From an uncultured Eubacteriales bacterium (lineage in GTDB: Bacteria > Bacillota > Clostridia > Oscillospirales > CAG-272): DNA of 64,000 nt. Shown piece by piece: positions 1 to 64,000 of the stretch. Positions within the stretch are counted from its first letter, which is position 1; every line of letters starts with the position of its first letter. The notes below the pieces were generated by a model that worked only from the letters and a program-made list of their open reading frames with translations, was not told where the DNA came from and did no database searches. The stretch is from assembly GCA_948467545.1 (NCBI GenBank), contig CAOKER010000013.1, positions 3,694-67,693 of the forward strand, given 5' to 3'. The position numbers and the translations under genes were made by a program.

Positions 1-2
1 CG

Positions 3-1301
3 ATGGTTCTGCAGAATTTAATTACATATTCGGTAGGACTTGCCGATAATATTATGATAGGCGCTCTTGGCGACAGTGCCGTTTCTGGCGTATATATGGC
101 AGGGCAGATTCAGACGGTTTTGCAGGTGCTCAGCGGAGGTATTGAAGGCGCAATTCTGCTTCTTTCATCACAGTACTGGGGAAAAAAAGACCGTGAAAGT
201 ATATGCCGTATTGTATCGGTGGGTATTTGGTGTTCGGCAATTATAGGTATTGTTTTTTCATCTGTTTCAGTCTTTTTTCCTCATGAGGTGCTTTCGGTTT
301 TTACAAACGAGGTATCTGTTATAGAAAGCGGTATGGAATACCTTTCTGCAATATGCTATTCTTATGTTTTTTTCTGTGTTACGCAGGCGTTGATTGCTTC
401 GATGAGAAGCGTTGAAGCCGCGGGAATCGGTTTGTTTGTTTCTTTTTGCTCGCTATGTATAGATGTTCTTCTCAATTATATTTTGATTTTTGGAAAATTC
501 GGATTTCCCGCTATGGGTATAAAGGGTGCGGCGATTGCTACGCTTGCCGCAAGAATTTGCGAAACGGTAATAATATTTATATATGTCAGGTGTGTTGACA
601 GAAAACTTCAATTCAGGCTTAAAATGCTTTTTAAGATCGACACGGTCTTTTTACATGACTTTTTCAGATACGGTTTGCCGATTATTGCAGGGCAGCTTGT
701 CTGGGGAGCAAATCTTGCCGGCAGCTCTGTGATTGTAGGACATTTTTACGGAGAAAGTGTTATTACGGCTGTAAGTCTTTCGGGTACCGTCAACAATCTT
801 ATGTATGTCTGTATGAACGGTCTTTCGGGCGCGGTCGGCATAATAATAGGCAAGACGGTGGGAACGGGAGAGCTTTCGAGAATACGAGAGTACTCACGTA
901 CGGTTCAGATAATTTTTATTATTCTCGGGTTGCTTACAAGCCTGCTTTTTGCAGTAATTTGTTCTCCTTTTATTGGACTGTATGCAATTACCGCCGAGGC
1001 GGCGGAATTTTCAAGGCAGTTTATTCATGTTCTGTGTTTCACCTGCGTCGGAACCTGTTATGAATGCGGTTGTTTGTTCGGACTTGTGAAATCAGGCGGA
1101 GATGTGAGCTTTGTCTTTATAAACGATCTGATTTTTGTTTTTCTCGTTGTTCTTCCGTCTGCTTTTATATCAGCCTCGTTTGGCCTTGCGCCGTGGATTG
1201 TATTTCTTTGTTTAAAGTCGGATCAGATTCTTAAGTGTATTGTCGCATTCTTTAAGATAAGAAAATATAACTGGATGAAAAATCTCACCCGTGAGAGCTG
1301 A
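3..1301 (+). CDS. MATE family efflux transporter, 5' end outside window
   Basis: 432-codon ORF open to the window edge. Polytopic hydrophobic protein with MatE-like repeats. Followed by a terminator hairpin at 1398-1428. Confidence 0.8.
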   Translation: MVLQNLITYSVGLADNIMIGALGDSAVSGVYMAGQIQTVLQVLSGGIEGAILLLSSQYWGKKDRESICRIVSVGIWCSAIIGIVFSSVSVFFPHEVLSVFTNEVSVIESGMEYLSAICYSYVFFCVTQALIASMRSVEAAGIGLFVSFCSLCIDVLLNYILIFGKFGFPAMGIKGAAIATLAARICETVIIFIYVRCVDRKLQFRLKMLFKIDTVFLHDFFRYGLPIIAGQLVWGANLAGSSVIVGHFYGESVITAVSLSGTVNNLMYVCMNGLSGAVGIIIGKTVGTGELSRIREYSRTVQIIFIILGLLTSLLFAVICSPFIGLYAITAEAAEFSRQFIHVLCFTCVGTCYECGCLFGLVKSGGDVSFVFINDLIFVFLVVLPSAFISASFGLAPWIVFLCLKSDQILKCIVAFFKIRKYNWMKNLTRES

Positions 1302-1397
1302 GCAAAAAACGGTCAGCTTAAAATTTTCTGATTCCGCAGGATCTGTGCGGCTTTATTTGTGATAAAAAAATCATTAAATTTGATAATATAAAACTGT

Positions 1398-1428
1398 AAA
1401 TCCGCATAAATCGATGCGGATTTTTTTT
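1398..1428 (+). terminator. intrinsic terminator
   Basis: AAATCCGCAT / ATGCGGATTT 10-bp stem with a 6-nt loop, followed by a T run. Confidence 0.8.
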
Positions 1429-1517
1429 GCAAATTATTATATTCGTTATTTGAGAGATGATTATATTTGACGTCTGTAACAATAATTTTCCACTTAATAA
1501 AAATATTGAGTAAACTA

Positions 1518-1546
1518 TTGAATTTTATACAGATTTGGTATATAAT
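1518..1546 (+). promoter_or_regulatory. promoter TTGAAT-17-TATAAT of the decarboxylase operon
   Basis: Hexamers at 1518-1523 and 1541-1546. Leaves a ~165-nt leader. Confidence 0.5.
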
Positions 1547-1713
1547 ATTTATAGATAGAATTTAAAATGGGGGAGTATAGCGAACACTATATTTCCATGA
1601 CGATAGAGCAGTTAATCAAATATAATATTTTTATTAGAGAAGGGTATTTTACGATACCGAGATCTCTATTTGTTAAGGACTCGTTGTCATATAAGGAGGA
1701 TGATTGACACAGA

Positions 1714-3132
1714 ATGGAAAGACTAAAAAGACAGGCGTCCTTCGGACTTCCGGAAAAAAAGTCCGCAGACAACCGTGCGGCGTCTATTATCAGAGGGCTG
1801 TTCGGTGCTACATTTGTTGAGCTCGGAGCTTATCACGGCTCACGGGACGCAGACGGAAAACCTGTATTGTGCAATACTCTGACAGGGTATGGGGCTGTCG
1901 ACGAAGCTCTTGTATATGCTTTTGCTCAAGACGGATCGGATCGTGACGGGGCGGTTTCGGCCGTTTCTGCCGAAAAGATAGTTTCAATTATAAATAGGGC
2001 AAACAATGAATGTGCTCCGCTTATAGGATTTTTTGACAGCTGCGGTGCTCAGCTTTACGACGGTATGGCAGCGCTTTCGGGATATGGCAAAATTATGCAT
2101 GCCGTAGCAAAGAAACGCGGACGAGGCCCGATGATAGCTGTTATAACGGGAAGCTGCACCGGGGGACTTGCCGTCATTGCCGAAATGTTTGATGTCGTAA
2201 TAGCGGTTCATGATGCCAAGTTTTATGTAAATCCGACTTATATTGCGCGGGACGCTCTTAAGGAACAGGGAATTTCCGCTCCGGAACTGGGAACAGCTTC
2301 CGCAGCAGCGATGCGCGGAGAGGTTTCGCTGCTCTGTAAGGATGCCGACGACGCAATTTCTTCTGTTTCTAAGCTGCTTCGCTTCATTGCATATCATGAA
2401 GGAGAGACCTCCGACAGCTTTGACAGACTGACTGAAAAAGCTGCAGAGCTTTTTGCTTCTTCTGAGTATGATTCACATGAGCTTATAGAAGAAATATGTG
2501 ATAACGGTGATTATTTTGAAAGTCATCCGGGTTATGCAAATGAGCTTTTGACTGCTTTTGGGCGCGTTTGCGGAGACACCGTTGCTATTGTGTCGTCAAA
2601 TCCGTCGCATCATCACGGGTTGCTTTCTGAACGTGCCGCAAGAAAAGCAGCAAATTTTATAAATTTTGCGAACTCATTGAAGATACCTGTAGTTACTCTT
2701 GTGGATACCGAGGGATTTGACACTACGGCGCACACCGAGCTTGAACGAACTGCGTCACATATGGCTTCGCTTGCATATGCTTATGCTTCCGCCGCCAATA
2801 CTCATATAACAGTTGTTACCGGACGGGCGTACGGAACGGCATCTGTCATACTTGGTTCACGTGCGCTCGGCGCAGATATATGCCTTGCTGTTGAAAACGC
2901 CGACATGAGCATACTCGATCCGGATACTGTTGTCCAGTTTATATACGGAGACGAAATCGATTCATCTTCAAATCCGGCGGGAGAGAGACAGAGAAGGGTA
3001 GACGAATGGAAAAAGGTTCATGCCGGAACGGTTGAAGCCGCCATGTACGGAGACATTGATGACGTTATTGCTCCCGCGGAGCTTCGCGCGAGAATTGCTG
3101 CGGCTGTTAAGGAATGCAGACAGAGATTTTAG
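1714..3132 (+). CDS. acyl-CoA carboxyltransferase (methylmalonyl-CoA decarboxylase alpha / transcarboxylase 12S / PCC beta family)
   Basis: 472 aa with carboxyl-transferase family segments (GFFDSCGAQLYDG, PVVTLVDTEGF, TVVTGRAYGTA). First gene after promoter 1518-1546. Confidence 0.8.
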   Translation: MERLKRQASFGLPEKKSADNRAASIIRGLFGATFVELGAYHGSRDADGKPVLCNTLTGYGAVDEALVYAFAQDGSDRDGAVSAVSAEKIVSIINRANNECAPLIGFFDSCGAQLYDGMAALSGYGKIMHAVAKKRGRGPMIAVITGSCTGGLAVIAEMFDVVIAVHDAKFYVNPTYIARDALKEQGISAPELGTASAAAMRGEVSLLCKDADDAISSVSKLLRFIAYHEGETSDSFDRLTEKAAELFASSEYDSHELIEEICDNGDYFESHPGYANELLTAFGRVCGDTVAIVSSNPSHHHGLLSERAARKAANFINFANSLKIPVVTLVDTEGFDTTAHTELERTASHMASLAYAYASAANTHITVVTGRAYGTASVILGSRALGADICLAVENADMSILDPDTVVQFIYGDEIDSSSNPAGERQRRVDEWKKVHAGTVEAAMYGDIDDVIAPAELRARIAAAVKECRQRF

Positions 3133-3171
3133 TGCGAAATTTAATATATTTGAAAGGTATTGGAGCTTGAT

Positions 3172-3570
3172 ATGATTGAGTTAATGGCCGCGGCGTCCGG
3201 CGGAGGCGTCTCATCTTCGATTGACCGCGGAGTGCCTATGGCAGAGCGGCTTCTGCTTGGACTGCAGACAACTCTGCTGGGGCTGGGAACGGTCTTCAGC
3301 GTACTGATAATACTTATGGGCGTGCTGCTTTTGTTCAGACTTTTCTTTTATTCTATTCCAAACAGAAGATGTAAAGACAAATCTGCGGCAGAGCTCTCCG
3401 TTAAGAACAAATCTGAAGCGGCAGTATCATCATTGCCCGTGTCAGACAACGACGGTGAAATTATCGCTGCGATAACCGCGGCGGTGTCGCTTTATCTTGA
3501 GGCGGAGTCGGCGGAACATGGAGCGGAGGAAAAAATATCTTTCCGCGTTGTAAATTTTCGGCGCAGATAA
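3172..3570 (+). CDS. OadG-like small membrane subunit of Na+-decarboxylase
   Basis: Single TM helix (LLGLGTVFSVLIILMGVLLLF) followed by an Ala/Glu-rich tail. Sits between the carboxyltransferase and BCCP genes. GGAG lies 6 nt before ATG 3172; the track ORF starts at TTG 3160. Confidence 0.55.
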   Translation: MIELMAAASGGGVSSSIDRGVPMAERLLLGLQTTLLGLGTVFSVLIILMGVLLLFRLFFYSIPNRRCKDKSAAELSVKNKSEAAVSSLPVSDNDGEIIAAITAAVSLYLEAESAEHGAEEKISFRVVNFRRR

Positions 3571-3626
3571 GAATTGCGTATTTGAATATGTGAAAGCATT
3601 ATTTCTTTTGAGCTGCTGCCTGCGGT

Positions 3627-4034
3627 ATGGCTGATTTTATTGAAAGGAACGATAATAGAAAAATGAGAACTTTTAATGTTAAAGTAAACGGTGTGTCTTA
3701 TGAGGTTGAGATTGAAGAGACTGGAGCGGAGACATCGGCGGTTTCTTCGCCTAAAGCTGCGCCTGAAATGACCAAAGCGGTTTCTTCGGCTTCTCCGAAG
3801 ACGGGGGCGTCTGCGGCAGGAAATATTAAAGTTAAAGCTCCGATGCCGGGTAAGCTTGTGAAAATCAACTGTAAGGCAGGGCAGAGTGTCAAGCGCGGCG
3901 AAATTTTATGCCTGCTTGAAGCGATGAAAATGGAAAATGAGATTTTTGCTCCCTGCGACGGAACGATAGCTACGGTTGAGGTTTCACAGGGAGATACGGT
4001 TGCCGGTGATGCGCTTCTCTTTACTTTAAACTGA
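3627..4034 (+). CDS. biotin carboxyl carrier protein (1.3S-like biotinyl subunit)
   Basis: C-terminal biotinyl/lipoyl domain with the EAMKMENE biotinylation motif, preceded by an Ala/Pro/Ser linker. Alternative start at ATG 3663. Confidence 0.85.
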   Translation: MADFIERNDNRKMRTFNVKVNGVSYEVEIEETGAETSAVSSPKAAPEMTKAVSSASPKTGASAAGNIKVKAPMPGKLVKINCKAGQSVKRGEILCLLEAMKMENEIFAPCDGTIATVEVSQGDTVAGDALLFTLN

Positions 4035-4091
4035 TGTGCCGGTTTATACGATATTTATTTAATAAAAACCGGACAGAATGGACTGAAACAT

Positions 4092-5270
4092 ATGTTGGAA
4101 ACTATAAAAAATTTTCTTGAAACAACCGGAATAGCAAACATGGTGAAGGGCGATACGCCGGTTTATAAATATCTGATTATGTATGCTATAATCGGAGTGC
4201 TGTTTTATCTTGCTGTTGTTAAAAAATTTGAACCCTTGCTTTTGCTTCCGATAGCTTTTGGAATGCTGCTTGCAAATCTTCCCGGCGCAGAGCTTTTTCA
4301 TATGGGATTTTTTCTTGAAGAACATCCGGATTATGGGATGATACTTCAGCAGGGCGGGCTTCTTGATCTTTTGTATATAGGCGTTAAGCTCGGTATATAT
4401 CCGTCTTTGATATTTATGGGTGTGGGCGCGATGACTGATTTTACGCCGCTCATTGCAGATCCGAAATCGCTCCTGCTCGGAGCAGCCGCGCAGTTTGGAG
4501 TTTTTGCCGCGTTTACCGGTGCTCTTGCAATCGGATTTACTTCTGCGGCAGCCGCTGCTATCGGTATTATAGGCGGTGCTGACGGTCCCACTGCGATTTT
4601 GGTTACTAAAATTCTTGCGCCTCAGCTTCTCGGAGCGATTGCGGTCGCCGCGTATTCGTATATGGCGCTGATTCCGGTTATACAGCCGCCCTTAATGCGT
4701 GCTTTTACAACCAAGAAGGAACGCCTTATTCATATGGAGCGTCTCAGACCGGTAAAGCGTATCGAGATTATACTTTTTCCTATTGTTGTAACGCTTGTTG
4801 TGAGCCTGATAGTCCCTTCGGCGACTCCGCTTGTCGGTTTTCTGATGCTTGGAAATCTTTTTAATGTATCAGGTGTTACGGAAAGGCTTTCAAAGACCGT
4901 TCAGAATGAGCTTATAAATATTGTTACGATAATGCTTGGCGTTACTGTCGGAGGAACGGCAAGTGCCGAAAACTTTCTTTCCTTTGAAACGCTGTCTATT
5001 TTGTTTCTCGGTCTTGCGGCGTTTTGTCTTTCTACAATCGGCGGCGTGCTTCTCGGAAAACTTATGTGTTTTCTCACGCACGGCAAGGTTAATCCGCTTA
5101 TAGGAGCTGCCGGTGTATCTGCTGTACCGATGGCGGCGCGCGTTGCTCAAACTGTAGGTCAAAAGGAGGATCCCACAAACTTTCTTCTCATGAATGCAAT
5201 GGGACCGAATGTTGCCGGGGTTATCGGTTCGGCTGTGGCTGCGGGAGTTTTGCTTGCGCAATTTGCCTGA
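4092..5270 (+). CDS. sodium ion-translocating decarboxylase beta subunit (OadB/GcdB/MmdB family)
   Basis: 392-aa polytopic membrane protein with family-typical segments GGADGPTAILV and LMNAMGPNVAGVIGSAVAAG. Confidence 0.9.
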   Translation: MLETIKNFLETTGIANMVKGDTPVYKYLIMYAIIGVLFYLAVVKKFEPLLLLPIAFGMLLANLPGAELFHMGFFLEEHPDYGMILQQGGLLDLLYIGVKLGIYPSLIFMGVGAMTDFTPLIADPKSLLLGAAAQFGVFAAFTGALAIGFTSAAAAAIGIIGGADGPTAILVTKILAPQLLGAIAVAAYSYMALIPVIQPPLMRAFTTKKERLIHMERLRPVKRIEIILFPIVVTLVVSLIVPSATPLVGFLMLGNLFNVSGVTERLSKTVQNELINIVTIMLGVTVGGTASAENFLSFETLSILFLGLAAFCLSTIGGVLLGKLMCFLTHGKVNPLIGAAGVSAVPMAARVAQTVGQKEDPTNFLLMNAMGPNVAGVIGSAVAAGVLLAQFA

Positions 5271-5451
5271 TAGCAGGATTATAACCTATTATAACCGTTG
5301 TTATGAAATATCTGTAAATATTCTCATAACAGACGAGACATTTTCATTTAGTTATATTTGTTATGCCGCACGAGTAGGCATAGAGATTAGCGTGGAAAAT
5401 TAAGCGAACTTATCCGAGCAATTTTTCACGTCGGAAAGGCATGGTATTAAA

Positions 5452-6855
5452 ATGTCAGAAAAACGTAAGATAAAAATTTGTGAAACCGCACTGCGCGACG
5501 CGCATCAATCTCTGATTGCTACAAGAATGAGAACCGAAGAGATGCTTCCGGTGCTTGAGACGATGGATAATGCCGGTTATTATTCACTTGAGGCGTGGGG
5601 AGGAGCAACATTCGATGCTTGTCTTCGGTTTCTCGGAGAGGATCCGTGGAAACGTCTGCGCGTTCTCCGCGAACATGTAAAAAAGACAAAGCTTCAGATG
5701 CTTTTTCGGGGACAGAATATTCTCGGATACCGCAATTATGCAGACGATGTTGTGGAGTATTTTGTTCAGAAATCAATTGCCAACGGAATTGATATTATCA
5801 GAATATTCGATGCTTTAAATGATCCGCGAAACCTTAAAACCGCAATTGATGCAACAAAGCGTGAAGGCGGTCATGTTCAGGTGGCGATTTCCTATACGAC
5901 CAGTCCGGTCCATACGAGCGATACTTTTGCCGAGTATGCGCGGCAGATTTCCGAAATGGGAGCCGATTCGATTTGTATAAAAGACATGGCCGGACTTCTC
6001 GGACCGTATCAGGCTGAACAGCTTGTGAAGGCAGTCAAGGCCAAAACCGGACTTCCGCTTGAGCTGCATACGCACTATACTGCGGGTCTTGCTTCAATGA
6101 CTCTTATCAAAGCGGTAGAGGCGGGTGTGGATATAGTCGATACAGCTATCTCGCCGCTGGCGCTCGGAACAAGTCAGCCTTCGACCGAGGCAACGGTTGC
6201 GGCTCTGGCCGGTTCTGATTACGACACAGGTCTGTCTCTTGATAAATTGGAGCCGATACGTTCGCATTTCGCGAAGCTTCGTGAAAAGTATATAAAGAAC
6301 GGAAAACTTGATCCGACAGTGCTTCGTGTTGATGTAAATGCTCTCCGGTATCAGGTGCCAGGCGGCATGCTTTCAAATCTTGTTTCGCAGCTGAAGAATG
6401 CCGGACAGCTTAAGATGCTTGACGCTGTTCTTGAGGAAGTTCCGCGCGTGCGCCGCGACGCGGGTTATCCTCCTCTTGTAACTCCGACATCTCAGATTAT
6501 CGGAACACAGGCCGTATTTAATGTTTTGAGCGGAGAACGGTATAAGATGGTATCTAAGGAGTTTGTCGGTATTATAGCCGGTGAGTACGGAAAAACTCCG
6601 GCTGAAATTGATCCGGAATTCAGTAAAAAAATTCTTGGAGACAGGGAACCGATTACATGCAGGCCGGCTGATATGCTTCAGCCGGAGCTTGACAGACTCC
6701 GCGGCGAAATTTCATCTTATATAGAGCAGGAGGAAGATGTTCTTTCGTATGCACTGTTTGGTTCTGTGGCTGTTGATTTCTTCAAGCGCCGTCAGTCGAA
6801 AAAATATCGCGTAGACGATAATGCGGACCGAAAGAACGGGGTCCATACGGTTTAA
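5452..6855 (+). CDS. oxaloacetate decarboxylase alpha / transcarboxylase 5S-type carboxyltransferase, no biotin domain
   Basis: 467 aa. N-terminal HMGL-like barrel (ICETALRDAHQSL, IKDMAGLL, HTHYTAGL). No AMKM motif at the C-terminus. Terminator at 6892-6929. Confidence 0.85.
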   Translation: MSEKRKIKICETALRDAHQSLIATRMRTEEMLPVLETMDNAGYYSLEAWGGATFDACLRFLGEDPWKRLRVLREHVKKTKLQMLFRGQNILGYRNYADDVVEYFVQKSIANGIDIIRIFDALNDPRNLKTAIDATKREGGHVQVAISYTTSPVHTSDTFAEYARQISEMGADSICIKDMAGLLGPYQAEQLVKAVKAKTGLPLELHTHYTAGLASMTLIKAVEAGVDIVDTAISPLALGTSQPSTEATVAALAGSDYDTGLSLDKLEPIRSHFAKLREKYIKNGKLDPTVLRVDVNALRYQVPGGMLSNLVSQLKNAGQLKMLDAVLEEVPRVRRDAGYPPLVTPTSQIIGTQAVFNVLSGERYKMVSKEFVGIIAGEYGKTPAEIDPEFSKKILGDREPITCRPADMLQPELDRLRGEISSYIEQEEDVLSYALFGSVAVDFFKRRQSKKYRVDDNADRKNGVHTV

Positions 6856-6891
6856 TAAATTATGGTGTAGCTTCGGGTTTTATTGAGATAG

Positions 6892-6929
6892 GGCGGTATT
6901 GCAGAAATGCTGTACCGCCGATTCTTTTT
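6892..6929 (+). terminator. intrinsic terminator after the decarboxylase operon
   Basis: GGCGGTA / TACCGCC stem, then GATTCTTTTT. Confidence 0.6.
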
Positions 6930-6981
6930 ACTCGGGTTATCATATAATTATGCGGGATAATTAAGCAATTTAAAAAAAATT

Positions 6982-7010
6982 GTTTACATTATTCGGAATA
7001 TGTGTTATAA
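6982..7010 (+). promoter_or_regulatory. promoter TTTACA-17-TGtTATAAT upstream of the nucleotidyltransferase gene
   Basis: Hexamers at 6982-6987 and 7005-7010. Leaves a ~170-nt leader. Confidence 0.5.
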
Positions 7011-7184
7011 TGTGTGAAAATGTTTAGCATTATTTTTGAGACGGTTTTACATAAATTTTGATAAAACGTATGCTTACAGGTAATATATATGAGGCGCCGA
7101 TGTTTTTGGGTTTACGCGAAAGTGAATTTTCAGAGAGGTTTTTGCTTCGGAGCGCCGTTGATTTGAAAGGAAGGATCATTAATA

Positions 7185-7925
7185 GTGAAAGCGATTATCA
7201 TGGCGGGCGGAAAAGGAACACGTCTTTATGACAGTGAAAATCCGAGTCCGAAGGTTTTAAGAAAGGCATGCGGACGTCCGCTGATTTCGTATGTGTTTGA
7301 TTCAATAGATTTTATCGACGAAAAGGATATAACGGTTGTTGTAGGTTTTATGGCAGACGCCGTAAAAGAAGCTTTTCCCGAAAAAAATTACGCTTTGCAG
7401 GGTTCTGACGGGTATGGAACCGGGTATGCGGTAAAATGTGCCATTGAACAGTTCGGACTTGAGAATTATAAAGGAGATATTGTAATTCTCAGCGGAGATG
7501 TTCCGTGCATTAAAAGGTCAACGGTGGAAGCATTGTGCAGTCAGCATCAGAGAGAGGGAAACTCATGTACGCTTCTTTCATGCGTCAGCGAACAAAGGCT
7601 TCCTTTCGGAAGAATTATCAGAGATTCCGATGGAAGAATTTCTGCGATTAGGGAACATAAGGACTGCACTCCGGAGGAACGGGAAATAAAGGAGCTTAAT
7701 GTTGGACTTTATGTATTTGATTGCGCAAAGCTTACAGCGGCGTTGGGTAAAATCAATTCCAACAATGCCGCCGGCGAGTACTATCTTACAGATGTCCCCA
7801 AAATTATGCTTGATTCCGACGAAAAAGTCGGAGCATACCAAACTGACGACGAGAGCGAGCTGTGGGGAGTTAACACGGTTGATGATCTGCACGCGGTTGA
7901 AGAGATTCTTCGTAAGATGAAATGA
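7185..7925 (+). CDS. sugar-phosphate nucleotidyltransferase (GlmU N-terminal-domain-like)
   Basis: GTG start after AGGAAGGA. MAGGKGTRL loop; the GlmU-like pyrophosphorylase fold reading extends to YYLTDV. No acetyltransferase beta-helix part. Confidence 0.75.
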   Translation: MKAIIMAGGKGTRLYDSENPSPKVLRKACGRPLISYVFDSIDFIDEKDITVVVGFMADAVKEAFPEKNYALQGSDGYGTGYAVKCAIEQFGLENYKGDIVILSGDVPCIKRSTVEALCSQHQREGNSCTLLSCVSEQRLPFGRIIRDSDGRISAIREHKDCTPEEREIKELNVGLYVFDCAKLTAALGKINSNNAAGEYYLTDVPKIMLDSDEKVGAYQTDDESELWGVNTVDDLHAVEEILRKMK

Positions 7926-8008
7926 CAATAGGTGAAATGACATTAATGATTCTGCTTCAAAAGTCTGAAAATAGAAAAATTGAATAATTATTTTAAAGGA
8001 CGATATTA

Positions 8009-9049
8009 ATGAGTCAGAAAATAAGCAATCCCTCGTTTCGAACATCTGTTCGGGGATATAATAAAGATGATATAAATAAATATATAAAGGAACTCAACGG
8101 AAATTTTGTTTTTGCGACGCGCGATTACGAAGACAAAATCCGAGCGCTTAAGTCGGTTGTTTCGGATAAGGAACAGATAATTGCAAGGCTGCAGAAAGAA
8201 TTGTCCGATTGCAGACACGAGCTTGCGAAAGCGGTATCGGATAAACAGGAATTACCGGCGGAAAGTGACACGGAAAAGCCGGAGGAAAATGCCAAGATTT
8301 CGGAGTCCGAAGCTCTTATTTCGGCTCTCAGAGAAAGATGTGAGGATATGCTCGGCAGACTCAAAACCTTGGGTGATGAAAAAATTAAGGCTGAGGTCAG
8401 AGCATCCGAGGCACAGACAAGGGTCAGACAGCTTGAAGCAAAACTTTTATCCGCATCAGAGCTTCAAAAGCTGCCGGAGGACGATGATCTTATACATAAG
8501 GCTGAAATGTACGATAAAATATCAAGTCAGATCGGTCGAATAATGATTGACGCCAGAGAGAATTCGGATATAATTATTTCCGATGCAAAGAATCGGGCAA
8601 AGAAAATACATGAGGATTCCGAAGAAGTGCTGCGCCGTGCGGATGCAGAGGCTAAACTTATTAAAGAGCAGGCTGAAAATGAGCTTCTCAGATGCAGAAA
8701 AAATGCGGAGGAGTATCTTCGCAGTTTAAGCGGAACGTTTGCTTCGGTTTCTGCGGGGGCTGCAAAGCAGGTTGGCACAAAATACGGTGAGCTTGTTTCA
8801 CTGATATGTGTTCAGCTTCATGATGCGGCTGACAAGGCTGCACGGCAGTCCGATGAGCTGGCTGAGGTTCTCATGAAAGATTGTTCCTCGGAGCTTGAAA
8901 CTGCGGTAAAAAAAGCGATTGTAGAAATGACTGATAATATGGATTATAATAAATTCGGTGAAACGAAGTCCGGAGATATGCTTAATCGCCTTGACGTTCA
9001 GTCCGGAGCTGTAAATGATATTTCCTTAGACTTTGGCGCTGCCGATTGA
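8009..9049 (+). CDS. DivIVA domain-containing coiled-coil protein
   Basis: N-terminal DivIVA-type motif (FRTSVRGYNKDDINKYIKEL) followed by long Glu/Lys/Ala coiled-coil sequence. Confidence 0.7.
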   Translation: MSQKISNPSFRTSVRGYNKDDINKYIKELNGNFVFATRDYEDKIRALKSVVSDKEQIIARLQKELSDCRHELAKAVSDKQELPAESDTEKPEENAKISESEALISALRERCEDMLGRLKTLGDEKIKAEVRASEAQTRVRQLEAKLLSASELQKLPEDDDLIHKAEMYDKISSQIGRIMIDARENSDIIISDAKNRAKKIHEDSEEVLRRADAEAKLIKEQAENELLRCRKNAEEYLRSLSGTFASVSAGAAKQVGTKYGELVSLICVQLHDAADKAARQSDELAEVLMKDCSSELETAVKKAIVEMTDNMDYNKFGETKSGDMLNRLDVQSGAVNDISLDFGAAD

Positions 9050-9069
9050 CAGTATTTAAATATTTAAAG

Positions 9070-9110
9070 GGAGACACCGTATAATTATTTGCGGTGTCTC
9101 CAGAGCTTTT
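9070..9110 (+). terminator. intrinsic terminator after the DivIVA-domain gene
   Basis: GGAGACACCG / CGGTGTCTCC 10-bp stem with a weak T tract. Confidence 0.55.
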
Positions 9111-9170
9111 CTTATACATTTGGAAAAAAATTACTGTTGTGAAATTAGAATTACAGAACTGCAAATTGAA

Positions 9171-10085
9171 ATGAGAGGACGGCTGGAAGTGACGCTCGGT
9201 GAGAGAATAAGGTTAGCAAGGAAAAGTGCGGGAATAACGCAGACAGAGCTTGCCGGAAATTTTATTACAAGAAATATGCTTTCTAAAATTGAAAATGACT
9301 CTGTGTATCCGTCTCTTCAGACATTGCTGTATATATCGGAGCGTTTGCGGATACCTGTCGGGGAGTTCTTTACCGATGACGATTCGAATTCGGCTGAGAC
9401 AAGATTCCGCGAGAGCGAAATACGCCGTCTTTTTCTTGAGGGCGACAGTGATTTGTGTATCGCGGTTTGTGAGAAATATCCCGAAGCTGCGTCTGATGAG
9501 ATGAATCTTATCCGTTCTATAGTTTATCTGCGCAGAGGAGAAAACAATTATCGGAACGATAAAATTGACTGTGCGTATAAGGACTTTAAAAGCTCTCTGT
9601 TTTATTCCGCAAGAACAGCTTACGTATCTGCGGATTCTGTAAGGCATGCAAAAATTATGATTGACGAAATTGAAAGAATCAAGCCGTTTCCTGACGGACT
9701 TGGTACGGCAGAGGGAAGCTTAAACGGAATTATACCGTTGCAAAATACGTTTGAACAGATTTTTGCCGAGCGTGTAATCGAGAGGACTATTTCCGAAAGA
9801 AATTTTGCCGCCGCCGAAAAAATGATAAATGATATTCTTCCGTCGGGCAGCATATATAAAAGAAAGATGGGCGCTCTTCTGGAAGCGGAGAGCGGAGATA
9901 TGAAAAGCGCTGTAATCCACCTGCGTGAGCTTGCCGAGGATGACTCCGTATGTGCTGCCGAACGCTATATCATATGGGGACATCTTGAACAGCTCTATGC
10001 ATATATGCTCGACTATGACGAAGCGTATCTGTGTGCAAGAACACGTTCGGATTTACTCGGATATCTTAGGAATAAAAACAGGTAA
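9171..10085 (+). CDS. XRE-family HTH regulator with helical-repeat (TPR-like) C-terminal domain
   Basis: HTH LGERIRLARKSAGITQTELAG...LSKIEND, then ~230 aa of helical repeats. The track ORF begins at TTG 9120; ATG 9171 is preferred. Confidence 0.7.
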   Translation: MRGRLEVTLGERIRLARKSAGITQTELAGNFITRNMLSKIENDSVYPSLQTLLYISERLRIPVGEFFTDDDSNSAETRFRESEIRRLFLEGDSDLCIAVCEKYPEAASDEMNLIRSIVYLRRGENNYRNDKIDCAYKDFKSSLFYSARTAYVSADSVRHAKIMIDEIERIKPFPDGLGTAEGSLNGIIPLQNTFEQIFAERVIERTISERNFAAAEKMINDILPSGSIYKRKMGALLEAESGDMKSAVIHLRELAEDDSVCAAERYIIWGHLEQLYAYMLDYDEAYLCARTRSDLLGYLRNKNR

Positions 10086-10183
10086 ATATAATTTATAGTG
10101 TTGACGTCAAAGATAACCGAGTATGTATGTGTACCGGTATATTTGATACGGTAAAAGCTTGCATGAAAGGAAGTTGTCTTAAT

Positions 10184-12592
10184 ATGGAAAGTAATTCAGA
10201 GAAGAAAAAACCGGTAATAAGCAATGATCTTTTGAAGCTTTTGACACGTCATGAAATTTCGCCTGAGAAAATAATCTATTCCGCAAAGCTTGACAGGAAC
10301 CGCGAGGGGGTATACCTTGAAAATCATATACTTTTTACTGCGGAAAAGGTATATTTGATAGGTTACATAACGGAGATAGAAAAAAGCTTTATCAAACGTG
10401 CTTCAGGCATGTTCGGACGTATATACGGCAGTATATTCGGAGCTCATTCCGATACAGCGGTTTGTCGGATTAATGAAATCTCGTTTTATGAATATGATAT
10501 TGACGAGATAGACGAAATTCGTACCGAGGAAATGATTTCCGGATTTTGTCTTACTGCCCGCCGTAGAGATTCAAGGGGCGGGCCTTATGACGGAAATTAT
10601 GACGGGCCTTATAACGGGCCTTATGATAATTATTTTATTTTAAGCTATCTTACATGCGGTGCAAGAGAAGCCGCAGAATTGACGGCGCGTGTATTTAATG
10701 CTTATAAAAAGACGGGGGAACTTCCTTCGGAGCCCGCAGACGATGACTTCAGCGACGGAGAATGTCCGCGCTGCGGAAGAAAGCTGAGCAAAAGGCCGGA
10801 GCAGGATATAGCGGTATGTCCGAAATGCAGCAGGGCGTCCAATGTTGTAATGCGCTTTTTGTCTTTTTTGGGAAAATACCGTTATAAGGTAATAGCAATA
10901 GCTTTGTGTTTGTTTGCAAGCGCAGGACTTTCCGTAGTTACGCCGTATGTCAGTACCGGATTTTACTACGATAAGGTATTGACCTTGGGAGGCGAATTTT
11001 ACGGCAATCTTTTTCTTGTTGTTGTTCTTCTGGTTGGAACCCGTCTGCTTACTCAGCTTGTTGAAATTGCCAATGGCGTCGTCAGTACAAGAGTAGCAGC
11101 GGATATTATATATGATCTCAAAAAAACAATTTTTTCTGCATTTGAAAGACTGTCGGTTTCATTTTTTACGGGGAGACAGACCGGTGGTTTAATGCAGCAG
11201 GTTGACGGGGACTCGAACACAATTTACTGGCTTTTCTGTGAGGGGTTTCCGTATTTTTGCATAAACGTTATAGAAGTTGTGGCTGTTTTCGTTATAATGC
11301 TTACTATAAATGTGCGTCTTACGCTGTTGTCGGTTGTTACAATTCCTGTAGTCATAATATGCTGGAAGCTGATATATTCACGTATAAGATCCTATAATGC
11401 GAAAAGCTTTACGGCGTCACGGACTCTCCGGGCTCTTATAAGCGATCTTCTTACCGGTATGAGAGTTGTTAAAACATTTGCAAAGGAGGAGGAAGAGGGA
11501 AAACGATTTGACTTTCACAGCAAGGATCAGGCGGATGCGGAATACAACGCGTCATTTTTCTGGCAAAAGACCTTTCCGCTTTCTTATGTTCTTTTGTATG
11601 CCAGCAATATTGCTGCGCTCGGGTTTGGAGGCTGGTCGGTAATACAGGGAGGAATGACGTACGGAAGCTTTTTCACATTTATAACATACATAAATTTTCT
11701 CTATAACCCGATGTTTTATTTTTTCAACGTTTTAAGTGCTTTTTCCGATTCTGTAAACGCGATGCAGAGAATGATGGAAATTATGGATGCCGAACCTGAT
11801 GTTGTTGAGGACGAGAATCCTGTTAATATGCCTCAGATAAAGGGTGAGGTCAGCTTTGAGGACGTTAGCTTTGCTTATGTGGGAAGCAGAAAAGTTTTAG
11901 AGAACATTTCGTTTCATGTAAATCCCGGAGAAACGCTCGGAATTGTAGGACATACGGGAGCCGGAAAAAGTACAATTGCGAATCTGCTTATAAGACTGTA
12001 TGATCCGGTTTCGGGCCGAATTACAATAGATGGTGTTCCGACAAAGAAAATCGCTCTGAGCGACCTTAGGAGAGAGGTGTCGATAGTTTCTCAGGAGACA
12101 TATCTTTTTGTCGGTTCCGTTTATGATAACATAGCATACGCAAGACCTGATGCAAGCCGCGGCGAGGTTGTAAGTGCGGCAAAAATAGCCGGTGCACATG
12201 ATTTTATAATGAAATTGCCTGATGCATATCAGACGCGTGTCGGTCATGGATATATGGAGCTTTCGGGAGGAGAAAGGCAAAGAGTTTCGATTGCAAGAGC
12301 GATACTCAGAAATCCCAAAATTCTGATTCTTGATGAAGCGACAGCCGCAATGGACACTCAGACCGAGAGAATGATACAGTTCGCACTTGAAAAGCTTTCA
12401 CATGGGCGTACGACAATAATAATAGCTCATCGTTTGTCAACGCTTCGGAATGCTGATAAAATAATTGTGATTGACGGAGGAAAAATTCCGGAAAGCGGGA
12501 CGCATGAAGAGCTTATCGGCCGGAACGGAATATATTATAAGCTTTATAAATACCAGCTTGACGCTCTAAAGAATATTGGAATTGAGGAGTGA
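10184..12592 (+). CDS. ABC exporter (fused TMD-NBD) with ~250-aa cytoplasmic N-terminal extension ending in a zinc ribbon
   Basis: Walker A GHTGAGKST, signature LSGGERQR, Walker B ILILDEAT, six TM helices. N-terminal CPRCG...CPKCS. Start ATG 10184 follows AAAGGAAG; the track ORF starts at 10127. Confidence 0.85.
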   Translation: MESNSEKKKPVISNDLLKLLTRHEISPEKIIYSAKLDRNREGVYLENHILFTAEKVYLIGYITEIEKSFIKRASGMFGRIYGSIFGAHSDTAVCRINEISFYEYDIDEIDEIRTEEMISGFCLTARRRDSRGGPYDGNYDGPYNGPYDNYFILSYLTCGAREAAELTARVFNAYKKTGELPSEPADDDFSDGECPRCGRKLSKRPEQDIAVCPKCSRASNVVMRFLSFLGKYRYKVIAIALCLFASAGLSVVTPYVSTGFYYDKVLTLGGEFYGNLFLVVVLLVGTRLLTQLVEIANGVVSTRVAADIIYDLKKTIFSAFERLSVSFFTGRQTGGLMQQVDGDSNTIYWLFCEGFPYFCINVIEVVAVFVIMLTINVRLTLLSVVTIPVVIICWKLIYSRIRSYNAKSFTASRTLRALISDLLTGMRVVKTFAKEEEEGKRFDFHSKDQADAEYNASFFWQKTFPLSYVLLYASNIAALGFGGWSVIQGGMTYGSFFTFITYINFLYNPMFYFFNVLSAFSDSVNAMQRMMEIMDAEPDVVEDENPVNMPQIKGEVSFEDVSFAYVGSRKVLENISFHVNPGETLGIVGHTGAGKSTIANLLIRLYDPVSGRITIDGVPTKKIALSDLRREVSIVSQETYLFVGSVYDNIAYARPDASRGEVVSAAKIAGAHDFIMKLPDAYQTRVGHGYMELSGGERQRVSIARAILRNPKILILDEATAAMDTQTERMIQFALEKLSHGRTTIIIAHRLSTLRNADKIIVIDGGKIPESGTHEELIGRNGIYYKLYKYQLDALKNIGIEE

Positions 12593-12682
12593 AATTTTGT
12601 ATCTCACTGATTTTACGGCAGCTGTATAAAATTGAATCGGGGGGATTTTTCTCCTGTTATTAGGTCGGGCTGTTAATACTGA

Positions 12683-13360
12683 ATGAAAAAGGAAGCCTGT
12701 AAGGATAAGATAATAAGGGTGGTTTCTAAAGTGATGGGTAATGTTAATGAAAGTAAATTAAAGGCAGTTACGGATAATAATTCCCTTGATTCTGCCGCCG
12801 ATATTTTATTTCTTAATTCTGAAAATGCGGAATTTGAGGAGGCCGGAGATTTTGTCTGTCTCAGACTTTCGGAAAATGCCGCTGCGCATCTTGCGGCAAA
12901 AGCGGCGGAGGATTTTATTGCGGCTGACGAAAATCTGCCCGAGGCCGATGATTTTCTTTATTTTCCGAGAGTATTATTTCACAGAGCCTTTCCGTTTGAC
13001 GCACCGGACAGTTATATATCAGTCTATGATACGGAATCAAAGGAAATCGGAATAATAAAGGAGCTTGACGGGCTGAACGCTGAGCAGAGAAATCTTGTGA
13101 GGCGGGAACTTGAAAGAAAATATTATGCTCCGCGCATAAGTAAAATTTATTCTATAAGCGAGCGTCAAGGTTTTTCAATCTGGAAAATCGAAACCGAAGC
13201 CGGAGTATTGGAACTTACGCTGCGTGATAATTTCAGAAGCATAATACATGCGGGAGGAGACAGAATTTTTATTGCGGACAACATTGGAAACCGCTATGAA
13301 ATTGAAAGCTTGTCCGCTCTTGACCGCGCCAGCATTAAGAAAATTGAAATATATTTGTAA
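12683..13360 (+). CDS. DUF1854-like ABC-transporter-associated protein
   Basis: The C-terminal ~130 aa reads like DUF1854 (RAFPFDAPDSYISVYD, RKYYAPRISKIYSI, GNRYEIESLSALD). Located between two ABC exporter genes. Confidence 0.7.
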   Translation: MKKEACKDKIIRVVSKVMGNVNESKLKAVTDNNSLDSAADILFLNSENAEFEEAGDFVCLRLSENAAAHLAAKAAEDFIAADENLPEADDFLYFPRVLFHRAFPFDAPDSYISVYDTESKEIGIIKELDGLNAEQRNLVRRELERKYYAPRISKIYSISERQGFSIWKIETEAGVLELTLRDNFRSIIHAGGDRIFIADNIGNRYEIESLSALDRASIKKIEIYL

Positions 13361-13415
13361 TTCTGAATCGGTGATTTTGATTATTAAAGCCGCGAAAGCG
13401 GCATGAGGTATTTTA

Positions 13416-15749
13416 ATGGAAACAAGGGAGATTCTTACACGGCGCCTTTCGGAGGCAGACAAGAGGTTTGCAGAGGATTCGCTCCGCTCGGTTGTTGCTT
13501 TTGGATTTAATCTTCCGAAAAACGGAAGCTGTTTTGTGGATGGAGCCGTGTCCGTTGTCAGAGGCGGTCCTTCAGATTCAGGATATATTATTATCTTTCC
13601 CGATTTGCACGGAGTAGGAAAATCGGTTTCTCCGGAATCAAGTTCGGATGGCAGGGGAGGAGTTAAAAAGAATTTTAAACACGGTGAAAAAAGCTGTGTT
13701 TTCGCGGAACAAGCGGAACAGACGGTATATATTGCGCTTGATTCTGTAAAAAGCTTTGATTATAAAGACGGAGTCGGCTGCGTGATGATGGAATATACGG
13801 ACGCAGACGGACGTTCTCATTTGCTTTGCCGTGCAAGCATGGAATATGCTCTGCTGTATTCATCTGTCTCTAAGCAGCTTAACCGTTGGCTTTCTGTCGG
13901 AAAGTATGATTATCGATACGAATCATCTGTAGAAAAAAACTGTCCGAAATGCGGCCGTCCGTATAAGCAGGGTTCGAATGTATGCCTTTCATGCACAAGC
14001 GGTAAGCAGTATCTGAAGAGGCTTTGGAACATAGCAAGGCCGTACAGGGGATATATTTATTTCTCGGTATTGCTGTATTTTTTCATATCGGGACTCGGAC
14101 TTCTCTCTCCTATGCTTACAAGGATACTTACGGACGATTATATTAAGGCTGATGAACTGCCGCGTTTATCGGGATATATTGTTACGGTTTTCATGATATT
14201 TGCCGTTTCGCTTGTTTCCAATATAATCGGGGCAGTTCGTAATATTGTAATTTCTAAGACCGGAAGCCGGGTAATTGTTGATTTGCGCGGAATGCTTTTT
14301 GACAAAGTGGAATCGGTCAGTATTTCGAATATCAACAGACGTACAGTCGGGGATATTATGTCCAGAATTACCGGAGATACGGGAAATCTTCGCAGCTTTA
14401 TTGTAAACGATCTCGGAAGGGCTGCCGAGATGGTTGTGACTTTCATAGGAGTTTGCGTTTTTCTTTTTGTATATGATCCTTTGATTGCATTTATTGTATT
14501 GCTTCCGATGCCTTTTGTTTATTATCTCAACAGTATTTTTAGGAAGTATGTGAGGAAGCTGTACCACCGCAGCTGGAAGGTTTCTTCGAGGGCAAGGACT
14601 ATAATGCACGATATTTTTTCCGGAATACGTGTTGTTAAGGCATACGGGAGAGAACATTACGAATGCGGACGGTATGACCGTGCCATAAATCAGGAGCGTG
14701 AGGCGACGAAGCGCAGTGAATATACATTTTCCGTATTTATGCCGCTTTTGAGATTTATAATGGGCGTCGGTGAATTTTTTGTAATATACTATGTGGGAAG
14801 TCATATTCTTGACGGTACGATGACGCTCGGATATATGCAGCAGCTTGTGTCTTATGTAAGTATGATATACGCGCCGCTTTTTTGGTTTTCCGGACTTATG
14901 CGGAGACTTACAAATACGCTTACCTCGGTTGTTAAAATATTTGAAATACTCGATGAGGAGAGCGATATACAAGAAAGAGATAATCTGATTTCGTTTCCGA
15001 TTGAAGGCAATATAAAAATTGATAATGCCGCGTTTGGATATGGAAATTCGGCAAGTGTCCTTAAAAATGTCAGTCTTGAGATTAATAAAGGTGAAATGGT
15101 AGGAATTGTCGGACGCTCGGGAGCGGGAAAAACCACACTTATAAATCTGATTCTTCGTCTTTATGATGTAGAGGACGGTAAAATTACAGTAGACGGAGTT
15201 GATATTAGAGATATATCACAGAGCTCTTTGCGTTCTCAGATAGGAACGGTATTGCAGGAGACGTTTCTTTTTACGGGTACCGTTTACGAGAATATCGCAT
15301 ACTCTAAGCCGGGCGCGGGATACGGCGAGGTGATTACCGCTTCAAAGCTTGCAGGAGCGCATGATTTTATCATGCGTATGCCTGACGGATATAATACGCT
15401 GATCGGAGAGCGCGGAATGACGGTATCCGGAGGAGAACGTCAGCGTATATCAATTGCAAGAGCGCTGCTTCATAATCCGAGAATTCTTATTTTGGACGAA
15501 GCGACAAGCGCACTCGACACCGAAACGGAACGCCAGATACAGAAATCTCTTGCGGCTCTTACCGCAGGGCGGACTACGATTGCAATTGCGCACAGACTAT
15601 CGACGCTTAGAAATGCAACCAAGCTTGTTGTTCTCGATAAAGGAACGGTTGCCGAAATCGGTTCACATGATGAGCTTATGAGAAAAAAAGGTATCTATTA
15701 CGGTCTCGTAATGGCACAAAGGCAGATGGGAAAAATCAGCCGTCGGTAA
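13416..15749 (+). CDS. ABC exporter (fused TMD-NBD) with N-terminal extension and zinc ribbon, paralogous partner of 10184-12592
   Basis: Walker A GRSGAGKTT, signature VSGGERQR, Walker B ILILDEAT. N-terminal CPKCG...CLSC before TM1. GAGG lies 8 nt upstream of the ATG. Confidence 0.85.
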   Translation: METREILTRRLSEADKRFAEDSLRSVVAFGFNLPKNGSCFVDGAVSVVRGGPSDSGYIIIFPDLHGVGKSVSPESSSDGRGGVKKNFKHGEKSCVFAEQAEQTVYIALDSVKSFDYKDGVGCVMMEYTDADGRSHLLCRASMEYALLYSSVSKQLNRWLSVGKYDYRYESSVEKNCPKCGRPYKQGSNVCLSCTSGKQYLKRLWNIARPYRGYIYFSVLLYFFISGLGLLSPMLTRILTDDYIKADELPRLSGYIVTVFMIFAVSLVSNIIGAVRNIVISKTGSRVIVDLRGMLFDKVESVSISNINRRTVGDIMSRITGDTGNLRSFIVNDLGRAAEMVVTFIGVCVFLFVYDPLIAFIVLLPMPFVYYLNSIFRKYVRKLYHRSWKVSSRARTIMHDIFSGIRVVKAYGREHYECGRYDRAINQEREATKRSEYTFSVFMPLLRFIMGVGEFFVIYYVGSHILDGTMTLGYMQQLVSYVSMIYAPLFWFSGLMRRLTNTLTSVVKIFEILDEESDIQERDNLISFPIEGNIKIDNAAFGYGNSASVLKNVSLEINKGEMVGIVGRSGAGKTTLINLILRLYDVEDGKITVDGVDIRDISQSSLRSQIGTVLQETFLFTGTVYENIAYSKPGAGYGEVITASKLAGAHDFIMRMPDGYNTLIGERGMTVSGGERQRISIARALLHNPRILILDEATSALDTETERQIQKSLAALTAGRTTIAIAHRLSTLRNATKLVVLDKGTVAEIGSHDELMRKKGIYYGLVMAQRQMGKISRR

Positions 15750-15760
15750 TGACGGTTTGT

Positions 15761-16855
15761 TTATCTCAGCTGCGATACTATACAATCGGTATAATAATGC
15801 TGCAGTATTTCTTCTGCGAGAAAGCCCTGTGCAGCCATGTCGTCGGCGCCGTATTGACTCATTCCCACACCGTGTCCGGAGGCGCGCCTGTCCTTTTCGG
15901 ATGTCGGGACGGAACAGAGATATGCGATCGGACTTCCCCAAACGTCTTTTGCATTTTTGGTTTGATTTACCGAGCTTGAATGCCATACGGCACAGATACA
16001 GCTTCCGTTGTAGGTTATAACTTTATTTTCCGTATCATAAACTGCGGCTTCTGCGGTTTGAATAATGCTGCTGCCCGATTCTCCCCATTTGTCATAGCTT
16101 GAAGATTTTGGTGTATATGCGCAGCAGTGTGAAGTTGCGTCGCAGAGGTATATTCCGGTATGTTCGCTTGAATCCTGACCGCTGATGATTTTATAAATCG
16201 CATATGTTCGTGCTGCAATTGCCTGAGCACGTATTGCTTCGGTTCCGAAGTATATCGGCATTTCAGAAGCAACGACACCGGTTACGTAGTCGTGAAGTGT
16301 CATTTGAAGTGTTTGACTGCTGTCATGAATATAGACGGATACTATACTGCAGTCGTTGATTCCGCAGCTTATCTCAGGACAATAAGTATACTCGGATTCC
16401 CAAGATATATTGTTTCCGGAATTTGCCGCCTCAGGCTGTGAGGCTTGTGTTTCCGTGCTTTCCGAAACGGAATTTTCGTGAGCTGTTTCGGACGATACAT
16501 CGGAGCCGATTTGATTGTTCTGTATACTTCTGTCTTCTTGAGTATTGCCGTCGTCTGTTTGACTGTCAATGTCATTTGTCGGTTCATCTTTTATTGTTTC
16601 GGATATAAATGTATGATAATCTGCTCTTATTGCCTTAAATGCTTCTTCCAGTACAATATCGGCGTACGACGCTTCATCGGTTTGTACGTTGGTATTTTCG
16701 GATAGCGCGGGAAGCATTTCCGTTTCGGAGTCACATGTTTCCGATTCTTCCGGCGCATTTGTGTAATCTGTTTCTGACGGCAGTGAAACCGTATCGGGAA
16801 TAAAAAGACATATTGAAACAGCAGTTATAATAATCATAATTAAACTTGCTCGCAT
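15761..16855 (-). CDS. spoIID: SpoIID/LytB-domain protein (stage II sporulation protein D-like)
   Basis: Signal/TM segment MRASLIMIIITAVSICLF, an acidic Ser/Thr/Glu-rich linker, then a SpoIID-like C-terminal domain (AIAARTYAIYK, HGVGMSQYGA). The track ORF extends to 16969; ATG 16855 has an AAAGGAAAA RBS. Confidence 0.75.
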   Translation of the reverse strand: MRASLIMIIITAVSICLFIPDTVSLPSETDYTNAPEESETCDSETEMLPALSENTNVQTDEASYADIVLEEAFKAIRADYHTFISETIKDEPTNDIDSQTDDGNTQEDRSIQNNQIGSDVSSETAHENSVSESTETQASQPEAANSGNNISWESEYTYCPEISCGINDCSIVSVYIHDSSQTLQMTLHDYVTGVVASEMPIYFGTEAIRAQAIAARTYAIYKIISGQDSSEHTGIYLCDATSHCCAYTPKSSSYDKWGESGSSIIQTAEAAVYDTENKVITYNGSCICAVWHSSSVNQTKNAKDVWGSPIAYLCSVPTSEKDRRASGHGVGMSQYGADDMAAQGFLAEEILQHYYTDCIVSQLR

Positions 16856-17201
16856 AAAATCGTTTTCCTTTCGTTTTAAAAGGTTGTCCTGAATGATTTT
16901 TTTATGGGTTTTGTAAAAAACTATGCAGCAAAGATTCTTTTTATGATTGACCTTTAGCACAGGCCTCATTCAGAGAAATGCTGTTCATGCAAAGTTAACT
17001 GATAGTTCATCTGATTGTACAGAAGTGAATTTTGTTAAACAGTACAATAATATTTATTGACAGCTTAATGCTGTGTACAGCAAAAAAGCTAATTATACCC
17101 GCAATTTTACAGTGTAAAATCGTGTACGGTGTATTTTTATTTTATATTTGGTACGGATATTTAATATTACAGCTATATCTAAAGGATGGTTATATTTCAT
17201 T

Positions 17202-18011
17202 ATGAAAATACTTGTTGGAATAAACGGAGATGCGGAGAGCTTTGTGGCAGCAGTAATGCTGAAGGAGCAGGGAAATGATGTTATGGGCGGTGTAATTAAC
17301 TGTACGGGGGCAAATGTTTCTTCTGCGGCCGCAGCGGCTGAAAAAGCAGGAATAACCTTTGTTACTGTTCCCGGAGAGGGTGTGACAAAATCAAAGATCG
17401 CGTCCGTGCTCTGCGCTTATGCCCGTGAGAACGGCTTTGATGCTGTTGCAACCGGGCATTATTGTCGAATTTTTAAAGATGGTGAGAAGCAGTCAAAAGA
17501 CAGTGCAATAGGCTGTGCCGCAACCGTTGCATGTGTCGAAACTGCCGTATGTAAGGAGCTTGACCAAAGCCATTTACTTTCCGGTCTTTCCGCGGAGGAC
17601 GTTAAAATGTTTATCTGTCCGGCAGGAACACTGTATAAGGAGCAGGTTACAGAATATGCTTCGGCTCACGGATTTTATAATGCAACTCCTGTATATTGTG
17701 ACCGGCCGTGGATAAGCCCGGTGCCTGCTAACTCCGTAAGAATCGGAAGTATTACTGTTCAGGGGTATGAGGGACCGGACTTTGACCGAGGATATTCAAG
17801 CTATATTTGTTCGTCGGTACTGAAAATCGGAGATGACGGCAGGACCGTAAAAGGTCATGTATATATTCATAAGGTTGTCGACGACGAACTTGTGGCAGAT
17901 ATAATTTTCTTTACAATGGGAGTCTCGGTAAAAATCGGTGAGAGTATCGCAGTTTATAACTCCGACGGCAGACTTCAGATTGGCGGAGTAATTAAAGAGA
18001 TTCTTGACTGA
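17202..18011 (+). CDS. MnmA-like protein with degenerate PP-loop (probable pseudoenzyme)
   Basis: MKILVGINGDAESFVAAVMLKEQG aligns to the MnmA sequence GMSGGVDSSVAA, with SGGxDS replaced by NGDAES. The ATGHYCRI motif is retained. Only 269 aa. Confidence 0.55.
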   Translation: MKILVGINGDAESFVAAVMLKEQGNDVMGGVINCTGANVSSAAAAAEKAGITFVTVPGEGVTKSKIASVLCAYARENGFDAVATGHYCRIFKDGEKQSKDSAIGCAATVACVETAVCKELDQSHLLSGLSAEDVKMFICPAGTLYKEQVTEYASAHGFYNATPVYCDRPWISPVPANSVRIGSITVQGYEGPDFDRGYSSYICSSVLKIGDDGRTVKGHVYIHKVVDDELVADIIFFTMGVSVKIGESIAVYNSDGRLQIGGVIKEILD

Positions 18012-18127
18012 GCTGTGACCTGATTCCGAGCTGTCTTATTTTTATACTGATTAATTTGCGCGGTCAGCTTATCTTATGCACCCGCGCATTTTATTTTTGT
18101 ATCCGAATGAGGGGAGAGAACGCTTCA

Positions 18128-19198
18128 ATGAAAGATAACGGTAAACTTAATATTATGTCATCTTCCGATATTCGTTCGGCTGTTAAGAGCGGGATAAACG
18201 GTATCTATATATTCTGCGGTCCTGAGGAGTATATGCTTGAAAGCTGTCTGAAAATGGTTAAGGATAAGCTTTTGGGAGAGGACGAAGAAAACGGTGTTTT
18301 TGCATATACGAGAATAGACAGTGACGGCAGTGGCGGAAAATTGAATTTCAAGGAACTTATAAATGCTTCCTCTACGGTTTCACTGTTTTGCGAAAGACGT
18401 CTTATAGAGGTGCGTTCTGTGAATTTCAAGCTCATGAATGCGTCTGAAACCGATAATTTTTGTATGTTGCTTGACGAGCTTTCGGAAAATAAGGATAATG
18501 TGGTAATTTTTTATGCAAGAGATGAAGAAATTGATACCGGAACGCTGCCGAAAAAAGCGTCTTCGTTTATCACCCGCGTTGCGTCACATGTAAGCGTCGT
18601 GTATTTTGAAAGACAGACGCCGTCAAAGCTCTCGGTATGGATGTTAAAGCATTTCGGTGCGTTCGGTGTAACGGCGTCACGGGAGCAGTGTTATAGGATT
18701 ATGGAGCTTTGCGGAGGCTCAATGCGTCTGATTGCGTCGGAAATAGACAAGCTTTGCGCATATATTTTATCCTCCGGCAGACTGGAGGTTAGGGCGGAGG
18801 ATATAGATGCCGTCTGCTGTATTTACAACCCCGAAATGCAGCCGTTTGCGGTATCGAATGCTATTTTGTCAGGAGATAGGGATGCGCTTTTCGCAGCATA
18901 TTTTGATATGAAGTCAAAAAAGGTAAGACCTGAACAAATTCTTGCTCAAATTTCTTCTGTGTGGTGCGACCTTCAGACGGTCAATGTGCTTGCGGATTCG
19001 GGAGAAAACAGAAAAGCGATCGCGTCGGGACTTGGAATGCATGAATTCAGAGTGGGCAAATATCTCGAAGCCGGACGTATAATCAGCCGAGAAAGGATTG
19101 CCGTCACGGTAGAGAAGTGCGGAGAGGCTGACAGGCTTATTAAAAATTCGCAGGCAGACGCTTATCTTATACTTGAACGTCTGATTGCGTTTTTATGA
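18128..19198 (+). CDS. holA: DNA polymerase III delta subunit
   Basis: 356 aa and HolA-like in my reading (IYIFCGPEEYMLE near the N-terminus, helical C-terminal domains). GAGGGGAG RBS before ATG 18128. Confidence 0.65.
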   Translation: MKDNGKLNIMSSSDIRSAVKSGINGIYIFCGPEEYMLESCLKMVKDKLLGEDEENGVFAYTRIDSDGSGGKLNFKELINASSTVSLFCERRLIEVRSVNFKLMNASETDNFCMLLDELSENKDNVVIFYARDEEIDTGTLPKKASSFITRVASHVSVVYFERQTPSKLSVWMLKHFGAFGVTASREQCYRIMELCGGSMRLIASEIDKLCAYILSSGRLEVRAEDIDAVCCIYNPEMQPFAVSNAILSGDRDALFAAYFDMKSKKVRPEQILAQISSVWCDLQTVNVLADSGENRKAIASGLGMHEFRVGKYLEAGRIISRERIAVTVEKCGEADRLIKNSQADAYLILERLIAFL

Positions 19199-19209
19199 GG
19201 GATTTTATA

Positions 19210-19863
19210 ATGAAAAGAGAATTGATTAAAGTCCCGTATCCCGTTATTGTAGAGGGAAAGTATGACAAGATACGCCTTTCCTCCGTAATAGACGCGCATA
19301 TTATTACCACCGGAGGCTTTTCGCTGTTCAGGGATAAGGAGAAGATCGAATATCTCAGGAAATTGTGCGACAAGCGGGGGGCGGTAGTTGTATTTACCGA
19401 CAGCGACGGGGCAGGACTTGTCATCAGAAATTATCTTAAAAATGTTCTTGGAGAGGGGCGCAGGATTTATAACCTTTATACGCCGCGTGTAAAGGGCAAG
19501 GAAAAGAGAAAAAGGATACCGTCTAAGGAAGGTGTTCTGGGCGTAGAGGGAATAGACTGCGGCAGTCTCGGAAGTATATTTGAGACTTTTCTCGGCAGAG
19601 TCGGCAGCGAAAGTGAAGAAACGATAAACAATGCTTCCGGAAGAAAGAACAGAAACAGCGATAACGGCTTCCGTCAAATTGATAAGTCAAGATTATATTC
19701 TGACGGTCTTTCGGGAGGAGAAGGCAGCCGCGATAAGCGTGCCGCGCTGTGCAGAGTTCTCGGAATACCGGAAAACATATCTGCGGGAGCGCTTATCGAG
19801 GCTATAAATCTTTTGGAGGCCGCGGACATATACGATAAGTTTGTTTCGGATTATTCGGAATAA
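19210..19863 (+). CDS. Toprim-domain protein (RNase M5 / DUF4093-like)
   Basis: VIVEGKYDKIRL and VVVFTDSDGAGLVIRNYLK (Toprim Glu and DxD). Overlaps the holA stop. Confidence 0.6.
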   Translation: MKRELIKVPYPVIVEGKYDKIRLSSVIDAHIITTGGFSLFRDKEKIEYLRKLCDKRGAVVVFTDSDGAGLVIRNYLKNVLGEGRRIYNLYTPRVKGKEKRKRIPSKEGVLGVEGIDCGSLGSIFETFLGRVGSESEETINNASGRKNRNSDNGFRQIDKSRLYSDGLSGGEGSRDKRAALCRVLGIPENISAGALIEAINLLEAADIYDKFVSDYSE

Positions 19864-19920
19864 TTTATTTCAATTGATATATCTTTGCTTTTTGGTTATA
19901 GAAAGGTTGCTGTCGTAATT

Positions 19921-20367
19921 ATGAAAAAGATGATTGAATTAATTAAGAAATACAGAGAGCTTATTGTATATGTCATCTGCGGAGGGCTGACTACAGCGGT
20001 AAGTTTTGCGTTTCAGGCTTTTGCGGGATATTTTTTTGCCGGTGATAATTATACTGAGCTGAGAACCGCAATATCATGGGCAGCCGCTGTATTGTTTGCA
20101 TTTTTTGTCAATAAATTTTTCGTATTTAACGATACGGAGAGGGAAAAACATACGTCAGAAAACGATGATGCTCATCGTGGCTTTATGCAGTTTGTTTCAT
20201 TTGTGGGAATGCGTTTGGTTTCGCTCGGACTCGAAATGATAATAATATCTTTCGGCGTCAGGGTACTGCACATGAACGATTTTATTCCAAAGCTTTTTGC
20301 TCAGGTTGTTGTAGTAATTTCTAATTACTTTTTTAGTAAATTTATAATTTTCACAAAGAAAAGATAA
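19921..20367 (+). CDS. GtrA family membrane protein
   Basis: ~148 aa with four TM helices and a GtrA-like ending (VVVISNYFFSKFIIF). Confidence 0.7.
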   Translation: MKKMIELIKKYRELIVYVICGGLTTAVSFAFQAFAGYFFAGDNYTELRTAISWAAAVLFAFFVNKFFVFNDTEREKHTSENDDAHRGFMQFVSFVGMRLVSLGLEMIIISFGVRVLHMNDFIPKLFAQVVVVISNYFFSKFIIFTKKR

Positions 20368-20596
20368 AATACGGTAATATATAAGAAACGAAAATGTCAG
20401 TTATAGATATATATTTCTGATGAAAATTGTTAAAATTCATACAATGCTATTGAAATTCATGCAAAAATAGTGTATTATAATATTCACAGATATTTGCAAT
20501 ATGCTTGTCTTATCCCGAATTCAATGTGATTTTACTCTGGCTGTTGTAAAAATCATACAAAAATAAAAAAAGAGTTTTTTGGAGGGAGGAGTCTTA

Positions 20597-21685
20597 ATGT
20601 CTAACAGATTATTTCAGACGATAATACATCAGTTTAAGGATGTCGTCGGAGATAGAACCATAGGCGTTTTAGATGACAACGATGTAATTATTGCCTGCAG
20701 CGAGCTTGGCAGAATCGGAGAAACACGGGTAGGAATCCGTGAGACCGCCGGCGTTGAGAACGGACCGTTTTCGAGCGGAGGATTTACGTACCGTTACATA
20801 GAAGGCGGAATAAACCCGGAATATATTCTTTTTATTGAAGGGGAGGACAGAGGGGCCGATCGGATTCTTGCGATATTGTCCGTCTCATTTGCGCATATCA
20901 AGCATTTGTATGATGAAAAATATGATAAATGTGCATTTATCAAGAATGTCATTCTCGACAATATAATGCCGAGCGACATTTATATTAAATCCAAGGAGAT
21001 GCATTTTTCAACCGATGTTTCGCGGGTTGCAATGCTGATTCGTTTTTTTGGGAAGACAGATACTCTTCCGTATGACATTATTCAAAGTTTATTCCCGGAC
21101 AAGCAGCGTGATTTTGTAATTTCCGTATCGGAGCGTGACGTTGTTCTTGTGAAAGAAGTTGAAAGCAACGCGGAGACCGAAGAAATCGAAGCGGTTGCGC
21201 AGAACATAGCGGACACGTGTCTTTCCGAGTTTTATGTAAAAGTTAATATAGGCATAGGCACGGTGGTTGATCATGTCAAAAATCTTGCAAGCTCATATAA
21301 AGAGTCTCAGGTAGCTCTTGAGGTCGGAAAGGTGTTTGACATTGAGAAGACTATTCTCAGCTACGAGAATCTTGGAATAGGGCGTCTGATTTATCAGCTT
21401 CCCACCACTCTTTGCGAAATGTTTCTTAAGGAAGTTTTCAAGAGGGGCACAATTGAAAATCTCGACAGAGAGACGCTGATGACAATTCATGCGTTTTTCG
21501 AGAACAATCTCAATGTATCCGAGACATCGAGAAAGCTTTTTGTACATAGAAACACGCTTGTCTACCGTCTTGATAAAATCAAGAAGATGACCGGACTTGA
21601 TCTGAGAGAATTTGAGCATGCAATCACGTTTAAGGTCGCTCTTATGGTTCACAAGTATTTGACGCAAAAGCCTGTTAAGTATTGA
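20597..21685 (+). CDS. PucR/CdaR-family transcriptional regulator
   Basis: C-terminal PucR-type HTH NVSETSRKLFVHRNTLVYRLDKIKKMTGLD. GGAGGGAGG RBS before ATG 20597. Confidence 0.75.
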   Translation: MSNRLFQTIIHQFKDVVGDRTIGVLDDNDVIIACSELGRIGETRVGIRETAGVENGPFSSGGFTYRYIEGGINPEYILFIEGEDRGADRILAILSVSFAHIKHLYDEKYDKCAFIKNVILDNIMPSDIYIKSKEMHFSTDVSRVAMLIRFFGKTDTLPYDIIQSLFPDKQRDFVISVSERDVVLVKEVESNAETEEIEAVAQNIADTCLSEFYVKVNIGIGTVVDHVKNLASSYKESQVALEVGKVFDIEKTILSYENLGIGRLIYQLPTTLCEMFLKEVFKRGTIENLDRETLMTIHAFFENNLNVSETSRKLFVHRNTLVYRLDKIKKMTGLDLREFEHAITFKVALMVHKYLTQKPVKY

Positions 21686-21780
21686 GCTTTATGGTTATAG
21701 CTTATTTTTGTGTTTCAGACTGTCGCGGCGGCAATCGTGTTAATGCTGAAATATAGATTTGAAAAGTGTGGTTCAACATA

Positions 21781-22461
21781 ATGATAGAATTTGAAAATGT
21801 AAGTATGACATATCCCAACGGAACTGTAGCACTTGATAATGTCAATCTTCAGATTGGCGACGGCGAATTTGTGTTTGTTGTCGGTGCCTCAGGAGCCGGT
21901 AAGAGTACGCTGATGAAGCTTTTGCTCCGTGAGGAGAAGGTTACAAGCGGCCGTCTTACAGTTGATGAATTCGACCTTACCGATTTGCCTGAGCGGCGGA
22001 TACCGTATTACCGCCGAGAGCTGGGGGTTGTATTTCAGGACTTCCGGCTCTTTGAAAACAAAACCGTATATGAAAATGTGGCCTTTGCGATGAGAGTAAT
22101 CGGGGAGCCGATGCGGGTAATTCGCAGGAGGGTTCCGACGATTCTCGGCATAGTGGGATTGCAGGATAAATACAATCGTTTTCCTAGCGAGCTTTCTGGC
22201 GGAGAAAAACAGCGTGTTGCACTTGCGCGTGCAATGGCTAATAATCCGAGAATGATTATTGCCGACGAGCCGACTGGAAACATTGATCCTCAAATGAGCC
22301 TTGAAATAATGAATTTGCTCGTAAAAATTCATCGTAAAAACAAGACGGTCATAGTTGTAACTCACGAGAAAAGTCTTGTTGACTTTTTCCGTCAGCGGGT
22401 TGTAACTATTAAGGAAGGTCATGTTGTCGATGATAAGATCGGGGGCATGTTCAGTGAATAA
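21781..22461 (+). CDS. ftsE: cell division ATP-binding protein FtsE
   Basis: Walker A GASGAGKST, signature LSGGEKQR, Walker B IIADEPTGNID. ~227 aa, directly upstream of ftsX. Confidence 0.9.
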   Translation: MIEFENVSMTYPNGTVALDNVNLQIGDGEFVFVVGASGAGKSTLMKLLLREEKVTSGRLTVDEFDLTDLPERRIPYYRRELGVVFQDFRLFENKTVYENVAFAMRVIGEPMRVIRRRVPTILGIVGLQDKYNRFPSELSGGEKQRVALARAMANNPRMIIADEPTGNIDPQMSLEIMNLLVKIHRKNKTVIVVTHEKSLVDFFRQRVVTIKEGHVVDDKIGGMFSE

Positions 22462-23806
22462 GAGGAAAAAGGTCAGCATTCTGTATTTTTTGGAGCAGAG
22501 TATAAAGGGGCTGTGGCGGAACGGAGTTATGACGTTTGCGTCTGTTGCGGTGCTGATGTCCTGTCTTGTTGTACTGGGCACGTTTGTGCTGCTTCTCTAT
22601 AATGTAAACTACAATATAAACAATATAGGAATGCTGAATTATATACTTGTTTTTGTAGATACAAATTTGGATCCTGCGGTATCAAACGCAGAGGCGGATA
22701 CGGTTGCGGATACGGTTGTCAATACGGTATCTGATACAGGGGTGCAGGCCGATACGTCCGGCGGCTCGTCGCCCTCTGAAATTGTGACGGGAAGCGCGTC
22801 GGATTCGGCGGGAGGCAATACGTCCGGCGGCACATCGCCGGGGCTTATAACTGTCAGGGGGCTTTGGGACGGACTGAGCGATTCGGAGATAGCGGATATT
22901 GCCGCTGAATATACGTCAGGCGACACGGCTGCTCTGCTGAGCGAAGTTGAAGCTGATATTCCCGAGCTGCGTAATTTCTTTGATCTTTCCAAAGCGCGCG
23001 TAGAGGTAGACCGAATCCGCAGTGTTCTTGCTGCGGTCAAACTTAGGACAGGCAGCCTTGACGGTGATACTATCGGAAGATATTCTACCGCTGAAGAGAG
23101 TTTGGGCGTCGAGTACAGGCGTATTACGGCTCTTGCCGACATTGAGATGCAGATTCAGCAGCTTGAAAATGTAGAGTCGGTTTCATTTACGTCCAAGGCT
23201 AAAGCCCTTTCCGAGATGAATGAGAAGTATTCGGAATACACGGATCTTTTTGCAAGACTTGAAGACGGCGACAACCCTCTTACCGACCAGTTTACGATTA
23301 CATATAAGGAAAACGACGATATTTCGGAGCTTCGGTATAATCTTGAGCATATGACGGGGCTGATATATCGTGTAGACTGTCGGGAAGACATTGCCGATAC
23401 GATTGAAAATGTTCGTTCGGGTGTAGTGTTTGTCTTTGTGTGGTTCCTTGTTATATTGCTTGTAGTTAGTATGTTTGTAATAATAAATACAATCAAGCTT
23501 GCTGTATTTTCGAGGCGGCAGGAGATTGCGGTCATGCGGTATGTCGGAGCTACGAATTCGTTTATCACAATGCCGTTTATCTTTGAGGGAATTCTGATCG
23601 GCCTGTTTTCGAGTATTGCGGCATACGTTGTGGAGTATTACGCTTACATGTATATTCACAACGTTGTCATGAAGAATTTTGGATTTATATCTGTCATAGA
23701 TTTCGGTACGGTAAACGGTCTTGTGCTGTTTGGATTCATCGGCATAGGTATTATCTGCGGTATTTTGGGCAGTGTAATCTCACTGCGTAAATATCTCAAG
23801 GCGTGA
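22421..23806 (+). CDS. ftsX: FtsX permease with enlarged extracellular loop
   Basis: FtsX N-terminal motif (LEQSIKGLWRNGVMTFASV) and four TM helices. ~290 aa lie between TM1 and TM2, including a low-complexity Asp/Thr/Ser/Gly stretch. The start is ambiguous (22421, 22430 or GTG 22454); all overlap the ftsE stop. Confidence 0.8.
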   Translation: MLSMIRSGACSVNKRKKVSILYFLEQSIKGLWRNGVMTFASVAVLMSCLVVLGTFVLLLYNVNYNINNIGMLNYILVFVDTNLDPAVSNAEADTVADTVVNTVSDTGVQADTSGGSSPSEIVTGSASDSAGGNTSGGTSPGLITVRGLWDGLSDSEIADIAAEYTSGDTAALLSEVEADIPELRNFFDLSKARVEVDRIRSVLAAVKLRTGSLDGDTIGRYSTAEESLGVEYRRITALADIEMQIQQLENVESVSFTSKAKALSEMNEKYSEYTDLFARLEDGDNPLTDQFTITYKENDDISELRYNLEHMTGLIYRVDCREDIADTIENVRSGVVFVFVWFLVILLVVSMFVIINTIKLAVFSRRQEIAVMRYVGATNSFITMPFIFEGILIGLFSSIAAYVVEYYAYMYIHNVVMKNFGFISVIDFGTVNGLVLFGFIGIGIICGILGSVISLRKYLKA

Positions 23807-23911
23807 CGAAAAATGTGGCAAAATCTTCATAAGAGCGTTCGTAAGAGCGTCCGCAAAAGCGGACGATGAGAAGCTGTTTTGCATGGTATTGCTTATTTGA
23901 AAGGAACCTTT

Positions 23912-25237
23912 ATGAAAAAACGCCGTATAAAATTGCTTGCCGTTTCACTGCTGATCTTTGGTTTTACTGTTTCAGCGTCTGCGGAGCCTCTTAAGGCGGC
24001 TTCGTCTTCATCGGTTGCGGAAAAAGAGAATGAGCTCAGCGAAATTCAGGGAAAAATAGATTCATACAATGATGCAATCAATGAAGCCAGAGCGGAGATC
24101 AACGGTGCATATGAAAGAAAGGAAAAGCTGGACGAAGAAATTCTGCTTGTAGAGAAAAAAATAGAGGCTACCAACGAGCTGATAAGCGTATATGACGCGG
24201 AAATTCAGAGTAAGAATTCCGAAATGATTGACATGGACACGGCTGTTGACGACAAGTATGAAAGCTTTAAGAGCTGGCTTCGTACTATGCAGGTGTTCGG
24301 AAATTACAGTTATCTTGACATGATTATGTCGTCGGAAACCTTTGTCGAATTTCTTGAAAACGTTGATAGGCTCGGAACTCTTATGGAATATCAGAATTCC
24401 ACGATGGACGAGCTGCGCGACGACATCTCAATGGTCAATATGCAGAAGCAGGCGATTGATACTTTGAGGGGAGAACAGCTTGAAGTAAAAAATCAGATGG
24501 AAGCCGACAACGCGCGTTTGCAGGAGCTTCGGACGGAAGCCGAAAACTATATTTCGGAGCTTAAGAAAAATGAAGAGCAGTATGAGAAATATTTGGAGGA
24601 AGCCCTTGCGGCCGAGGAAGCTCTTGGCAATCAGATTGCGTCGGAGCTTGCAGCTATAGCCGAAGAAGAGGAAAGACAGCGGCAGGCAGAGGAAAGCAGA
24701 AGACTTGCCGAAGAGAGCAGACGTGCTGCCGAAAACAACGCAGGCTCTGCGTCAAACGGAGGCAGCGGAAGCGGAGTGAGTACCGAACCGCCGATTGAAC
24801 CTCCGGCCTCGTCTGGAGACATTCCTTCGTTTACATGGCCGGTTGACGGAAAATATGTGATAAGTACAACCTACGGTTATGTAAGGCGCGGAGAGACGCC
24901 GCACCGTGGAATTGATATTCCGGCTCCGCACGGCACAAATATTTATGCTGTGGAAAGCGGAACAGTCATTACAGCCGGGTATCATGGAAGCTTTGGCAAT
25001 TATTTGATTGTCAACCATGGAAACGGCTATGCCTCTTTGTATGCCCACTGTTCTAAGCTCTATGTATCTGAGGGACAGACCGTTTCGAGGGGTGAATGTA
25101 TTGCCGCTGTCGGTACTACCGGTAATTCCTACGGAAATCATCTTCATTTGGAGATATACATAAACGGCGTTTTGACCGATCCTCTGCCGTTCTTTGCATA
25201 TATGTCGGATCGGTATTCTATACAGATTTACGGATAA
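23912..25237 (+). CDS. coiled-coil M23 peptidase (PcsB/EnvC-like), copy 1
   Basis: Signal peptide, ~270-aa coiled coil, M23 motifs HRGIDIPAP and GNHLHLEIY. GAAAGGA RBS. Confidence 0.85.
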   Translation: MKKRRIKLLAVSLLIFGFTVSASAEPLKAASSSSVAEKENELSEIQGKIDSYNDAINEARAEINGAYERKEKLDEEILLVEKKIEATNELISVYDAEIQSKNSEMIDMDTAVDDKYESFKSWLRTMQVFGNYSYLDMIMSSETFVEFLENVDRLGTLMEYQNSTMDELRDDISMVNMQKQAIDTLRGEQLEVKNQMEADNARLQELRTEAENYISELKKNEEQYEKYLEEALAAEEALGNQIASELAAIAEEEERQRQAEESRRLAEESRRAAENNAGSASNGGSGSGVSTEPPIEPPASSGDIPSFTWPVDGKYVISTTYGYVRRGETPHRGIDIPAPHGTNIYAVESGTVITAGYHGSFGNYLIVNHGNGYASLYAHCSKLYVSEGQTVSRGECIAAVGTTGNSYGNHLHLEIYINGVLTDPLPFFAYMSDRYSIQIYG

Positions 25238-25276
25238 ACCGAGTGCGTTTGATTGTATTTCGGAAAGGAAATGCCA

Positions 25277-26626
25277 ATGAACTCAAAAATAAAAAGTATA
25301 ACGGCTCTCGTAATTGCACTTGCCGCAGTTTTTATGTTTGGTTCCTCCTCCGGCTTTGAACTTGCTGTTTCAGCTGCCTTGACCGATAACGGAGAAAGCC
25401 GGCTGAGCGATCTGCAGCGCCAGATTGACGAATATGATAAGCAGCTGAGCTCGATGAATTCCGAATTGTCAGGATTGCTTGAGAGGAAGAATCAAATAGA
25501 TGAAGAGATAGAGATAATCAGTCAGAAGATGGTTAAGACTAATGAGATGATTGCTCTCTATGATGATGAAATTGCCGATGCAAATATAAAGATTGAGGAA
25601 CTCAATAAAAATATTGATGCAAACTATGAGCAGTTTAAGGACTGGCTTCAGATGACGCAGCTTTTCGGCGACCTGAATCCCTTGGAGATGATATTTTCGG
25701 CAGATTCATTTGTGGAGTTTCTTGAAAATATTGATCGCGTCGGAACGATAATGGAATATCAAAACGATGTTATGGATACGCTTAGGGAGGATGTTGCGGC
25801 GCTTTCCGAGGAAAAGTCGAGACTTGACTCGCTGAAAAATGAGCAGCTTGATGTTATGTCAGCCCTGAAAAGCGACGGGGAAAATCTTGCTTTGCTGCGT
25901 GAAGAATCCGAAAATTATATCTCAAATCTTGAGTCGGATATAAATAAGTATGAGGCGCTGAAAAGCGAAGTTAAGGAGCAGGAAGACGCCCTTAATGAGG
26001 AAATTGAAAGACAACTGAGAGAAATTGCCGAGCAGGAGCGCGAACAGGCGCGTATAGCTGAAAGCAAACGAATTGCCGAAAGCGAGCGCGCGGCCGAGGA
26101 ATCACGCAAAGCCGCGGAATCGGAACAGGCCGCAGCCACAACACCCGTTAAAGATTCGATAACGGAGCCTGAAACCGAAGCGCCCGATGTTCCCGATACG
26201 CCGTCTGACGTCGGCGATTTTCTGTGGCCTGTTGCCGACAAATTTCTTGTAAGTACGACATTTGGTTATGAAAGACCGGGCGAAGCGCCGCACCGCGGCA
26301 TTGATATACCCGCGCCGGCAGGGACGGCGATCCGCGCGGCCGAGAGCGGAACTGTGATAACGGCGGCTAAGCACTCAAGCTATGGCAATTATGTTATAAT
26401 CAGCCACGGCAATGGATATGCAACGCTTTACGCGCACTGTACGGCGCTTTATGTGTCTGTCGGTCAAACGGTAACTAAGGGACAGACAATAGCCGGCGTC
26501 GGTAGTACTGGATATTCATCGGGAAATCATCTGCATTTTGAAGTACGTCTGAACGGAGTTTTGACAGATCCGCTTACATATTATGATTATATGAAAGACA
26601 AAATTGTGATTCAGATATATAATTAA
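25277..26626 (+). CDS. coiled-coil M23 peptidase (PcsB/EnvC-like), copy 2 (tandem paralog)
   Basis: Same architecture and colinear similarity to copy 1 (SFVEFLENxDRxGTxMEYQN, HRGIDIPAP, GNHLHFEV). GGAAAGGA lies 7 nt before ATG 25277. Confidence 0.85.
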   Translation: MNSKIKSITALVIALAAVFMFGSSSGFELAVSAALTDNGESRLSDLQRQIDEYDKQLSSMNSELSGLLERKNQIDEEIEIISQKMVKTNEMIALYDDEIADANIKIEELNKNIDANYEQFKDWLQMTQLFGDLNPLEMIFSADSFVEFLENIDRVGTIMEYQNDVMDTLREDVAALSEEKSRLDSLKNEQLDVMSALKSDGENLALLREESENYISNLESDINKYEALKSEVKEQEDALNEEIERQLREIAEQEREQARIAESKRIAESERAAEESRKAAESEQAAATTPVKDSITEPETEAPDVPDTPSDVGDFLWPVADKFLVSTTFGYERPGEAPHRGIDIPAPAGTAIRAAESGTVITAAKHSSYGNYVIISHGNGYATLYAHCTALYVSVGQTVTKGQTIAGVGSTGYSSGNHLHFEVRLNGVLTDPLTYYDYMKDKIVIQIYN

Positions 26627-26630
26627 AAAA

Positions 26631-26660
26631 ATCCCTCACCTTTATGGGTGAGGGATTTTA
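26631..26660. terminator. bidirectional terminator hairpin
   Basis: ATCCCTCACC / GGTGAGGGAT 10-bp stem, flanked by an A run on one side and a T-rich tract on the other. Confidence 0.7.
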
Positions 26661-26692
26661 TGTTTCGGCGGCATTGTCCGCCGCTGAATTGT

Positions 26693-26834
26693 CTCACAGC
26701 CGAATAACTCACAGCCGAATAGCTCACAGCCGAATAACTCACAGCCGAATAACTCACGGCCGAATTATCTCACAGCCGAATTATCTCGCCGCCGAATTAT
26801 CTCGCCGTCGAATATCTCGCCGTCAAATTATCTC
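26693..26834. repeat. degenerate tandem repeat, about nine units of 15-16 nt (CTCACAGCCGAATAA type)
   Basis: Units drift from CTCACAGCCGAATAA to CTCGCCGTCAAATTAT. The last unit contains the yjbQ-like stop codon. Confidence 0.9.
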
Positions 26835-27448
26835 TGTTGCTGAAGTGTATACTGCGGCAGATAAGCCTTTTCCTCGTCTGTATATTTTCTGAGTGTATTA
26901 ATCGTTTCGCCGTTGTTCCACTTGCGGTCTCCGACGTCCTCGGCGGTTCCCATAACGGTAACATTGAGCTGTCTGTGACGTGCGCGCACGTGGTCCCAGT
27001 CAACGAAGTAAATGTGTGCAAATTCTCCGCCGTCGAGAACTCCGTCCTTTATGGTCATGGTTTCGCTTCTGCCGAAAAATACACTGCGTAGATGGCCGTC
27101 TGTGTTCATAGAGGTATAATCACCCGGCTCATTTACATATCTGCCGAATTGGGCATGAATCGGGCCGGGATGGCGATACTGATGCTCTTCCGCGAAATCG
27201 GGTATCATCTTGCGCATGATGTCAAGCAGATCATGCTGGAGATACTCGATGTCAAATGAATCAATGTCGTGAGAGCATTCCTGAATCATTACAGAACATG
27301 TAGTGTGGTGAGAAGCGATGCAGACTGTGCCGTTCTTTACACCGGAAGCCTGAACAATTTCGATTATTTCTTTTGAAACATCGTGAAATGTAGGAATCCA
27401 GCCTCTTGACTGAAGCTCAAGCTCTTTCTGAAATACTTTAAATTCCAT
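26828..27448 (-). CDS. YjbQ/UPF0047 family protein
   Basis: MEFKVFQKELELQS...SHHTTCSVMIQE...HLRSVFFG reads as the YjbQ fold with insertions. The track ORF runs to 27565; ATG 27448 has a GG-rich RBS. Confidence 0.6.
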   Translation of the reverse strand: MEFKVFQKELELQSRGWIPTFHDVSKEIIEIVQASGVKNGTVCIASHHTTCSVMIQECSHDIDSFDIEYLQHDLLDIMRKMIPDFAEEHQYRHPGPIHAQFGRYVNEPGDYTSMNTDGHLRSVFFGRSETMTIKDGVLDGGEFAHIYFVDWDHVRARHRQLNVTVMGTAEDVGDRKWNNGETINTLRKYTDEEKAYLPQYTLQQQR

Positions 27449-27661
27449 AATAAACCACCCGCCTTTGATGTGCAAAGGCTTCCTTTCTTTTTTGGAATTT
27501 GTGCCTGCTTCTGCTTGCTCTGAAACATATATGTAAAAACAGCAGGAATGCAAATATTTGCACATTATTCCATATTATCATTGTTTTATGCATGCGCATT
27601 TACAATATTATAGTATATCACATTTATGTTATAAAAGCAATGATAAACGTAAAAAAAGTTA

Positions 27662-27714
27662 TTTTTAAAGAAATAAAAGGGAGATTGCAGCACCGCAGTA
27701 TTACGCATCTCCCT
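27662..27714 (-). terminator. minus-strand intrinsic terminator at the left edge of the island
   Basis: AGGGAGAT / ATCTCCCT 8-bp stem. On the minus strand it is followed by TTTTATTTCTTT. Confidence 0.55.
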
Positions 27715-27722
27715 TAATGACC

Positions 27723-27809
27723 GGTTTTTCTGTTGTCCGCCAACGCTCTGGTCTTTACACCCAGCATCACTTCAGGTTTTTCTGTTGCCTGCCAACGCTC
27801 CGATCTTTT
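27723..27809. repeat. direct repeat, two copies of ~34 nt at 52-nt spacing
   Basis: GGTTTTTCTGTTGTCCGCCAACGCTCTGGTCTTT versus GGTTTTTCTGTTGCCTGCCAACGCTCCGATCTTTT. Confidence 0.85.
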
Positions 27810-28107
27810 CATTCGGAATCAATTTCGGATTTTAGGTGCCGGTCCACCGATGGGGATAAAACCATCACTTCAAAGATAAAATAAACTTATCTTAGAATTA
27901 TATTATAAACGATAAACATATCTTTATCAAGAGCACATAAAAAATATTCGGTTATAAAGACCTCAGAACACAGCGCCGATTTAAACTCAAAGCCGAAAGA
28001 TAAATAAACCTGAAAATTAAAAGATAAAATAAAACCGGAATCTAAGCTGAACAATTAAATCGGTACAATTAATTATAATTATAATGATAATATGAGATTG
28101 CCCGAAA

Positions 28108-28338
28108 GTAAAAAAATAAAAATAAAAAGGTTTAACAGTAAAAATAACTGTTAAACCCAAGAGGCTTAAATTAAAGACCGAACGGCCGAGCGGCCGAATC
28201 TTCGGTGAGTCAAATTACATCGTCGGCACTGCCGAAAAAAATAATAAAGTGCCGGCAGTAAATCGGCTTGTCAGGGACCCATTTACTGATGTTTATGCGG
28301 CACATAAACATGCAACTGGAATTCGTTTGACCGGCACT
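28108..28338 (-). ncRNA. candidate small RNA, paralog D (promoter to intrinsic terminator)
   Basis: Minus-strand TTGCAT-16-TGaTATAAT at 28345-28372. Conserved 5' module. Terminator is a 10-bp stem (28129-28138 / 28148-28157) followed by a long U run. Ends are approximate. Confidence 0.45.
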
Positions 28339-28344
28339 GTCTAT

Positions 28345-28372
28345 ATTATATCACAAATTTCTAAAAATGCAA
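28345..28372 (-). promoter_or_regulatory. minus-strand promoter TTGCAT-16-TGaTATAAT (paralog D)
   Basis: Plus-strand ATTATA at 28345-28350 and ATGCAA at 28367-28372. Confidence 0.55.
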
Positions 28373-28454
28373 TAGGTTTAGCAAAAAAAAATAAAATTTT
28401 CTTTTTTCAAAAATATACTTATATTGACATTTAGTAATAAAAAATTCTAAAATA

Positions 28455-28602
28455 AGACAAAAATAACGAAAAAGCCTGTTTGTTTCGGCTTGCGGACAAA
28501 AAAACAATAAAATAAATCGGCGAAAAGCTGAGATAGGAGTAAAGCTTTTTTGAATGTCTATGTGCGCGACCGCATAGATATTCAACCGTAAATCGGCGCC
28601 GA
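28455..28602 (-). ncRNA. candidate small RNA, paralog A
   Basis: Minus-strand TTGAAT-17-TGaTATAAT at 28609-28637. Conserved 5' module. Hairpin AAGCC/GGCTT (28472-28491) plus a U run. Ends are approximate. Confidence 0.4.
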
Positions 28603-28608
28603 TAAGTT

Positions 28609-28637
28609 ATTATATCATAATTTTCGATAAAATTCAA
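28609..28637 (-). promoter_or_regulatory. minus-strand promoter TTGAAT-17-TGaTATAAT (paralog A)
   Basis: Plus-strand ATTATA at 28609-28614 and ATTCAA at 28632-28637. Confidence 0.55.
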
Positions 28638-28808
28638 CTAAAAAACCAAAAATAGCGATAACTAAAATAAAATTGCTTTGTAAATAAAAAAACGGCAGAG
28701 AAAAACAAAACCGCCGTCGGCGGAAATAAAAAAATCTGTCGTCTGTATGGCGAACCCGTGAATTGCAAAACTTACCCGCAATTTTGCCGCCCGTACCCCC
28801 CGCACCCT

Positions 28809-28938
28809 CGCAAACTCGTAAACCTGCAAACCTAAAACCCCACAAACTCACAACCCTGTAAACCTGCAAGCCCACAAACTCGTAAACCTGCAAACTTACA
28901 AACTCGTAAACCCACAAACCCACAAACTCGCAAACCCG
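28809..28938. repeat. degenerate CAAAC-rich tandem repeat (7-8 and ~15-nt periodicity)
   Basis: CAAACTCGTAAACCTG CAAACCTAAAACCCCA CAAACTCACAACCCTGTAAACCTG and so on. Confidence 0.85.
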
Positions 28939-29154
28939 CGAAGCCGAAAAGAAAAATCAGCAAAAACAGAAAAACAAGCAGAAAAGGTTTCTCCGACGCT
29001 CCGCAGGCGGGAAACTTTCCTGTTATGGAAATTCTCTGCGCCTTGTTTTTAGGAGCGAACAGAACCTGATTCTGCTTGTCTTTCCTGAAAAAAAGTTAAA
29101 AATGGAAAAAAATTTTGTTTTCCGATGGACAAAAATGTTTGCGATATAAGTTAT

Positions 29155-29286
29155 CTGGAAAACATGCAAGTCTCTGCGCTGAGACTTTAATGAGGCCGGC
29201 GGGAAGCGTGAGGTACCCACTCACCTTCGCCTGAATGTCTATGTGCAACCACACATAAACACGCAACCGGAATCCCGGCGCCGGTG
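29155..29286 (-). ncRNA. candidate small RNA, paralog B
   Basis: Minus-strand TTGAAA-17-TGtTATAAT at 29293-29321. Conserved module plus GTGAG/CTCAC and GTCTC/GAGAC hairpins. The 3' end is uncertain. Confidence 0.4.
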
Positions 29287-29292
29287 AAATGT

Positions 29293-29321
29293 ATTATAAC
29301 ATAGTTTTCGATACATTTCAA
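29293..29321 (-). promoter_or_regulatory. minus-strand promoter TTGAAA-17-TGtTATAAT (paralog B)
   Basis: Plus-strand ATTATA at 29293-29298 and TTTCAA at 29316-29321. Confidence 0.6.
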
Positions 29322-29437
29322 GGGGGCTGATTCATTTTTTTTATATTTTTTCTCAGAATTTTTATTTCTGCATTAAAAATAAAAAAAACAAGCGGAAAAA
29401 GGACCTGCGGCGCTCGGCGGGCGGGAAATTTTCCTGT

Positions 29438-29500
29438 CATGAAACTCATGGAAGTCATGAAATTCATTAAACTCATGAAACTTATGAAACTCATGAAACT
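29438..29500. repeat. 9-nt tandem repeat, seven units (CATGAAACT type)
   Basis: CATGAAACT CATGGAAGT CATGAAATT CATTAAACT CATGAAACT TATGAAACT CATGAAACT. Absent from the homologous position of unit B. Confidence 0.9.
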
Positions 29501-29601
29501 CAGAAACCTTCTCCGCGCCTTGTTTTTTGGAGCGAATAAACCCTGATTCTGCTTGTTTTTAAGAAAAAATTCGAAAAAGTAAAAAAAATTTATTTTTGTG
29601 G

Positions 29602-29630
29602 TTGACTAAACGAAATATTTGTGATATAAT
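29602..29630 (+). promoter_or_regulatory. consensus sigmaA-type promoter TTGACT-17-TGaTATAAT
   Basis: Hexamers at 29602-29607 and 29625-29630, with an extended -10 TG at 29622-29623. Confidence 0.6.
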
Positions 29631-29639
29631 TTTGTCAGT

Positions 29640-29767
29640 TCAATAATATACGTCTCTCCGGCGAGACTTTAATGAAGCCGGCGGGAAGCGTGAGCTACCA
29701 ACTCACCCTCACCTGAATGTCTATGTGCCACACGCATAAACACACAACCGGAATCCCGGCACCGGCG
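29640..29767 (-). ncRNA. candidate small RNA, paralog C
   Basis: Minus-strand TTGAAA-17-TGtTATAAT at 29774-29802. Close copy of paralog B with scattered substitutions. The 3' end is uncertain. Confidence 0.45.
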
Positions 29768-29773
29768 GAATGT

Positions 29774-29802
29774 ATTATAACATATTTTCCGATACATTTC
29801 AA
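29774..29802 (-). promoter_or_regulatory. minus-strand promoter TTGAAA-17-TGtTATAAT (paralog C)
   Basis: Plus-strand text reads ATTATA at 29774-29779 and TTTCAA at 29797-29802. Confidence 0.6.
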
Positions 29803-29978
29803 GGGGGCTGATTCGTTTTTTACATTTTTATCTCTGTTTTTTTGTTATCGGATCGGACAGTTGACTTTAGCCGTTTTTGGCTTTGTCGGCGCCTTGCGGA
29901 TTCTTGATTCTGTAGAGAAGGAATTGACCTGAGCTTTTTATGGTTTTCGGCGGTTGAGTTTTCGATTTGTAAACGCAA

Positions 29979-30018
29979 ACCGGAGTATGTGTTGTCACAT
30001 ACCCCGGTTTATTTTTCT
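29979..30018 (+). terminator. plus-strand intrinsic terminator
   Basis: ACCGGAGTATGTG / CACATACCCCGGT stem, then TTATTTTTCT. Confidence 0.55.
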
Positions 30019-30023
30019 GTCCG

Positions 30024-30094
30024 TTGAAAAGACGTCGGAAGTCCGTCGAAAATTCATTGAAAATTATCGAAAAATTATTGAAAAATCTGAAAGG
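30024..30094. repeat. seven helically phased T(T/C)G(A/G)AA(A/G) boxes, 9-11-nt spacing
   Basis: Boxes start at 30024, 30035, 30046, 30057, 30067, 30078 and 30087. Confidence 0.8.
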
Positions 30095-30822
30095 ATGTGT
30101 TCAGCTTGTCGGACGCAAGTGGTAGTCTGCGTAAAACGTGCTTTCCAAACCGAAATCCTCCGAAGCGGGGCTTTTCGGTCGCACCCCTTTTAAATCAAAG
30201 CATTACGACCGAATCCATACATAAAAAGTTTACAATTGAATAATCGACTGCAGTTGTCTGCGGAGATTCGCTCTCGTTAAATCAGCCGTTTTTAAAGCTT
30301 TTGAACAGCTTTAAAATTCGTGCTGACCAAGTTACGGGTTAATCTCCCGGAAAAAAAGTAGGTCACAGTGAGCATTGAGAAGTAGGAATTCTCAATGCTC
30401 GAACTCAGGGTTGACACAAGCAACACCTAAGTCACTACTGTGACGTCTATTATGATAACACATTTTCTCATTTCTGTCAAGGGGTTTACAATTCCTGACA
30501 TTGAGTATTTTCGTGTGTTTGACGTCGCGGTGTGTGCTGTCGGTTATACTAGTCAGGCTGACAGTCGATTATTCGATAACGTGTTGTGGGTGAGCGCACC
30601 TACCATAAGCATTTTTGCTCAGCGCGTTGTGTGCCGTGAAATCCTGCGGATAAACGGCGTGCAGTAGCCCACGGCCTTGAGTTCCCGCTGTATATTGTTC
30701 GTATCATCAGTATTCCGGGAGTTAACTATCGGTTTTACGGTATTATTACGGCGTTTTTTATCACTTTGAACTTGTTCGTTATGAACTTGAACGCTTTGAA
30801 CTTGATGCTGTATAATGCGCAA

Positions 30823-30948
30823 GCCGCGGCTTTATTTAAATTGCGCGCCGTATTCCGATTTATATAGATGGGCGCATTGGCTTTTTGCCGATGTGTCCGA
30901 AAGACGCGAAAAGACAGACTGCATCGACGGGTGTAGTCTGTCCTTTTT
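30823..30948 (+). ncRNA. candidate small RNA with own promoter and terminator
   Basis: TTGAAC-18-TATAAT at 30787-30816. 8-bp terminator stem GACAGACT/AGTCTGTC (30913-30942) plus TTTTT. No RBS-preceded ORF. Confidence 0.35.
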
Positions 30949-30988
30949 GCGCGTTTATTTGTCATTTGGATTTTGACTCTTTAAATCA

Positions 30989-31137
30989 GGCGCTTCAAAT
31001 CGCGCTTAAGCTTTTGCACTTTAAATCCGCGCTTAAGCTTTTGCGCTTCAAATCGCGTTTAAGCTTTTGCACTTAAAATCCGCGCTTAAGCTTTTGCGCT
31101 TCAAATCTGCGCTTAAGCTTCGCCGCTTCAAATCCCG
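30989..31137. repeat. 26-27-nt tandem repeat, five units plus a partial one, two alternating variants
   Basis: CGCGCTTAAGCTTTTGCACTTTAAATC alternates with CGCGCTTAAGCTTTTGCGCTTCAAATC. Unit starts are 31001, 31028, 31055, 31081 and 31108. Confidence 0.9.
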
Positions 31138-31190
31138 CGTTGTATTTTCACGTCATACGGCGCCGATTGGAAAACGGAGGTTTTATATGC

Positions 31191-31637
31191 TTAATTTGAT
31201 TCATTAGCCGAGACGCCTTCGGGTGTATCGCTCGGCATATCCTCCTTGCAGAAAAATGATCTGTAATACAGGAGAATTTTCATCAGTGTGTCAAGCTGAT
31301 ACTCGCTTTTGGAGCTGAGTATTTCAAAAGCCTCGGAGCTGCTCAGCGGCTCTGACTCCTCCGAGCTTTGAAGTAAATCGTAAGCCGAAACGTCTAAACT
31401 TTTACAGATGGTGCCGAGAACGTCGGAACTCGGAAAGTTGCGCGCATTTTCGAGTCTCGCATAAAAATTCGCGCTGATGTCCACCTCCTCGGAAAATCTT
31501 TCCTGTGTAAATTCGGACCTCTTTCTGTAAAATGCAAGCCTTTTGCTTAAAAACTTTTTCATCTCGTTTGCAATGACTTTTTCTTCTTTTGTCTTGCCGT
31601 CAGGTGTGAAAATGTCAATTTCATTCTTAATTTTCAT
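31191..31637 (-). CDS. XRE-family HTH protein (148 aa)
   Basis: HTH region LAFYRKRSEFTQERFSEEVDISANFYARLE. GAGGAG RBS. Lies 22 nt downstream of the preceding XRE gene, so a probable operon. Confidence 0.7.
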   Translation of the reverse strand: MKIKNEIDIFTPDGKTKEEKVIANEMKKFLSKRLAFYRKRSEFTQERFSEEVDISANFYARLENARNFPSSDVLGTICKSLDVSAYDLLQSSEESEPLSSSEAFEILSSKSEYQLDTLMKILLYYRSFFCKEDMPSDTPEGVSANESN

Positions 31638-31659
31638 GGTTTTTATGCTCCTCTCGGAA

Positions 31660-31983
31660 TTATTTCTTTGACATTCGCTCTCTGTCTCTCATGACGCTTT
31701 GTAAAAGCAGATTGATTAAATCCTCTTTTTCCTTTGTGTTCATGCTGTCAATCAGGATATTGATTGCCGTGGCCTTGAAATATTTTTCGTCGCCGATCAG
31801 AAACACATCGTAAGGCACATGGTAGAGATTGGCAAGTTTCAGTAAATTTCCGGCTTTCGGTCTCCTGTAGCCGCTTTCCCAGTGATAATAATACTTGACC
31901 TTTTCACCTGTGTATTGAGCGATTTGCTCGGCCTTGATGTTGAAAATGTGCCTGAGCTGTTTTAACATGTCGCTGACTTCCAT
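31660..31983 (-). CDS. XRE-family HTH protein (107 aa)
   Basis: LKQLRHIFNIKAEQIAQYTGEKVKYYYHWESG HTH. AAAGGAG RBS 7 nt upstream. Confidence 0.7.
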   Translation of the reverse strand: MEVSDMLKQLRHIFNIKAEQIAQYTGEKVKYYYHWESGYRRPKAGNLLKLANLYHVPYDVFLIGDEKYFKATAINILIDSMNTKEKEDLINLLLQSVMRDRERMSKK

Positions 31984-32443
31984 GGTTTTACTCCTTTCAA
32001 GCCTCTTTTATAGGTTTAAATTTTTCATCATTTTAGATTTTTTTCCGCAGAACGGAAACGTAACGCTTTTTAGACTTCACTCGGAATTTCACGTCTTTTT
32101 AAACTTTTTCAACTTGCATATCAAAAATATGAGTTGTTTTTACTTTATAGCAGAAAAGTCGTTGCAGTATTTTGGCGAATATAGACAATTGTATTTACAC
32201 ATAGTCGTATTTGTTGGTTTTAGGTATCGTTTTGCGAAACGGCCTGCATTTTAAAGTCTTCAGCTTTTTCTGAAATTTGTTTATCGCTTTTCAAAATGCA
32301 TTGTGTCGTTTCTCAAATGATATATATACTCCTTTCCGAGTATTTTTGGTGCTGCGGACGGGGGCTCTGCGTTTCGGGTAAGTCATTTCTCCGAGTTATC
32401 CGAATCTTCCTCAGTCCGCCGCGCTGAAAAAATGCTTTATGTT

Positions 32444-33259
32444 TCACTTTGATTCCTCCTCGTCGGGTATTGTCAAATCATAATTTGGTTTCAGATAATC
32501 CCTTATTTGACGGTCCAGCTGTGCTTCGGACCAGTTTGGTAAGGCATCGCGGAATTTTAAATAATGATCGGTGTCGATTTCCTTGTCTGTCTGAACAAGA
32601 AAGAACAACGGAATGTCAAACAGCTCGCTTGCCGCTTTGGCGTGATGTATCGTCATGTTTCTGTTGCTGTTTTCAATTCTCTTCACGTTTTCCCAAGAAA
32701 TACCGCTGAGGTTTGCCCGCGTATTTGCATGCGTTTCTTCGGGATTATGTGATTTCTTACTCATGATTTCAGACAGCTTGATAGAAAGCTCGACTTGACT
32801 CATATTTCTCTTGATGCGGTAAAATTTTAAATTGTTGCAGAAGAACGAATTTTCTTTGTAGTTTATAATTTGCGGGATGCTTTTGTTTTCGGGCAAAACA
32901 GCTTTTTCCCCGATGTTCCTGTCTGTTCCGTAATAAAATTGGTTATGAATTTTGATTTTTTCTAATTGAGTGTTTAGGTCGGAAAGCCATATAAAAGAAT
33001 ATAGGCATTGCAGTTTGAATTTTCTGCTCTTATCCGAGAAAAAGTAGTCTATCGGGATTTTGTACAATGTTGAAATTCTCAAAATTAATGACAGGGAAAT
33101 AGCCATGCTTTTGTTGCCTTCTTTTAAATCGGTTAAATCGGTGTTCTCAAACTCCGATATGTGGTGTACGCTTACGCCGAGAAGCTTCGCTTCCTCTGTC
33201 TGAGTTAAATTGTTTAGCTCGCGGATCTCTTTGAATTTGTTCTTTACTTTCTTTTTCAT
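32444..33259 (-). CDS. XRE-family regulator with two HTH domains (271 aa)
   Basis: HTH 1 is FKEIRELNNLTQTEEAKLLGVSVHHISEFE. HTH 2 is LKFYRIKRNMSQVELSIKL...VKRIEN. AGGAGG RBS. Confidence 0.75.
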   Translation of the reverse strand: MKKKVKNKFKEIRELNNLTQTEEAKLLGVSVHHISEFENTDLTDLKEGNKSMAISLSLILRISTLYKIPIDYFFSDKSRKFKLQCLYSFIWLSDLNTQLEKIKIHNQFYYGTDRNIGEKAVLPENKSIPQIINYKENSFFCNNLKFYRIKRNMSQVELSIKLSEIMSKKSHNPEETHANTRANLSGISWENVKRIENSNRNMTIHHAKAASELFDIPLFFLVQTDKEIDTDHYLKFRDALPNWSEAQLDRQIRDYLKPNYDLTIPDEEESK

Positions 33260-33286
33260 ACTTATACCTCCTGTAATTTCACATCA

Positions 33287-33303
33287 ATTACAAATTTTGT
33301 AAT
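33287..33303. promoter_or_regulatory. 17-bp perfect palindrome ATTACAAATTTTGTAAT, probable operator
   Basis: Lies 14 bp upstream of the AGGAGG RBS of the two-HTH XRE gene 32444-33259. Confidence 0.45.
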
Positions 33304-33715
33304 GCCGATAAAACAAATTAGAGTGACATCCGGTAAAAGTTTTATCGGATACTATTTTAATTAAAATCTGCTGAATATTTGGTAAAATCAAGTCAGAAAA
33401 TAGTACTTAGTTTCACTGAAGTTATTTGTAATTATGTGATGATTGGTTTTTTATGTCCGAAAATTGTTTTCAGACATATAATTATGTAAAATATGGTAAT
33501 ACATACACGCAAAAGAATATGTCGTAATTTATGATTTAACATAATTTTTTGCGGATGCTAATGTACTTTTACGAGTACATATTATTTATTATATTCCAAA
33601 TTCAAGCAAATCAAAGTTTGATATTAAAATAGCATCGGCAAAATTACATTTTTTAACTGGGATTATTTATAAGACCATAATTTGGGATAGCTTTAAAACG
33701 CAGATATGGTTATAG

Positions 33716-33813
33716 CTGCGGTATATAGAAAGCGGTAAATACAGTATATAAATACGGTAGTACGGTATATAAATACGGTAAGTACGGTATATAAAATACG
33801 GTATAAAAAACGG
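33716..33813. repeat. degenerate tandem repeat built from CGGTA words (~21-22-nt period)
   Basis: ACGGTATATAAATACGGTAGT / ACGGTATATAAATACGGTAAGT / ACGGTATATAAAATACGGTATAAAAAA. Confidence 0.85.
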
Positions 33814-33859
33814 AATGGAACTCCGCCCGGTTATGGCTCTTTTAAATAATAAATTTTGT

Positions 33860-34174
33860 TTATGCCGTGACTTGTGACATCTGTTCGGAAAGTTTACGAG
33901 GCTTTGACAGATTCCTGTCACGGCTTATAAATAATGGTTTATTAAGCTGTAGTCTGTGGGGATTTGATTTAATGAGCTTTGGTTCATTGGACTTTGATTT
34001 ACTGAACTCTTGTTCATTGAACTTTGATTTACTAAGCTTTGGTTTAATGGACTTCGATTTATTAAGCTTTGGTTCGTTTGACTTTGATTTTCTAAGCTTT
34101 GGTTTAATGAATTTCGGTTTATTAAGCTTTGGTTCGTTTGACTTTGATTTATTAAATCTTGTTTTATTTCTCAT
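33860..34174 (-). CDS. candidate Lys-rich decapeptide-repeat protein (104 aa), overlapping the upstream XRE gene
   Basis: The ATG at 34174 overlaps the XRE stop by 11 nt, and AGGAG lies 9 nt upstream. The ORF is kept open by seven exact 30-nt repeats (SKSNEPKLNK / PKFIKPKLRK). The opposite strand is also open, so coding status is uncertain. Confidence 0.3.
   Translation of the reverse strand: MRNKTRFNKSKSNEPKLNKPKFIKPKLRKSKSNEPKLNKSKSIKPKLSKSKFNEQEFSKSKSNEPKLIKSNPHRLQLNKPLFISRDRNLSKPRKLSEQMSQVTA
33961..34170. repeat. 30-nt tandem repeat, seven units with no length variation
   Basis: Units start at 33961, 33991, 34021, 34051, 34081, 34111 and 34141 (ACTTTGATTTATTAAGCTTTGGTTCGTTTG type). Confidence 0.95.
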
Positions 34175-34922
34175 GGCGTGTTTCTCCTATTCTTGTTTTA
34201 CGGTTTTTCAGGTCTAACAGCGTCAGGAGCAGGGACTGAAGTACGTCGTCGTCAAGCTTGTTAAGCTGTTCGTACACATCGAAATTCTTGTAATCGATCT
34301 TACTCTGATACAGGAAAAACATGGGCGTCTCAAGAATTTGGCTGAACTTTTTGAGCAGCTCGACGGATGGCGGCTTAGTCGTTTCAAGCTCGGTTTGATA
34401 ATGGTTTGAAATTCCTGCGGCTTCCGATAAAGTCGCTTGCGTGTAGCCCTTTCGCCTTCTGTACTTGGCTATGTTGCTTCGATGTCTTTTCCTCCGTCTT
34501 GGACTGTTTTGACTTCCCGTTTGGGAGGGTTCATAATTACTGCCCGTATTTAGCCAATCATCCGCGGTATTGGGCTGTATCTCGGAAGCTGATTGACTGT
34601 CGTCCTGAGCCTGAATTTTTAATGACTTTTGCAGGCATTGAAGCCCCTCGATAAGCTTGTCTATCTCGCTTTTCTCCGAAAGTGAGCTTAATGCTTCGAT
34701 TGAATAGATGAGAAATCTTCGCTCGTCGCAGAATAGTACGTCTAAAGGAATTCCGTAGGCGTAAGAAAATTTGCACAAACCTTTTAGTCTTGGAACTTTG
34801 GTTCCCGTTTCGATCTGACAAAGATAGTTTGCTGTGACTCCGATTTTATCGGCTCCGTCTTTTCTGGAGTCAAAAAAGAAATTTCTGATCCATTCAAGTT
34901 TACTGTTTACTTTAATACTCAT
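34164..34922 (-). CDS. XRE-family regulator with two HTH domains (252 aa)
   Basis: HTH 1 is GADKIGVTANYLCQIETG. HTH 2 is IAKYRRRKGYTQATLSEAAGISNHYQTELE. AAAGGAAG RBS before ATG 34922; the track ORF starts at GTG 34955. Confidence 0.75.
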   Translation of the reverse strand: MSIKVNSKLEWIRNFFFDSRKDGADKIGVTANYLCQIETGTKVPRLKGLCKFSYAYGIPLDVLFCDERRFLIYSIEALSSLSEKSEIDKLIEGLQCLQKSLKIQAQDDSQSASEIQPNTADDWLNTGSNYEPSQTGSQNSPRRRKRHRSNIAKYRRRKGYTQATLSEAAGISNHYQTELETTKPPSVELLKKFSQILETPMFFLYQSKIDYKNFDVYEQLNKLDDDVLQSLLLTLLDLKNRKTRIGETRHEK

Positions 34923-35588
34923 CTGATTCTTCCTTTCTTTTGAAATATTTACCACATATACACATAAGACATTTCACATTCATTTTCGTTTTTAAAAGTA
35001 TTCATTTTTCACGGATTTGTCTATTTTTGGTTCAAGTTTATCTATTAACCCCCTTTTTATTATTTTTTTCTTAAAGTTATATCACGAATAAACGAGAATA
35101 TTATCGTGGCATTCTGCATCGCCTCCCTTAAATTCCGAATGAAGTGAAAAAGATCTTAATGAAGTAAAATCAAGTACTTTTTAAAAATTTTTTTTAAGAG
35201 AAATTAAAAGACAATTTTTTCATTTTAGACATATATATAGAAATTATCCTAAATTTTAGCACTTATTAAGTACTATTATAAGTCAAAAGGTCTAAAATGG
35301 GAATATTCTCAAAAGTTTTTATTTTTTATCTTATGGCATATATTGTTATTCTACAAGATATTAAACATAAATAAAATAGCATATATATTATAAAATCATT
35401 ATAATCTGAGAAAAATTACCTATTAGGTATAAAATGTATATCTTTCTGGATTTTAATTCGCGGCAAACGACACGTTTCTACAAATTTTGCAACATTCTTG
35501 TGTTATAATAAATAAACTAAAGTATTACTTTGTAAGTCTTTGAGACTTTACGCGGTGTGTTTTTCGCGCTGCGGGATTGAAGGATAAA

Positions 35589-36245
35589 ATGCTGACAATC
35601 TTTCTTTCATTTATTGATGATGAAGATGATAAAGAATTATTTATGAAGGCTTATAAAAAGTACCGCGAGGGCATGATCAGATTTGCTGCAAAATTTTTGA
35701 GAGACAATGCCTTGGCGGAGGATACTGTACATGACACTTTTATTAAACTTGCAAAGGGTATCAGTCACTGGAGGTCGTTTTCGGAAGCGCAGCAGAAAGC
35801 ATACATCTTTGTTTCGGTAAAATATCAGTGCATTTCTGTTTATAATAAACTTAAAACAGAACAATATAGTTACACTTTTGATGAAAATTCTTTTTGTTAC
35901 GGAGATTTTATTCAGGATTATTGTGACGAACAGGAATTTTTGGATTTTCAAAAGTCGCTTTTTGCGTCTTTGCCCGATGGCTTGGTTGACGTATTTGTTC
36001 TTAAATACTCTCTTAACTATAAAAACAAAGAGATTGCCGAAGTTTTGAATATCTCATGCAACAACGTTCGTCAAAGAGTTTTCAGGCTGAATAGCATTTT
36101 GAGAAAGACTTTATATGAACAAAGGAGCAGGAATAATTTCGGACAAGCGGCGAAAACCGAATCGGCTGCCGATACGGAATCCGATACGCAGGCTGCTATT
36201 GGGTCTGATGTGAGGTCCGATATACGCATACGCCGCGCAGACTGA
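35589..36245 (+). CDS. sigma-70 family (ECF-like) RNA polymerase sigma factor
   Basis: Region 2 (AEDTVHDTFIKL) and region 4 HTH (NKEIAEVLNISCNNVRQRVFRL). The track ORF starts at TTG 35577. Confidence 0.8.
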   Translation: MLTIFLSFIDDEDDKELFMKAYKKYREGMIRFAAKFLRDNALAEDTVHDTFIKLAKGISHWRSFSEAQQKAYIFVSVKYQCISVYNKLKTEQYSYTFDENSFCYGDFIQDYCDEQEFLDFQKSLFASLPDGLVDVFVLKYSLNYKNKEIAEVLNISCNNVRQRVFRLNSILRKTLYEQRSRNNFGQAAKTESAADTESDTQAAIGSDVRSDIRIRRAD

Positions 36246-36251
36246 CTTTTA

Positions 36252-36893
36252 ATGACTGATATGAGAAAAAATAAAAAAATTTACACGGAGACTGCCAATC
36301 TCTATGTAAATGTGCTTTCGGGTATTTTTGGTGAATATATGTCCGGCGAGAATATCGGCGTCAATAAAGTTAAAGAGGCCGAATTCTTTAAAAGGTACAG
36401 AAAACTGAAAAGAAAAGCCTTGATAAAAAAAGTTCTTGTCATCTCTGTGTCGGTGCTTACGGTCTTGGCTTTATTTGCCGGATGCTTTAATCCTATTTCG
36501 GAATTTATCATTAATATATATGATAAGTTTGTAAATCTTTCCGTGTCAGGTTCTTCTGATGCTGAATTGTCAATTGAGGAGGTGGTCGTTGGTTATATCC
36601 CTGATGGTTTTTCTTTGACTGATACTGTTTTCGACGCCGATATTAAATTTTGTAGGTACAGCAATTCTGACGACGGAAGATTTTTTACTATTAGTATCGA
36701 AAACGGTAAAAATTTGATTAAAGGAGTTGATGTGGAAAGCTCTGAATACGTATATAACCCTTATAGCTTTATTACGAATAAGGGAGATTCTGTGATTCTG
36801 ATTGTCTGCTATAAAAATGTGACTATTGAAATCTTTGGTCAGATTTCCCGTGATGAAGCTGTCAGAGTTGCTGCTGGATGTACTCAAAAGTAA
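36252..36893 (+). CDS. DUF4367-like membrane protein, probable anti-sigma factor
   Basis: Single TM (VLVISVSVLTVLALFAGC), extracytoplasmic domain with a GYIPDGF motif. Starts 6 nt after the sigma gene stop. Confidence 0.6.
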   Translation: MTDMRKNKKIYTETANLYVNVLSGIFGEYMSGENIGVNKVKEAEFFKRYRKLKRKALIKKVLVISVSVLTVLALFAGCFNPISEFIINIYDKFVNLSVSGSSDAELSIEEVVVGYIPDGFSLTDTVFDADIKFCRYSNSDDGRFFTISIENGKNLIKGVDVESSEYVYNPYSFITNKGDSVILIVCYKNVTIEIFGQISRDEAVRVAAGCTQK

Positions 36894-37040
36894 GCTTTTC
36901 AGGCTTGCTGCCGCGCAATATCGTTCTTGGCTGTTTATCTTGGTTTGTATGGTCCGAAACTCTGTTGAAGTTTTTGATTTTTGCCCCGTAAAATGATTTT
37001 CATTGTTTTGCGGATTATTAATGGAAGGGAGTATATTAGA

Positions 37041-37463
37041 GTGAAGTTATTAAAAAAAGTATTTGTTATGCTGCTTATGTTTGCAGCAGTCAGTTCGTTT
37101 GTCTCGCTGAATGCAGCTGAGATTACACCTTATTGGACGGATGTGGGTACCGTTACGAATAATTTGACGATAACGGACGGTACGGCCTCGATGAGAGTCT
37201 ACGTCAGGGCCTACAACCATATTGATCGAATTGAGGCAACTGTAAGTTTACAGAGATATATTAACGGTCAGTGGAGAAACGCCGTGAACAGTTATTTTCC
37301 GTCAAATGACGACTGTTATCTTATTTGGTCTGCCACTGCGTCAGATCTGAAGTCCGGTTATCATTACAGACTTCATACTAAAATTAATGTATATGATCTG
37401 TCAGACGACGGTACATATGTTTTAATGGAGACAATTACCAGAATTACAGAGTATGACTATTAA
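37041..37463 (+). CDS. small secreted protein of unknown function
   Basis: GTG 37041 lies 8 nt after GGAAGGGAG. Signal peptide KLLKKVFVMLLMFAAVSSFVSLNA. No recognisable domain. Confidence 0.5.
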   Translation: MKLLKKVFVMLLMFAAVSSFVSLNAAEITPYWTDVGTVTNNLTITDGTASMRVYVRAYNHIDRIEATVSLQRYINGQWRNAVNSYFPSNDDCYLIWSATASDLKSGYHYRLHTKINVYDLSDDGTYVLMETITRITEYDY

Positions 37464-37720
37464 TATGACTGTTGATTTTTGAGATTTGTTTTTTGGATAT
37501 ACGCCGAGATAACCGGGATATTATTGGATGCGGCGCATTTTGAGCGCTCTCTGACTTTGATTTAATGTTAGAAACGGTGCGACTGCGTTGAAACGGTTTT
37601 ATAATAACGCAGCCCCGATATATATTTAATAAAATGTGACAAATAAAATTAAGTAAAACTATTTGGTGACTGCGCAGCTTATACCAACGGTCAACTGTGC
37701 AGAGAAGGGGAAGTAGTACG

Positions 37721-38089
37721 ATGATTATAAGAAATGTCGATACGGCCGGAAGAATTATTATTCCTTCTGAAATGCTCCATGAACTCGATTTGCATAAATT
37801 GGACAAGGTTGTTATAACACTTGAAGGAAATTATATTAAGCTGGCAAAGTACGAACCTAAATGCTTTTTCTGTGGCGGTCAGGGTGATTTGGTTCGGGTT
37901 ATTAACAATAGGGACATTTGCTGTGATTGCATAAGCAAAATGAACGATTTGGTGTTTGATAACCCTAAATGTTTGACTTTGAATGCTGATGATGAATCTG
38001 CGGAAAATTACGGACCTTCTGACGGGGACGCCGCTTCCGAAGATAACGGTCATCAGGTCGAAACGAGTGAGGAGTCGGACAAAAACTAA
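37721..38089 (+). CDS. AbrB/SpoVT-type DNA-binding domain protein with CxxC...CxxC segment and acidic tail
   Basis: MIIRNVDTAGRIIIPSEM (SpoVT-AbrB swapped-hairpin motif), then CFFCGG...CCDCISK. GAAGGGGA RBS. Terminator at 38134-38176. Confidence 0.7.
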   Translation: MIIRNVDTAGRIIIPSEMLHELDLHKLDKVVITLEGNYIKLAKYEPKCFFCGGQGDLVRVINNRDICCDCISKMNDLVFDNPKCLTLNADDESAENYGPSDGDAASEDNGHQVETSEESDKN

Positions 38090-38133
38090 ATAATAGACTA
38101 AGAAACAAAAAAGCATACATAAAGGAGAAAAAC

Positions 38134-38176
38134 AGGCGCGTCTATCATAATTTATGATAGACGCACCTGTTTTTTA
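38134..38176 (+). terminator. intrinsic terminator after the AbrB-like gene
   Basis: GCGTCTATCAT / ATGATAGACGC 11-bp stem, then TGTTTTTT, with an A run upstream. May act in both directions. Confidence 0.75.
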
Positions 38177-38232
38177 TGATGCTTTATTTTTATGAATTTG
38201 TCCGTTAGATTTTTATAAACCTTACTATTGAT

Positions 38233-38748
38233 TTAGTCGTTTAATGTGAATTTCCACTTGCAGCAGCATGAAGCGTCGGTTATATCGGGATAGCAGCTTA
38301 TACATTCACATGTGAATCTTTCGTCGATTACTTTTGCAAACTCGCCGTACTCGATGATGCCGACCTCTTTACACGGATGAAACGCCATCCCTTTTCGCTC
38401 TCTGGCACGCTGAACACGGCAGTTTACAGATGTGTAGTAAAGAATGTTTCCGTCTGTTTCGATTTTGTCCTCGTTTAAATTGGCGTAGAAACGGAGTCCC
38501 AAGGCTCTTTGAAGTCCGTCTGTTCCTGAATTGTCCGACAATTTCAAAAATTCCTTGATTCGTCTTGCCTCTATCACCGTAAATCTTTTCCACGCTTCGG
38601 CGTCATGATACATCGCTTCTTTCATGCCGAACTTACGCTCTATTGATTGAAACCAAACGCCGTCCATTGCAAGCCAATTTTTGGAGTAGATTTCAATAAT
38701 TTCGATTAATTGTTCTTTACTGTATGTATTAAGATTTTTATTATTCAT
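38233..38748 (-). CDS. DUF6125-like protein
   Basis: The ~170-aa sequence (YSKNWLAMDGVWFQSIE...CECISCYPD) resembles the DUF6125 family from memory. The start is uncertain (38748, 38772 or 38889) and none has a clear RBS. Confidence 0.5.
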   Translation of the reverse strand: MNNKNLNTYSKEQLIEIIEIYSKNWLAMDGVWFQSIERKFGMKEAMYHDAEAWKRFTVIEARRIKEFLKLSDNSGTDGLQRALGLRFYANLNEDKIETDGNILYYTSVNCRVQRARERKGMAFHPCKEVGIIEYGEFAKVIDERFTCECISCYPDITDASCCCKWKFTLND

Positions 38749-38960
38749 GGTACAGATGCTCTTATTTGACATGTGGAATATGTAGTTTATTTTTTCGGCG
38801 CGCGAAACGGTGCAGGAAATTACGCGGAAATAACATACGGAACAGCTCACAAAATAAGTGCGCGAAAAAACTGTTTTGCTTTTTTGCATTCAAAATTAAA
38901 ATGTTAGGCTTTCTGATGTTCAACACGCAATTTATTGTTTTGTCTTTTACTTACTTTTAC

Positions 38961-39767
38961 TTATTTATTGATTTTTTCCGCCAGTCTTTTCGCGGCTGCA
39001 GGGATGTCTCCCACTCCGTCAAGTATTACCCGCGGACGGTACGGAAATTTCAGGCAGTCGTTTCTCTGCGTTACTCCCGATAAAACAAGCACGGTGTCAA
39101 GTCCCGATTCGATTCCTGCGATGATGTCGGTGTCCATTCTGTCGCCGATAATTGCGGCATTTTCAGAGTGTACGCCTAAAAGCTTTAGTCCCGTGCGCAT
39201 CATTAACGGATTCGGCTTGCCGACATAATATGCGGAATTGCCTGTTGCCAGCTCAATCGGAGAGAGAAGCGCCCTGCATGCCGGCGCGATTCCTTCTTCT
39301 GTCGGCCCTGTAAGATCGTAGTTTGTTCCGATAAGCTTTGCTCCCTTGTTTACGAGTCGGACTGCTCTCGTTATCATCTCGAGATTATAGCTGCTCGCTT
39401 CTCCGACGACAACATAATCGGGATTTACATCGTTATAGGTTATTCCGACATCATAAAGCGCATTAAGTATTCCGTGTTCCCCTATTACGTACGCACTGCA
39501 GCCCGGCGACTGACTGTTTAAAAACTGCGCTGTCGCAAGCGCGCTTGTATAAAAGTGAGATTCGTCAACCTCAAGACCGAGACGGTGTAGCTTTTGCTGC
39601 AGCTCTCTCGGTGTATACTGTCCGGAATTTGTAAGGAAAAGATAGCTTTTGCCGTTGTCCTTGAGCCATTTTAAAAATTCGCTCACGCCGGGAAGAAGCT
39701 TGTTGCCGTGATAGATTACTCCGTCCATATCACAGATAAATCCCTTTTTTTCAAGAATTCTGTTCAA
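38961..39767 (-). CDS. HAD-IIA family hydrolase (NagD/YutF-like)
   Basis: FICDMDGVIYHG (DxD), LFLTNSG, GDRMDTDI motifs. 268 aa. Confidence 0.85.
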   Translation of the reverse strand: MNRILEKKGFICDMDGVIYHGNKLLPGVSEFLKWLKDNGKSYLFLTNSGQYTPRELQQKLHRLGLEVDESHFYTSALATAQFLNSQSPGCSAYVIGEHGILNALYDVGITYNDVNPDYVVVGEASSYNLEMITRAVRLVNKGAKLIGTNYDLTGPTEEGIAPACRALLSPIELATGNSAYYVGKPNPLMMRTGLKLLGVHSENAAIIGDRMDTDIIAGIESGLDTVLVLSGVTQRNDCLKFPYRPRVILDGVGDIPAAAKRLAEKINK

Positions 39768-39960
39768 TCTTTAACCTCTTGCTTTCTGTACTCGCAGTAC
39801 GTATTTTATAAAGTGCACATCATCGTATAAAATTTTAACTTTATTCTTATCATTTGACGCTGCAATATTATGGGAACGGTGCATACAGCTATATTTTAAC
39901 AGCGCGGTGTAAAATTGTAAATCAGATACTTGTAAAAGCTTTGTAAGCTATCCGAGCGGA

Positions 39961-40055
39961 AGCTGCTCGAAACTGTTCAAAACTGCTCGAAACTGTTCAA
40001 AGCTGTTCAAAACTGTTCAAAGCTGCTCAAATCAAAGCTGTTTAAGCTGTTCTAA
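39961..40055. repeat. 10-nt tandem repeat, about nine units (ARCTGYTCRA)
   Basis: AGCTGCTCGA AACTGTTCAA AACTGCTCGA AACTGTTCAA AGCTGTTCAA AACTGTTCAA AGCTGCTCAA and so on. Abuts the response-regulator stop codon at 40061. Confidence 0.9.
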
Positions 40056-40060
40056 GCTGC

Positions 40061-40762
40061 TCAGCCGATTTTTATCATGCGGTATCCGGTTCCGGTAAAC
40101 GTCTGAATATATTCTCCGTAATTTGCTTCGCTGTTTAGTTTTTTTCGGAGAGATGCTATAAATACACGAAGTGAGTAGGTGTCGCTGTCCCAGCTTCTGC
40201 CCCATATTTTTTGCGTCAGATAATTCCGTGTCAATACTTTACCGACGTTTTGCGAAAGTATGCAGAGCAGTTTATATTCGGTCGGCGTAAGATATAGCTC
40301 GCTGTCTCCGAGATATGTACATCCTGACGAATAATCTATAATCAGCTTGCCATTCCGAAATACCGGTTCGTCTTTTATCATTTGTTTCTTAATAACACTG
40401 AGATGGCGTTCAGATACTCTTATCCTTGCAAGAAGCTCTTCAACATAAAACGGTTTTAATATATAATCGTCGGCTCCTGAGTCGAGAAGCGTGACACGCT
40501 CCTCTTTTTCATCCGAATTTCCGATTACAATAATCGGAATGTTCGTCCAGCTTCTGATTTTTTTTATGACATCTCTTGAATACATGTCCTTTAGCTGAGA
40601 GTCGATCAGTATAATGTCCGGATTATGAGTCGACGCTTCCATTATCGCCGTTTTTCCGTTTTGCCCGGTCAAATATCGGTAATCATGAGTTTTCAGCGAC
40701 GCTGTTATTAGGTTTTGAATTTGCATATCCTCTGTAATGACAAGTATTAATGTTTTGTTCAT
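40061..40762 (-). CDS. OmpR/KdpE-type response regulator, no cognate kinase in window
   Basis: Receiver domain (DIILIDSQL, YILKPF) plus winged-helix domain (LTPTEYKLLCILSQNVGKVLTRNYL). Confidence 0.8.
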   Translation of the reverse strand: MNKTLILVITEDMQIQNLITASLKTHDYRYLTGQNGKTAIMEASTHNPDIILIDSQLKDMYSRDVIKKIRSWTNIPIIVIGNSDEKEERVTLLDSGADDYILKPFYVEELLARIRVSERHLSVIKKQMIKDEPVFRNGKLIIDYSSGCTYLGDSELYLTPTEYKLLCILSQNVGKVLTRNYLTQKIWGRSWDSDTYSLRVFIASLRKKLNSEANYGEYIQTFTGTGYRMIKIG

Positions 40763-40888
40763 TATATAAAATTACCCGAAGCCTTTATTTTTTATACGAC
40801 AAAAAATGCCATACCTGCTCACTGACGTCATGGACGCCGTTAAATACAAGTATAGCATGAACTTTCTTTTTTTTCAACTGTTTTTAGT

Positions 40889-41536
40889 TTAGATGTGAAA
40901 GAATTTCTGTAAGGCTTTATAATTGCCGAGAACTAATATGGTGTTTCCTGAGGCAAAGGAGCTATCCGGACTTATATCCAGATTCAATTTTCCTTTATCT
41001 TTTATTCCCATAATGTTAATTTTATATTTTTTTCTGATGTCGATTTGTCCTATGGTTTTTCCAATCCATTCCTGCGGAACCGTGACCTCAAAAATTGCGT
41101 TGTCTCCGTCAAGTTCAATATAGTCAAGAATATGGTCGGCCGTGTATCGTATCGCAGTCCATTTTGCAAGCTGCTTTTCCGGATAAACAACCTCGTCGGC
41201 ACCGTTGCGCAACAGGAATTTTGCATGTACGTCTCTGGCGGCGCGTGATACAACCATCTTGGCGCCGAGGTCTTTCAGCAGGGAAGTCGCCTCAAGCGAG
41301 CTTTGAAAATTGTTTCCGATGGCAACAATGCAAAGGTCAAAATTTCTTACTCCGAGAGAAGAGATAAATTCAGAATTTGTGGCGTCTCCTATCTGCGCCG
41401 TTGTAACGTAGGGAAGGGCGGCTTCTACTCGGTTTTCATTACAGTCTACCGCCATTACCTGATGACCGAGCTGATTCAGATGCATGGCAATATGCCTGCC
41501 GAATCTGCCGAGGCCGACTAAAAGTATGGTTTTCAT
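40889..41536 (-). CDS. trkA: Trk/Ktr potassium uptake NAD-binding subunit
   Basis: MKTILLVGLGRFGRH Rossmann GxGxxG, with TrkA-N plus TrkA-C layout. The track ORF extends to 41584. Confidence 0.85.
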   Translation of the reverse strand: MKTILLVGLGRFGRHIAMHLNQLGHQVMAVDCNENRVEAALPYVTTAQIGDATNSEFISSLGVRNFDLCIVAIGNNFQSSLEATSLLKDLGAKMVVSRAARDVHAKFLLRNGADEVVYPEKQLAKWTAIRYTADHILDYIELDGDNAIFEVTVPQEWIGKTIGQIDIRKKYKINIMGIKDKGKLNLDISPDSSFASGNTILVLGNYKALQKFFHI

Positions 41537-41576
41537 ATTATAATCATTTCCTTTGCTTAAACTTTGATTCGAGCGT

Positions 41577-42914
41577 CTATCCAACTATGATTTTTTCCTG
41601 CGGAAATTTAGATATATTCTTTGCTTTTGATGAAAATGCCGCAAATACTAAAGTCATTCCTCCGACACGTCCGAGAAACATAAGCGCGGTTAGAATCAGC
41701 TTGGAGGCTGTACACAGCGTCGGTGTAATGCCGAGAGACAATCCTACGGTTCCGATTGCCGACGCGGTCTCAAAAAGACAGGTTGTTAAAGGTATGTTTT
41801 CAATAATACTGATTGCTATTCCGCCGGTTATAAACATTGAGGTATACAATAAAAAAACTGTGGCGGCATTTCTAACCGCGTCATCGGATACAGATCGCCC
41901 GAAAAGCTGTGCTTGATCCCTTTTTCTGAATACGGACATTGCGTTTTTAAACATGACCGCGACCGTTGTTACCTTCATGCCTCCCGCCGTTGAACCGGGA
42001 GCGCCTCCTATGAGCATCAGAATTATTAATATTCCGAGGCCCGCTTCGCTTACCGCATTTAGAGGTACGGTGTTGAATCCCGCCGTTCTCGGTGTTACAG
42101 CCTGAAACAGAGATATCCATATTCTTCGTAATATAGGCTCATCACGGAATTCAATGAAAAAGAAATAGAGCGCCGGAAGTAAAATGAGCATCGCTGTTGT
42201 ACACAGTATTACTTTCGATTGCATACGGTATTTTTTAAAATGAAATTTGTTGGAACTTATATCGTCCCACGTCAGAAATCCGATTCCTCCGAATATTATA
42301 AGAAACATTATAACTATATTTATTACCGGGTTTTCGGCTAAGAATGTAAGCGATGAAAATTTTCCGCCGCAGCCCATAAGGTCAAATCCCGCGTTGCAAA
42401 ATGCGGAAATCGAATGGAATAAGGACATCCAAATTCCGCGAAAAACTCCGAATTTTCCGCAAAATATCGGGGACATTAATACCGCGCCCGCAAGCTCGGT
42501 GATTAATGTGATTCTTATTATAAAGCCTGTAAGACGAACAATTCCTCCGACTTTCGGCGCCGCAAGGGCTTCTTGAATCGTGCTTCTTTGCATCAGAGAG
42601 ATTTTTCTGCCCGACAGCATGGCAATACTCGACGCAGCCGTTATAACTCCCATGCCTCCGATTTGTATGAGCAGAATTATTACGGCTTGACCAAAAACCG
42701 ACCAGTATGTCGCTGTATCGAATACGATAAGTCCGGTAACACAAACTGCCGAAGTGGCTGTAAACAATGAATCGATGAATGACGTCAGCTGTCCGCTCTG
42801 AGAGGACACCGGAAGCATCAAAAGCAGTGTCCCGAACAGGATTACCCCGGCAAAACCGAGAATTATTATCTGAAAAGGGGTAAAATGTTTATGAATATGT
42901 AAAATATTTTGCAT
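41577..42914 (-). CDS. trkH: TrkH/KtrB family potassium transporter
   Basis: 445-aa polytopic protein with repeated pore-loop-like segments (TAVCVTGL, NAGFDL, PRTAGFN, IGTVGLSLG). Confidence 0.85.
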   Translation of the reverse strand: MQNILHIHKHFTPFQIIILGFAGVILFGTLLLMLPVSSQSGQLTSFIDSLFTATSAVCVTGLIVFDTATYWSVFGQAVIILLIQIGGMGVITAASSIAMLSGRKISLMQRSTIQEALAAPKVGGIVRLTGFIIRITLITELAGAVLMSPIFCGKFGVFRGIWMSLFHSISAFCNAGFDLMGCGGKFSSLTFLAENPVINIVIMFLIIFGGIGFLTWDDISSNKFHFKKYRMQSKVILCTTAMLILLPALYFFFIEFRDEPILRRIWISLFQAVTPRTAGFNTVPLNAVSEAGLGILIILMLIGGAPGSTAGGMKVTTVAVMFKNAMSVFRKRDQAQLFGRSVSDDAVRNAATVFLLYTSMFITGGIAISIIENIPLTTCLFETASAIGTVGLSLGITPTLCTASKLILTALMFLGRVGGMTLVFAAFSSKAKNISKFPQEKIIVG

Positions 42915-43323
42915 TTGGTATGTCTATTGCTTTTCCTTTCCTGTCATATTCGTTTGTTATTCGGATTTACATGCAATATTATTACCTTACAATACTAAGT
43001 AATTATACCTTATTTTTATAAAAAAAGAGTTAATTTATTCAATACGGCATAAAGATTTTATAAAGATTTTCGGGGCGCGTAATTATTAAATACATAAAAC
43101 GCAAAATAATTGCGTATATACTAAAATATCTGTATTTATGACATTAAATTGCTTTTTATCAATAAAGCTGATGTGAATTTGTATCAATTATTTTCCACAG
43201 CTAAAAATCCGTTAATAAGTTGACAGAAATGTAATTTCGTTTTATAATAAAGTCGATTGAAGAGATTAAATATATTAAAGAGATTGAAGAGTTTTTTGCA
43301 GAATCGGTTATGAGGTATCGTTT

Positions 43324-44403
43324 ATGAATGATGAAAGGAATTTAAATCGGGCGTCGGGCAGTAATGATTCGTCAGACGCCGATACATATATGAAAGCGGA
43401 AGAAAATACCGGCATTGAAGCGGATACGGCAGAAAATAACGTGACCGTTAATATAGATGAAAATAATAATTCGGACGAAAACGGTCGGAATACGCCGAAA
43501 GCGGCAAAACGCAAAAAAGGAATTATAAAGAAAATATCAGGGGCTTTCCGCAATCCGCGCAAGAGAAAATACGCAATTGCCATAACGGTGGCCGCAGCAG
43601 TTCTTATTACCGTTCTTGCCGCAGGCATGGTTGCGCTTTTGATAAATCGGGCTGATGACGGCATCACCGATACTCCTCCCGAAACTGTTCCTGCGGACAT
43701 AACCGACATTCCGGAAAGCAATGTCATTGAGAATATTGAAGACTATATAAGTCCTATTGATTTTGATGAGCTTCGGGGTACTGCTCAAGATGCTGTGGCA
43801 TATCTGTATATACCCGGTACTACGGTCAGCTATCCGATTATGCAGCATCCTACAAATAATGAGTTTTATTTAAATCATGCGCCTGATAAGAAATATGATG
43901 AGGGCGGATCTGTTTATATTGAACTTTCCAATTCGTCGGATTTTACGGATCCTGTTACGATGATATACGGTCATAATATGAACGGAAATGAGAATCGGGA
44001 ACCGCAGATTTTTTCATTTTTCCAAAGAAGCTATTCCGATCCCGAATATCTTTCGGAGCATTCCGACGTTTACATTTATCTTCCCGATAAAACTCTTAAA
44101 TATGAAATATGCTGTGCCGTACCGTACAGCGACCGTCATGTGCTTTATTATCATGATTTTAAAGTCGATGGAGTTACCGAAGAGTTTATCGACGAGCTTT
44201 ATTCCGAAACCGGCCGTTATTCCTGTTTTGCTGACAGGGACAAGCCCGACGGAGACAATCCTCTTATTGTTCTCTCAACATGTTATATGTGGGATAAAAG
44301 CAAGCGTTATCTTGTTCTTGCCGAGCTTACGGAAGTGATTTCGGTAGGCAGCGATGATGCCTCCGTAATTCCTCCGGAGTTTGTTACCGACGAGGCAGGT
44401 TGA
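43324..44403 (+). CDS. class B sortase with long disordered N-terminal region
   Basis: TM anchor, then SrtB-like motifs (YLYIPGTTVSYPIMQ, MIYGHNM, catalytic LSTC). Confidence 0.75.
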   Translation: MNDERNLNRASGSNDSSDADTYMKAEENTGIEADTAENNVTVNIDENNNSDENGRNTPKAAKRKKGIIKKISGAFRNPRKRKYAIAITVAAAVLITVLAAGMVALLINRADDGITDTPPETVPADITDIPESNVIENIEDYISPIDFDELRGTAQDAVAYLYIPGTTVSYPIMQHPTNNEFYLNHAPDKKYDEGGSVYIELSNSSDFTDPVTMIYGHNMNGNENREPQIFSFFQRSYSDPEYLSEHSDVYIYLPDKTLKYEICCAVPYSDRHVLYYHDFKVDGVTEEFIDELYSETGRYSCFADRDKPDGDNPLIVLSTCYMWDKSKRYLVLAELTEVISVGSDDASVIPPEFVTDEAG

Positions 44404-44435
44404 AAAATAGTATCTTTTTGCGAATTCTTAAGCGT

Positions 44436-45302
44436 TTATATGTTAATCAGCATTGCAAGTGTTCCCGCAATTATAAGAATCAGTCCGAACAGAGCTTTTT
44501 TTGAGAGCTTTTCCTTAAAGACAAGGTATGAGAAAGCAATTGTTACAACTATGCTTAATTTGTCAATAGGTACGACAACGCTTGCATACCCGTCCCTGAG
44601 AGCTTTGTAATAGCATATCCACGATCCTCCTGTGGCTATGCCCGAAAGACAGATGAAAATCAGCTCTTTTTTAGGAATGTCTTTGATTGTATGCTGTTTT
44701 CCGGAGATAAAAACTACTATCCAAGCCATAATTAATACAACGCAGGTTCTGACAGCTGTTCCGAGGTTTGATTCTACATTTTCAATTCCGATTTTTGCTA
44801 AAATAGATGTAAGACTTGCGAATATTGCTGAAAGTATGGCGTATATTAACCATATCTTGCTTTTTGATTCGCTTACATTATAATCTTGTCTGGAAATCAT
44901 AAGATATGTTCCGATTGATATTGCGGCTGTCGCGGTCAGTTTTATCCACGTGACGCCTTCTCCCAGAAAAAACAATGCCAATATTATTGTAATCACTGTG
45001 CTTGATTTATCTATCGGTACCACCTTGTTTATATCTCCGAGCTGAAGCGCTTTGAAGTAACACAGCCATGAGATTCCGGTGGCGATTCCTGACAGAATCA
45101 GAAATATCCACGCTTTGGCGCTGACGTTTGGAATCGTTTTGTAAGAACCGTCAATCAGAACCATTATCCACGAAAATATCAATACGATTATTGTACGGAT
45201 TGCGGTTGCGGTATTAGAGTCTGTTTTCTTGATTCCGCACTTTGCAAGAATTGAAGTCAATCCGGCGAACAGGGCGGAGCCGAGGGCGTATATTACCCAC
45301 AT
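44436..45302 (-). CDS. EamA/DMT family transporter
   Basis: 288 aa, ten TM helices as two EamA repeats. Confidence 0.8.
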   Translation of the reverse strand: MWVIYALGSALFAGLTSILAKCGIKKTDSNTATAIRTIIVLIFSWIMVLIDGSYKTIPNVSAKAWIFLILSGIATGISWLCYFKALQLGDINKVVPIDKSSTVITIILALFFLGEGVTWIKLTATAAISIGTYLMISRQDYNVSESKSKIWLIYAILSAIFASLTSILAKIGIENVESNLGTAVRTCVVLIMAWIVVFISGKQHTIKDIPKKELIFICLSGIATGGSWICYYKALRDGYASVVVPIDKLSIVVTIAFSYLVFKEKLSKKALFGLILIIAGTLAMLINI

Positions 45303-45383
45303 TTATATGATTTCACCTCTGTGATTGTTGAATTTTCTTTGTCATATGTGCAGAGATACTGTTTACACATGTATTATGGTGAC

Positions 45384-46739
45384 TCATAAATCTTTCCTTA
45401 ACTTTTCGGATATTTGCGAGGCGCGTGTAAGAAGCATAGACTTTTGGTTTTCCGTACTTTGTTCTATCACCTCGTCAAGAAGCATTGACAGGATCAGTCC
45501 GATGGTTTTTCCGTCTGTTATTCCGAGCGCAATTAAATCATGACCGTTTACGGCAAGTGATTTTTTACTTATACATTCTTCATTTTTTAAAATTTCATTT
45601 GCAATTTGTTCGAGCTTATCACACTGAATTAGTCTTTGACGATACTGAGGCGCCTGTGCCAAATTGTCTGCGCGTTTAAGTTCGAGCAGGAGGAAGAACG
45701 TTTCTGGAGTAAGCTTTCCCATTGCTCTTTTTACCGCTTTATCGGTTGCTTCGATTTGCCTGTCGTGATTTTTTACAAGGGTAACGATAAGTTTTCTTGT
45801 GTTATTATCGAATTTGAGTTTTCGCAATATGTCGTCGGATATTTCGGCGCTTACCTCCGGGTGTCCTTTAAAATGTCCTACCCCGTTTTCGTCAAGTGTG
45901 AAGCATTCGGGTTTTCCGCAGTCGTGCAGTAGTGCAGAAAGACGCAGGGGAAAATATGGCCTTACAAAATCGAGAGCGGCGACAGAGTGGGTATAAACAT
46001 CGTAAATATGATGATAATTTTTTTGGTCGAAATCAACCATTGGTGCGAGTTCCGGAAGTATAGTTGTGATTACATCATGATATTCAAGAAGAATTTTCTT
46101 CGCATTGATACCGCATATTAGTCTTGAGAGTTCGGCTGCGATTCTTTCAGAGCTGATTTTGCTGAGAAGCTCCGTCATAGAATGAATTGCTTCGGACGTT
46201 TCTTTTTCGATTTCAAAACCGAGGACGGATGCAAATCTGATTGCGCGCAGAATTCTCAATGCGTCCTCCGAGAATCTTTTTTTCGGAACTCCGACGCATT
46301 TTACCGTTCTGTTTTCTAAATCTCGGATTCCTCCGTGAAAATCAACAAGACCGGTACTGTCGCTGTATGCAATTGCGTTTATTGTAAAATCACGTCTTGC
46401 AGTATCGTCAAAAAGAGAAGATGCAAAGTCTACGGAATCCGGATGACGTCCGTCTGAATATTCGGATTCCGTTCGGTATGTTGTGATTTCGGCTGCTGTC
46501 CCGCCGCATATGACGGTTACGGTGCCGTGTTTTATTCCTGTTTTTATAGTTTTTTCGCCGCGGAATATTTCCGTGATTTTTTGGGGGTGCGCCGATGTGG
46601 CGATGTCGAAGTCATGAGGCGCTTCACCGAGAAGGGAGTCTCTTACGCATCCGCCGATTATATATGCTTCTTCACCGGATTTTTCAATCCTTTCGAGAAT
46701 TGTATTAATTTGCTTCGGTAGTGTGATTTTGTACTTCAT
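45384..46739 (-). CDS. cca: CCA tRNA nucleotidyltransferase with HD domain
   Basis: GGCVRDSLLG, DFDIATS, RRDFTINA and the HD motif LHDCGKP. GGAGT RBS 6 nt before ATG 46739; the track ORF extends to 46772. Confidence 0.85.
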   Translation of the reverse strand: MKYKITLPKQINTILERIEKSGEEAYIIGGCVRDSLLGEAPHDFDIATSAHPQKITEIFRGEKTIKTGIKHGTVTVICGGTAAEITTYRTESEYSDGRHPDSVDFASSLFDDTARRDFTINAIAYSDSTGLVDFHGGIRDLENRTVKCVGVPKKRFSEDALRILRAIRFASVLGFEIEKETSEAIHSMTELLSKISSERIAAELSRLICGINAKKILLEYHDVITTILPELAPMVDFDQKNYHHIYDVYTHSVAALDFVRPYFPLRLSALLHDCGKPECFTLDENGVGHFKGHPEVSAEISDDILRKLKFDNNTRKLIVTLVKNHDRQIEATDKAVKRAMGKLTPETFFLLLELKRADNLAQAPQYRQRLIQCDKLEQIANEILKNEECISKKSLAVNGHDLIALGITDGKTIGLILSMLLDEVIEQSTENQKSMLLTRASQISEKLRKDL

Positions 46740-46935
46740 TGTAATACTCCGTGCCGCTCCTGCGGCAGACAATACGGATTTAATAGATTCTTTGTCAGAC
46801 GTGCCGGTATTTTATACTTATAACTAAAAGTAAGATGTCCCGGGCTCTTTCGCGGCGGGTGCTGAGGCTTTTCGGAAGGGCGGTACAATCGGCGTCCAGA
46901 CGTCTCATAACGGCTCTCTGCGTCTTATTGAAAAT

Positions 46936-46965
46936 AGTATATCATATTTGGAGGAGTTTCGTCAA
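46936..46965 (-). promoter_or_regulatory. minus-strand promoter TTGACG-18-TATACT upstream of cca leader
   Basis: Plus-strand AGTATA at 46936-46941 and CGTCAA at 46960-46965. Confidence 0.4.
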
Positions 46966-46999
46966 ATAGATAATTTCGATTTTTTATTATATTTTTATA

Positions 47000-47028
47000 T
47001 TGACGCCGAATCGCTTTATCTGTATAAT
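47000..47028 (+). promoter_or_regulatory. promoter TTGACG-17-TATAAT
   Basis: Hexamers at 47000-47005 and 47023-47028, upstream of the gene at 47082. Confidence 0.55.
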
Positions 47029-47081
47029 TATTTTATACAGATATTTGTAAAAACGGAAAAATATTACGTGGAGGATTGACA

Positions 47082-47537
47082 ATGCAGAATGTAAGAATTT
47101 ATGAGATGCCGGACTGTAAAATGGTGTCTTCCGGAATTGGAATGTTCGGAGACGAAAATTTTGAAAAATTTGACCGGTTTCTTACTTCTCAGGCGCCCAG
47201 TATGTTTCCAAAGGATTTTTTGTTTTGGGATCAAACCGGATTCCATTGGCTGTATATGTATGAGGAGGGTATGAGTGTTCCGGAAGAATTTGATGTAATC
47301 GATTTTAAGGGAGGTCTGTATGCGGTTGCTACAGATATAGATCAGAAAACCGATACTGAGCTGATGAAGAGTGAGGTGGATGCTTTCTTATCGGAAAACG
47401 GTCTTGAACGGGATGACTCGCGTCCTGAGCTGGGGAATATCATAACTTCTCCGTTAGCGGGTAAAATAATGGGGTATGAACAAATGGATTATTATACTCC
47501 TATAAAAGCCAAAGATCCTACAAAAGTCAAAGAATGA
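47082..47537 (+). CDS. GyrI-like / effector-binding-domain small protein
   Basis: 151 aa. GGAGG lies 7 nt upstream of ATG 47082. The fold assignment is from general resemblance only. Consensus promoter at 47000-47028. Confidence 0.45.
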   Translation: MQNVRIYEMPDCKMVSSGIGMFGDENFEKFDRFLTSQAPSMFPKDFLFWDQTGFHWLYMYEEGMSVPEEFDVIDFKGGLYAVATDIDQKTDTELMKSEVDAFLSENGLERDDSRPELGNIITSPLAGKIMGYEQMDYYTPIKAKDPTKVKE

Positions 47538-47612
47538 ATTCTGCTGCAGTGGGCGGTTATGAATTTAGCGGAGAACTCAAAGCGTTCATTATAACCGAAT
47601 AAATTGATATTG

Positions 47613-47660
47613 CAAACGGTCAGAACCTGATATGAGGTTTTCTTACCGTTTGTTTTTGTT
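47613..47660 (+). terminator. intrinsic terminator, two-tier hairpin
   Basis: Outer stem CAAACGGT / ACCGTTTG, inner stem AACCT / AGGTT, then TTTTT. Confidence 0.6.
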
Positions 47661-47734
47661 ATGTACTGAAGCCGAGTGTGTTTTTAAACCGTAAAGTCGG
47701 TATTGATACAAAAATTAATTAACTGCTTTGTTAA

Positions 47735-47862
47735 GGACACTCAAAATTAAAATATTGTAATACTGCACAAGAACACTCAAAATAAATTGTCGTAATATTG
47801 CATAAGGACGCTAAAAATTATTGTAACACTTCGGCACGAACACTCAAATTTATTGTACTTGT
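47735..47862. repeat. four direct repeats of ~32-36 nt upstream of the guaB promoter
   Basis: GGACACTCAAAA.., GAACACTCAAAA.., GGACGCTAAAAA.., GAACACTCAAAT.., starting at 47735, 47771, 47806 and 47838. Each is followed by a TTGTAA/TTGTAC motif. Confidence 0.85.
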
Positions 47863-47863
47863 C

Positions 47864-47892
47864 TTGACATTGATAATTAACTATGGTATAAT
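47864..47892 (+). promoter_or_regulatory. guaB promoter TTGACA-17-TATAAT (perfect consensus)
   Basis: Hexamers at 47864-47869 and 47887-47892. Confidence 0.65.
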
Positions 47893-47997
47893 CTGATTTT
47901 ATAAAGAAAGGTGTGAAATATTCTCACATTTTGAGTTCTTATAATTTGAAAAAATCAAGTGAAAGGAAGCCTTTGCAGTTCAAAGGCGTGGTGAACT

Positions 47998-49503
47998 ATG
48001 GCTTATTATTACAATGAACCGAGCCGAACCTTCAGCGAGTATCTGCTTGTTCCGGGATATACGGGCGAGGATTGTATTCCGGCAAATGTCTCTTTGAAGA
48101 CTCCTCTTGTAAAATTCCGCAAGGGAGACGAAAATCCGGCCATTTCACTCAATATTCCGCTTGTGTCGGCGATTATGCAGTCGGTTTCCGACGATAAGCT
48201 TGCCATTGCATTGGCGAAAGAAGGCGGAATTTCATTTATATACGGAGCTCAGACAATTGAAAATGAGGCCGCGATGGTTTCCCGCGTTAAAAATTACAAG
48301 GCAGGTTTTGTAGTATCTGATTCAAATTTAAATCCGGAAAGTACGCTTGCCGACGTACTTGAGCTGAAAAAACGGAATGGCTTTTCCACGGTTGCTATAA
48401 CGGATGACAGTACCCCGAACGGAAAGCTTCTCGGAATCGTTACGAGCCGTGATTACCGTGTGTCACGTATGAGCGTGGATGAAAAGGTAAAGGATTTTAT
48501 GACGCCGCTTGATAAACTGGTGACCGCGCCGCTTGGCATAACTTTAAAGGAAGCGAACGATATTATTTGGGAAAATAAACTCAATGCGCTTCCGATTATT
48601 GACGGCGAAGGACATCTTCAGTATTTTGTTTTCCGTAAGGATTATTCGTCTCACAAGGAAAATCCCAATGAGCTGCTTGACAGTAAAAAAAGATTTCTTG
48701 TCGGCGCAGGTATTAATACGCGGGATTATGAGCAGCGCGTTCCTGCGCTTATAGAGGCAGGAGCGGATGTGCTTTGTATAGATTCTTCCGAGGGATATAC
48801 ATGTTGGCAGCAGAATGTAATCAGGTGGATTCGTAAGAATTACGGCGACTCGGTAAAGGTCGGAGCCGGAAATGTTGTTGACAGAGACGGATTTCTGTTT
48901 CTTGCAAGGGCCGGAGCTGATTTTGTAAAAGTCGGAATCGGCGGCGGTTCGATATGTATTACTCGTGAGACAAAAGGAATCGGACGCGGACAGGCTACTG
49001 CGCTTATAGAGGTGGCTGCAGCTCGTGACGATTATTTCCGTGAGACGGGAATTTATGTACCGATTTGCTCTGACGGCGGAATAGTATATGATTATCATAT
49101 GACCCTTGCACTTGCGATGGGAGCGGACTTTCTGATGCTGGGAAGATATTTTGCTCGGTTTGATGAAAGTCCTTCGGATAAGGTTATGGTAAACGGCGTG
49201 TATATGAAGGAATATTGGGGAGAGGGGTCAAACCGTGCCCGTAACTGGCAGCGTTATGATGTCGGCGGTTCAAACCGTCTGAGCTTTGAAGAAGGTGTTG
49301 ATTCGTATGTTACATATGCCGGACCTCTTCACGACAATGTTGAAATCAGTCTGTATAAGGTTCGTTCGACTATGTGCAACTGCGGAGTAACTACGATTCC
49401 TGATTTGCAGAAGAACGCCCGTTTGACGGTTGTTTCTTCCACATCTATTGTTGAGGGCGGTTATCACGATGTAACGCTTCGCTCATCTTCTCAGATTAAG
49501 TAA
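47998..49503 (+). CDS. guaB: IMP dehydrogenase
   Basis: 501 aa with the catalytic loop [13 protein letters not shown], a CBS pair insert and an IMPDH N-terminus. Terminator at 49528-49575. Confidence 0.9.
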
Positions 49504-49527
49504 TAATAAATTAACACGGACAATAAA

Positions 49528-49575
49528 ATGTAGTGTCGCCGATCTTGTACGGACTCGGCGGCATTACATAATTTT
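49528..49575 (+). terminator. guaB intrinsic terminator
   Basis: 15-bp stem ATGTAGTGTCGCCGA / TCGGCGGCATTACAT (two G-U pairs), then AATTTT. Confidence 0.7.
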
Positions 49576-49670
49576 CGGCATATTGAATTGTATCGGAGCA
49601 TACAGGGCTTTAGTGTTTTTATCTGTTGTGTTGTCCTCTGAAGTGAAAATCACAAGGAGTTATTTCGGTT

Positions 49671-50261
49671 ATGGAATGGAGTCTCATCTTTTTTCTCAAC
49701 AGCATTATGCTTGGAGTAGGGCTTGCGATGGATGCTTTTTCGGTTTCTCTTGCAAACGGTCTTGAAGAGCCGGACATGCGTCCTGCTAAGATGTGCGGAA
49801 TAGCCGCTGTTTTTGGGGTATTTCAGGCTTTGATGCCACTTGCCGGGTGGACGTGTGTACATACAATTGTTAAAATTTTTGATTCTTTCAGCCGTGTAGT
49901 TCCGTGGATAGCACTTATTCTTCTCGGATATATCGGCGGAAAGATGCTGTTTGAGGGAATAAAAAATAAAAACGGCTCCGGTGAGTCAACAAAAAGAAAG
50001 CTTACTGTAAGCATACTTTTTTTTCAAGGGATTGCCACTTCGATTGATGCGCTGTCTGTCGGCTTTACTATAGCCGATTACGGTATTTTAATGGCGGTTT
50101 TGTGTTCCCTTATAATCGCGGCTGTTACTTTTATAATCTGCATGGCAGGGCTGGAGCTTGGCAAGCGCTTCGGCGTAGCACTTGCGGATAAAGCCTCGAT
50201 TCTCGGAGGAGTTATTCTCATTGTAATCGGCGTGGAGATTTTTATAACCGGAATTTTTTAA
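49671..50261 (+). CDS. mntP: manganese efflux pump MntP
   Basis: 196 aa and six TM helices. Duplicated DAFSV / DALSV motifs typical of MntP. Confidence 0.85.
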   Translation: MEWSLIFFLNSIMLGVGLAMDAFSVSLANGLEEPDMRPAKMCGIAAVFGVFQALMPLAGWTCVHTIVKIFDSFSRVVPWIALILLGYIGGKMLFEGIKNKNGSGESTKRKLTVSILFFQGIATSIDALSVGFTIADYGILMAVLCSLIIAAVTFIICMAGLELGKRFGVALADKASILGGVILIVIGVEIFITGIF

Positions 50262-50268
50262 TGCTTAT

Positions 50269-52848
50269 TTAATTGTTTTTTTGTTTTTCCGTCTGACGCT
50301 CTCCGATACTTGAGAGCGGTTGCTTCTTCAGCTTCTCTATGATTTCCCCGATCCTTTTTTCAGCGTCTTTTACCTCCCGTTCAAACTCGGCTGCCGACAT
50401 TCTCATAACGCCTGACCGCAAAGCTGAAATTTGAATTAAATAATCCGAAGAAACGATCCTCACGCGGTCGTTTTTTTTATACATTGCCGCGAGCCTTTCT
50501 ATATATGCGTCTCCGGTTTCATTCTTTTTGGTATAGACAATTTGAATTCCTTTGAATTCATATATCTTGTCGGAGGAGCATTCGGTGTTGTATGCGTCAA
50601 AAACGAGAATAAGACGCAGCTTTTTAAAAGCAGCAAAATTTACAAGAATATCTGTCAGGCGCATTCTTGCATGTTCAAGGCTGTCTTTGGCAAGCTTTTT
50701 CAGCTCTTCCCAGGAAAAAATAACATTATAGCCGTCAATAATCAGAAGCTCTGTTTTTTGAGCGTCTATATATCCGGAAGGAGTCTCGTCCTTTTTTACT
50801 TCGGGTAATTTATATATAGGCCGATTTATAGGTCCAAGGACACGAAGCATTATATTTTCAAGCTCTTTTTCTGATATCGCGGAAGCTCGTTTTCTTTCCT
50901 GTTTTTCCTGCTTATTCATTTTAGCGAGCGTGTATGGGATGTGCATATATTTGTGTACCTGATTCCATTTTACCGTGAATCCGGAGCCGTGTTCGCAAAA
51001 TACAGAATCAGGCGTATTGTCTGTGTCCCGCTCCGGATCGTATCCGATACGGGCAACTGCCTCCTGTGTGTTATGGCAGCTGTCATATCCGGCAAATTCA
51101 AGAGACAGCTTTCCGCATCCTCCTGTATAAGCTGCCACGGTGGTTTGATAGTTGTTTATAGTGCTGACCGGCGCTTTTCCTCTCAGGATATAATCGGCTC
51201 CGTTCTGTTCAGGCTCTCCGAAGCTTCCGTGCATCATTTGGATGTCATTCATCGCTCTGCCCAGTGTATTACCTGGAATTTGAAGTATGAATGTATAGTA
51301 TGGTTCAAGAAGTACCGAATGAGCATTCATTAGTCCGCATCGAAGCGCGCGCATGGAGGCTTCTCTGAAATCTCCGCCTGCGGTATGCTTTATATGTGAT
51401 TTGCCGGCAATAAACGTAATTTTAATATCGGTTATTTTTGAACCTGTAAGCACACCGGGATGACTTCCGCTCTGAAGTGCGGACATGACTTGCGCTATGT
51501 ACTGCGGTTCAATAGAATCCGTGGGACATTGGACGTCGTATATAATTCCGCTTCCTCGCGGAAGCGGTGTCAGAATAAGGTGAACTTCGGAATAGTGGCG
51601 TAGAGGTTCGTAATGACCGACTCCTTCGGTTTCGCTTTGAATAGTTTCGCGGTAGACGACATGATCGGGAATTATTTCAGTTTGAAGATTGAATCTGCTC
51701 AGGATAAGCGACTGCAGAATTTCTGCCTGTATTGAGCCCATAAGGAGTACGCGAATTGACCTTGAATCCGAATTCCATTCGATGTTAAGCTGCGGCTCCT
51801 CTTCTTCAAGCTGTTTCAGCTTTTTTATTTCTTTTGCCGGATCACTTCCTGAGGGCAGCTTAATTTGATATCTCATAACGGCTTCAAGCATTGGTTTCGG
51901 CTTGTTTTCCTCCAATCCGAGACCGTCGCCGCACATTGTCCGGGACAGACCGGTGACTGCACAAATATCTCCGGCATGTGCCTCGTCGATTGTTTTAAAC
52001 CTGATACCGGAATATTTTCTTATCTGAGATATCTTTTCCTCTTTTCCGCGCGTGGAAACACTGTCCCGCACAGCAAGTTTTCCCCCTGTAATTTTTAAAT
52101 GGGTTTCTCTTCTTCCGTCCGCTCCGTATGTGATTTTGTATACCTTCGCGCCGAAAATGTCAGAGTATTCAACAGGGATGGCGTATTTGTCAAGCATGTC
52201 GATAAAGCTGTCGATACCTGTCATCTTCAGTCCAGAACCGAAGGAACAAGGAAATATTTTTCTTTGTCTGACGGCCTCGACAACGGATGAATCTGAAATT
52301 ATACCGGTGTTTGTGTAGCTGTCGAGAATGTTTTCATCCCTAAGTGCAATATTGTCATTTTTTTGACTTCCTGTCTTGTCGGAAAAGTTGATGCATCCGT
52401 CGGAAAGCTCAGACTGTAAGGACTTCATGAGTTCTTTTTCCGTGTATGCGCAATAGTCCATTTTGGTTACGAATATAAAAACGGGAATTTCATAATGCGC
52501 AAGCAGCTTCCAAAGTGTTCTTGTATGCGGCTGAACGCCGTCTGTACCGCTGATGACGAGAATTGAGTAGTCAAGAATAGGAAGAATTCTTTCGGTTTCT
52601 GCAGAAAAATCTATATGTCCGGGTGTGTCGATAAGATTTATCTCCTTGTCGCCGGCTGTAAAGCTGCTTTCACCTGAAAATATTGTAATTCCTCGGTTTT
52701 TTTCAAGCTCATGTGAATCGAGAAGCGTGTTTCCGCAATCCACCCGTCCGGCTTTTCTCAGTTTTCCGGAACGGTAGAGTATTGCCTCGGCAAGAGTTGT
52801 TTTTCCGGCGTCAACATGTGCGGTTATGCCAATTGTTATTTTTTTCAT
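50269..52848 (-). CDS. Tet(M)/EF-G-like translational GTPase fused to C-terminal YacP/Rae1-type NYN domain
   Basis: G1 AHVDAGKT, G2 RGITI, G3 DTPGH, G4 TKMD, with domains II-V readable. The last ~160 aa (50272-50754) match YacP motifs (IIDGYNVIFSW, ILVFDA, YTKKNETGDAYIERLA, VSSDY). The track ORF extends to 52992; ATG 52848 gives the usual MKKITIGITAHVDAGKT start. Confidence 0.8.
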   Translation of the reverse strand: MKKITIGITAHVDAGKTTLAEAILYRSGKLRKAGRVDCGNTLLDSHELEKNRGITIFSGESSFTAGDKEINLIDTPGHIDFSAETERILPILDYSILVISGTDGVQPHTRTLWKLLAHYEIPVFIFVTKMDYCAYTEKELMKSLQSELSDGCINFSDKTGSQKNDNIALRDENILDSYTNTGIISDSSVVEAVRQRKIFPCSFGSGLKMTGIDSFIDMLDKYAIPVEYSDIFGAKVYKITYGADGRRETHLKITGGKLAVRDSVSTRGKEEKISQIRKYSGIRFKTIDEAHAGDICAVTGLSRTMCGDGLGLEENKPKPMLEAVMRYQIKLPSGSDPAKEIKKLKQLEEEEPQLNIEWNSDSRSIRVLLMGSIQAEILQSLILSRFNLQTEIIPDHVVYRETIQSETEGVGHYEPLRHYSEVHLILTPLPRGSGIIYDVQCPTDSIEPQYIAQVMSALQSGSHPGVLTGSKITDIKITFIAGKSHIKHTAGGDFREASMRALRCGLMNAHSVLLEPYYTFILQIPGNTLGRAMNDIQMMHGSFGEPEQNGADYILRGKAPVSTINNYQTTVAAYTGGCGKLSLEFAGYDSCHNTQEAVARIGYDPERDTDNTPDSVFCEHGSGFTVKWNQVHKYMHIPYTLAKMNKQEKQERKRASAISEKELENIMLRVLGPINRPIYKLPEVKKDETPSGYIDAQKTELLIIDGYNVIFSWEELKKLAKDSLEHARMRLTDILVNFAAFKKLRLILVFDAYNTECSSDKIYEFKGIQIVYTKKNETGDAYIERLAAMYKKNDRVRIVSSDYLIQISALRSGVMRMSAAEFEREVKDAEKRIGEIIEKLKKQPLSSIGERQTEKQKNN

Positions 52849-52925
52849 TCTTATAACCGTGCCTTTAATCAGAATATCTGAAGTTTTTACATAAGGCTTT
52901 GATTTAAGCCTGTCGGCGGTGATTT

Positions 52926-53852
52926 TTATTTTAAAAGGAGAGTAATTATCGGAATTGTAATAAAGCATAAAACCGTGCTGACGAGAAGGCATCTTGCCGC
53001 CATATCCGGTTCGCTTTCATGAATTTCGGAAAGCGCAAGGATGACCGAAGCGCACGGAGTCGCCGCAAGAATTGTGACGGCAGAGCGGAATACCGGAGAT
53101 ACCGGAAGCAGGCAAGACGCGGCAAAGCAGAAGCATGGAAAAACTAAAAGCTTCATGAAACATATTATATATACAATCGGTTTGCAGAAAACCGCTTTAA
53201 GTTTTGTCGAAGCAAGGCGAATTCCGAGTATAAACATACATAGAGGGGTTGAAATATCGGCGATGGTATCAATGGCGCCGATAAGCGGATTCGGAAGAAT
53301 GTTCTTTACCCCGAAGATGTAAAAGGGAAGAGCGATTACAAATCCGAATATTGTCGGATTTAACAATGCGCTTTTTACCGAAATATATTTTTTGTCATTT
53401 GTAAGGCAGAATACTCCGACGGTAAATATGAGAATATTCATTGTTACCATATTTACGGCGCAGTAGCACGCCACCTCAGGATTGTCGGGCAGAAGCGCCC
53501 GTGTTATCGGCATACCGAAAAATCCGACGTTTCCGAGAACTGAAGCAATTGTAAGAAGTCTGTATTTGCTTTCCGAGTATCTGTGTTTCAGAATAAGATA
53601 AAGAATAAGCATAAATACGCTCTGAAGACAGAACGATACGATAAAAAATTTGATCATTTCTACGGTTTCCGACATGGAAAAATCCAGTGACATGAAAGCC
53701 GAAATTTCAAGAAAGGGGGTACAGATGTAAATAAGAATTCCGGACAGAGTTTGCAGATGAGCTTCGGAGGCTTTATTCATCTTTCGGATGACAAACCCCG
53801 GAATCATGTAAAAGAGTGTGACAAGTACGGTGGACAGCGATATACTAAACAT
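52926..53852 (-). CDS. AEC (auxin efflux carrier) family transporter
   Basis: 308 aa, ~10 TM helices, AEC-like N-terminus (LFYMIPGFVIRK). Confidence 0.75.
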   Translation of the reverse strand: MFSISLSTVLVTLFYMIPGFVIRKMNKASEAHLQTLSGILIYICTPFLEISAFMSLDFSMSETVEMIKFFIVSFCLQSVFMLILYLILKHRYSESKYRLLTIASVLGNVGFFGMPITRALLPDNPEVACYCAVNMVTMNILIFTVGVFCLTNDKKYISVKSALLNPTIFGFVIALPFYIFGVKNILPNPLIGAIDTIADISTPLCMFILGIRLASTKLKAVFCKPIVYIICFMKLLVFPCFCFAASCLLPVSPVFRSAVTILAATPCASVILALSEIHESEPDMAARCLLVSTVLCFITIPIITLLLK

Positions 53853-53987
53853 TAATTATAACTCCGATTAAATTGATGCATATAGATAATAGTATAGCAG
53901 TGTAAAAAGAAAAAATCAAGTCAATAAAGATAATGAATTCCTGACGCATAATTTTAGTTCGCTTTTTTCTTCATGTGTTTAAACGGG

Positions 53988-54016
53988 TTGACAAAAAAGC
54001 ATAAAAACTATATTAT
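53988..54016 (+). promoter_or_regulatory. promoter TTGACA-17-TATTAT upstream of the ZIP transporter gene
   Basis: Hexamers at 53988-53993 and 54011-54016. Confidence 0.5.
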
Positions 54017-54114
54017 ATTATTTATACATAAAAGAAACTGTCAATGACATTTTAGTTTTTTTCTTAGACGGCAGATTTGTTTTAATTTTGACTTTAGAAA
54101 GGCATGTGATTGGT

Positions 54115-54903
54115 ATGAGTGATTTTTTAAAAACGGTGATTGGAATTCTTTTGCCTTTCGCGGGTACGACACTTGGTTCCGCAATGGTTTTTTTTATGAA
54201 AGGAGATATGAAACCGAGGCTGCAGAAAATGCTGCTCGGATTTGCTTCGGGTGTAATGATAGCGGCGTCTGTGTGGTCTTTGCTTATTCCCGCAATCGAA
54301 ATGAGTTCTGAACATAAAGGACCGAAGTGGATTCCTGCGGCGGTCGGTTTTCTTCTCGGAATTGTATTTTTGCTTTTTCTTGACTCGGTTATACCCCATC
54401 TGCATATGAATTCAAATTGCCCCGAAGGAAAGAAATGCGGCTTGGGAAAGTCAACAATGCTTGTACTTGCGGTGTCTCTTCATAATTTGCCGGAGGGAAT
54501 GGCAGTAGGGGTTGTTCTTGCCGGAATGCTTGAGGGCAGTTCTGTTATTACTGCTGCAGGGGCGCTTACACTTGCGGCGGGTATAGCAATTCAGAATTTT
54601 CCGGAGGGCGCGATTATTTCAATGCCTCTTATAGGCTCCGGAATGTCTAAAGGCCGTGCGTTTTTCTACGGATTTCTGTCCGGTGTTGTAGAGCCGGCGG
54701 GGGCAGTTATTACGATACTTTTGACGTCATTGGTAACTCCGGTGCTTCCTTATGTACTTTCTTTTGCCGCGGGCACCATGATATATGTTGTAGTCGAGGA
54801 ACTGATTCCGGAGGCTCAGACCGGTGCACACAGCAACATCGGAACTGTCGGAACTGCTGTAGGCTTTGTGCTTATGATGGTACTTGACATTGCCTTTGCG
54901 TAA
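54115..54903 (+). CDS. ZIP family metal transporter (ZupT-like)
   Basis: HNLPEGMAVG and QNFPEGAIIS motifs, 8 TM helices. Promoter at 53988-54016. Confidence 0.85.
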   Translation: MSDFLKTVIGILLPFAGTTLGSAMVFFMKGDMKPRLQKMLLGFASGVMIAASVWSLLIPAIEMSSEHKGPKWIPAAVGFLLGIVFLLFLDSVIPHLHMNSNCPEGKKCGLGKSTMLVLAVSLHNLPEGMAVGVVLAGMLEGSSVITAAGALTLAAGIAIQNFPEGAIISMPLIGSGMSKGRAFFYGFLSGVVEPAGAVITILLTSLVTPVLPYVLSFAAGTMIYVVVEELIPEAQTGAHSNIGTVGTAVGFVLMMVLDIAFA

Positions 54904-55218
54904 TATGCCGGCAGATTAAGCTGATAGGATAGAGGAACTGCGGCTTAATAGGAGATAGTTAATCAATTCTATCAGGTTAGTATGGGACAGAGCTGTATGT
55001 TTATAGGCGTTTGAAAGATATCAGCGACTAAAGTCGATTGCGTCGTTTTATTTTTTAGTTTCCGGCAGACCGCTGAAATGCTTATGTCGGGCTTTAAGAC
55101 TTGATTGTTAAATAAATCCGCTGTTCTATGCTGTTCTGTAAAGATTTTTTGCTGATCAAGAGTGAAAGTATTTATCTGCCCGTGCATAAATATAAATGAA
55201 CCGTTTTTTTCTATTTAG

Positions 55219-55262
55219 ACGGTAACATTAAAACGGTAACATTAAATCAGAAAATCAGAAAA
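55219..55262. repeat. two adjacent tandem duplications (14 nt x2, 8 nt x2)
   Basis: ACGGTAACATTAAA ACGGTAACATTAAA TCAGAAAA TCAGAAAA. Confidence 0.9.
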
Positions 55263-55300
55263 ATATTTTAATGCCGCTCAGCGGCGGAATGGAGAGAGTT

Positions 55301-55918
55301 ATGAAAGTTTTGCTTGTTAACGGAAGTCCTCATCCGGCAGGAAGTACATTTACCGCGCTTAATGAAATGACAAAGATTTTTACCGAAAACGGAATCGAAT
55401 CCGAAACCATACATGTCGGTAAAATGGACATTCGCGGGTGTATTGCCTGCGGCAGCTGCAGAAAGAACGGCAAATGTATTTTTGACGACGCCGTAAATAA
55501 TACGGCTGAGATTTTTAAAGAGTGCGACGGTATTGTAGTAGGAAGTCCTGTTTATTACGCATCTGCAAATGCTACGCTTTCCGCGTTTCTCGACAGACTT
55601 TTTTACAGTACTCCTTTTGACAAAACGATGAAGGTCGGCGCGGCTGTAGTTTCCGCACGTCGGGGAGGGCTTTCGGCTACATTTGACCAGCTTAACAAGT
55701 ATTTTGCAATATCAGGTATGCCTATCGCCTCAAGCTATTATTGGAACAGTATCCACGGAAATAATGCTGATGAGGCTGTACAGGATAAAGAGGGGCTGTG
55801 TGTAATGCGCTCTCTTGCGGCGAATATGATTTTTCTTATGAAAAGTATATCTCTCGGCAAGGAAAAATACGGATTGCCTGAGAGAATTCCCGCTGAAAAA
55901 ACTAATTTTATACGCTGA
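55301..55918 (+). CDS. flavodoxin-like fold FMN reductase / iron-sulfur flavoprotein family
   Basis: MKVLLVNGSPHPAGST, Cys cluster CIACGSCRKNGKC, GSPVYYASANA. GGAGAG RBS. Confidence 0.75.
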   Translation: MKVLLVNGSPHPAGSTFTALNEMTKIFTENGIESETIHVGKMDIRGCIACGSCRKNGKCIFDDAVNNTAEIFKECDGIVVGSPVYYASANATLSAFLDRLFYSTPFDKTMKVGAAVVSARRGGLSATFDQLNKYFAISGMPIASSYYWNSIHGNNADEAVQDKEGLCVMRSLAANMIFLMKSISLGKEKYGLPERIPAEKTNFIR

Positions 55919-56083
55919 ATACGATAATGAATTTTTAATTGAAGCCGATGCCGAATGCGGAATGAAAAGTATTTGGCATTGGCTTTTTATAATGACGAAA
56001 AACAGTTATTATTAAGGCTGTCATTAAATAGATGATATTCGGTACTTTTCTTATGTGTAATCAGTCATAAAAAAACAATTCTA

Positions 56084-56112
56084 TTGACATTCGGATAAAA
56101 GTGTAGTAAAAT
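56084..56112 (+). promoter_or_regulatory. promoter TTGACA-17-TAAAAT upstream of the transketolase genes
   Basis: Hexamers at 56084-56089 and 56107-56112. Confidence 0.5.
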
Positions 56113-56196
56113 AATATATAATATGGGTATTATGCGGTTACTGCGATTAGAGGGCTGTAATACACATAAGAGATTTTAAGGAGGACTTTTACAACA

Positions 56197-57033
56197 ATGG
56201 AACAGGCAAGAATCAAAGAATTAAAAAAGATTTCCGCCGACATAAAATTGGGCGCGCTTGAAGCGGTTTACAGCGCAAATTCCGGACATCCCGGCGGTTC
56301 GTTGTCTATATCTGATATACTCGCATATCTTTATTTTGAAGAGATGAATATAGATCCGAGCAATCCTAAAAAGGCGGATCGTGACCGTTTTGTATTGTCA
56401 AAGGGACATACCGCTCCCGCACTGTATGCGGCTCTTGCGGAGAGAGGATTTTTTCCGCGTGAGGATTTAAAAACTTTCAGACAGGTTGACAGCTATCTTC
56501 AGGGACATCCCGATATGAAAGGCGTTCCGGGCGTCGATATGACGACAGGTTCTTTGGGACTTGGCTTTTCGGCAGCATGCGGAATGGCGCTTTCGGCTAA
56601 AGTTTTCGGAGACAAATACCGTGTTTGGGCGGTACTTGGCGACGGTGAGGCGGAAGAAGGACAGGTATGGGAAGCGGCAATGTTCGCGGCTCATAAGAAG
56701 CTTGACAATCTTTGTATATTCCTCGATTATAACGGTCTTCAGATAGACGGTCCTATTGACGAGGTTAACGGTCCGGCTCCCTTTGATACAAAATTTGAAT
56801 CTTTTGGATGGAATGTATGCGTGATAGACGGACATGATTTTGAACAGATTGATTCGGCGGTAAATACGGCAAAGAATTGTAAAGGAAAGCCTACGGCAAT
56901 TATCTGTAATACTGTTAAAGGCAGAGGCGTTTCATTTATGGAGAATAGCGTAGGATGGCACGGAAAAGCTCCGAATGCAGAGCAATATGAGCAGGCTGTT
57001 GCAGAGATCAAAGCGTCTGCAGCTGCTCTTTGA
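56197..57033 (+). CDS. transketolase, N-terminal (TPP-binding) subunit
   Basis: SGHPGGSLS, GSLGLG, LGDGEAEEGQVWEA motifs. Split-gene arrangement. Promoter at 56084-56112. Confidence 0.9.
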   Translation: MEQARIKELKKISADIKLGALEAVYSANSGHPGGSLSISDILAYLYFEEMNIDPSNPKKADRDRFVLSKGHTAPALYAALAERGFFPREDLKTFRQVDSYLQGHPDMKGVPGVDMTTGSLGLGFSAACGMALSAKVFGDKYRVWAVLGDGEAEEGQVWEAAMFAAHKKLDNLCIFLDYNGLQIDGPIDEVNGPAPFDTKFESFGWNVCVIDGHDFEQIDSAVNTAKNCKGKPTAIICNTVKGRGVSFMENSVGWHGKAPNAEQYEQAVAEIKASAAAL

Positions 57034-57074
57034 GCAAGTTCGTAACTATAATTAATTGAGAAAGGAATATAAAA

Positions 57075-58028
57075 ATGGCAGCAATTGGTGAGAAAATAGC
57101 TACTCGTGAAGCATACGGAAGCGCGCTTGCCGAGTTTGGAGCAAAATATAAAGATGTAATCGTACTGGATGCGGATCTTGCAGAGGCAACGAAAACAGGA
57201 AAATTCAAAAAGGAATTTCCGGATCGTTTTTTTGACTGCGGAATTGCGGAGGGAAATATGGTTGCGGTTGCCGCCGGTATTGCGACAACAGGTAAAATTC
57301 CGTTTTGCAGTTCTTTCGCAATGTTTACGGCAGGACGTGCGTTCGAGCAGATCCGAAATGCAGTCGTATATCCGCACCTTAATGTTAAGATTGGTGCAAC
57401 GCATGCGGGGATAACTGTAGGAGAAGACGGTGCGACGCATCAATGTCTTGAAGATATCGGAACAATGCGTACTATTCCCGGCATGACGATTATAAACCCG
57501 GCGGACGCTGTAGAAGCACGCGCGGCTGTAGAGGCTGCAATTAATTTCAAGGGTCCGGTTTATCTCCGTTTCGGCCGTTTGGCTGTTCCTGTAATATATG
57601 ACGAAAACACATATAAAATGGAGATTGGAAAGGGCATAAAGATGGCAGACGGAAAAGACGTGACAATCATTGCCACGGGCATTACCGTTGCCATGGCTTT
57701 GGAGGCACGCACACTGCTCGCTGCCGAAGGCATTGATGCGGCTGTTGTAAATATCCATACAATCAAACCTCTTGACTGCGAGCTTGTGGTTTCCGAAGCG
57801 GGCAGAACAGGAGCGATTGTGACAGCAGAGGAGCATAATATAATCGGAGGTCTCGGAGAGGCTGTATCCGCCGTAACTTCTGAGTCTAATCCCGTTCCGG
57901 TGCTTCGCGTAGGAATTGAGGATGCGTTTGGCCGTTCCGGAAAGGTTCCTGCGCTTCTTGAAAAGTATGGTTTAACGTCTGCTGCGATTGCGGAAAAAGC
58001 TCGCGCTGCGATTGCCCTTAAAAAATAA
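57075..58028 (+). CDS. transketolase, C-terminal (pyrimidine-binding) subunit
   Basis: FFDCGIAEGNMV, GATHQCLEDI motifs. 317 aa. Confidence 0.9.
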   Translation: MAAIGEKIATREAYGSALAEFGAKYKDVIVLDADLAEATKTGKFKKEFPDRFFDCGIAEGNMVAVAAGIATTGKIPFCSSFAMFTAGRAFEQIRNAVVYPHLNVKIGATHAGITVGEDGATHQCLEDIGTMRTIPGMTIINPADAVEARAAVEAAINFKGPVYLRFGRLAVPVIYDENTYKMEIGKGIKMADGKDVTIIATGITVAMALEARTLLAAEGIDAAVVNIHTIKPLDCELVVSEAGRTGAIVTAEEHNIIGGLGEAVSAVTSESNPVPVLRVGIEDAFGRSGKVPALLEKYGLTSAAIAEKARAAIALKK

Positions 58029-58403
58029 ATATCGGAATGAGAATTTTCCCGGCTGGTGACGGCGTGACTAATGCCTGAACGCGCCGGGATTTTCATATGC
58101 GGCCCAAAGCGGGTTCTCTCGTCCGAATTATGGATTTTATGGATATTTTTTTGTATAACCAATCACTTATAGCGGTATAGGAATCTTCTATAATTTGATG
58201 TTTGCCGACAAGCGCCTGTGCTCGGACGGGACAAGATGTTGAAACGGCAAATGGTCGGTTGGCGGGGCTAATCTGTACAGTCGGCGGCTGCGCTTCGCGT
58301 CGGTGATGCTGTAACCGACTGCAGAAATGCCCGCAATGGACTTACAAATCTTGTTAAGTGGGATTCTTTATTTTATTCATGTTAGGAAGGCATAGAAATT
58401 TTT

Positions 58404-59171
58404 ATGATATTTTCAGGACTTCAAAAGCTTTCTCTGCTCGATTTTCCCGGAAAAATGTGTGCTACGGTATTTACGGGAGGGTGCAATTTCAGATGCCCTT
58501 TTTGTCATAATTCTTCGCTTGTTAATATAAAGGACAACAAAGCAAGTATTCATATTGATGAAGAGGAAATTTTGTCGTTTTTAAAGAAACGCGCGGGGAT
58601 TCTCGAGGGTGTATGCATTACAGGCGGCGAGCCGACTCTTTTCGGAGATTCCGTTTTATTATTTATGCATCGTGTTAAGGATTTAGGCTTGCTTGTCAAG
58701 CTCGATACTAACGGCAGCAATCCTGATTTTATTAAAAAGGCTGTCGGTGGACAAGCCGTTGATTATATTGCGATGGATATAAAAAGCTCGGTCGAAAATT
58801 ACAGTCTTGTTACGGGAACCGAAGATATAGATTTGGAATCTGTTATGGAGAGTGCGAATTATCTAATGGAAGGACATGTGGATTTTGAATTTCGTACAAC
58901 CATAGTTAAGCCGCTGCATAAGGTGTCGGATTTTGAATCAATCGGTATGATGCTTGCCGGAGATGAAAAATTTTTTATTCAGTGTTACAAGGATTCTGGC
59001 GATATACTTTTTGAAAATGACAGCAGGGTACGTAATAAGCTGATTGAGAGCGTGAGCTTAGAAAGCTGTGATTCTGATATGGTTTTAACTTCATACAGCG
59101 AAGATGAAATGAAGTCATTTCTTGAAATTTTAAAGAAATATATTCCTCGCGCGGAGATACGGGGAATATAG
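58404..59171 (+). CDS. nrdG: anaerobic ribonucleoside-triphosphate reductase activating protein (radical SAM)
   Basis: LSLLDFPGKMCATVFTGGCNFRCPFCHN (CxxxCxxC), ITGGEPTL. Confidence 0.8.
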   Translation: MIFSGLQKLSLLDFPGKMCATVFTGGCNFRCPFCHNSSLVNIKDNKASIHIDEEEILSFLKKRAGILEGVCITGGEPTLFGDSVLLFMHRVKDLGLLVKLDTNGSNPDFIKKAVGGQAVDYIAMDIKSSVENYSLVTGTEDIDLESVMESANYLMEGHVDFEFRTTIVKPLHKVSDFESIGMMLAGDEKFFIQCYKDSGDILFENDSRVRNKLIESVSLESCDSDMVLTSYSEDEMKSFLEILKKYIPRAEIRGI

Positions 59172-59377
59172 CGTAAAAAGTGCGAAAAACCGCAGAATGC
59201 AGAATAATTTGTTTAAGTATAATCCTTGCCTTTCGTTACAGATGTAAGAAAAGTAAAGATAGTTAAAGATGTATAACCGCAGTTCGCAAATTAAGTTTTT
59301 CTTTGTAAAATAACAGAAATTAAGAATACATTTTTGCGCTTTGGAAACCTTATAATGCCGCAGCAACAGAGCGTTGC

Positions 59378-59406
59378 TTGCTGTTAGCAAATAGCAGCGG
59401 TATAAT
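59378..59406 (+). promoter_or_regulatory. promoter TTGCTG-17-TATAAT
   Basis: Hexamers at 59378-59383 and 59401-59406, upstream of the XRE/zinc-ribbon gene. Confidence 0.45.
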
Positions 59407-59532
59407 ATATGTGTAAAGTGATGATGGCGTAAAAAGCAGTGCATATCTTGCTTTGAAGCCTGATTAATATTTATGAATGTAATTGATGACGATGACGTCA
59501 TAACGGTCGTCGGGGAGGGTATAGGTATTTAT

Positions 59533-59988
59533 ATGGAAACCAAGGATGTTATATTTCAGCTTAGAACTCAAAACGGATTATCTCAGGAAGAACTTGCAAA
59601 TAAGATTTATGTTACGAGACAGGCTGTTTCGCGCTGGGAAACCGGAGAAACCGTACCGAACACAGAAACATTGAAGCTGCTGTCAAAGCTGTTTGATGTT
59701 TCAATCAATACTCTTTTAGGTTCTCCGCAGAAATTGATTTGTCAATGCTGCGGCATGCCGCTTGACGATACATCTATAAGCAGGGAATCGGACGGCTCGT
59801 TTAATGAAGAATACTGCAAATGGTGTTATAATGACGGCAGATATGTATATTCAAGTATTGAGGACTTAACGGATTTTCTCGTGGGACATATGTCTAATGA
59901 AAATTGGCCGGAGGAACAGGCACGGGCATTTTTTGAGGATCAGCTGCCGAAACTTAATTATTGGAGGCAGAATAAAAGTCAAGACTGA
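59533..59988 (+). CDS. XRE-family HTH protein with C-terminal zinc-ribbon domain
   Basis: LRTQNGLSQEELANKIYVTRQAVSRWETGE, then CQCCGMPL...CKWCY. Promoter at 59378-59406. The track ORF starts at 59473. Confidence 0.7.
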   Translation: METKDVIFQLRTQNGLSQEELANKIYVTRQAVSRWETGETVPNTETLKLLSKLFDVSINTLLGSPQKLICQCCGMPLDDTSISRESDGSFNEEYCKWCYNDGRYVYSSIEDLTDFLVGHMSNENWPEEQARAFFEDQLPKLNYWRQNKSQD

Positions 59989-60143
59989 TATTTATTTTCT
60001 TTGACTGCGGCAATTACACTTATGTTTTGACTGCGGCAGTATGAACGTATTAATATGATGAAAATAAATTTAAATCGGGTGAAAATTAGCAAACAAGGAC
60101 TGCGGCTAAATGTAATTGCCGCAGTCCCTGTTATGTTTAAGAC

Positions 60144-61382
60144 TTATTTTGTCATGTTATAAAATTTTTCAATTTCCGATTTATTGCCAAAGTCTTCATT
60201 TTTAAGATTGGAAACGATTTCGTCCCTCAGCTCCGGTGAATCAAGAAGCTTTTTGAGACCGTCGTATATACTCTCCGCGTTAATATCGCACAATATGCCG
60301 AATTTACCGCCGGCAAGCTGTTCTGAAGCGGAAACGTATTTGGTTGCGAGTATAGGCTTACACATCATCTTGGCTTCTTCAACTGTGATCGGTTTTCCTT
60401 CATACCTTGAAGTCAGTGCAAAAATATCGCAGTTCTTAATATACGGATACGGATTATCTGTTGTTCCGAGAAGTACAATTTTGTCCGCAATTCCGTTTTC
60501 CTCCGCGCGCTTTTTAAGCGCCTCAATATCGCTGTTATCTCCGCCGCCGAGAAAATACCAGCGGACATTATATCCGTCGTTTACAAGACGTTTCAGCGCA
60601 TCTGCCGCAATATCCTGTCCCTTTTGATCGCATATGCGTGCGACGGTAAGAATTCGAATTCCCTTGTAACCGTCATCGAACGTGCTTCCGTGGTTTGACA
60701 TCTCATTTATGGTAACGGGATCGTTGATATTTTCAATTACCGTACAGCGGTCGGAAATCTGAGGAAGCTTATTTTTCAGCGCGTCGTTTACACGTGAAGA
60801 TACCGTTACGATATTATCGCATCTCTTAAAGTAGCTCAGATACAGTTCGTCGTCACGCGGAGGATTATCGTAGTCAAAATGAAGCCATGCTATTTTTTTC
60901 TTTGCATTTACTTTGTCGCACATGTAGAACATGGTTCTGTCGCCCCAATAAGCGGCCGCAACATCGTATTCCTCTTTCAGCTCCGGCATTTTGCTCATCA
61001 TTCGGCACCAAAGTCTCGTGGCAATTCCGGAGCGGTTGCTTCTGTTCATGACCATTTTAACCGCGTATGGTAAAATTTCAAATATAGTAAGCGGGGCATG
61101 CTTTATATTGCAGTTCCAGATTGTTTTTGCGGCGTTTGCACCTGAAAGAAGAAATAAATCCGCGTATCTCTGATCCATAGTTTTAATTTTAATCTGCTGC
61201 GGAATTTTATCAATCAGCTTTCCCTCTTTTTTTGCAAGAAGGAGTGTAACGTCATACTTTGAGTAATCAAGCGTATTTGCGAAAGCCAAAAAAGATTTTT
61301 CGGTTCCTGCACAGTTCATGATTATTCCGATTATCAGCAGTTTGATTTTTTTATCGCTGTTATTGATATTTATTTCAGTCAC
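60144..61382 (-). CDS. glycosyltransferase (GT-B, family 4-like)
   Basis: 412 aa. C-terminal EX7E-like YEGKPITVEEAKMMCKPILAT. Confidence 0.75.
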   Translation of the reverse strand: MTEININNSDKKIKLLIIGIIMNCAGTEKSFLAFANTLDYSKYDVTLLLAKKEGKLIDKIPQQIKIKTMDQRYADLFLLSGANAAKTIWNCNIKHAPLTIFEILPYAVKMVMNRSNRSGIATRLWCRMMSKMPELKEEYDVAAAYWGDRTMFYMCDKVNAKKKIAWLHFDYDNPPRDDELYLSYFKRCDNIVTVSSRVNDALKNKLPQISDRCTVIENINDPVTINEMSNHGSTFDDGYKGIRILTVARICDQKGQDIAADALKRLVNDGYNVRWYFLGGGDNSDIEALKKRAEENGIADKIVLLGTTDNPYPYIKNCDIFALTSRYEGKPITVEEAKMMCKPILATKYVSASEQLAGGKFGILCDINAESIYDGLKKLLDSPELRDEIVSNLKNEDFGNKSEIEKFYNMTK

Positions 61383-61599
61383 GATTAGTCTCCTTGACGG
61401 ACGGCAAGTTATATTTTGCTGTAAATAATTAGCCGAATATTATTGATAATATATCATAAACGGCATAAAAAGTCAAGGCATTATTGTATCTGATAATGAC
61501 TGCTTATGAAATCCGAAAAATTGGCAAACAAAGATAGATATGTTCAAAAAGATTTGGTAAAGTAAGTAATAACATAATATAAACAGAGGGGATTAATCG

Positions 61600-62142
61600 A
61601 TGTCTGTTGAAATGAAAGAAATGATAGCCGACGCCGCACGAACACTCATATTTGAAAAAAGGGTTAAGAGACTTACTGTTAAGGATATAGTAGAAGAGTG
61701 TAATATTACACGTCAGACTTTTTATTATCATTTTGAAGATATTCCCGGACTTTTTAAATGGATTTTGGAACAGGGCTCAAAGAAAATGATAGAAAAAGCG
61801 CGCTGTCAAAACGGAGCGGAAGGTGCTATTAGGTATTTTATGCTTGTCGCAATAAATGCCAGACCTTATATAGAGAAAAGTATACAGACAAATTACAGGG
61901 ACGAAGTGGAGAATTTGATAAGTGACAAGCTTTATCAGATTTTCGAACAGATTGCCGTCGAGGAAGAAATGTATCAAAATCTCAGTCTTCCCGAACTGAA
62001 ATTTGTATTGCGGTATCACAGTCAGGCCATTCTCGGCATTCTTCGGGGGTGGAATTATGAGGATACTAAAAATTTGGATCAGATTGTTCATAATATATAT
62101 TTGCTGATTACGGGAGGGATTTCTCCGTTTTCGGGGGAGTAG
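61600..62142 (+). CDS. TetR/AcrR family transcriptional regulator
   Basis: N-terminal HTH LTVKDIVEECNITRQTFYYHF. Confidence 0.8.
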   Translation: MSVEMKEMIADAARTLIFEKRVKRLTVKDIVEECNITRQTFYYHFEDIPGLFKWILEQGSKKMIEKARCQNGAEGAIRYFMLVAINARPYIEKSIQTNYRDEVENLISDKLYQIFEQIAVEEEMYQNLSLPELKFVLRYHSQAILGILRGWNYEDTKNLDQIVHNIYLLITGGISPFSGE

Positions 62143-62275
62143 TTTATTTCCGAAATAAAACGATGAATTTTTTACACTTTTAAGTTTTTGTCTATACATA
62201 TTCAAAATATTGACAGTTGCAAAAAAGACTTTAATAATGTAAAATAGTATAAAAAAAGTAAGGGAGTTATTCGGA

Positions 62276-62710
62276 ATGGCACATGAAATACTGTCTGTTA
62301 AGCTGTATGAGCTGGAAAAGAAAATCGAACAGCTGTGCGGGCGGATTCAAATTAGCGAATCGGCAAGTCATGATCGGATAAAAGCTGAGACGGAAGCCCT
62401 TAGGAGAGAATGTACCGAGAATGCATTGGTTCTGCGCAATCGTCTGATGTTTTCAAAAGCGGCTGCTGTTACTAAGCTGTCCGAAGCTTACGGTAAGGTT
62501 GAGCAAATTATAAGAAAGACAAAAGAGGAAATAGGAAATTCTTTGACCGAAGGGTGCAGCGGCAGTATATCGGTGGAGGAAAAAATTTTACTTGCGGAAT
62601 ATGCCTTGGATTTTGCGATGCAGATGTCTAATCATGCATTGCTGATTTCAATGGAAGCGATTGATGCGCAGATGACTCAGCAGGAAAATGACAGTTTAAA
62701 TAAAGAATAA
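62276..62710 (+). CDS. hypothetical helical protein
   Basis: 144-aa ORF with AAGGGAG upstream. No recognisable motif. Confidence 0.45.
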   Translation: MAHEILSVKLYELEKKIEQLCGRIQISESASHDRIKAETEALRRECTENALVLRNRLMFSKAAAVTKLSEAYGKVEQIIRKTKEEIGNSLTEGCSGSISVEEKILLAEYALDFAMQMSNHALLISMEAIDAQMTQQENDSLNKE

Positions 62711-62780
62711 GTATTACCTAATAAGTTTTGATTAATTTCATTTTTTGTAACGTCGTTATGGCGGCGGAATGGAGATTGAT

Positions 62781-64000
62781 ATGAAAGAAGTAAAGTCACC
62801 CAAGAAACCGTTGATCTATTATTACGGAATTGTTTTGCTGATTTTGGTGCTTTTCAATATGATTTTTACTCCTTTGTTGGCACAGCGGCAGGTTAAGGAA
62901 GTAGATTACGGCACTTTTATGAGTATGATTGACGAGGGAAATATCGGCGATGTTGAAATCAGCGATTCGCAGATACTTTTTTCCGACAAGGAAAATACGG
63001 CGGTTTATAAAACAGGTGTTATGAATGATCCCACTTTGACAGAGCGCCTGTACAATTCCGGGGCAAAATTTGCAAAGAATATTGAAAAGACAACCTCGCC
63101 TATTCTGAGTTTTCTTTTTACATTTGTTCTGCCGATGCTGATTTTTATAGGTCTTGGACAATATATGAACAGGAAGATGATGAACCAGCTTGGCGGAAAA
63201 AATTCAATGGCGTTCGGCATGGGAAAAAGCAATGCCAAAGTGTATGTTCAGTCTACGGAGGGAATTCATTTCAGCGATGTTGCGGGAGAGGATGAAGCGA
63301 AAGAAAATTTGAAGGAGATTGTCGATTATCTCCATAACCCGAAGAAATATACGGATGTAGGCGCGTCTATGCCGAAAGGACTTCTGCTTGTAGGCCCTCC
63401 GGGAACCGGTAAGACACTGCTTGCAAAGGCAGTTGCCGGCGAGGCAAACGTTCCCTTCTTTTCTATCTCCGGCTCGGAATTTGTTGAGATGTTCGTCGGA
63501 ATGGGTGCATCAAAGGTAAGGGATCTTTTCAGACAGGCTAAAGAAAAAGCGCCTTGTATCGTGTTTATCGATGAGATTGACGCAATAGGACAGAAGCGCA
63601 ATTCCGGAAGCTTTGGAGGCAACGATGAACGTGAACAGACGCTGAACCAGCTTCTTACCGAAATGGACGGCTTTGAGGGAAACAGCGGGGTAATAATCTT
63701 AGCTGCGACAAATCGTCCGGAATCCTTGGATCCGGCGCTGACGCGGCCGGGGCGTTTTGACAGGCGTATTCCGGTAGAACTGCCCGATTTACAGGGACGT
63801 GAAGAGATTCTGAGAGTACATGCCAAGAAAATCAAGCTTTCGGGAGACGCCGATTTTCATGCTGTTGCACGTATGGCGGCAGGAGCGTCCGGTGCCGAGC
63901 TTGCTAATATAATAAATGAAGCCGCTCTTCGTGCTGTGCGGAACAATCGGACTGTTGTCAGTCAGGCTGATTTGGAAGAGAGTATTGAAGTCGTTATAGC
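62781..64000 (+). CDS. ftsH: ATP-dependent zinc metalloprotease FtsH, 3' end outside window
   Basis: Not in the ORF track because there is no stop inside the window. ATG 62781 follows GGAG. Two TM helices, Walker [19 protein letters not shown], Walker [13 protein letters not shown] region [19 protein letters not shown]. Confidence 0.9.

What the first reader, a model, noticed from the sequence alone, without database searches (positions are those of the whole stretch)
50269..52848. Single ORF fusing a Tet(M)/EF-G-like ribosomal GTPase to a YacP/Rae1-type NYN ribonuclease domain
Seen in the sequence: there is one uninterrupted minus-strand ORF. The N-terminal ~640 aa carry all translational-GTPase motifs (AHVDAGKT, RGITI, DTPGH, TKMD). 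They read like Tet(M)/Tet(O)-type ribosomal protection proteins through domain V (VLLEPYYTFILQIPGNTLGRAMND). After a ~60-aa Lys/Glu-rich linker, the last ~160 aa (50272-50754) match my recollection of B. subtilis YacP/Rae1 motif by motif. The pairs are LLIIDGYNVIFSW vs LLVDGYNMIGAW, LILVFDA vs VIVVFDA, IVYTKKNETGDAYIERLA vs VIFTKENETADERIEKLA, and VSSDY vs ATSDY. Established knowledge: EF-G/Tet(M)-family factors dock at the ribosomal A site and GTPase centre. Rae1/YacP has been described as a translation-dependent endoribonuclease acting on mRNA in the ribosome. Inference: covalent coupling would deliver the nuclease to the A site under GTP control. That would make this a candidate ribosome-rescue, mRNA-surveillance or stress/defence effector. 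I am not aware that this architecture has been characterised.
Basis: partly seen in the sequence, partly recalled or inferred. Interest (0 to 1): 0.8.

Follow-up and report, generated by a model that had tools for sequence, protein, structure and literature searches.

The report
EF-G/Tet-like GTPase fused to Rae1 nuclease
This gene really does encode one protein joining a ribosome-binding GTPase to an intact Rae1-type RNA-cutting domain, but the fusion is a large family already noted in 2015 and 2017 and never tested experimentally, so this is a new member of a known but uncharacterised kind.

Summary
Window 50269-52848 (-) is one uninterrupted 859-aa ORF. It contains GTP_EFTU, EF-G domains II-V, a conserved 43-aa C-terminal extension, a 63-aa charged linker and NYN_YacP (E=1.4e-41). 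All G motifs, catalytic His78 and the four NYN aspartates are present. These include the equivalents of B. subtilis Rae1 D7 and D81, and all are invariant or nearly so in 85 divergent family members.

The architecture is not new. Atkinson 2015 and Matelska 2017 both reported Tet-like/NYN_YacP fusions in Clostridia. This protein aligns end to end with their examples (46% to C. thermocellum, 43% to R. albus 7). I found at least 84 full-length clusters at 50% identity, in at least three orders of Clostridia. No functional study was found.

It is not a bona fide Tet(M) protein. It scores far below the curated cut-offs, lacks the TetM loop III tip, and sits among chromosomal housekeeping genes.

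Domain IV of the same chain would occupy that site, and Rae1 is now thought to cut about 12 nt upstream of it, on collided ribosomes.

Best reading: a GTP-dependent ribosome-docking module tethers an active Rae1-type nuclease that cuts mRNA outside the A site on stalled or collided ribosomes.

The parts
50269..52848 (-). Whole gene: 859 codons plus a TAA stop, encoding the trGTPase-NYN fusion protein
   Evidence: ORF list. The start is supported by the family consensus. Coordinates verified by translation. The database gene call P0001 (899 aa) uses an upstream start that would overlap the neighbouring gene.
52180..52839 (-). G domain (aa 4-223), with P-loop AHVDAGKT (K16), switch I RGIT, DTPGH (catalytic H78) and TKMD (D131)
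   Evidence: PF00009, E=2.8e-47. D13, G15, K16, D74, G77, K129 and D131 are kept in 85/85 and H78 in 84/85 divergent family members.
51922..52143 (-). EF-G domain II (aa 236-309)
   Evidence: PF22042, 28 bits against a cut-off of 27. Confident beta-barrel in the AF2 model.
51673..51885 (-). EF-G domain III (aa 322-392)
   Evidence: PF14492, 21.7 bits (below the cut-off of 27 here, above it in many homologs). Foldseek matches EF-G and TetM over ~690 columns.
51322..51663 (-). EF-G domain IV (aa 396-509), with family-specific tip loops. Loop I is G409-V-G-H412-Y-E-P-L-R-H418-Y-S-E-V. Loop III is H485-I-K487-H488-T-A-G-G-D493-F-R.
   Evidence: PF03764, E=5e-16. It is the most conserved domain of the family (0.68). 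H412, E414, P415, L416, E421, H488 and D493 are kept in 85/85. H485 aligns with the EF-G 'GSYH' histidine and K487 with TetM Pro509.
51067..51315 (-). EF-G domain V (aa 512-594)
   Evidence: PF00679, E=6e-17.
50938..51066 (-). Conserved C-terminal extension of the GTPase module (aa 595-637). Its motif begins within the end of domain V at G587-Y-x-x-C591-H: GYDxCHN...Y603-D-P...D608...S615-x-F-C618-x-H620-G...W628...M-H636.
   Evidence: Y603, S615 and F617 are kept in 85/85; D608 and G621 in 84/85; C591 in 75, C618 in 79, H620 in 66 and H636 in 81 of 85. No Pfam family matches. It is also present in the NYN-less L. salivarius paralog, which ends right after it. AF2 confidence here is low to moderate.
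50749..50937 (-). Flexible charged linker (aa 638-700), with one conserved short helix at ~660-672 (KELExI..R..G)
   Evidence: Mean column conservation is 0.29. Its length varies from 60 to 192 aa (median 78) across the family. AF2 pLDDT is below 50 at 644-658 and 675-697, with a helix at 660-671. 37% of residues are charged.
50311..50748 (-). Rae1/YacP-type NYN endoribonuclease domain (aa 701-846), with catalytic D705, D751, D780 and D802
   Evidence: PF05991, E=1.4e-41. Aligns with B. subtilis YacP structures 5MQ8/5MQ9 at E=5e-21. D705 and D780 align with Rae1 D7 and D81, the pair mutated in the published catalytic-dead D7N D81N protein. D705, Y707, N708, D751, T773, D780 and D802 are kept in 85/85. 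AF2 pLDDT is ~86-88 in the core.

Best explanation
The gene encodes a chromosomal, housekeeping-type translation factor. An EF-G/Tet-like, ribosome-dependent GTPase acts as a docking and sensing module, and a catalytically competent Rae1-type NYN endoribonuclease hangs from it on a long flexible tether.

Proposed mechanism:
1. The GTP form binds the factor-binding site of a problem ribosome (stalled or collided). Its highly conserved, family-specific domain IV tip inserts into the 30S A site or decoding centre.
2. The tether is 60-190 aa long across the family. It lets the NYN domain reach mRNA outside the A site. The target could be the mRNA entry side of the same ribosome. Alternatively, if the GTPase sits on the trailing ribosome of a collided pair, it could be the exposed mRNA at the inter-ribosome interface, where free Rae1 is now thought to cut.
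3. Cleavage produces a truncated mRNA, which allows rescue by trans-translation. GTP hydrolysis then releases the factor.

In effect, the transient ribosome association of free Rae1 is replaced by a covalent, GTP-gated delivery module.

Shown: the architecture, the intact GTPase and nuclease catalytic residues, strong constraint on the domain IV tip, the flexible and variable linker, the chromosomal non-mobile context, and a wide and deep distribution in Clostridia.

Inferred: ribosome binding, mRNA as the substrate, which ribosome state is recognised, and the link to tmRNA.
For: - Architecture and E-values.
- The G motifs and catalytic His78 are invariant or nearly so in 85 sequences that are only 37-50% identical.
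- The NYN aspartates are invariant, including the equivalents of Rae1 D7 and D81, whose D7N D81N mutant is catalytically dead.
- Domain IV is the most conserved domain, with near-invariant tip loops that differ from both EF-G and TetM.
- The linker is poorly conserved, variable in length and predicted to be disordered.
- The GTPase+extension module also exists alone, at 45% identity, in L. salivarius, so the parts are modular.
- Neighbours are housekeeping genes and are not conserved between orders, with no mobile-element or defence genes (PADLOC).
- Free Rae1 cleaves mRNA in a translation-dependent way, ~12 nt upstream of the A site of stalled ribosomes, and feeds collided ribosomes to tmRNA (PMC12407103; PMC13622287).
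- The family is large: 206 clusters at E<=1e-30, and 84 full-length fusions among the best 150.
Against: - No experiment exists for any member. Ribosome binding, GTPase activity and RNase activity are all inferred from homology.
- The AF2 inter-domain geometry is unreliable (pTM 0.48), so the reach of the NYN domain was not modelled on a ribosome.
- The substrate could be rRNA or tRNA rather than mRNA.
- I could not test whether genomes with the fusion lack a stand-alone rae1. That test would distinguish a replacement from an extra specialised paralog.
- The closest characterised relatives of the GTPase part are antibiotic-resistance proteins, so a drug-related role is not excluded.
Confidence: 0.5

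Rival explanations
1. It is a tetracycline (or other A-site antibiotic) ribosomal protection protein, and the added RNase contributes to resistance. This was Atkinson's 2015 suggestion. The GTPase would dislodge the drug as Tet(M) does, and the nuclease would destroy mRNAs on drug-stalled ribosomes.
For: The best PDB and NCBIfam matches are TetM/TetO and tet_protect. The reduced G' insertion and the C-terminal extension resemble Tet proteins. TetM loop III tolerates substitutions provided the loop conformation is kept (PMC4750697). Erythromycin-induced collisions are handled by free Rae1, so a link to antibiotic stress is plausible.
Against: It scores far below the curated cut-offs: 408.9 against 775 for tet_protect, and 289.8 against 1100 for TetM/W/O/S. 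TetM Y506-Y507-S508-P509-V510 is replaced by S-H-I-K-H, and loop I also differs. The gene lies among housekeeping genes with no transposon or plasmid context in five loci from three orders. The deep divergence (37-50% identity) is unlike recently spread resistance genes.
Confidence: 0.12
2. The nuclease targets ribosomal RNA or tRNA rather than mRNA. The GTPase would dock on the ribosome so that NYN can process or inactivate rRNA, in ribosome maturation, quality control or turnover. This follows the older prediction that YacP belongs to an rRNA/tRNA processing set.
For: [quoted passage not shown] The tether starts next to rRNA-rich sites: the decoding centre, H69 and the GTPase centre.
Against: Every experimentally mapped Rae1 substrate is a translated mRNA. 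The fusion gene is not linked to rRNA-processing genes in any locus examined.
Confidence: 0.15
3. It is an anti-phage or stress 'suicide' effector that shuts down translation by cutting RNA on ribosomes when triggered.
For: The 2026 preprint speculates that Rae1 could act on phage mRNAs that stall ribosomes. A PHROG family (6880) matches the GTPase part at 436 bits. Two 'Bacteriophage sp.' records carry the fusion.
Against: PADLOC gives 0 hits. The phage record I examined is UNVERIFIED and its neighbours are ordinary bacterial genes. There are no defence-island neighbours. It is a single-copy conserved chromosomal gene across orders of Clostridia.
Confidence: 0.05
4. The A-site delivery model exactly: the GTPase places the NYN domain in the decoding centre, and it cuts the A-site codon.
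For: The original 2017 Rae1 model docked free Rae1 in the A site (summarised). RelE and Cue2 are precedents cited there.
Against: Domain IV of EF-G and TetM itself fills the 30S A site (established structural knowledge), and here it is the most constrained domain. The same laboratory has withdrawn the Rae1 A-site model in favour of cleavage ~12 nt upstream.
Confidence: 0.08

Closest known systems
Tet-like/NYN_YacP fusion proteins of Clostridia, listed by Atkinson 2015 (Additional file 8: R. albus 7 YP_004106010, C. thermocellum YP_001036467, E. rectale, E. eligens, B. proteoclasticus, C. cellulolyticum, C. lentocellum, L. phytofermentans, D. hafniense) and noted by Matelska 2017
   Same: The domain order is the same. 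Homology runs end to end: 46% identity to C. thermocellum and 43% to R. albus 7. The same domain IV loops (GHFEPLRHYAEVHL, RAHxKHTEGGDFR), the same extension motif and the same NYN catalytic motifs are visible in the published sequences.
   Different: This is a different lineage. The nearest database relatives are 82-84% identical, uncultured, Ruminococcus-like Clostridia. Its linker is at the short end of the range (63 aa). G4 reads TKMD rather than the NKMD usual in the family.
B. subtilis Rae1/YacP (PDB 5MQ8, 5MQ9), the ribosome-associated endoribonuclease
   Same: The NYN_YacP fold is the same, with 34.5% identity over 142 aa. All four active-site aspartates are kept, including D7 and D81.
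   Different: Rae1 is a free protein of ~170 aa, encoded in the gltX...yacO-yacP operon, and binds ribosomes only transiently. Here the domain is covalently tethered to a trGTPase, and the gene lies in an unrelated context.
Tet(M)/Tet(O) ribosomal protection proteins (PDB 3J9Y, 4V6V)
   Same: Both have the five-domain EF-G-like architecture. These are the best sequence matches, at 1.6e-70 over residues 1-589. Both have a C-terminal extension after domain V.
   Different: The protein scores below every curated Tet cut-off. The loop III tip YYSPV is replaced by SHIKH, and loop I also differs. The extension is longer and has its own conserved motif. The gene is chromosomal and not on a mobile element.
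EF-G
   Same: The fold is the same (Foldseek E~1e-50). The G motifs are shared, and the histidine at the tip of domain IV (GSYH in EF-G) aligns with H485.
   Different: It scores below the EF-G cut-offs (253.8 against 659.4). The G' insertion is smaller. Loop I reads GHYEPLRHY rather than the Gly-rich EF-G loop.
Collision and no-go nucleases SmrB (E. coli) and Cue2 (yeast), and the Hbs1-Dom34 GTPase-delivery system
   Same: This is a functional analogy only. SmrB and Cue2 cut mRNA at stalled or collided ribosomes to enable rescue. In Hbs1-Dom34, a translational GTPase delivers a rescue factor to a stalled ribosome (my own knowledge).
   Different: The nuclease folds are unrelated (SMR domain versus NYN). 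In those systems the nuclease is not fused to a GTPase.

Membership tests
Tet-like/NYN_YacP fusion family (Atkinson 2015; Matelska 2017) | A single polypeptide with a five-domain EF-G/Tet-like trGTPase followed by a C-terminal PF05991 domain | tested here: met
   Pfam scan. Uninterrupted ORF.
Tet-like/NYN_YacP fusion family (Atkinson 2015; Matelska 2017) | Full-length homology to published members | tested here: met
   46% identity over 870 columns to C. thermocellum and 43% over 864 columns to R. albus 7.
Rae1/YacP NYN ribonucleases (PF05991) | Match to the NYN_YacP model above the gathering score | tested here: met
   142.7 bits against a cut-off of 24.6, E=1.4e-41. PDB 5MQ8/5MQ9 at E=5e-21.
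Rae1/YacP NYN ribonucleases (PF05991) | Catalytic aspartates present (Rae1 D7 and D81, plus the FDA and SD aspartates) | tested here: met
   D705, D751, D780 and D802 align with them. All are kept in 85/85 family members. The D7N D81N mutant is the published catalytic-dead form.
Rae1/YacP NYN ribonucleases (PF05991) | Stand-alone single-domain protein in the gltX-cysS-mrnC-yacO-yacP neighbourhood | tested here: not met
   The domain is fused to a GTPase. Neighbours are an AEC-type transporter, MntP and IMPDH. The canonical operon is described.
Rae1/YacP NYN ribonucleases (PF05991) | Translation-dependent endonucleolytic cleavage of mRNA | not testable with these tools
   Needs biochemistry or in vivo cleavage mapping.
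Tet(M)/Tet(O)-type ribosomal protection proteins | Score above the curated NCBIfam cut-offs (tet_protect 775; TetM/W/O/S 1100) | tested here: not met
   408.9 and 289.8 bits respectively.
Tet(M)/Tet(O)-type ribosomal protection proteins | Domain IV loop III tip (TetM L505-Y-Y-S508-P509-V510) that overlaps the tetracycline site | tested here: not met
   The aligned residues are K-S-H-I-K-H. The role of Pro509 and loop III is taken from PMC7456112 and PMC4750697.
Tet(M)/Tet(O)-type ribosomal protection proteins | Confers tetracycline resistance | not testable with these tools
   Needs MIC assays.
Tet(M)/Tet(O)-type ribosomal protection proteins | Five-domain EF-G-like fold with an active G domain | tested here: met
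EF-G (translocase) | Score above the curated EF-G cut-offs | tested here: not met
   TIGR00484 gives 253.8 against 659.4; NF009381 gives 299.9 against 583.
EF-G (translocase) | EF-G-type domain IV tip loops | tested here: inconclusive
   The loop with the conserved histidine aligns (H485 with GSYH), but loop I is GHYEPLRHY rather than the Gly-rich EF-G loop.
Known anti-phage defence systems | Match to a PADLOC model, or a defence-island context | tested here: not met
   0 PADLOC hits. Neighbours are housekeeping genes.

The most novel reading that the evidence does not exclude
The fusion is a GTP-gated collision or stall nuclease. Its EF-G-like module would recognise a specific ribosome state through the invariant, family-specific domain IV tip. 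One candidate state is the trailing, rotated ribosome of a collided pair, which EF-G cannot translocate. The module would then position the tethered Rae1 domain at the inter-ribosome mRNA. That would be a covalent bacterial counterpart of GTPase-delivered rescue combined with no-go decay. Because the GTPase can be locked on the ribosome (a non-hydrolysable GTP analogue, or an H78 mutant), it would also give the first structural view of how a Rae1-type nuclease engages the ribosome.
Probability: 0.25. Interest if true: 0.75.

Novelty: new member of a known kind. Interest (0 to 1): 0.45.

Why it matters
Since 2025, Rae1 has become a central player in bacterial ribosome-collision rescue. How it recognises ribosomes is unknown, because its binding is too transient for structural work. 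This family is a natural experiment in which the same nuclease is permanently tied to a ribosome-binding GTPase. It is present in cultured and partly tractable species such as C. thermocellum, C. cellulolyticum and A. rectalis.

Testing it could show where a Rae1-type domain acts on the ribosome. It could also reveal a GTP-controlled form of mRNA surveillance in gut and rumen Clostridia.

On the practical side, these proteins are often auto-annotated as 'TetM/TetW/TetO/TetS family tetracycline resistance' proteins. That label is probably wrong and may inflate resistome counts.

Tried and rejected
- **Genome-contig scan.** I used a single protein as query instead of an alignment.
- **Co-occurrence with a stand-alone rae1 in the same genome.** This could not be tested. 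The window has no second NYN copy, but it is only 64 kb. I tried the Monoglobus 'plasmid' records as a proxy for a whole genome. The other records are tiny fragments and the chromosome is not in the collection.
- **Phage origin.** Two 'Bacteriophage sp.' hits were found. The one I examined is UNVERIFIED and has bacterial neighbours, so I rejected this.
- **Defence system.** PADLOC found nothing.
- **Extension and linker (585-700).** No Pfam family matches even at E<=10.
- **Rfam.** The whole window gives no match at gathering scores.
- **Transcription signals.** Promoter-like and terminator-like sites occur at about the chance rate, so no operon statement is made beyond the 78-nt gap to the upstream transporter gene.
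- **Papers not held.** Leroy 2017 (PMC5412759) and Condon 2018 (PMC6152456) could not be read. They may mention the fusion.
Full report
**1.

Window 50269-52848 (minus strand) is an uninterrupted ORF. The longest possible ORF starts at 52992. The ATG at 52848 (MKKITIGITAHVDAGKT) coincides with the consensus N-terminus of the family, and gives 859 aa plus a TAA stop.

Pfam finds these domains:
- GTP_EFTU, aa 4-223, 2.8e-47
- EF-G domain II, aa 236-309
- EF-G domain III, aa 322-392 (marginal score)
- EF-G domain IV, aa 396-509
- EF-G domain V, aa 512-594
- NYN_YacP, aa 702-846, 1.4e-41

The C-terminal domain aligns with the crystal-structure sequence of B. subtilis YacP/Rae1 (5MQ8/5MQ9) at E=5e-21.

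The single-ORF fusion is not a sequencing artefact. All 120 best database homologs (51-84% identity, ~850-865 aa) have the same Pfam set.

**2. Both catalytic centres are intact and under selection**

I used two alignments. One has 46 close homologs. The other has the query plus 84 full-length representatives of 50%-identity clusters. In that second set the GTPase parts are only 37-50% identical to the query and the NYN parts 32-50%.

- The P-loop (D13, G15, K16), D74 and G77 of the DTPGH motif, and K129 and D131 are kept in 85/85. The catalytic H78 is kept in 84/85.
- The NYN residues D705, Y707, N708, D751, T773, D780 and D802 are kept in 85/85.
- D705 and D780 correspond to Rae1 D7 and D81. 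The D7N D81N double mutant is the published catalytically dead Rae1 (PMC10351889).

All three were tested and none holds.

**3. Anatomy beyond the Pfam domains**

Domain IV is the most conserved part of the family. Mean column conservation is 0.68, against 0.58 for the G domain, 0.54 for NYN and 0.29 for the linker. Its two tip loops are almost invariant and are specific to this family:
- Loop I is G-x-G-H412-[FY]-E-P-L-R-H418-Y-A-E-V.
- Loop III is H485-x-K487-H488-T-x-G-G-D493-F-R.

In pairwise alignments, H485 falls on the conserved histidine of EF-G (GSYH). K487 falls on TetM Pro509, the residue that clashes with tetracycline. The TetM tip YYSPV is absent.

After domain V comes a conserved extension, whose motif begins at about residue 587, within the end of domain V, and which runs to 637. 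Y603, S615 and F617 are kept in 85/85 and D608 and G621 in 84/85. C591, C618, H620 and H636 are kept in 78-95% of sequences. It matches no Pfam family.

Next comes a charged linker. It is 63 aa here and 60-192 aa across the family (median 78), and AF2 predicts it to be largely disordered. It contains one short conserved helix at ~660-672.

The AF2 model has confident domains but unreliable inter-domain geometry (pLDDT 75.9, pTM 0.48). Foldseek matches EF-G and TetM over ~690 columns.

**4. Distribution and context**

An exhaustive search with the last 264 aa found 3124 clusters at E<=1e-3 and 206 at E<=1e-30. Of the best 150, 84 are at least 800 aa long with the match at the C-terminus. Most of the shorter ones begin inside the extension and look like fragments.

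Named sources of the fusion:
- Acutalibacteraceae and unclassified Clostridia MAGs
- an uncultured Clostridiales MAG at 82% identity
- Agathobacter rectalis (Lachnospirales) and Monoglobus pectinilyticus (Monoglobales), on records labelled as plasmids that carry map, secA and other housekeeping genes
- the ten genomes in Atkinson's list, including R. albus 7, C. thermocellum and D. hafniense

Gene neighbourhoods:
- An 83%-identical relative shares this window's neighbourhood: AEC-type transporter, fusion gene, MntP, IMPDH.
- A 58% relative on a 2.4-Mb contig has different neighbours, and so do the A. rectalis and Monoglobus loci.
- No mobile-element, resistance or defence genes recur.
- Dockerin genes near the close relatives point to a Ruminococcus-like cellulolytic host.

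A 639-aa paralog on Ligilactobacillus salivarius megaplasmids is 45% identical over the whole GTPase module. It includes the extension and stops just after it. The GTPase+extension unit therefore exists without NYN.

The window has no second NYN copy and no second EF-G/Tet paralog.

**5. It is already in the literature, but only as an observation**

[quoted passage not shown] He suggested a novel resistance mechanism and provided the sequences.

Matelska et al. [quoted passage not shown]

The window protein aligns end to end with those sequences: 46% identity to C. thermocellum and 43% to R. albus 7.

Searches for functional work found nothing. Two potentially relevant Condon-lab papers are not held in the library.

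**6. What it is not**

It is not a bona fide Tet(M)-type resistance protein:
- It scores 408.9 bits against the curated cut-off of 775, and 289.8 against 1100 for the TetM/W/O/S model.
- It is only marginally closer to TetM (241 bits) than to EF-G (221 bits).
- The loop III tip differs, and the gene context is chromosomal.

It is not EF-G either (253.8 against 659.4).

A defence role has no support. PADLOC gives 0 hits. The 'phage' record I examined is UNVERIFIED and surrounded by bacterial genes.

**7. How it most likely works**

Established knowledge:
- EF-G-family factors bind the ribosomal GTPase centre and insert domain IV into the 30S A site.
- Rae1 is a translation-dependent mRNA endonuclease.

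Current evidence places Rae1 cleavage ~12 nt upstream of the A site, at the tail end of a stalled ribosome. It links Rae1 to collided ribosomes and tmRNA rescue. The earlier A-site docking model has been given up by its authors (PMC12407103; PMC13622287).

Domain IV of the same chain would fill the A site, and it is the most constrained domain in the family. The tethered NYN domain therefore cannot plausibly sit there at the same time.

The best-supported reading is that the GTPase module is a GTP-gated docking and sensing device, and that the flexible tether lets NYN cut mRNA outside the A site. One possible target is the mRNA entry side of the bound ribosome. Another applies if the factor binds the trailing ribosome of a disome. 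In that case NYN could reach the inter-ribosome mRNA where free Rae1 is thought to act.

This is inference. No member has been tested, and no docking was possible with these tools.

**8. Verdict**

The protein is a new member of a known, uncharacterised fusion family, not a new architecture.

Its interest is moderate. It lies in the fact that the family offers a natural, trappable version of Rae1 on the ribosome, at a time when no ribosome-bound Rae1 structure exists. It also matters that many members are probably mis-annotated as tetracycline-resistance proteins.

Noticed in passing
L006:2321-4240 (Ligilactobacillus salivarius plasmid NZ_CP101686.1); 33 L. salivarius plasmid records hit: A 639-aa 'TetM family' protein is 45% identical to the GTPase part of the fusion. 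It includes the conserved C-terminal extension (CHN...FCAHGAGYTVDW...MH) and ends right after it, with no NYN domain. The GTPase+extension module therefore exists on its own, on megaplasmids of a lactobacillus.
   Followed up: partly
window 50941-51078 (aa 591-636): The extension after domain V has a conserved Cys/His pattern: C591 in 75, C618 in 79, H620 in 66 and H636 in 81 of 85 sequences. S615 and F617 are invariant. It could be a small metal-binding module, but no Pfam family matches it and AF2 confidence there is low.
   Followed up: partly
window 52849-52992: The database gene call for this protein (P0001, 899 aa) uses an upstream start codon. That start, like the maximal 907-aa ORF, would overlap the 3' end of the upstream transporter gene (52926-53852). 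The family alignment supports the ATG at 52848 instead.
   Followed up: yes
Clostridioides difficile plasmids of 96-150 kb (e.g. NZ_CP149721.1:48827-49306): Twelve C. difficile plasmid records carry a stand-alone 'NYN domain-containing protein' that is 40.6% identical to the fused NYN domain. Listeria, Staphylococcus and Enterococcus 'phage' records also carry stand-alone Rae1-like genes. Rae1-type nucleases may therefore travel on mobile elements.
   Followed up: no
L008:5516-6024 (Agathobacter rectalis NZ_CP143948.1): In A. rectalis, the 933-aa fusion gene is transcribed divergently from a BrnT/CopG toxin-antitoxin pair lying immediately upstream. This pairing was not seen in the other loci.
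   Followed up: no
NZ_CP143948.1 (251 kb) and NZ_OY725736.1 (518 kb) in the plasmid collection: These records are labelled as plasmids but carry core housekeeping genes (methionyl aminopeptidase, secA, GatB/YqeY). They are probably chromosome fragments or secondary chromosomes rather than plasmids. The Monoglobus assembly also has 'plasmids' of 589-3773 bp with no genes.
   Followed up: partly
phrog_6880 ('translation elongation factor'): A PHROG family matches residues 1-638 of the protein at 436 bits, which is higher than the best NCBIfam Tet model. The family was probably built from bacterial DNA in viral-fraction contigs, such as the UNVERIFIED record MT835563.1.
   Followed up: partly
L001:15159-16769, L003:2376-3854 and L003:12763-14508: Dockerin-domain proteins lie near the fusion gene in the close relatives, which suggests a cellulosome-producing, Ruminococcus-like host for this window's lineage.
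   Followed up: no
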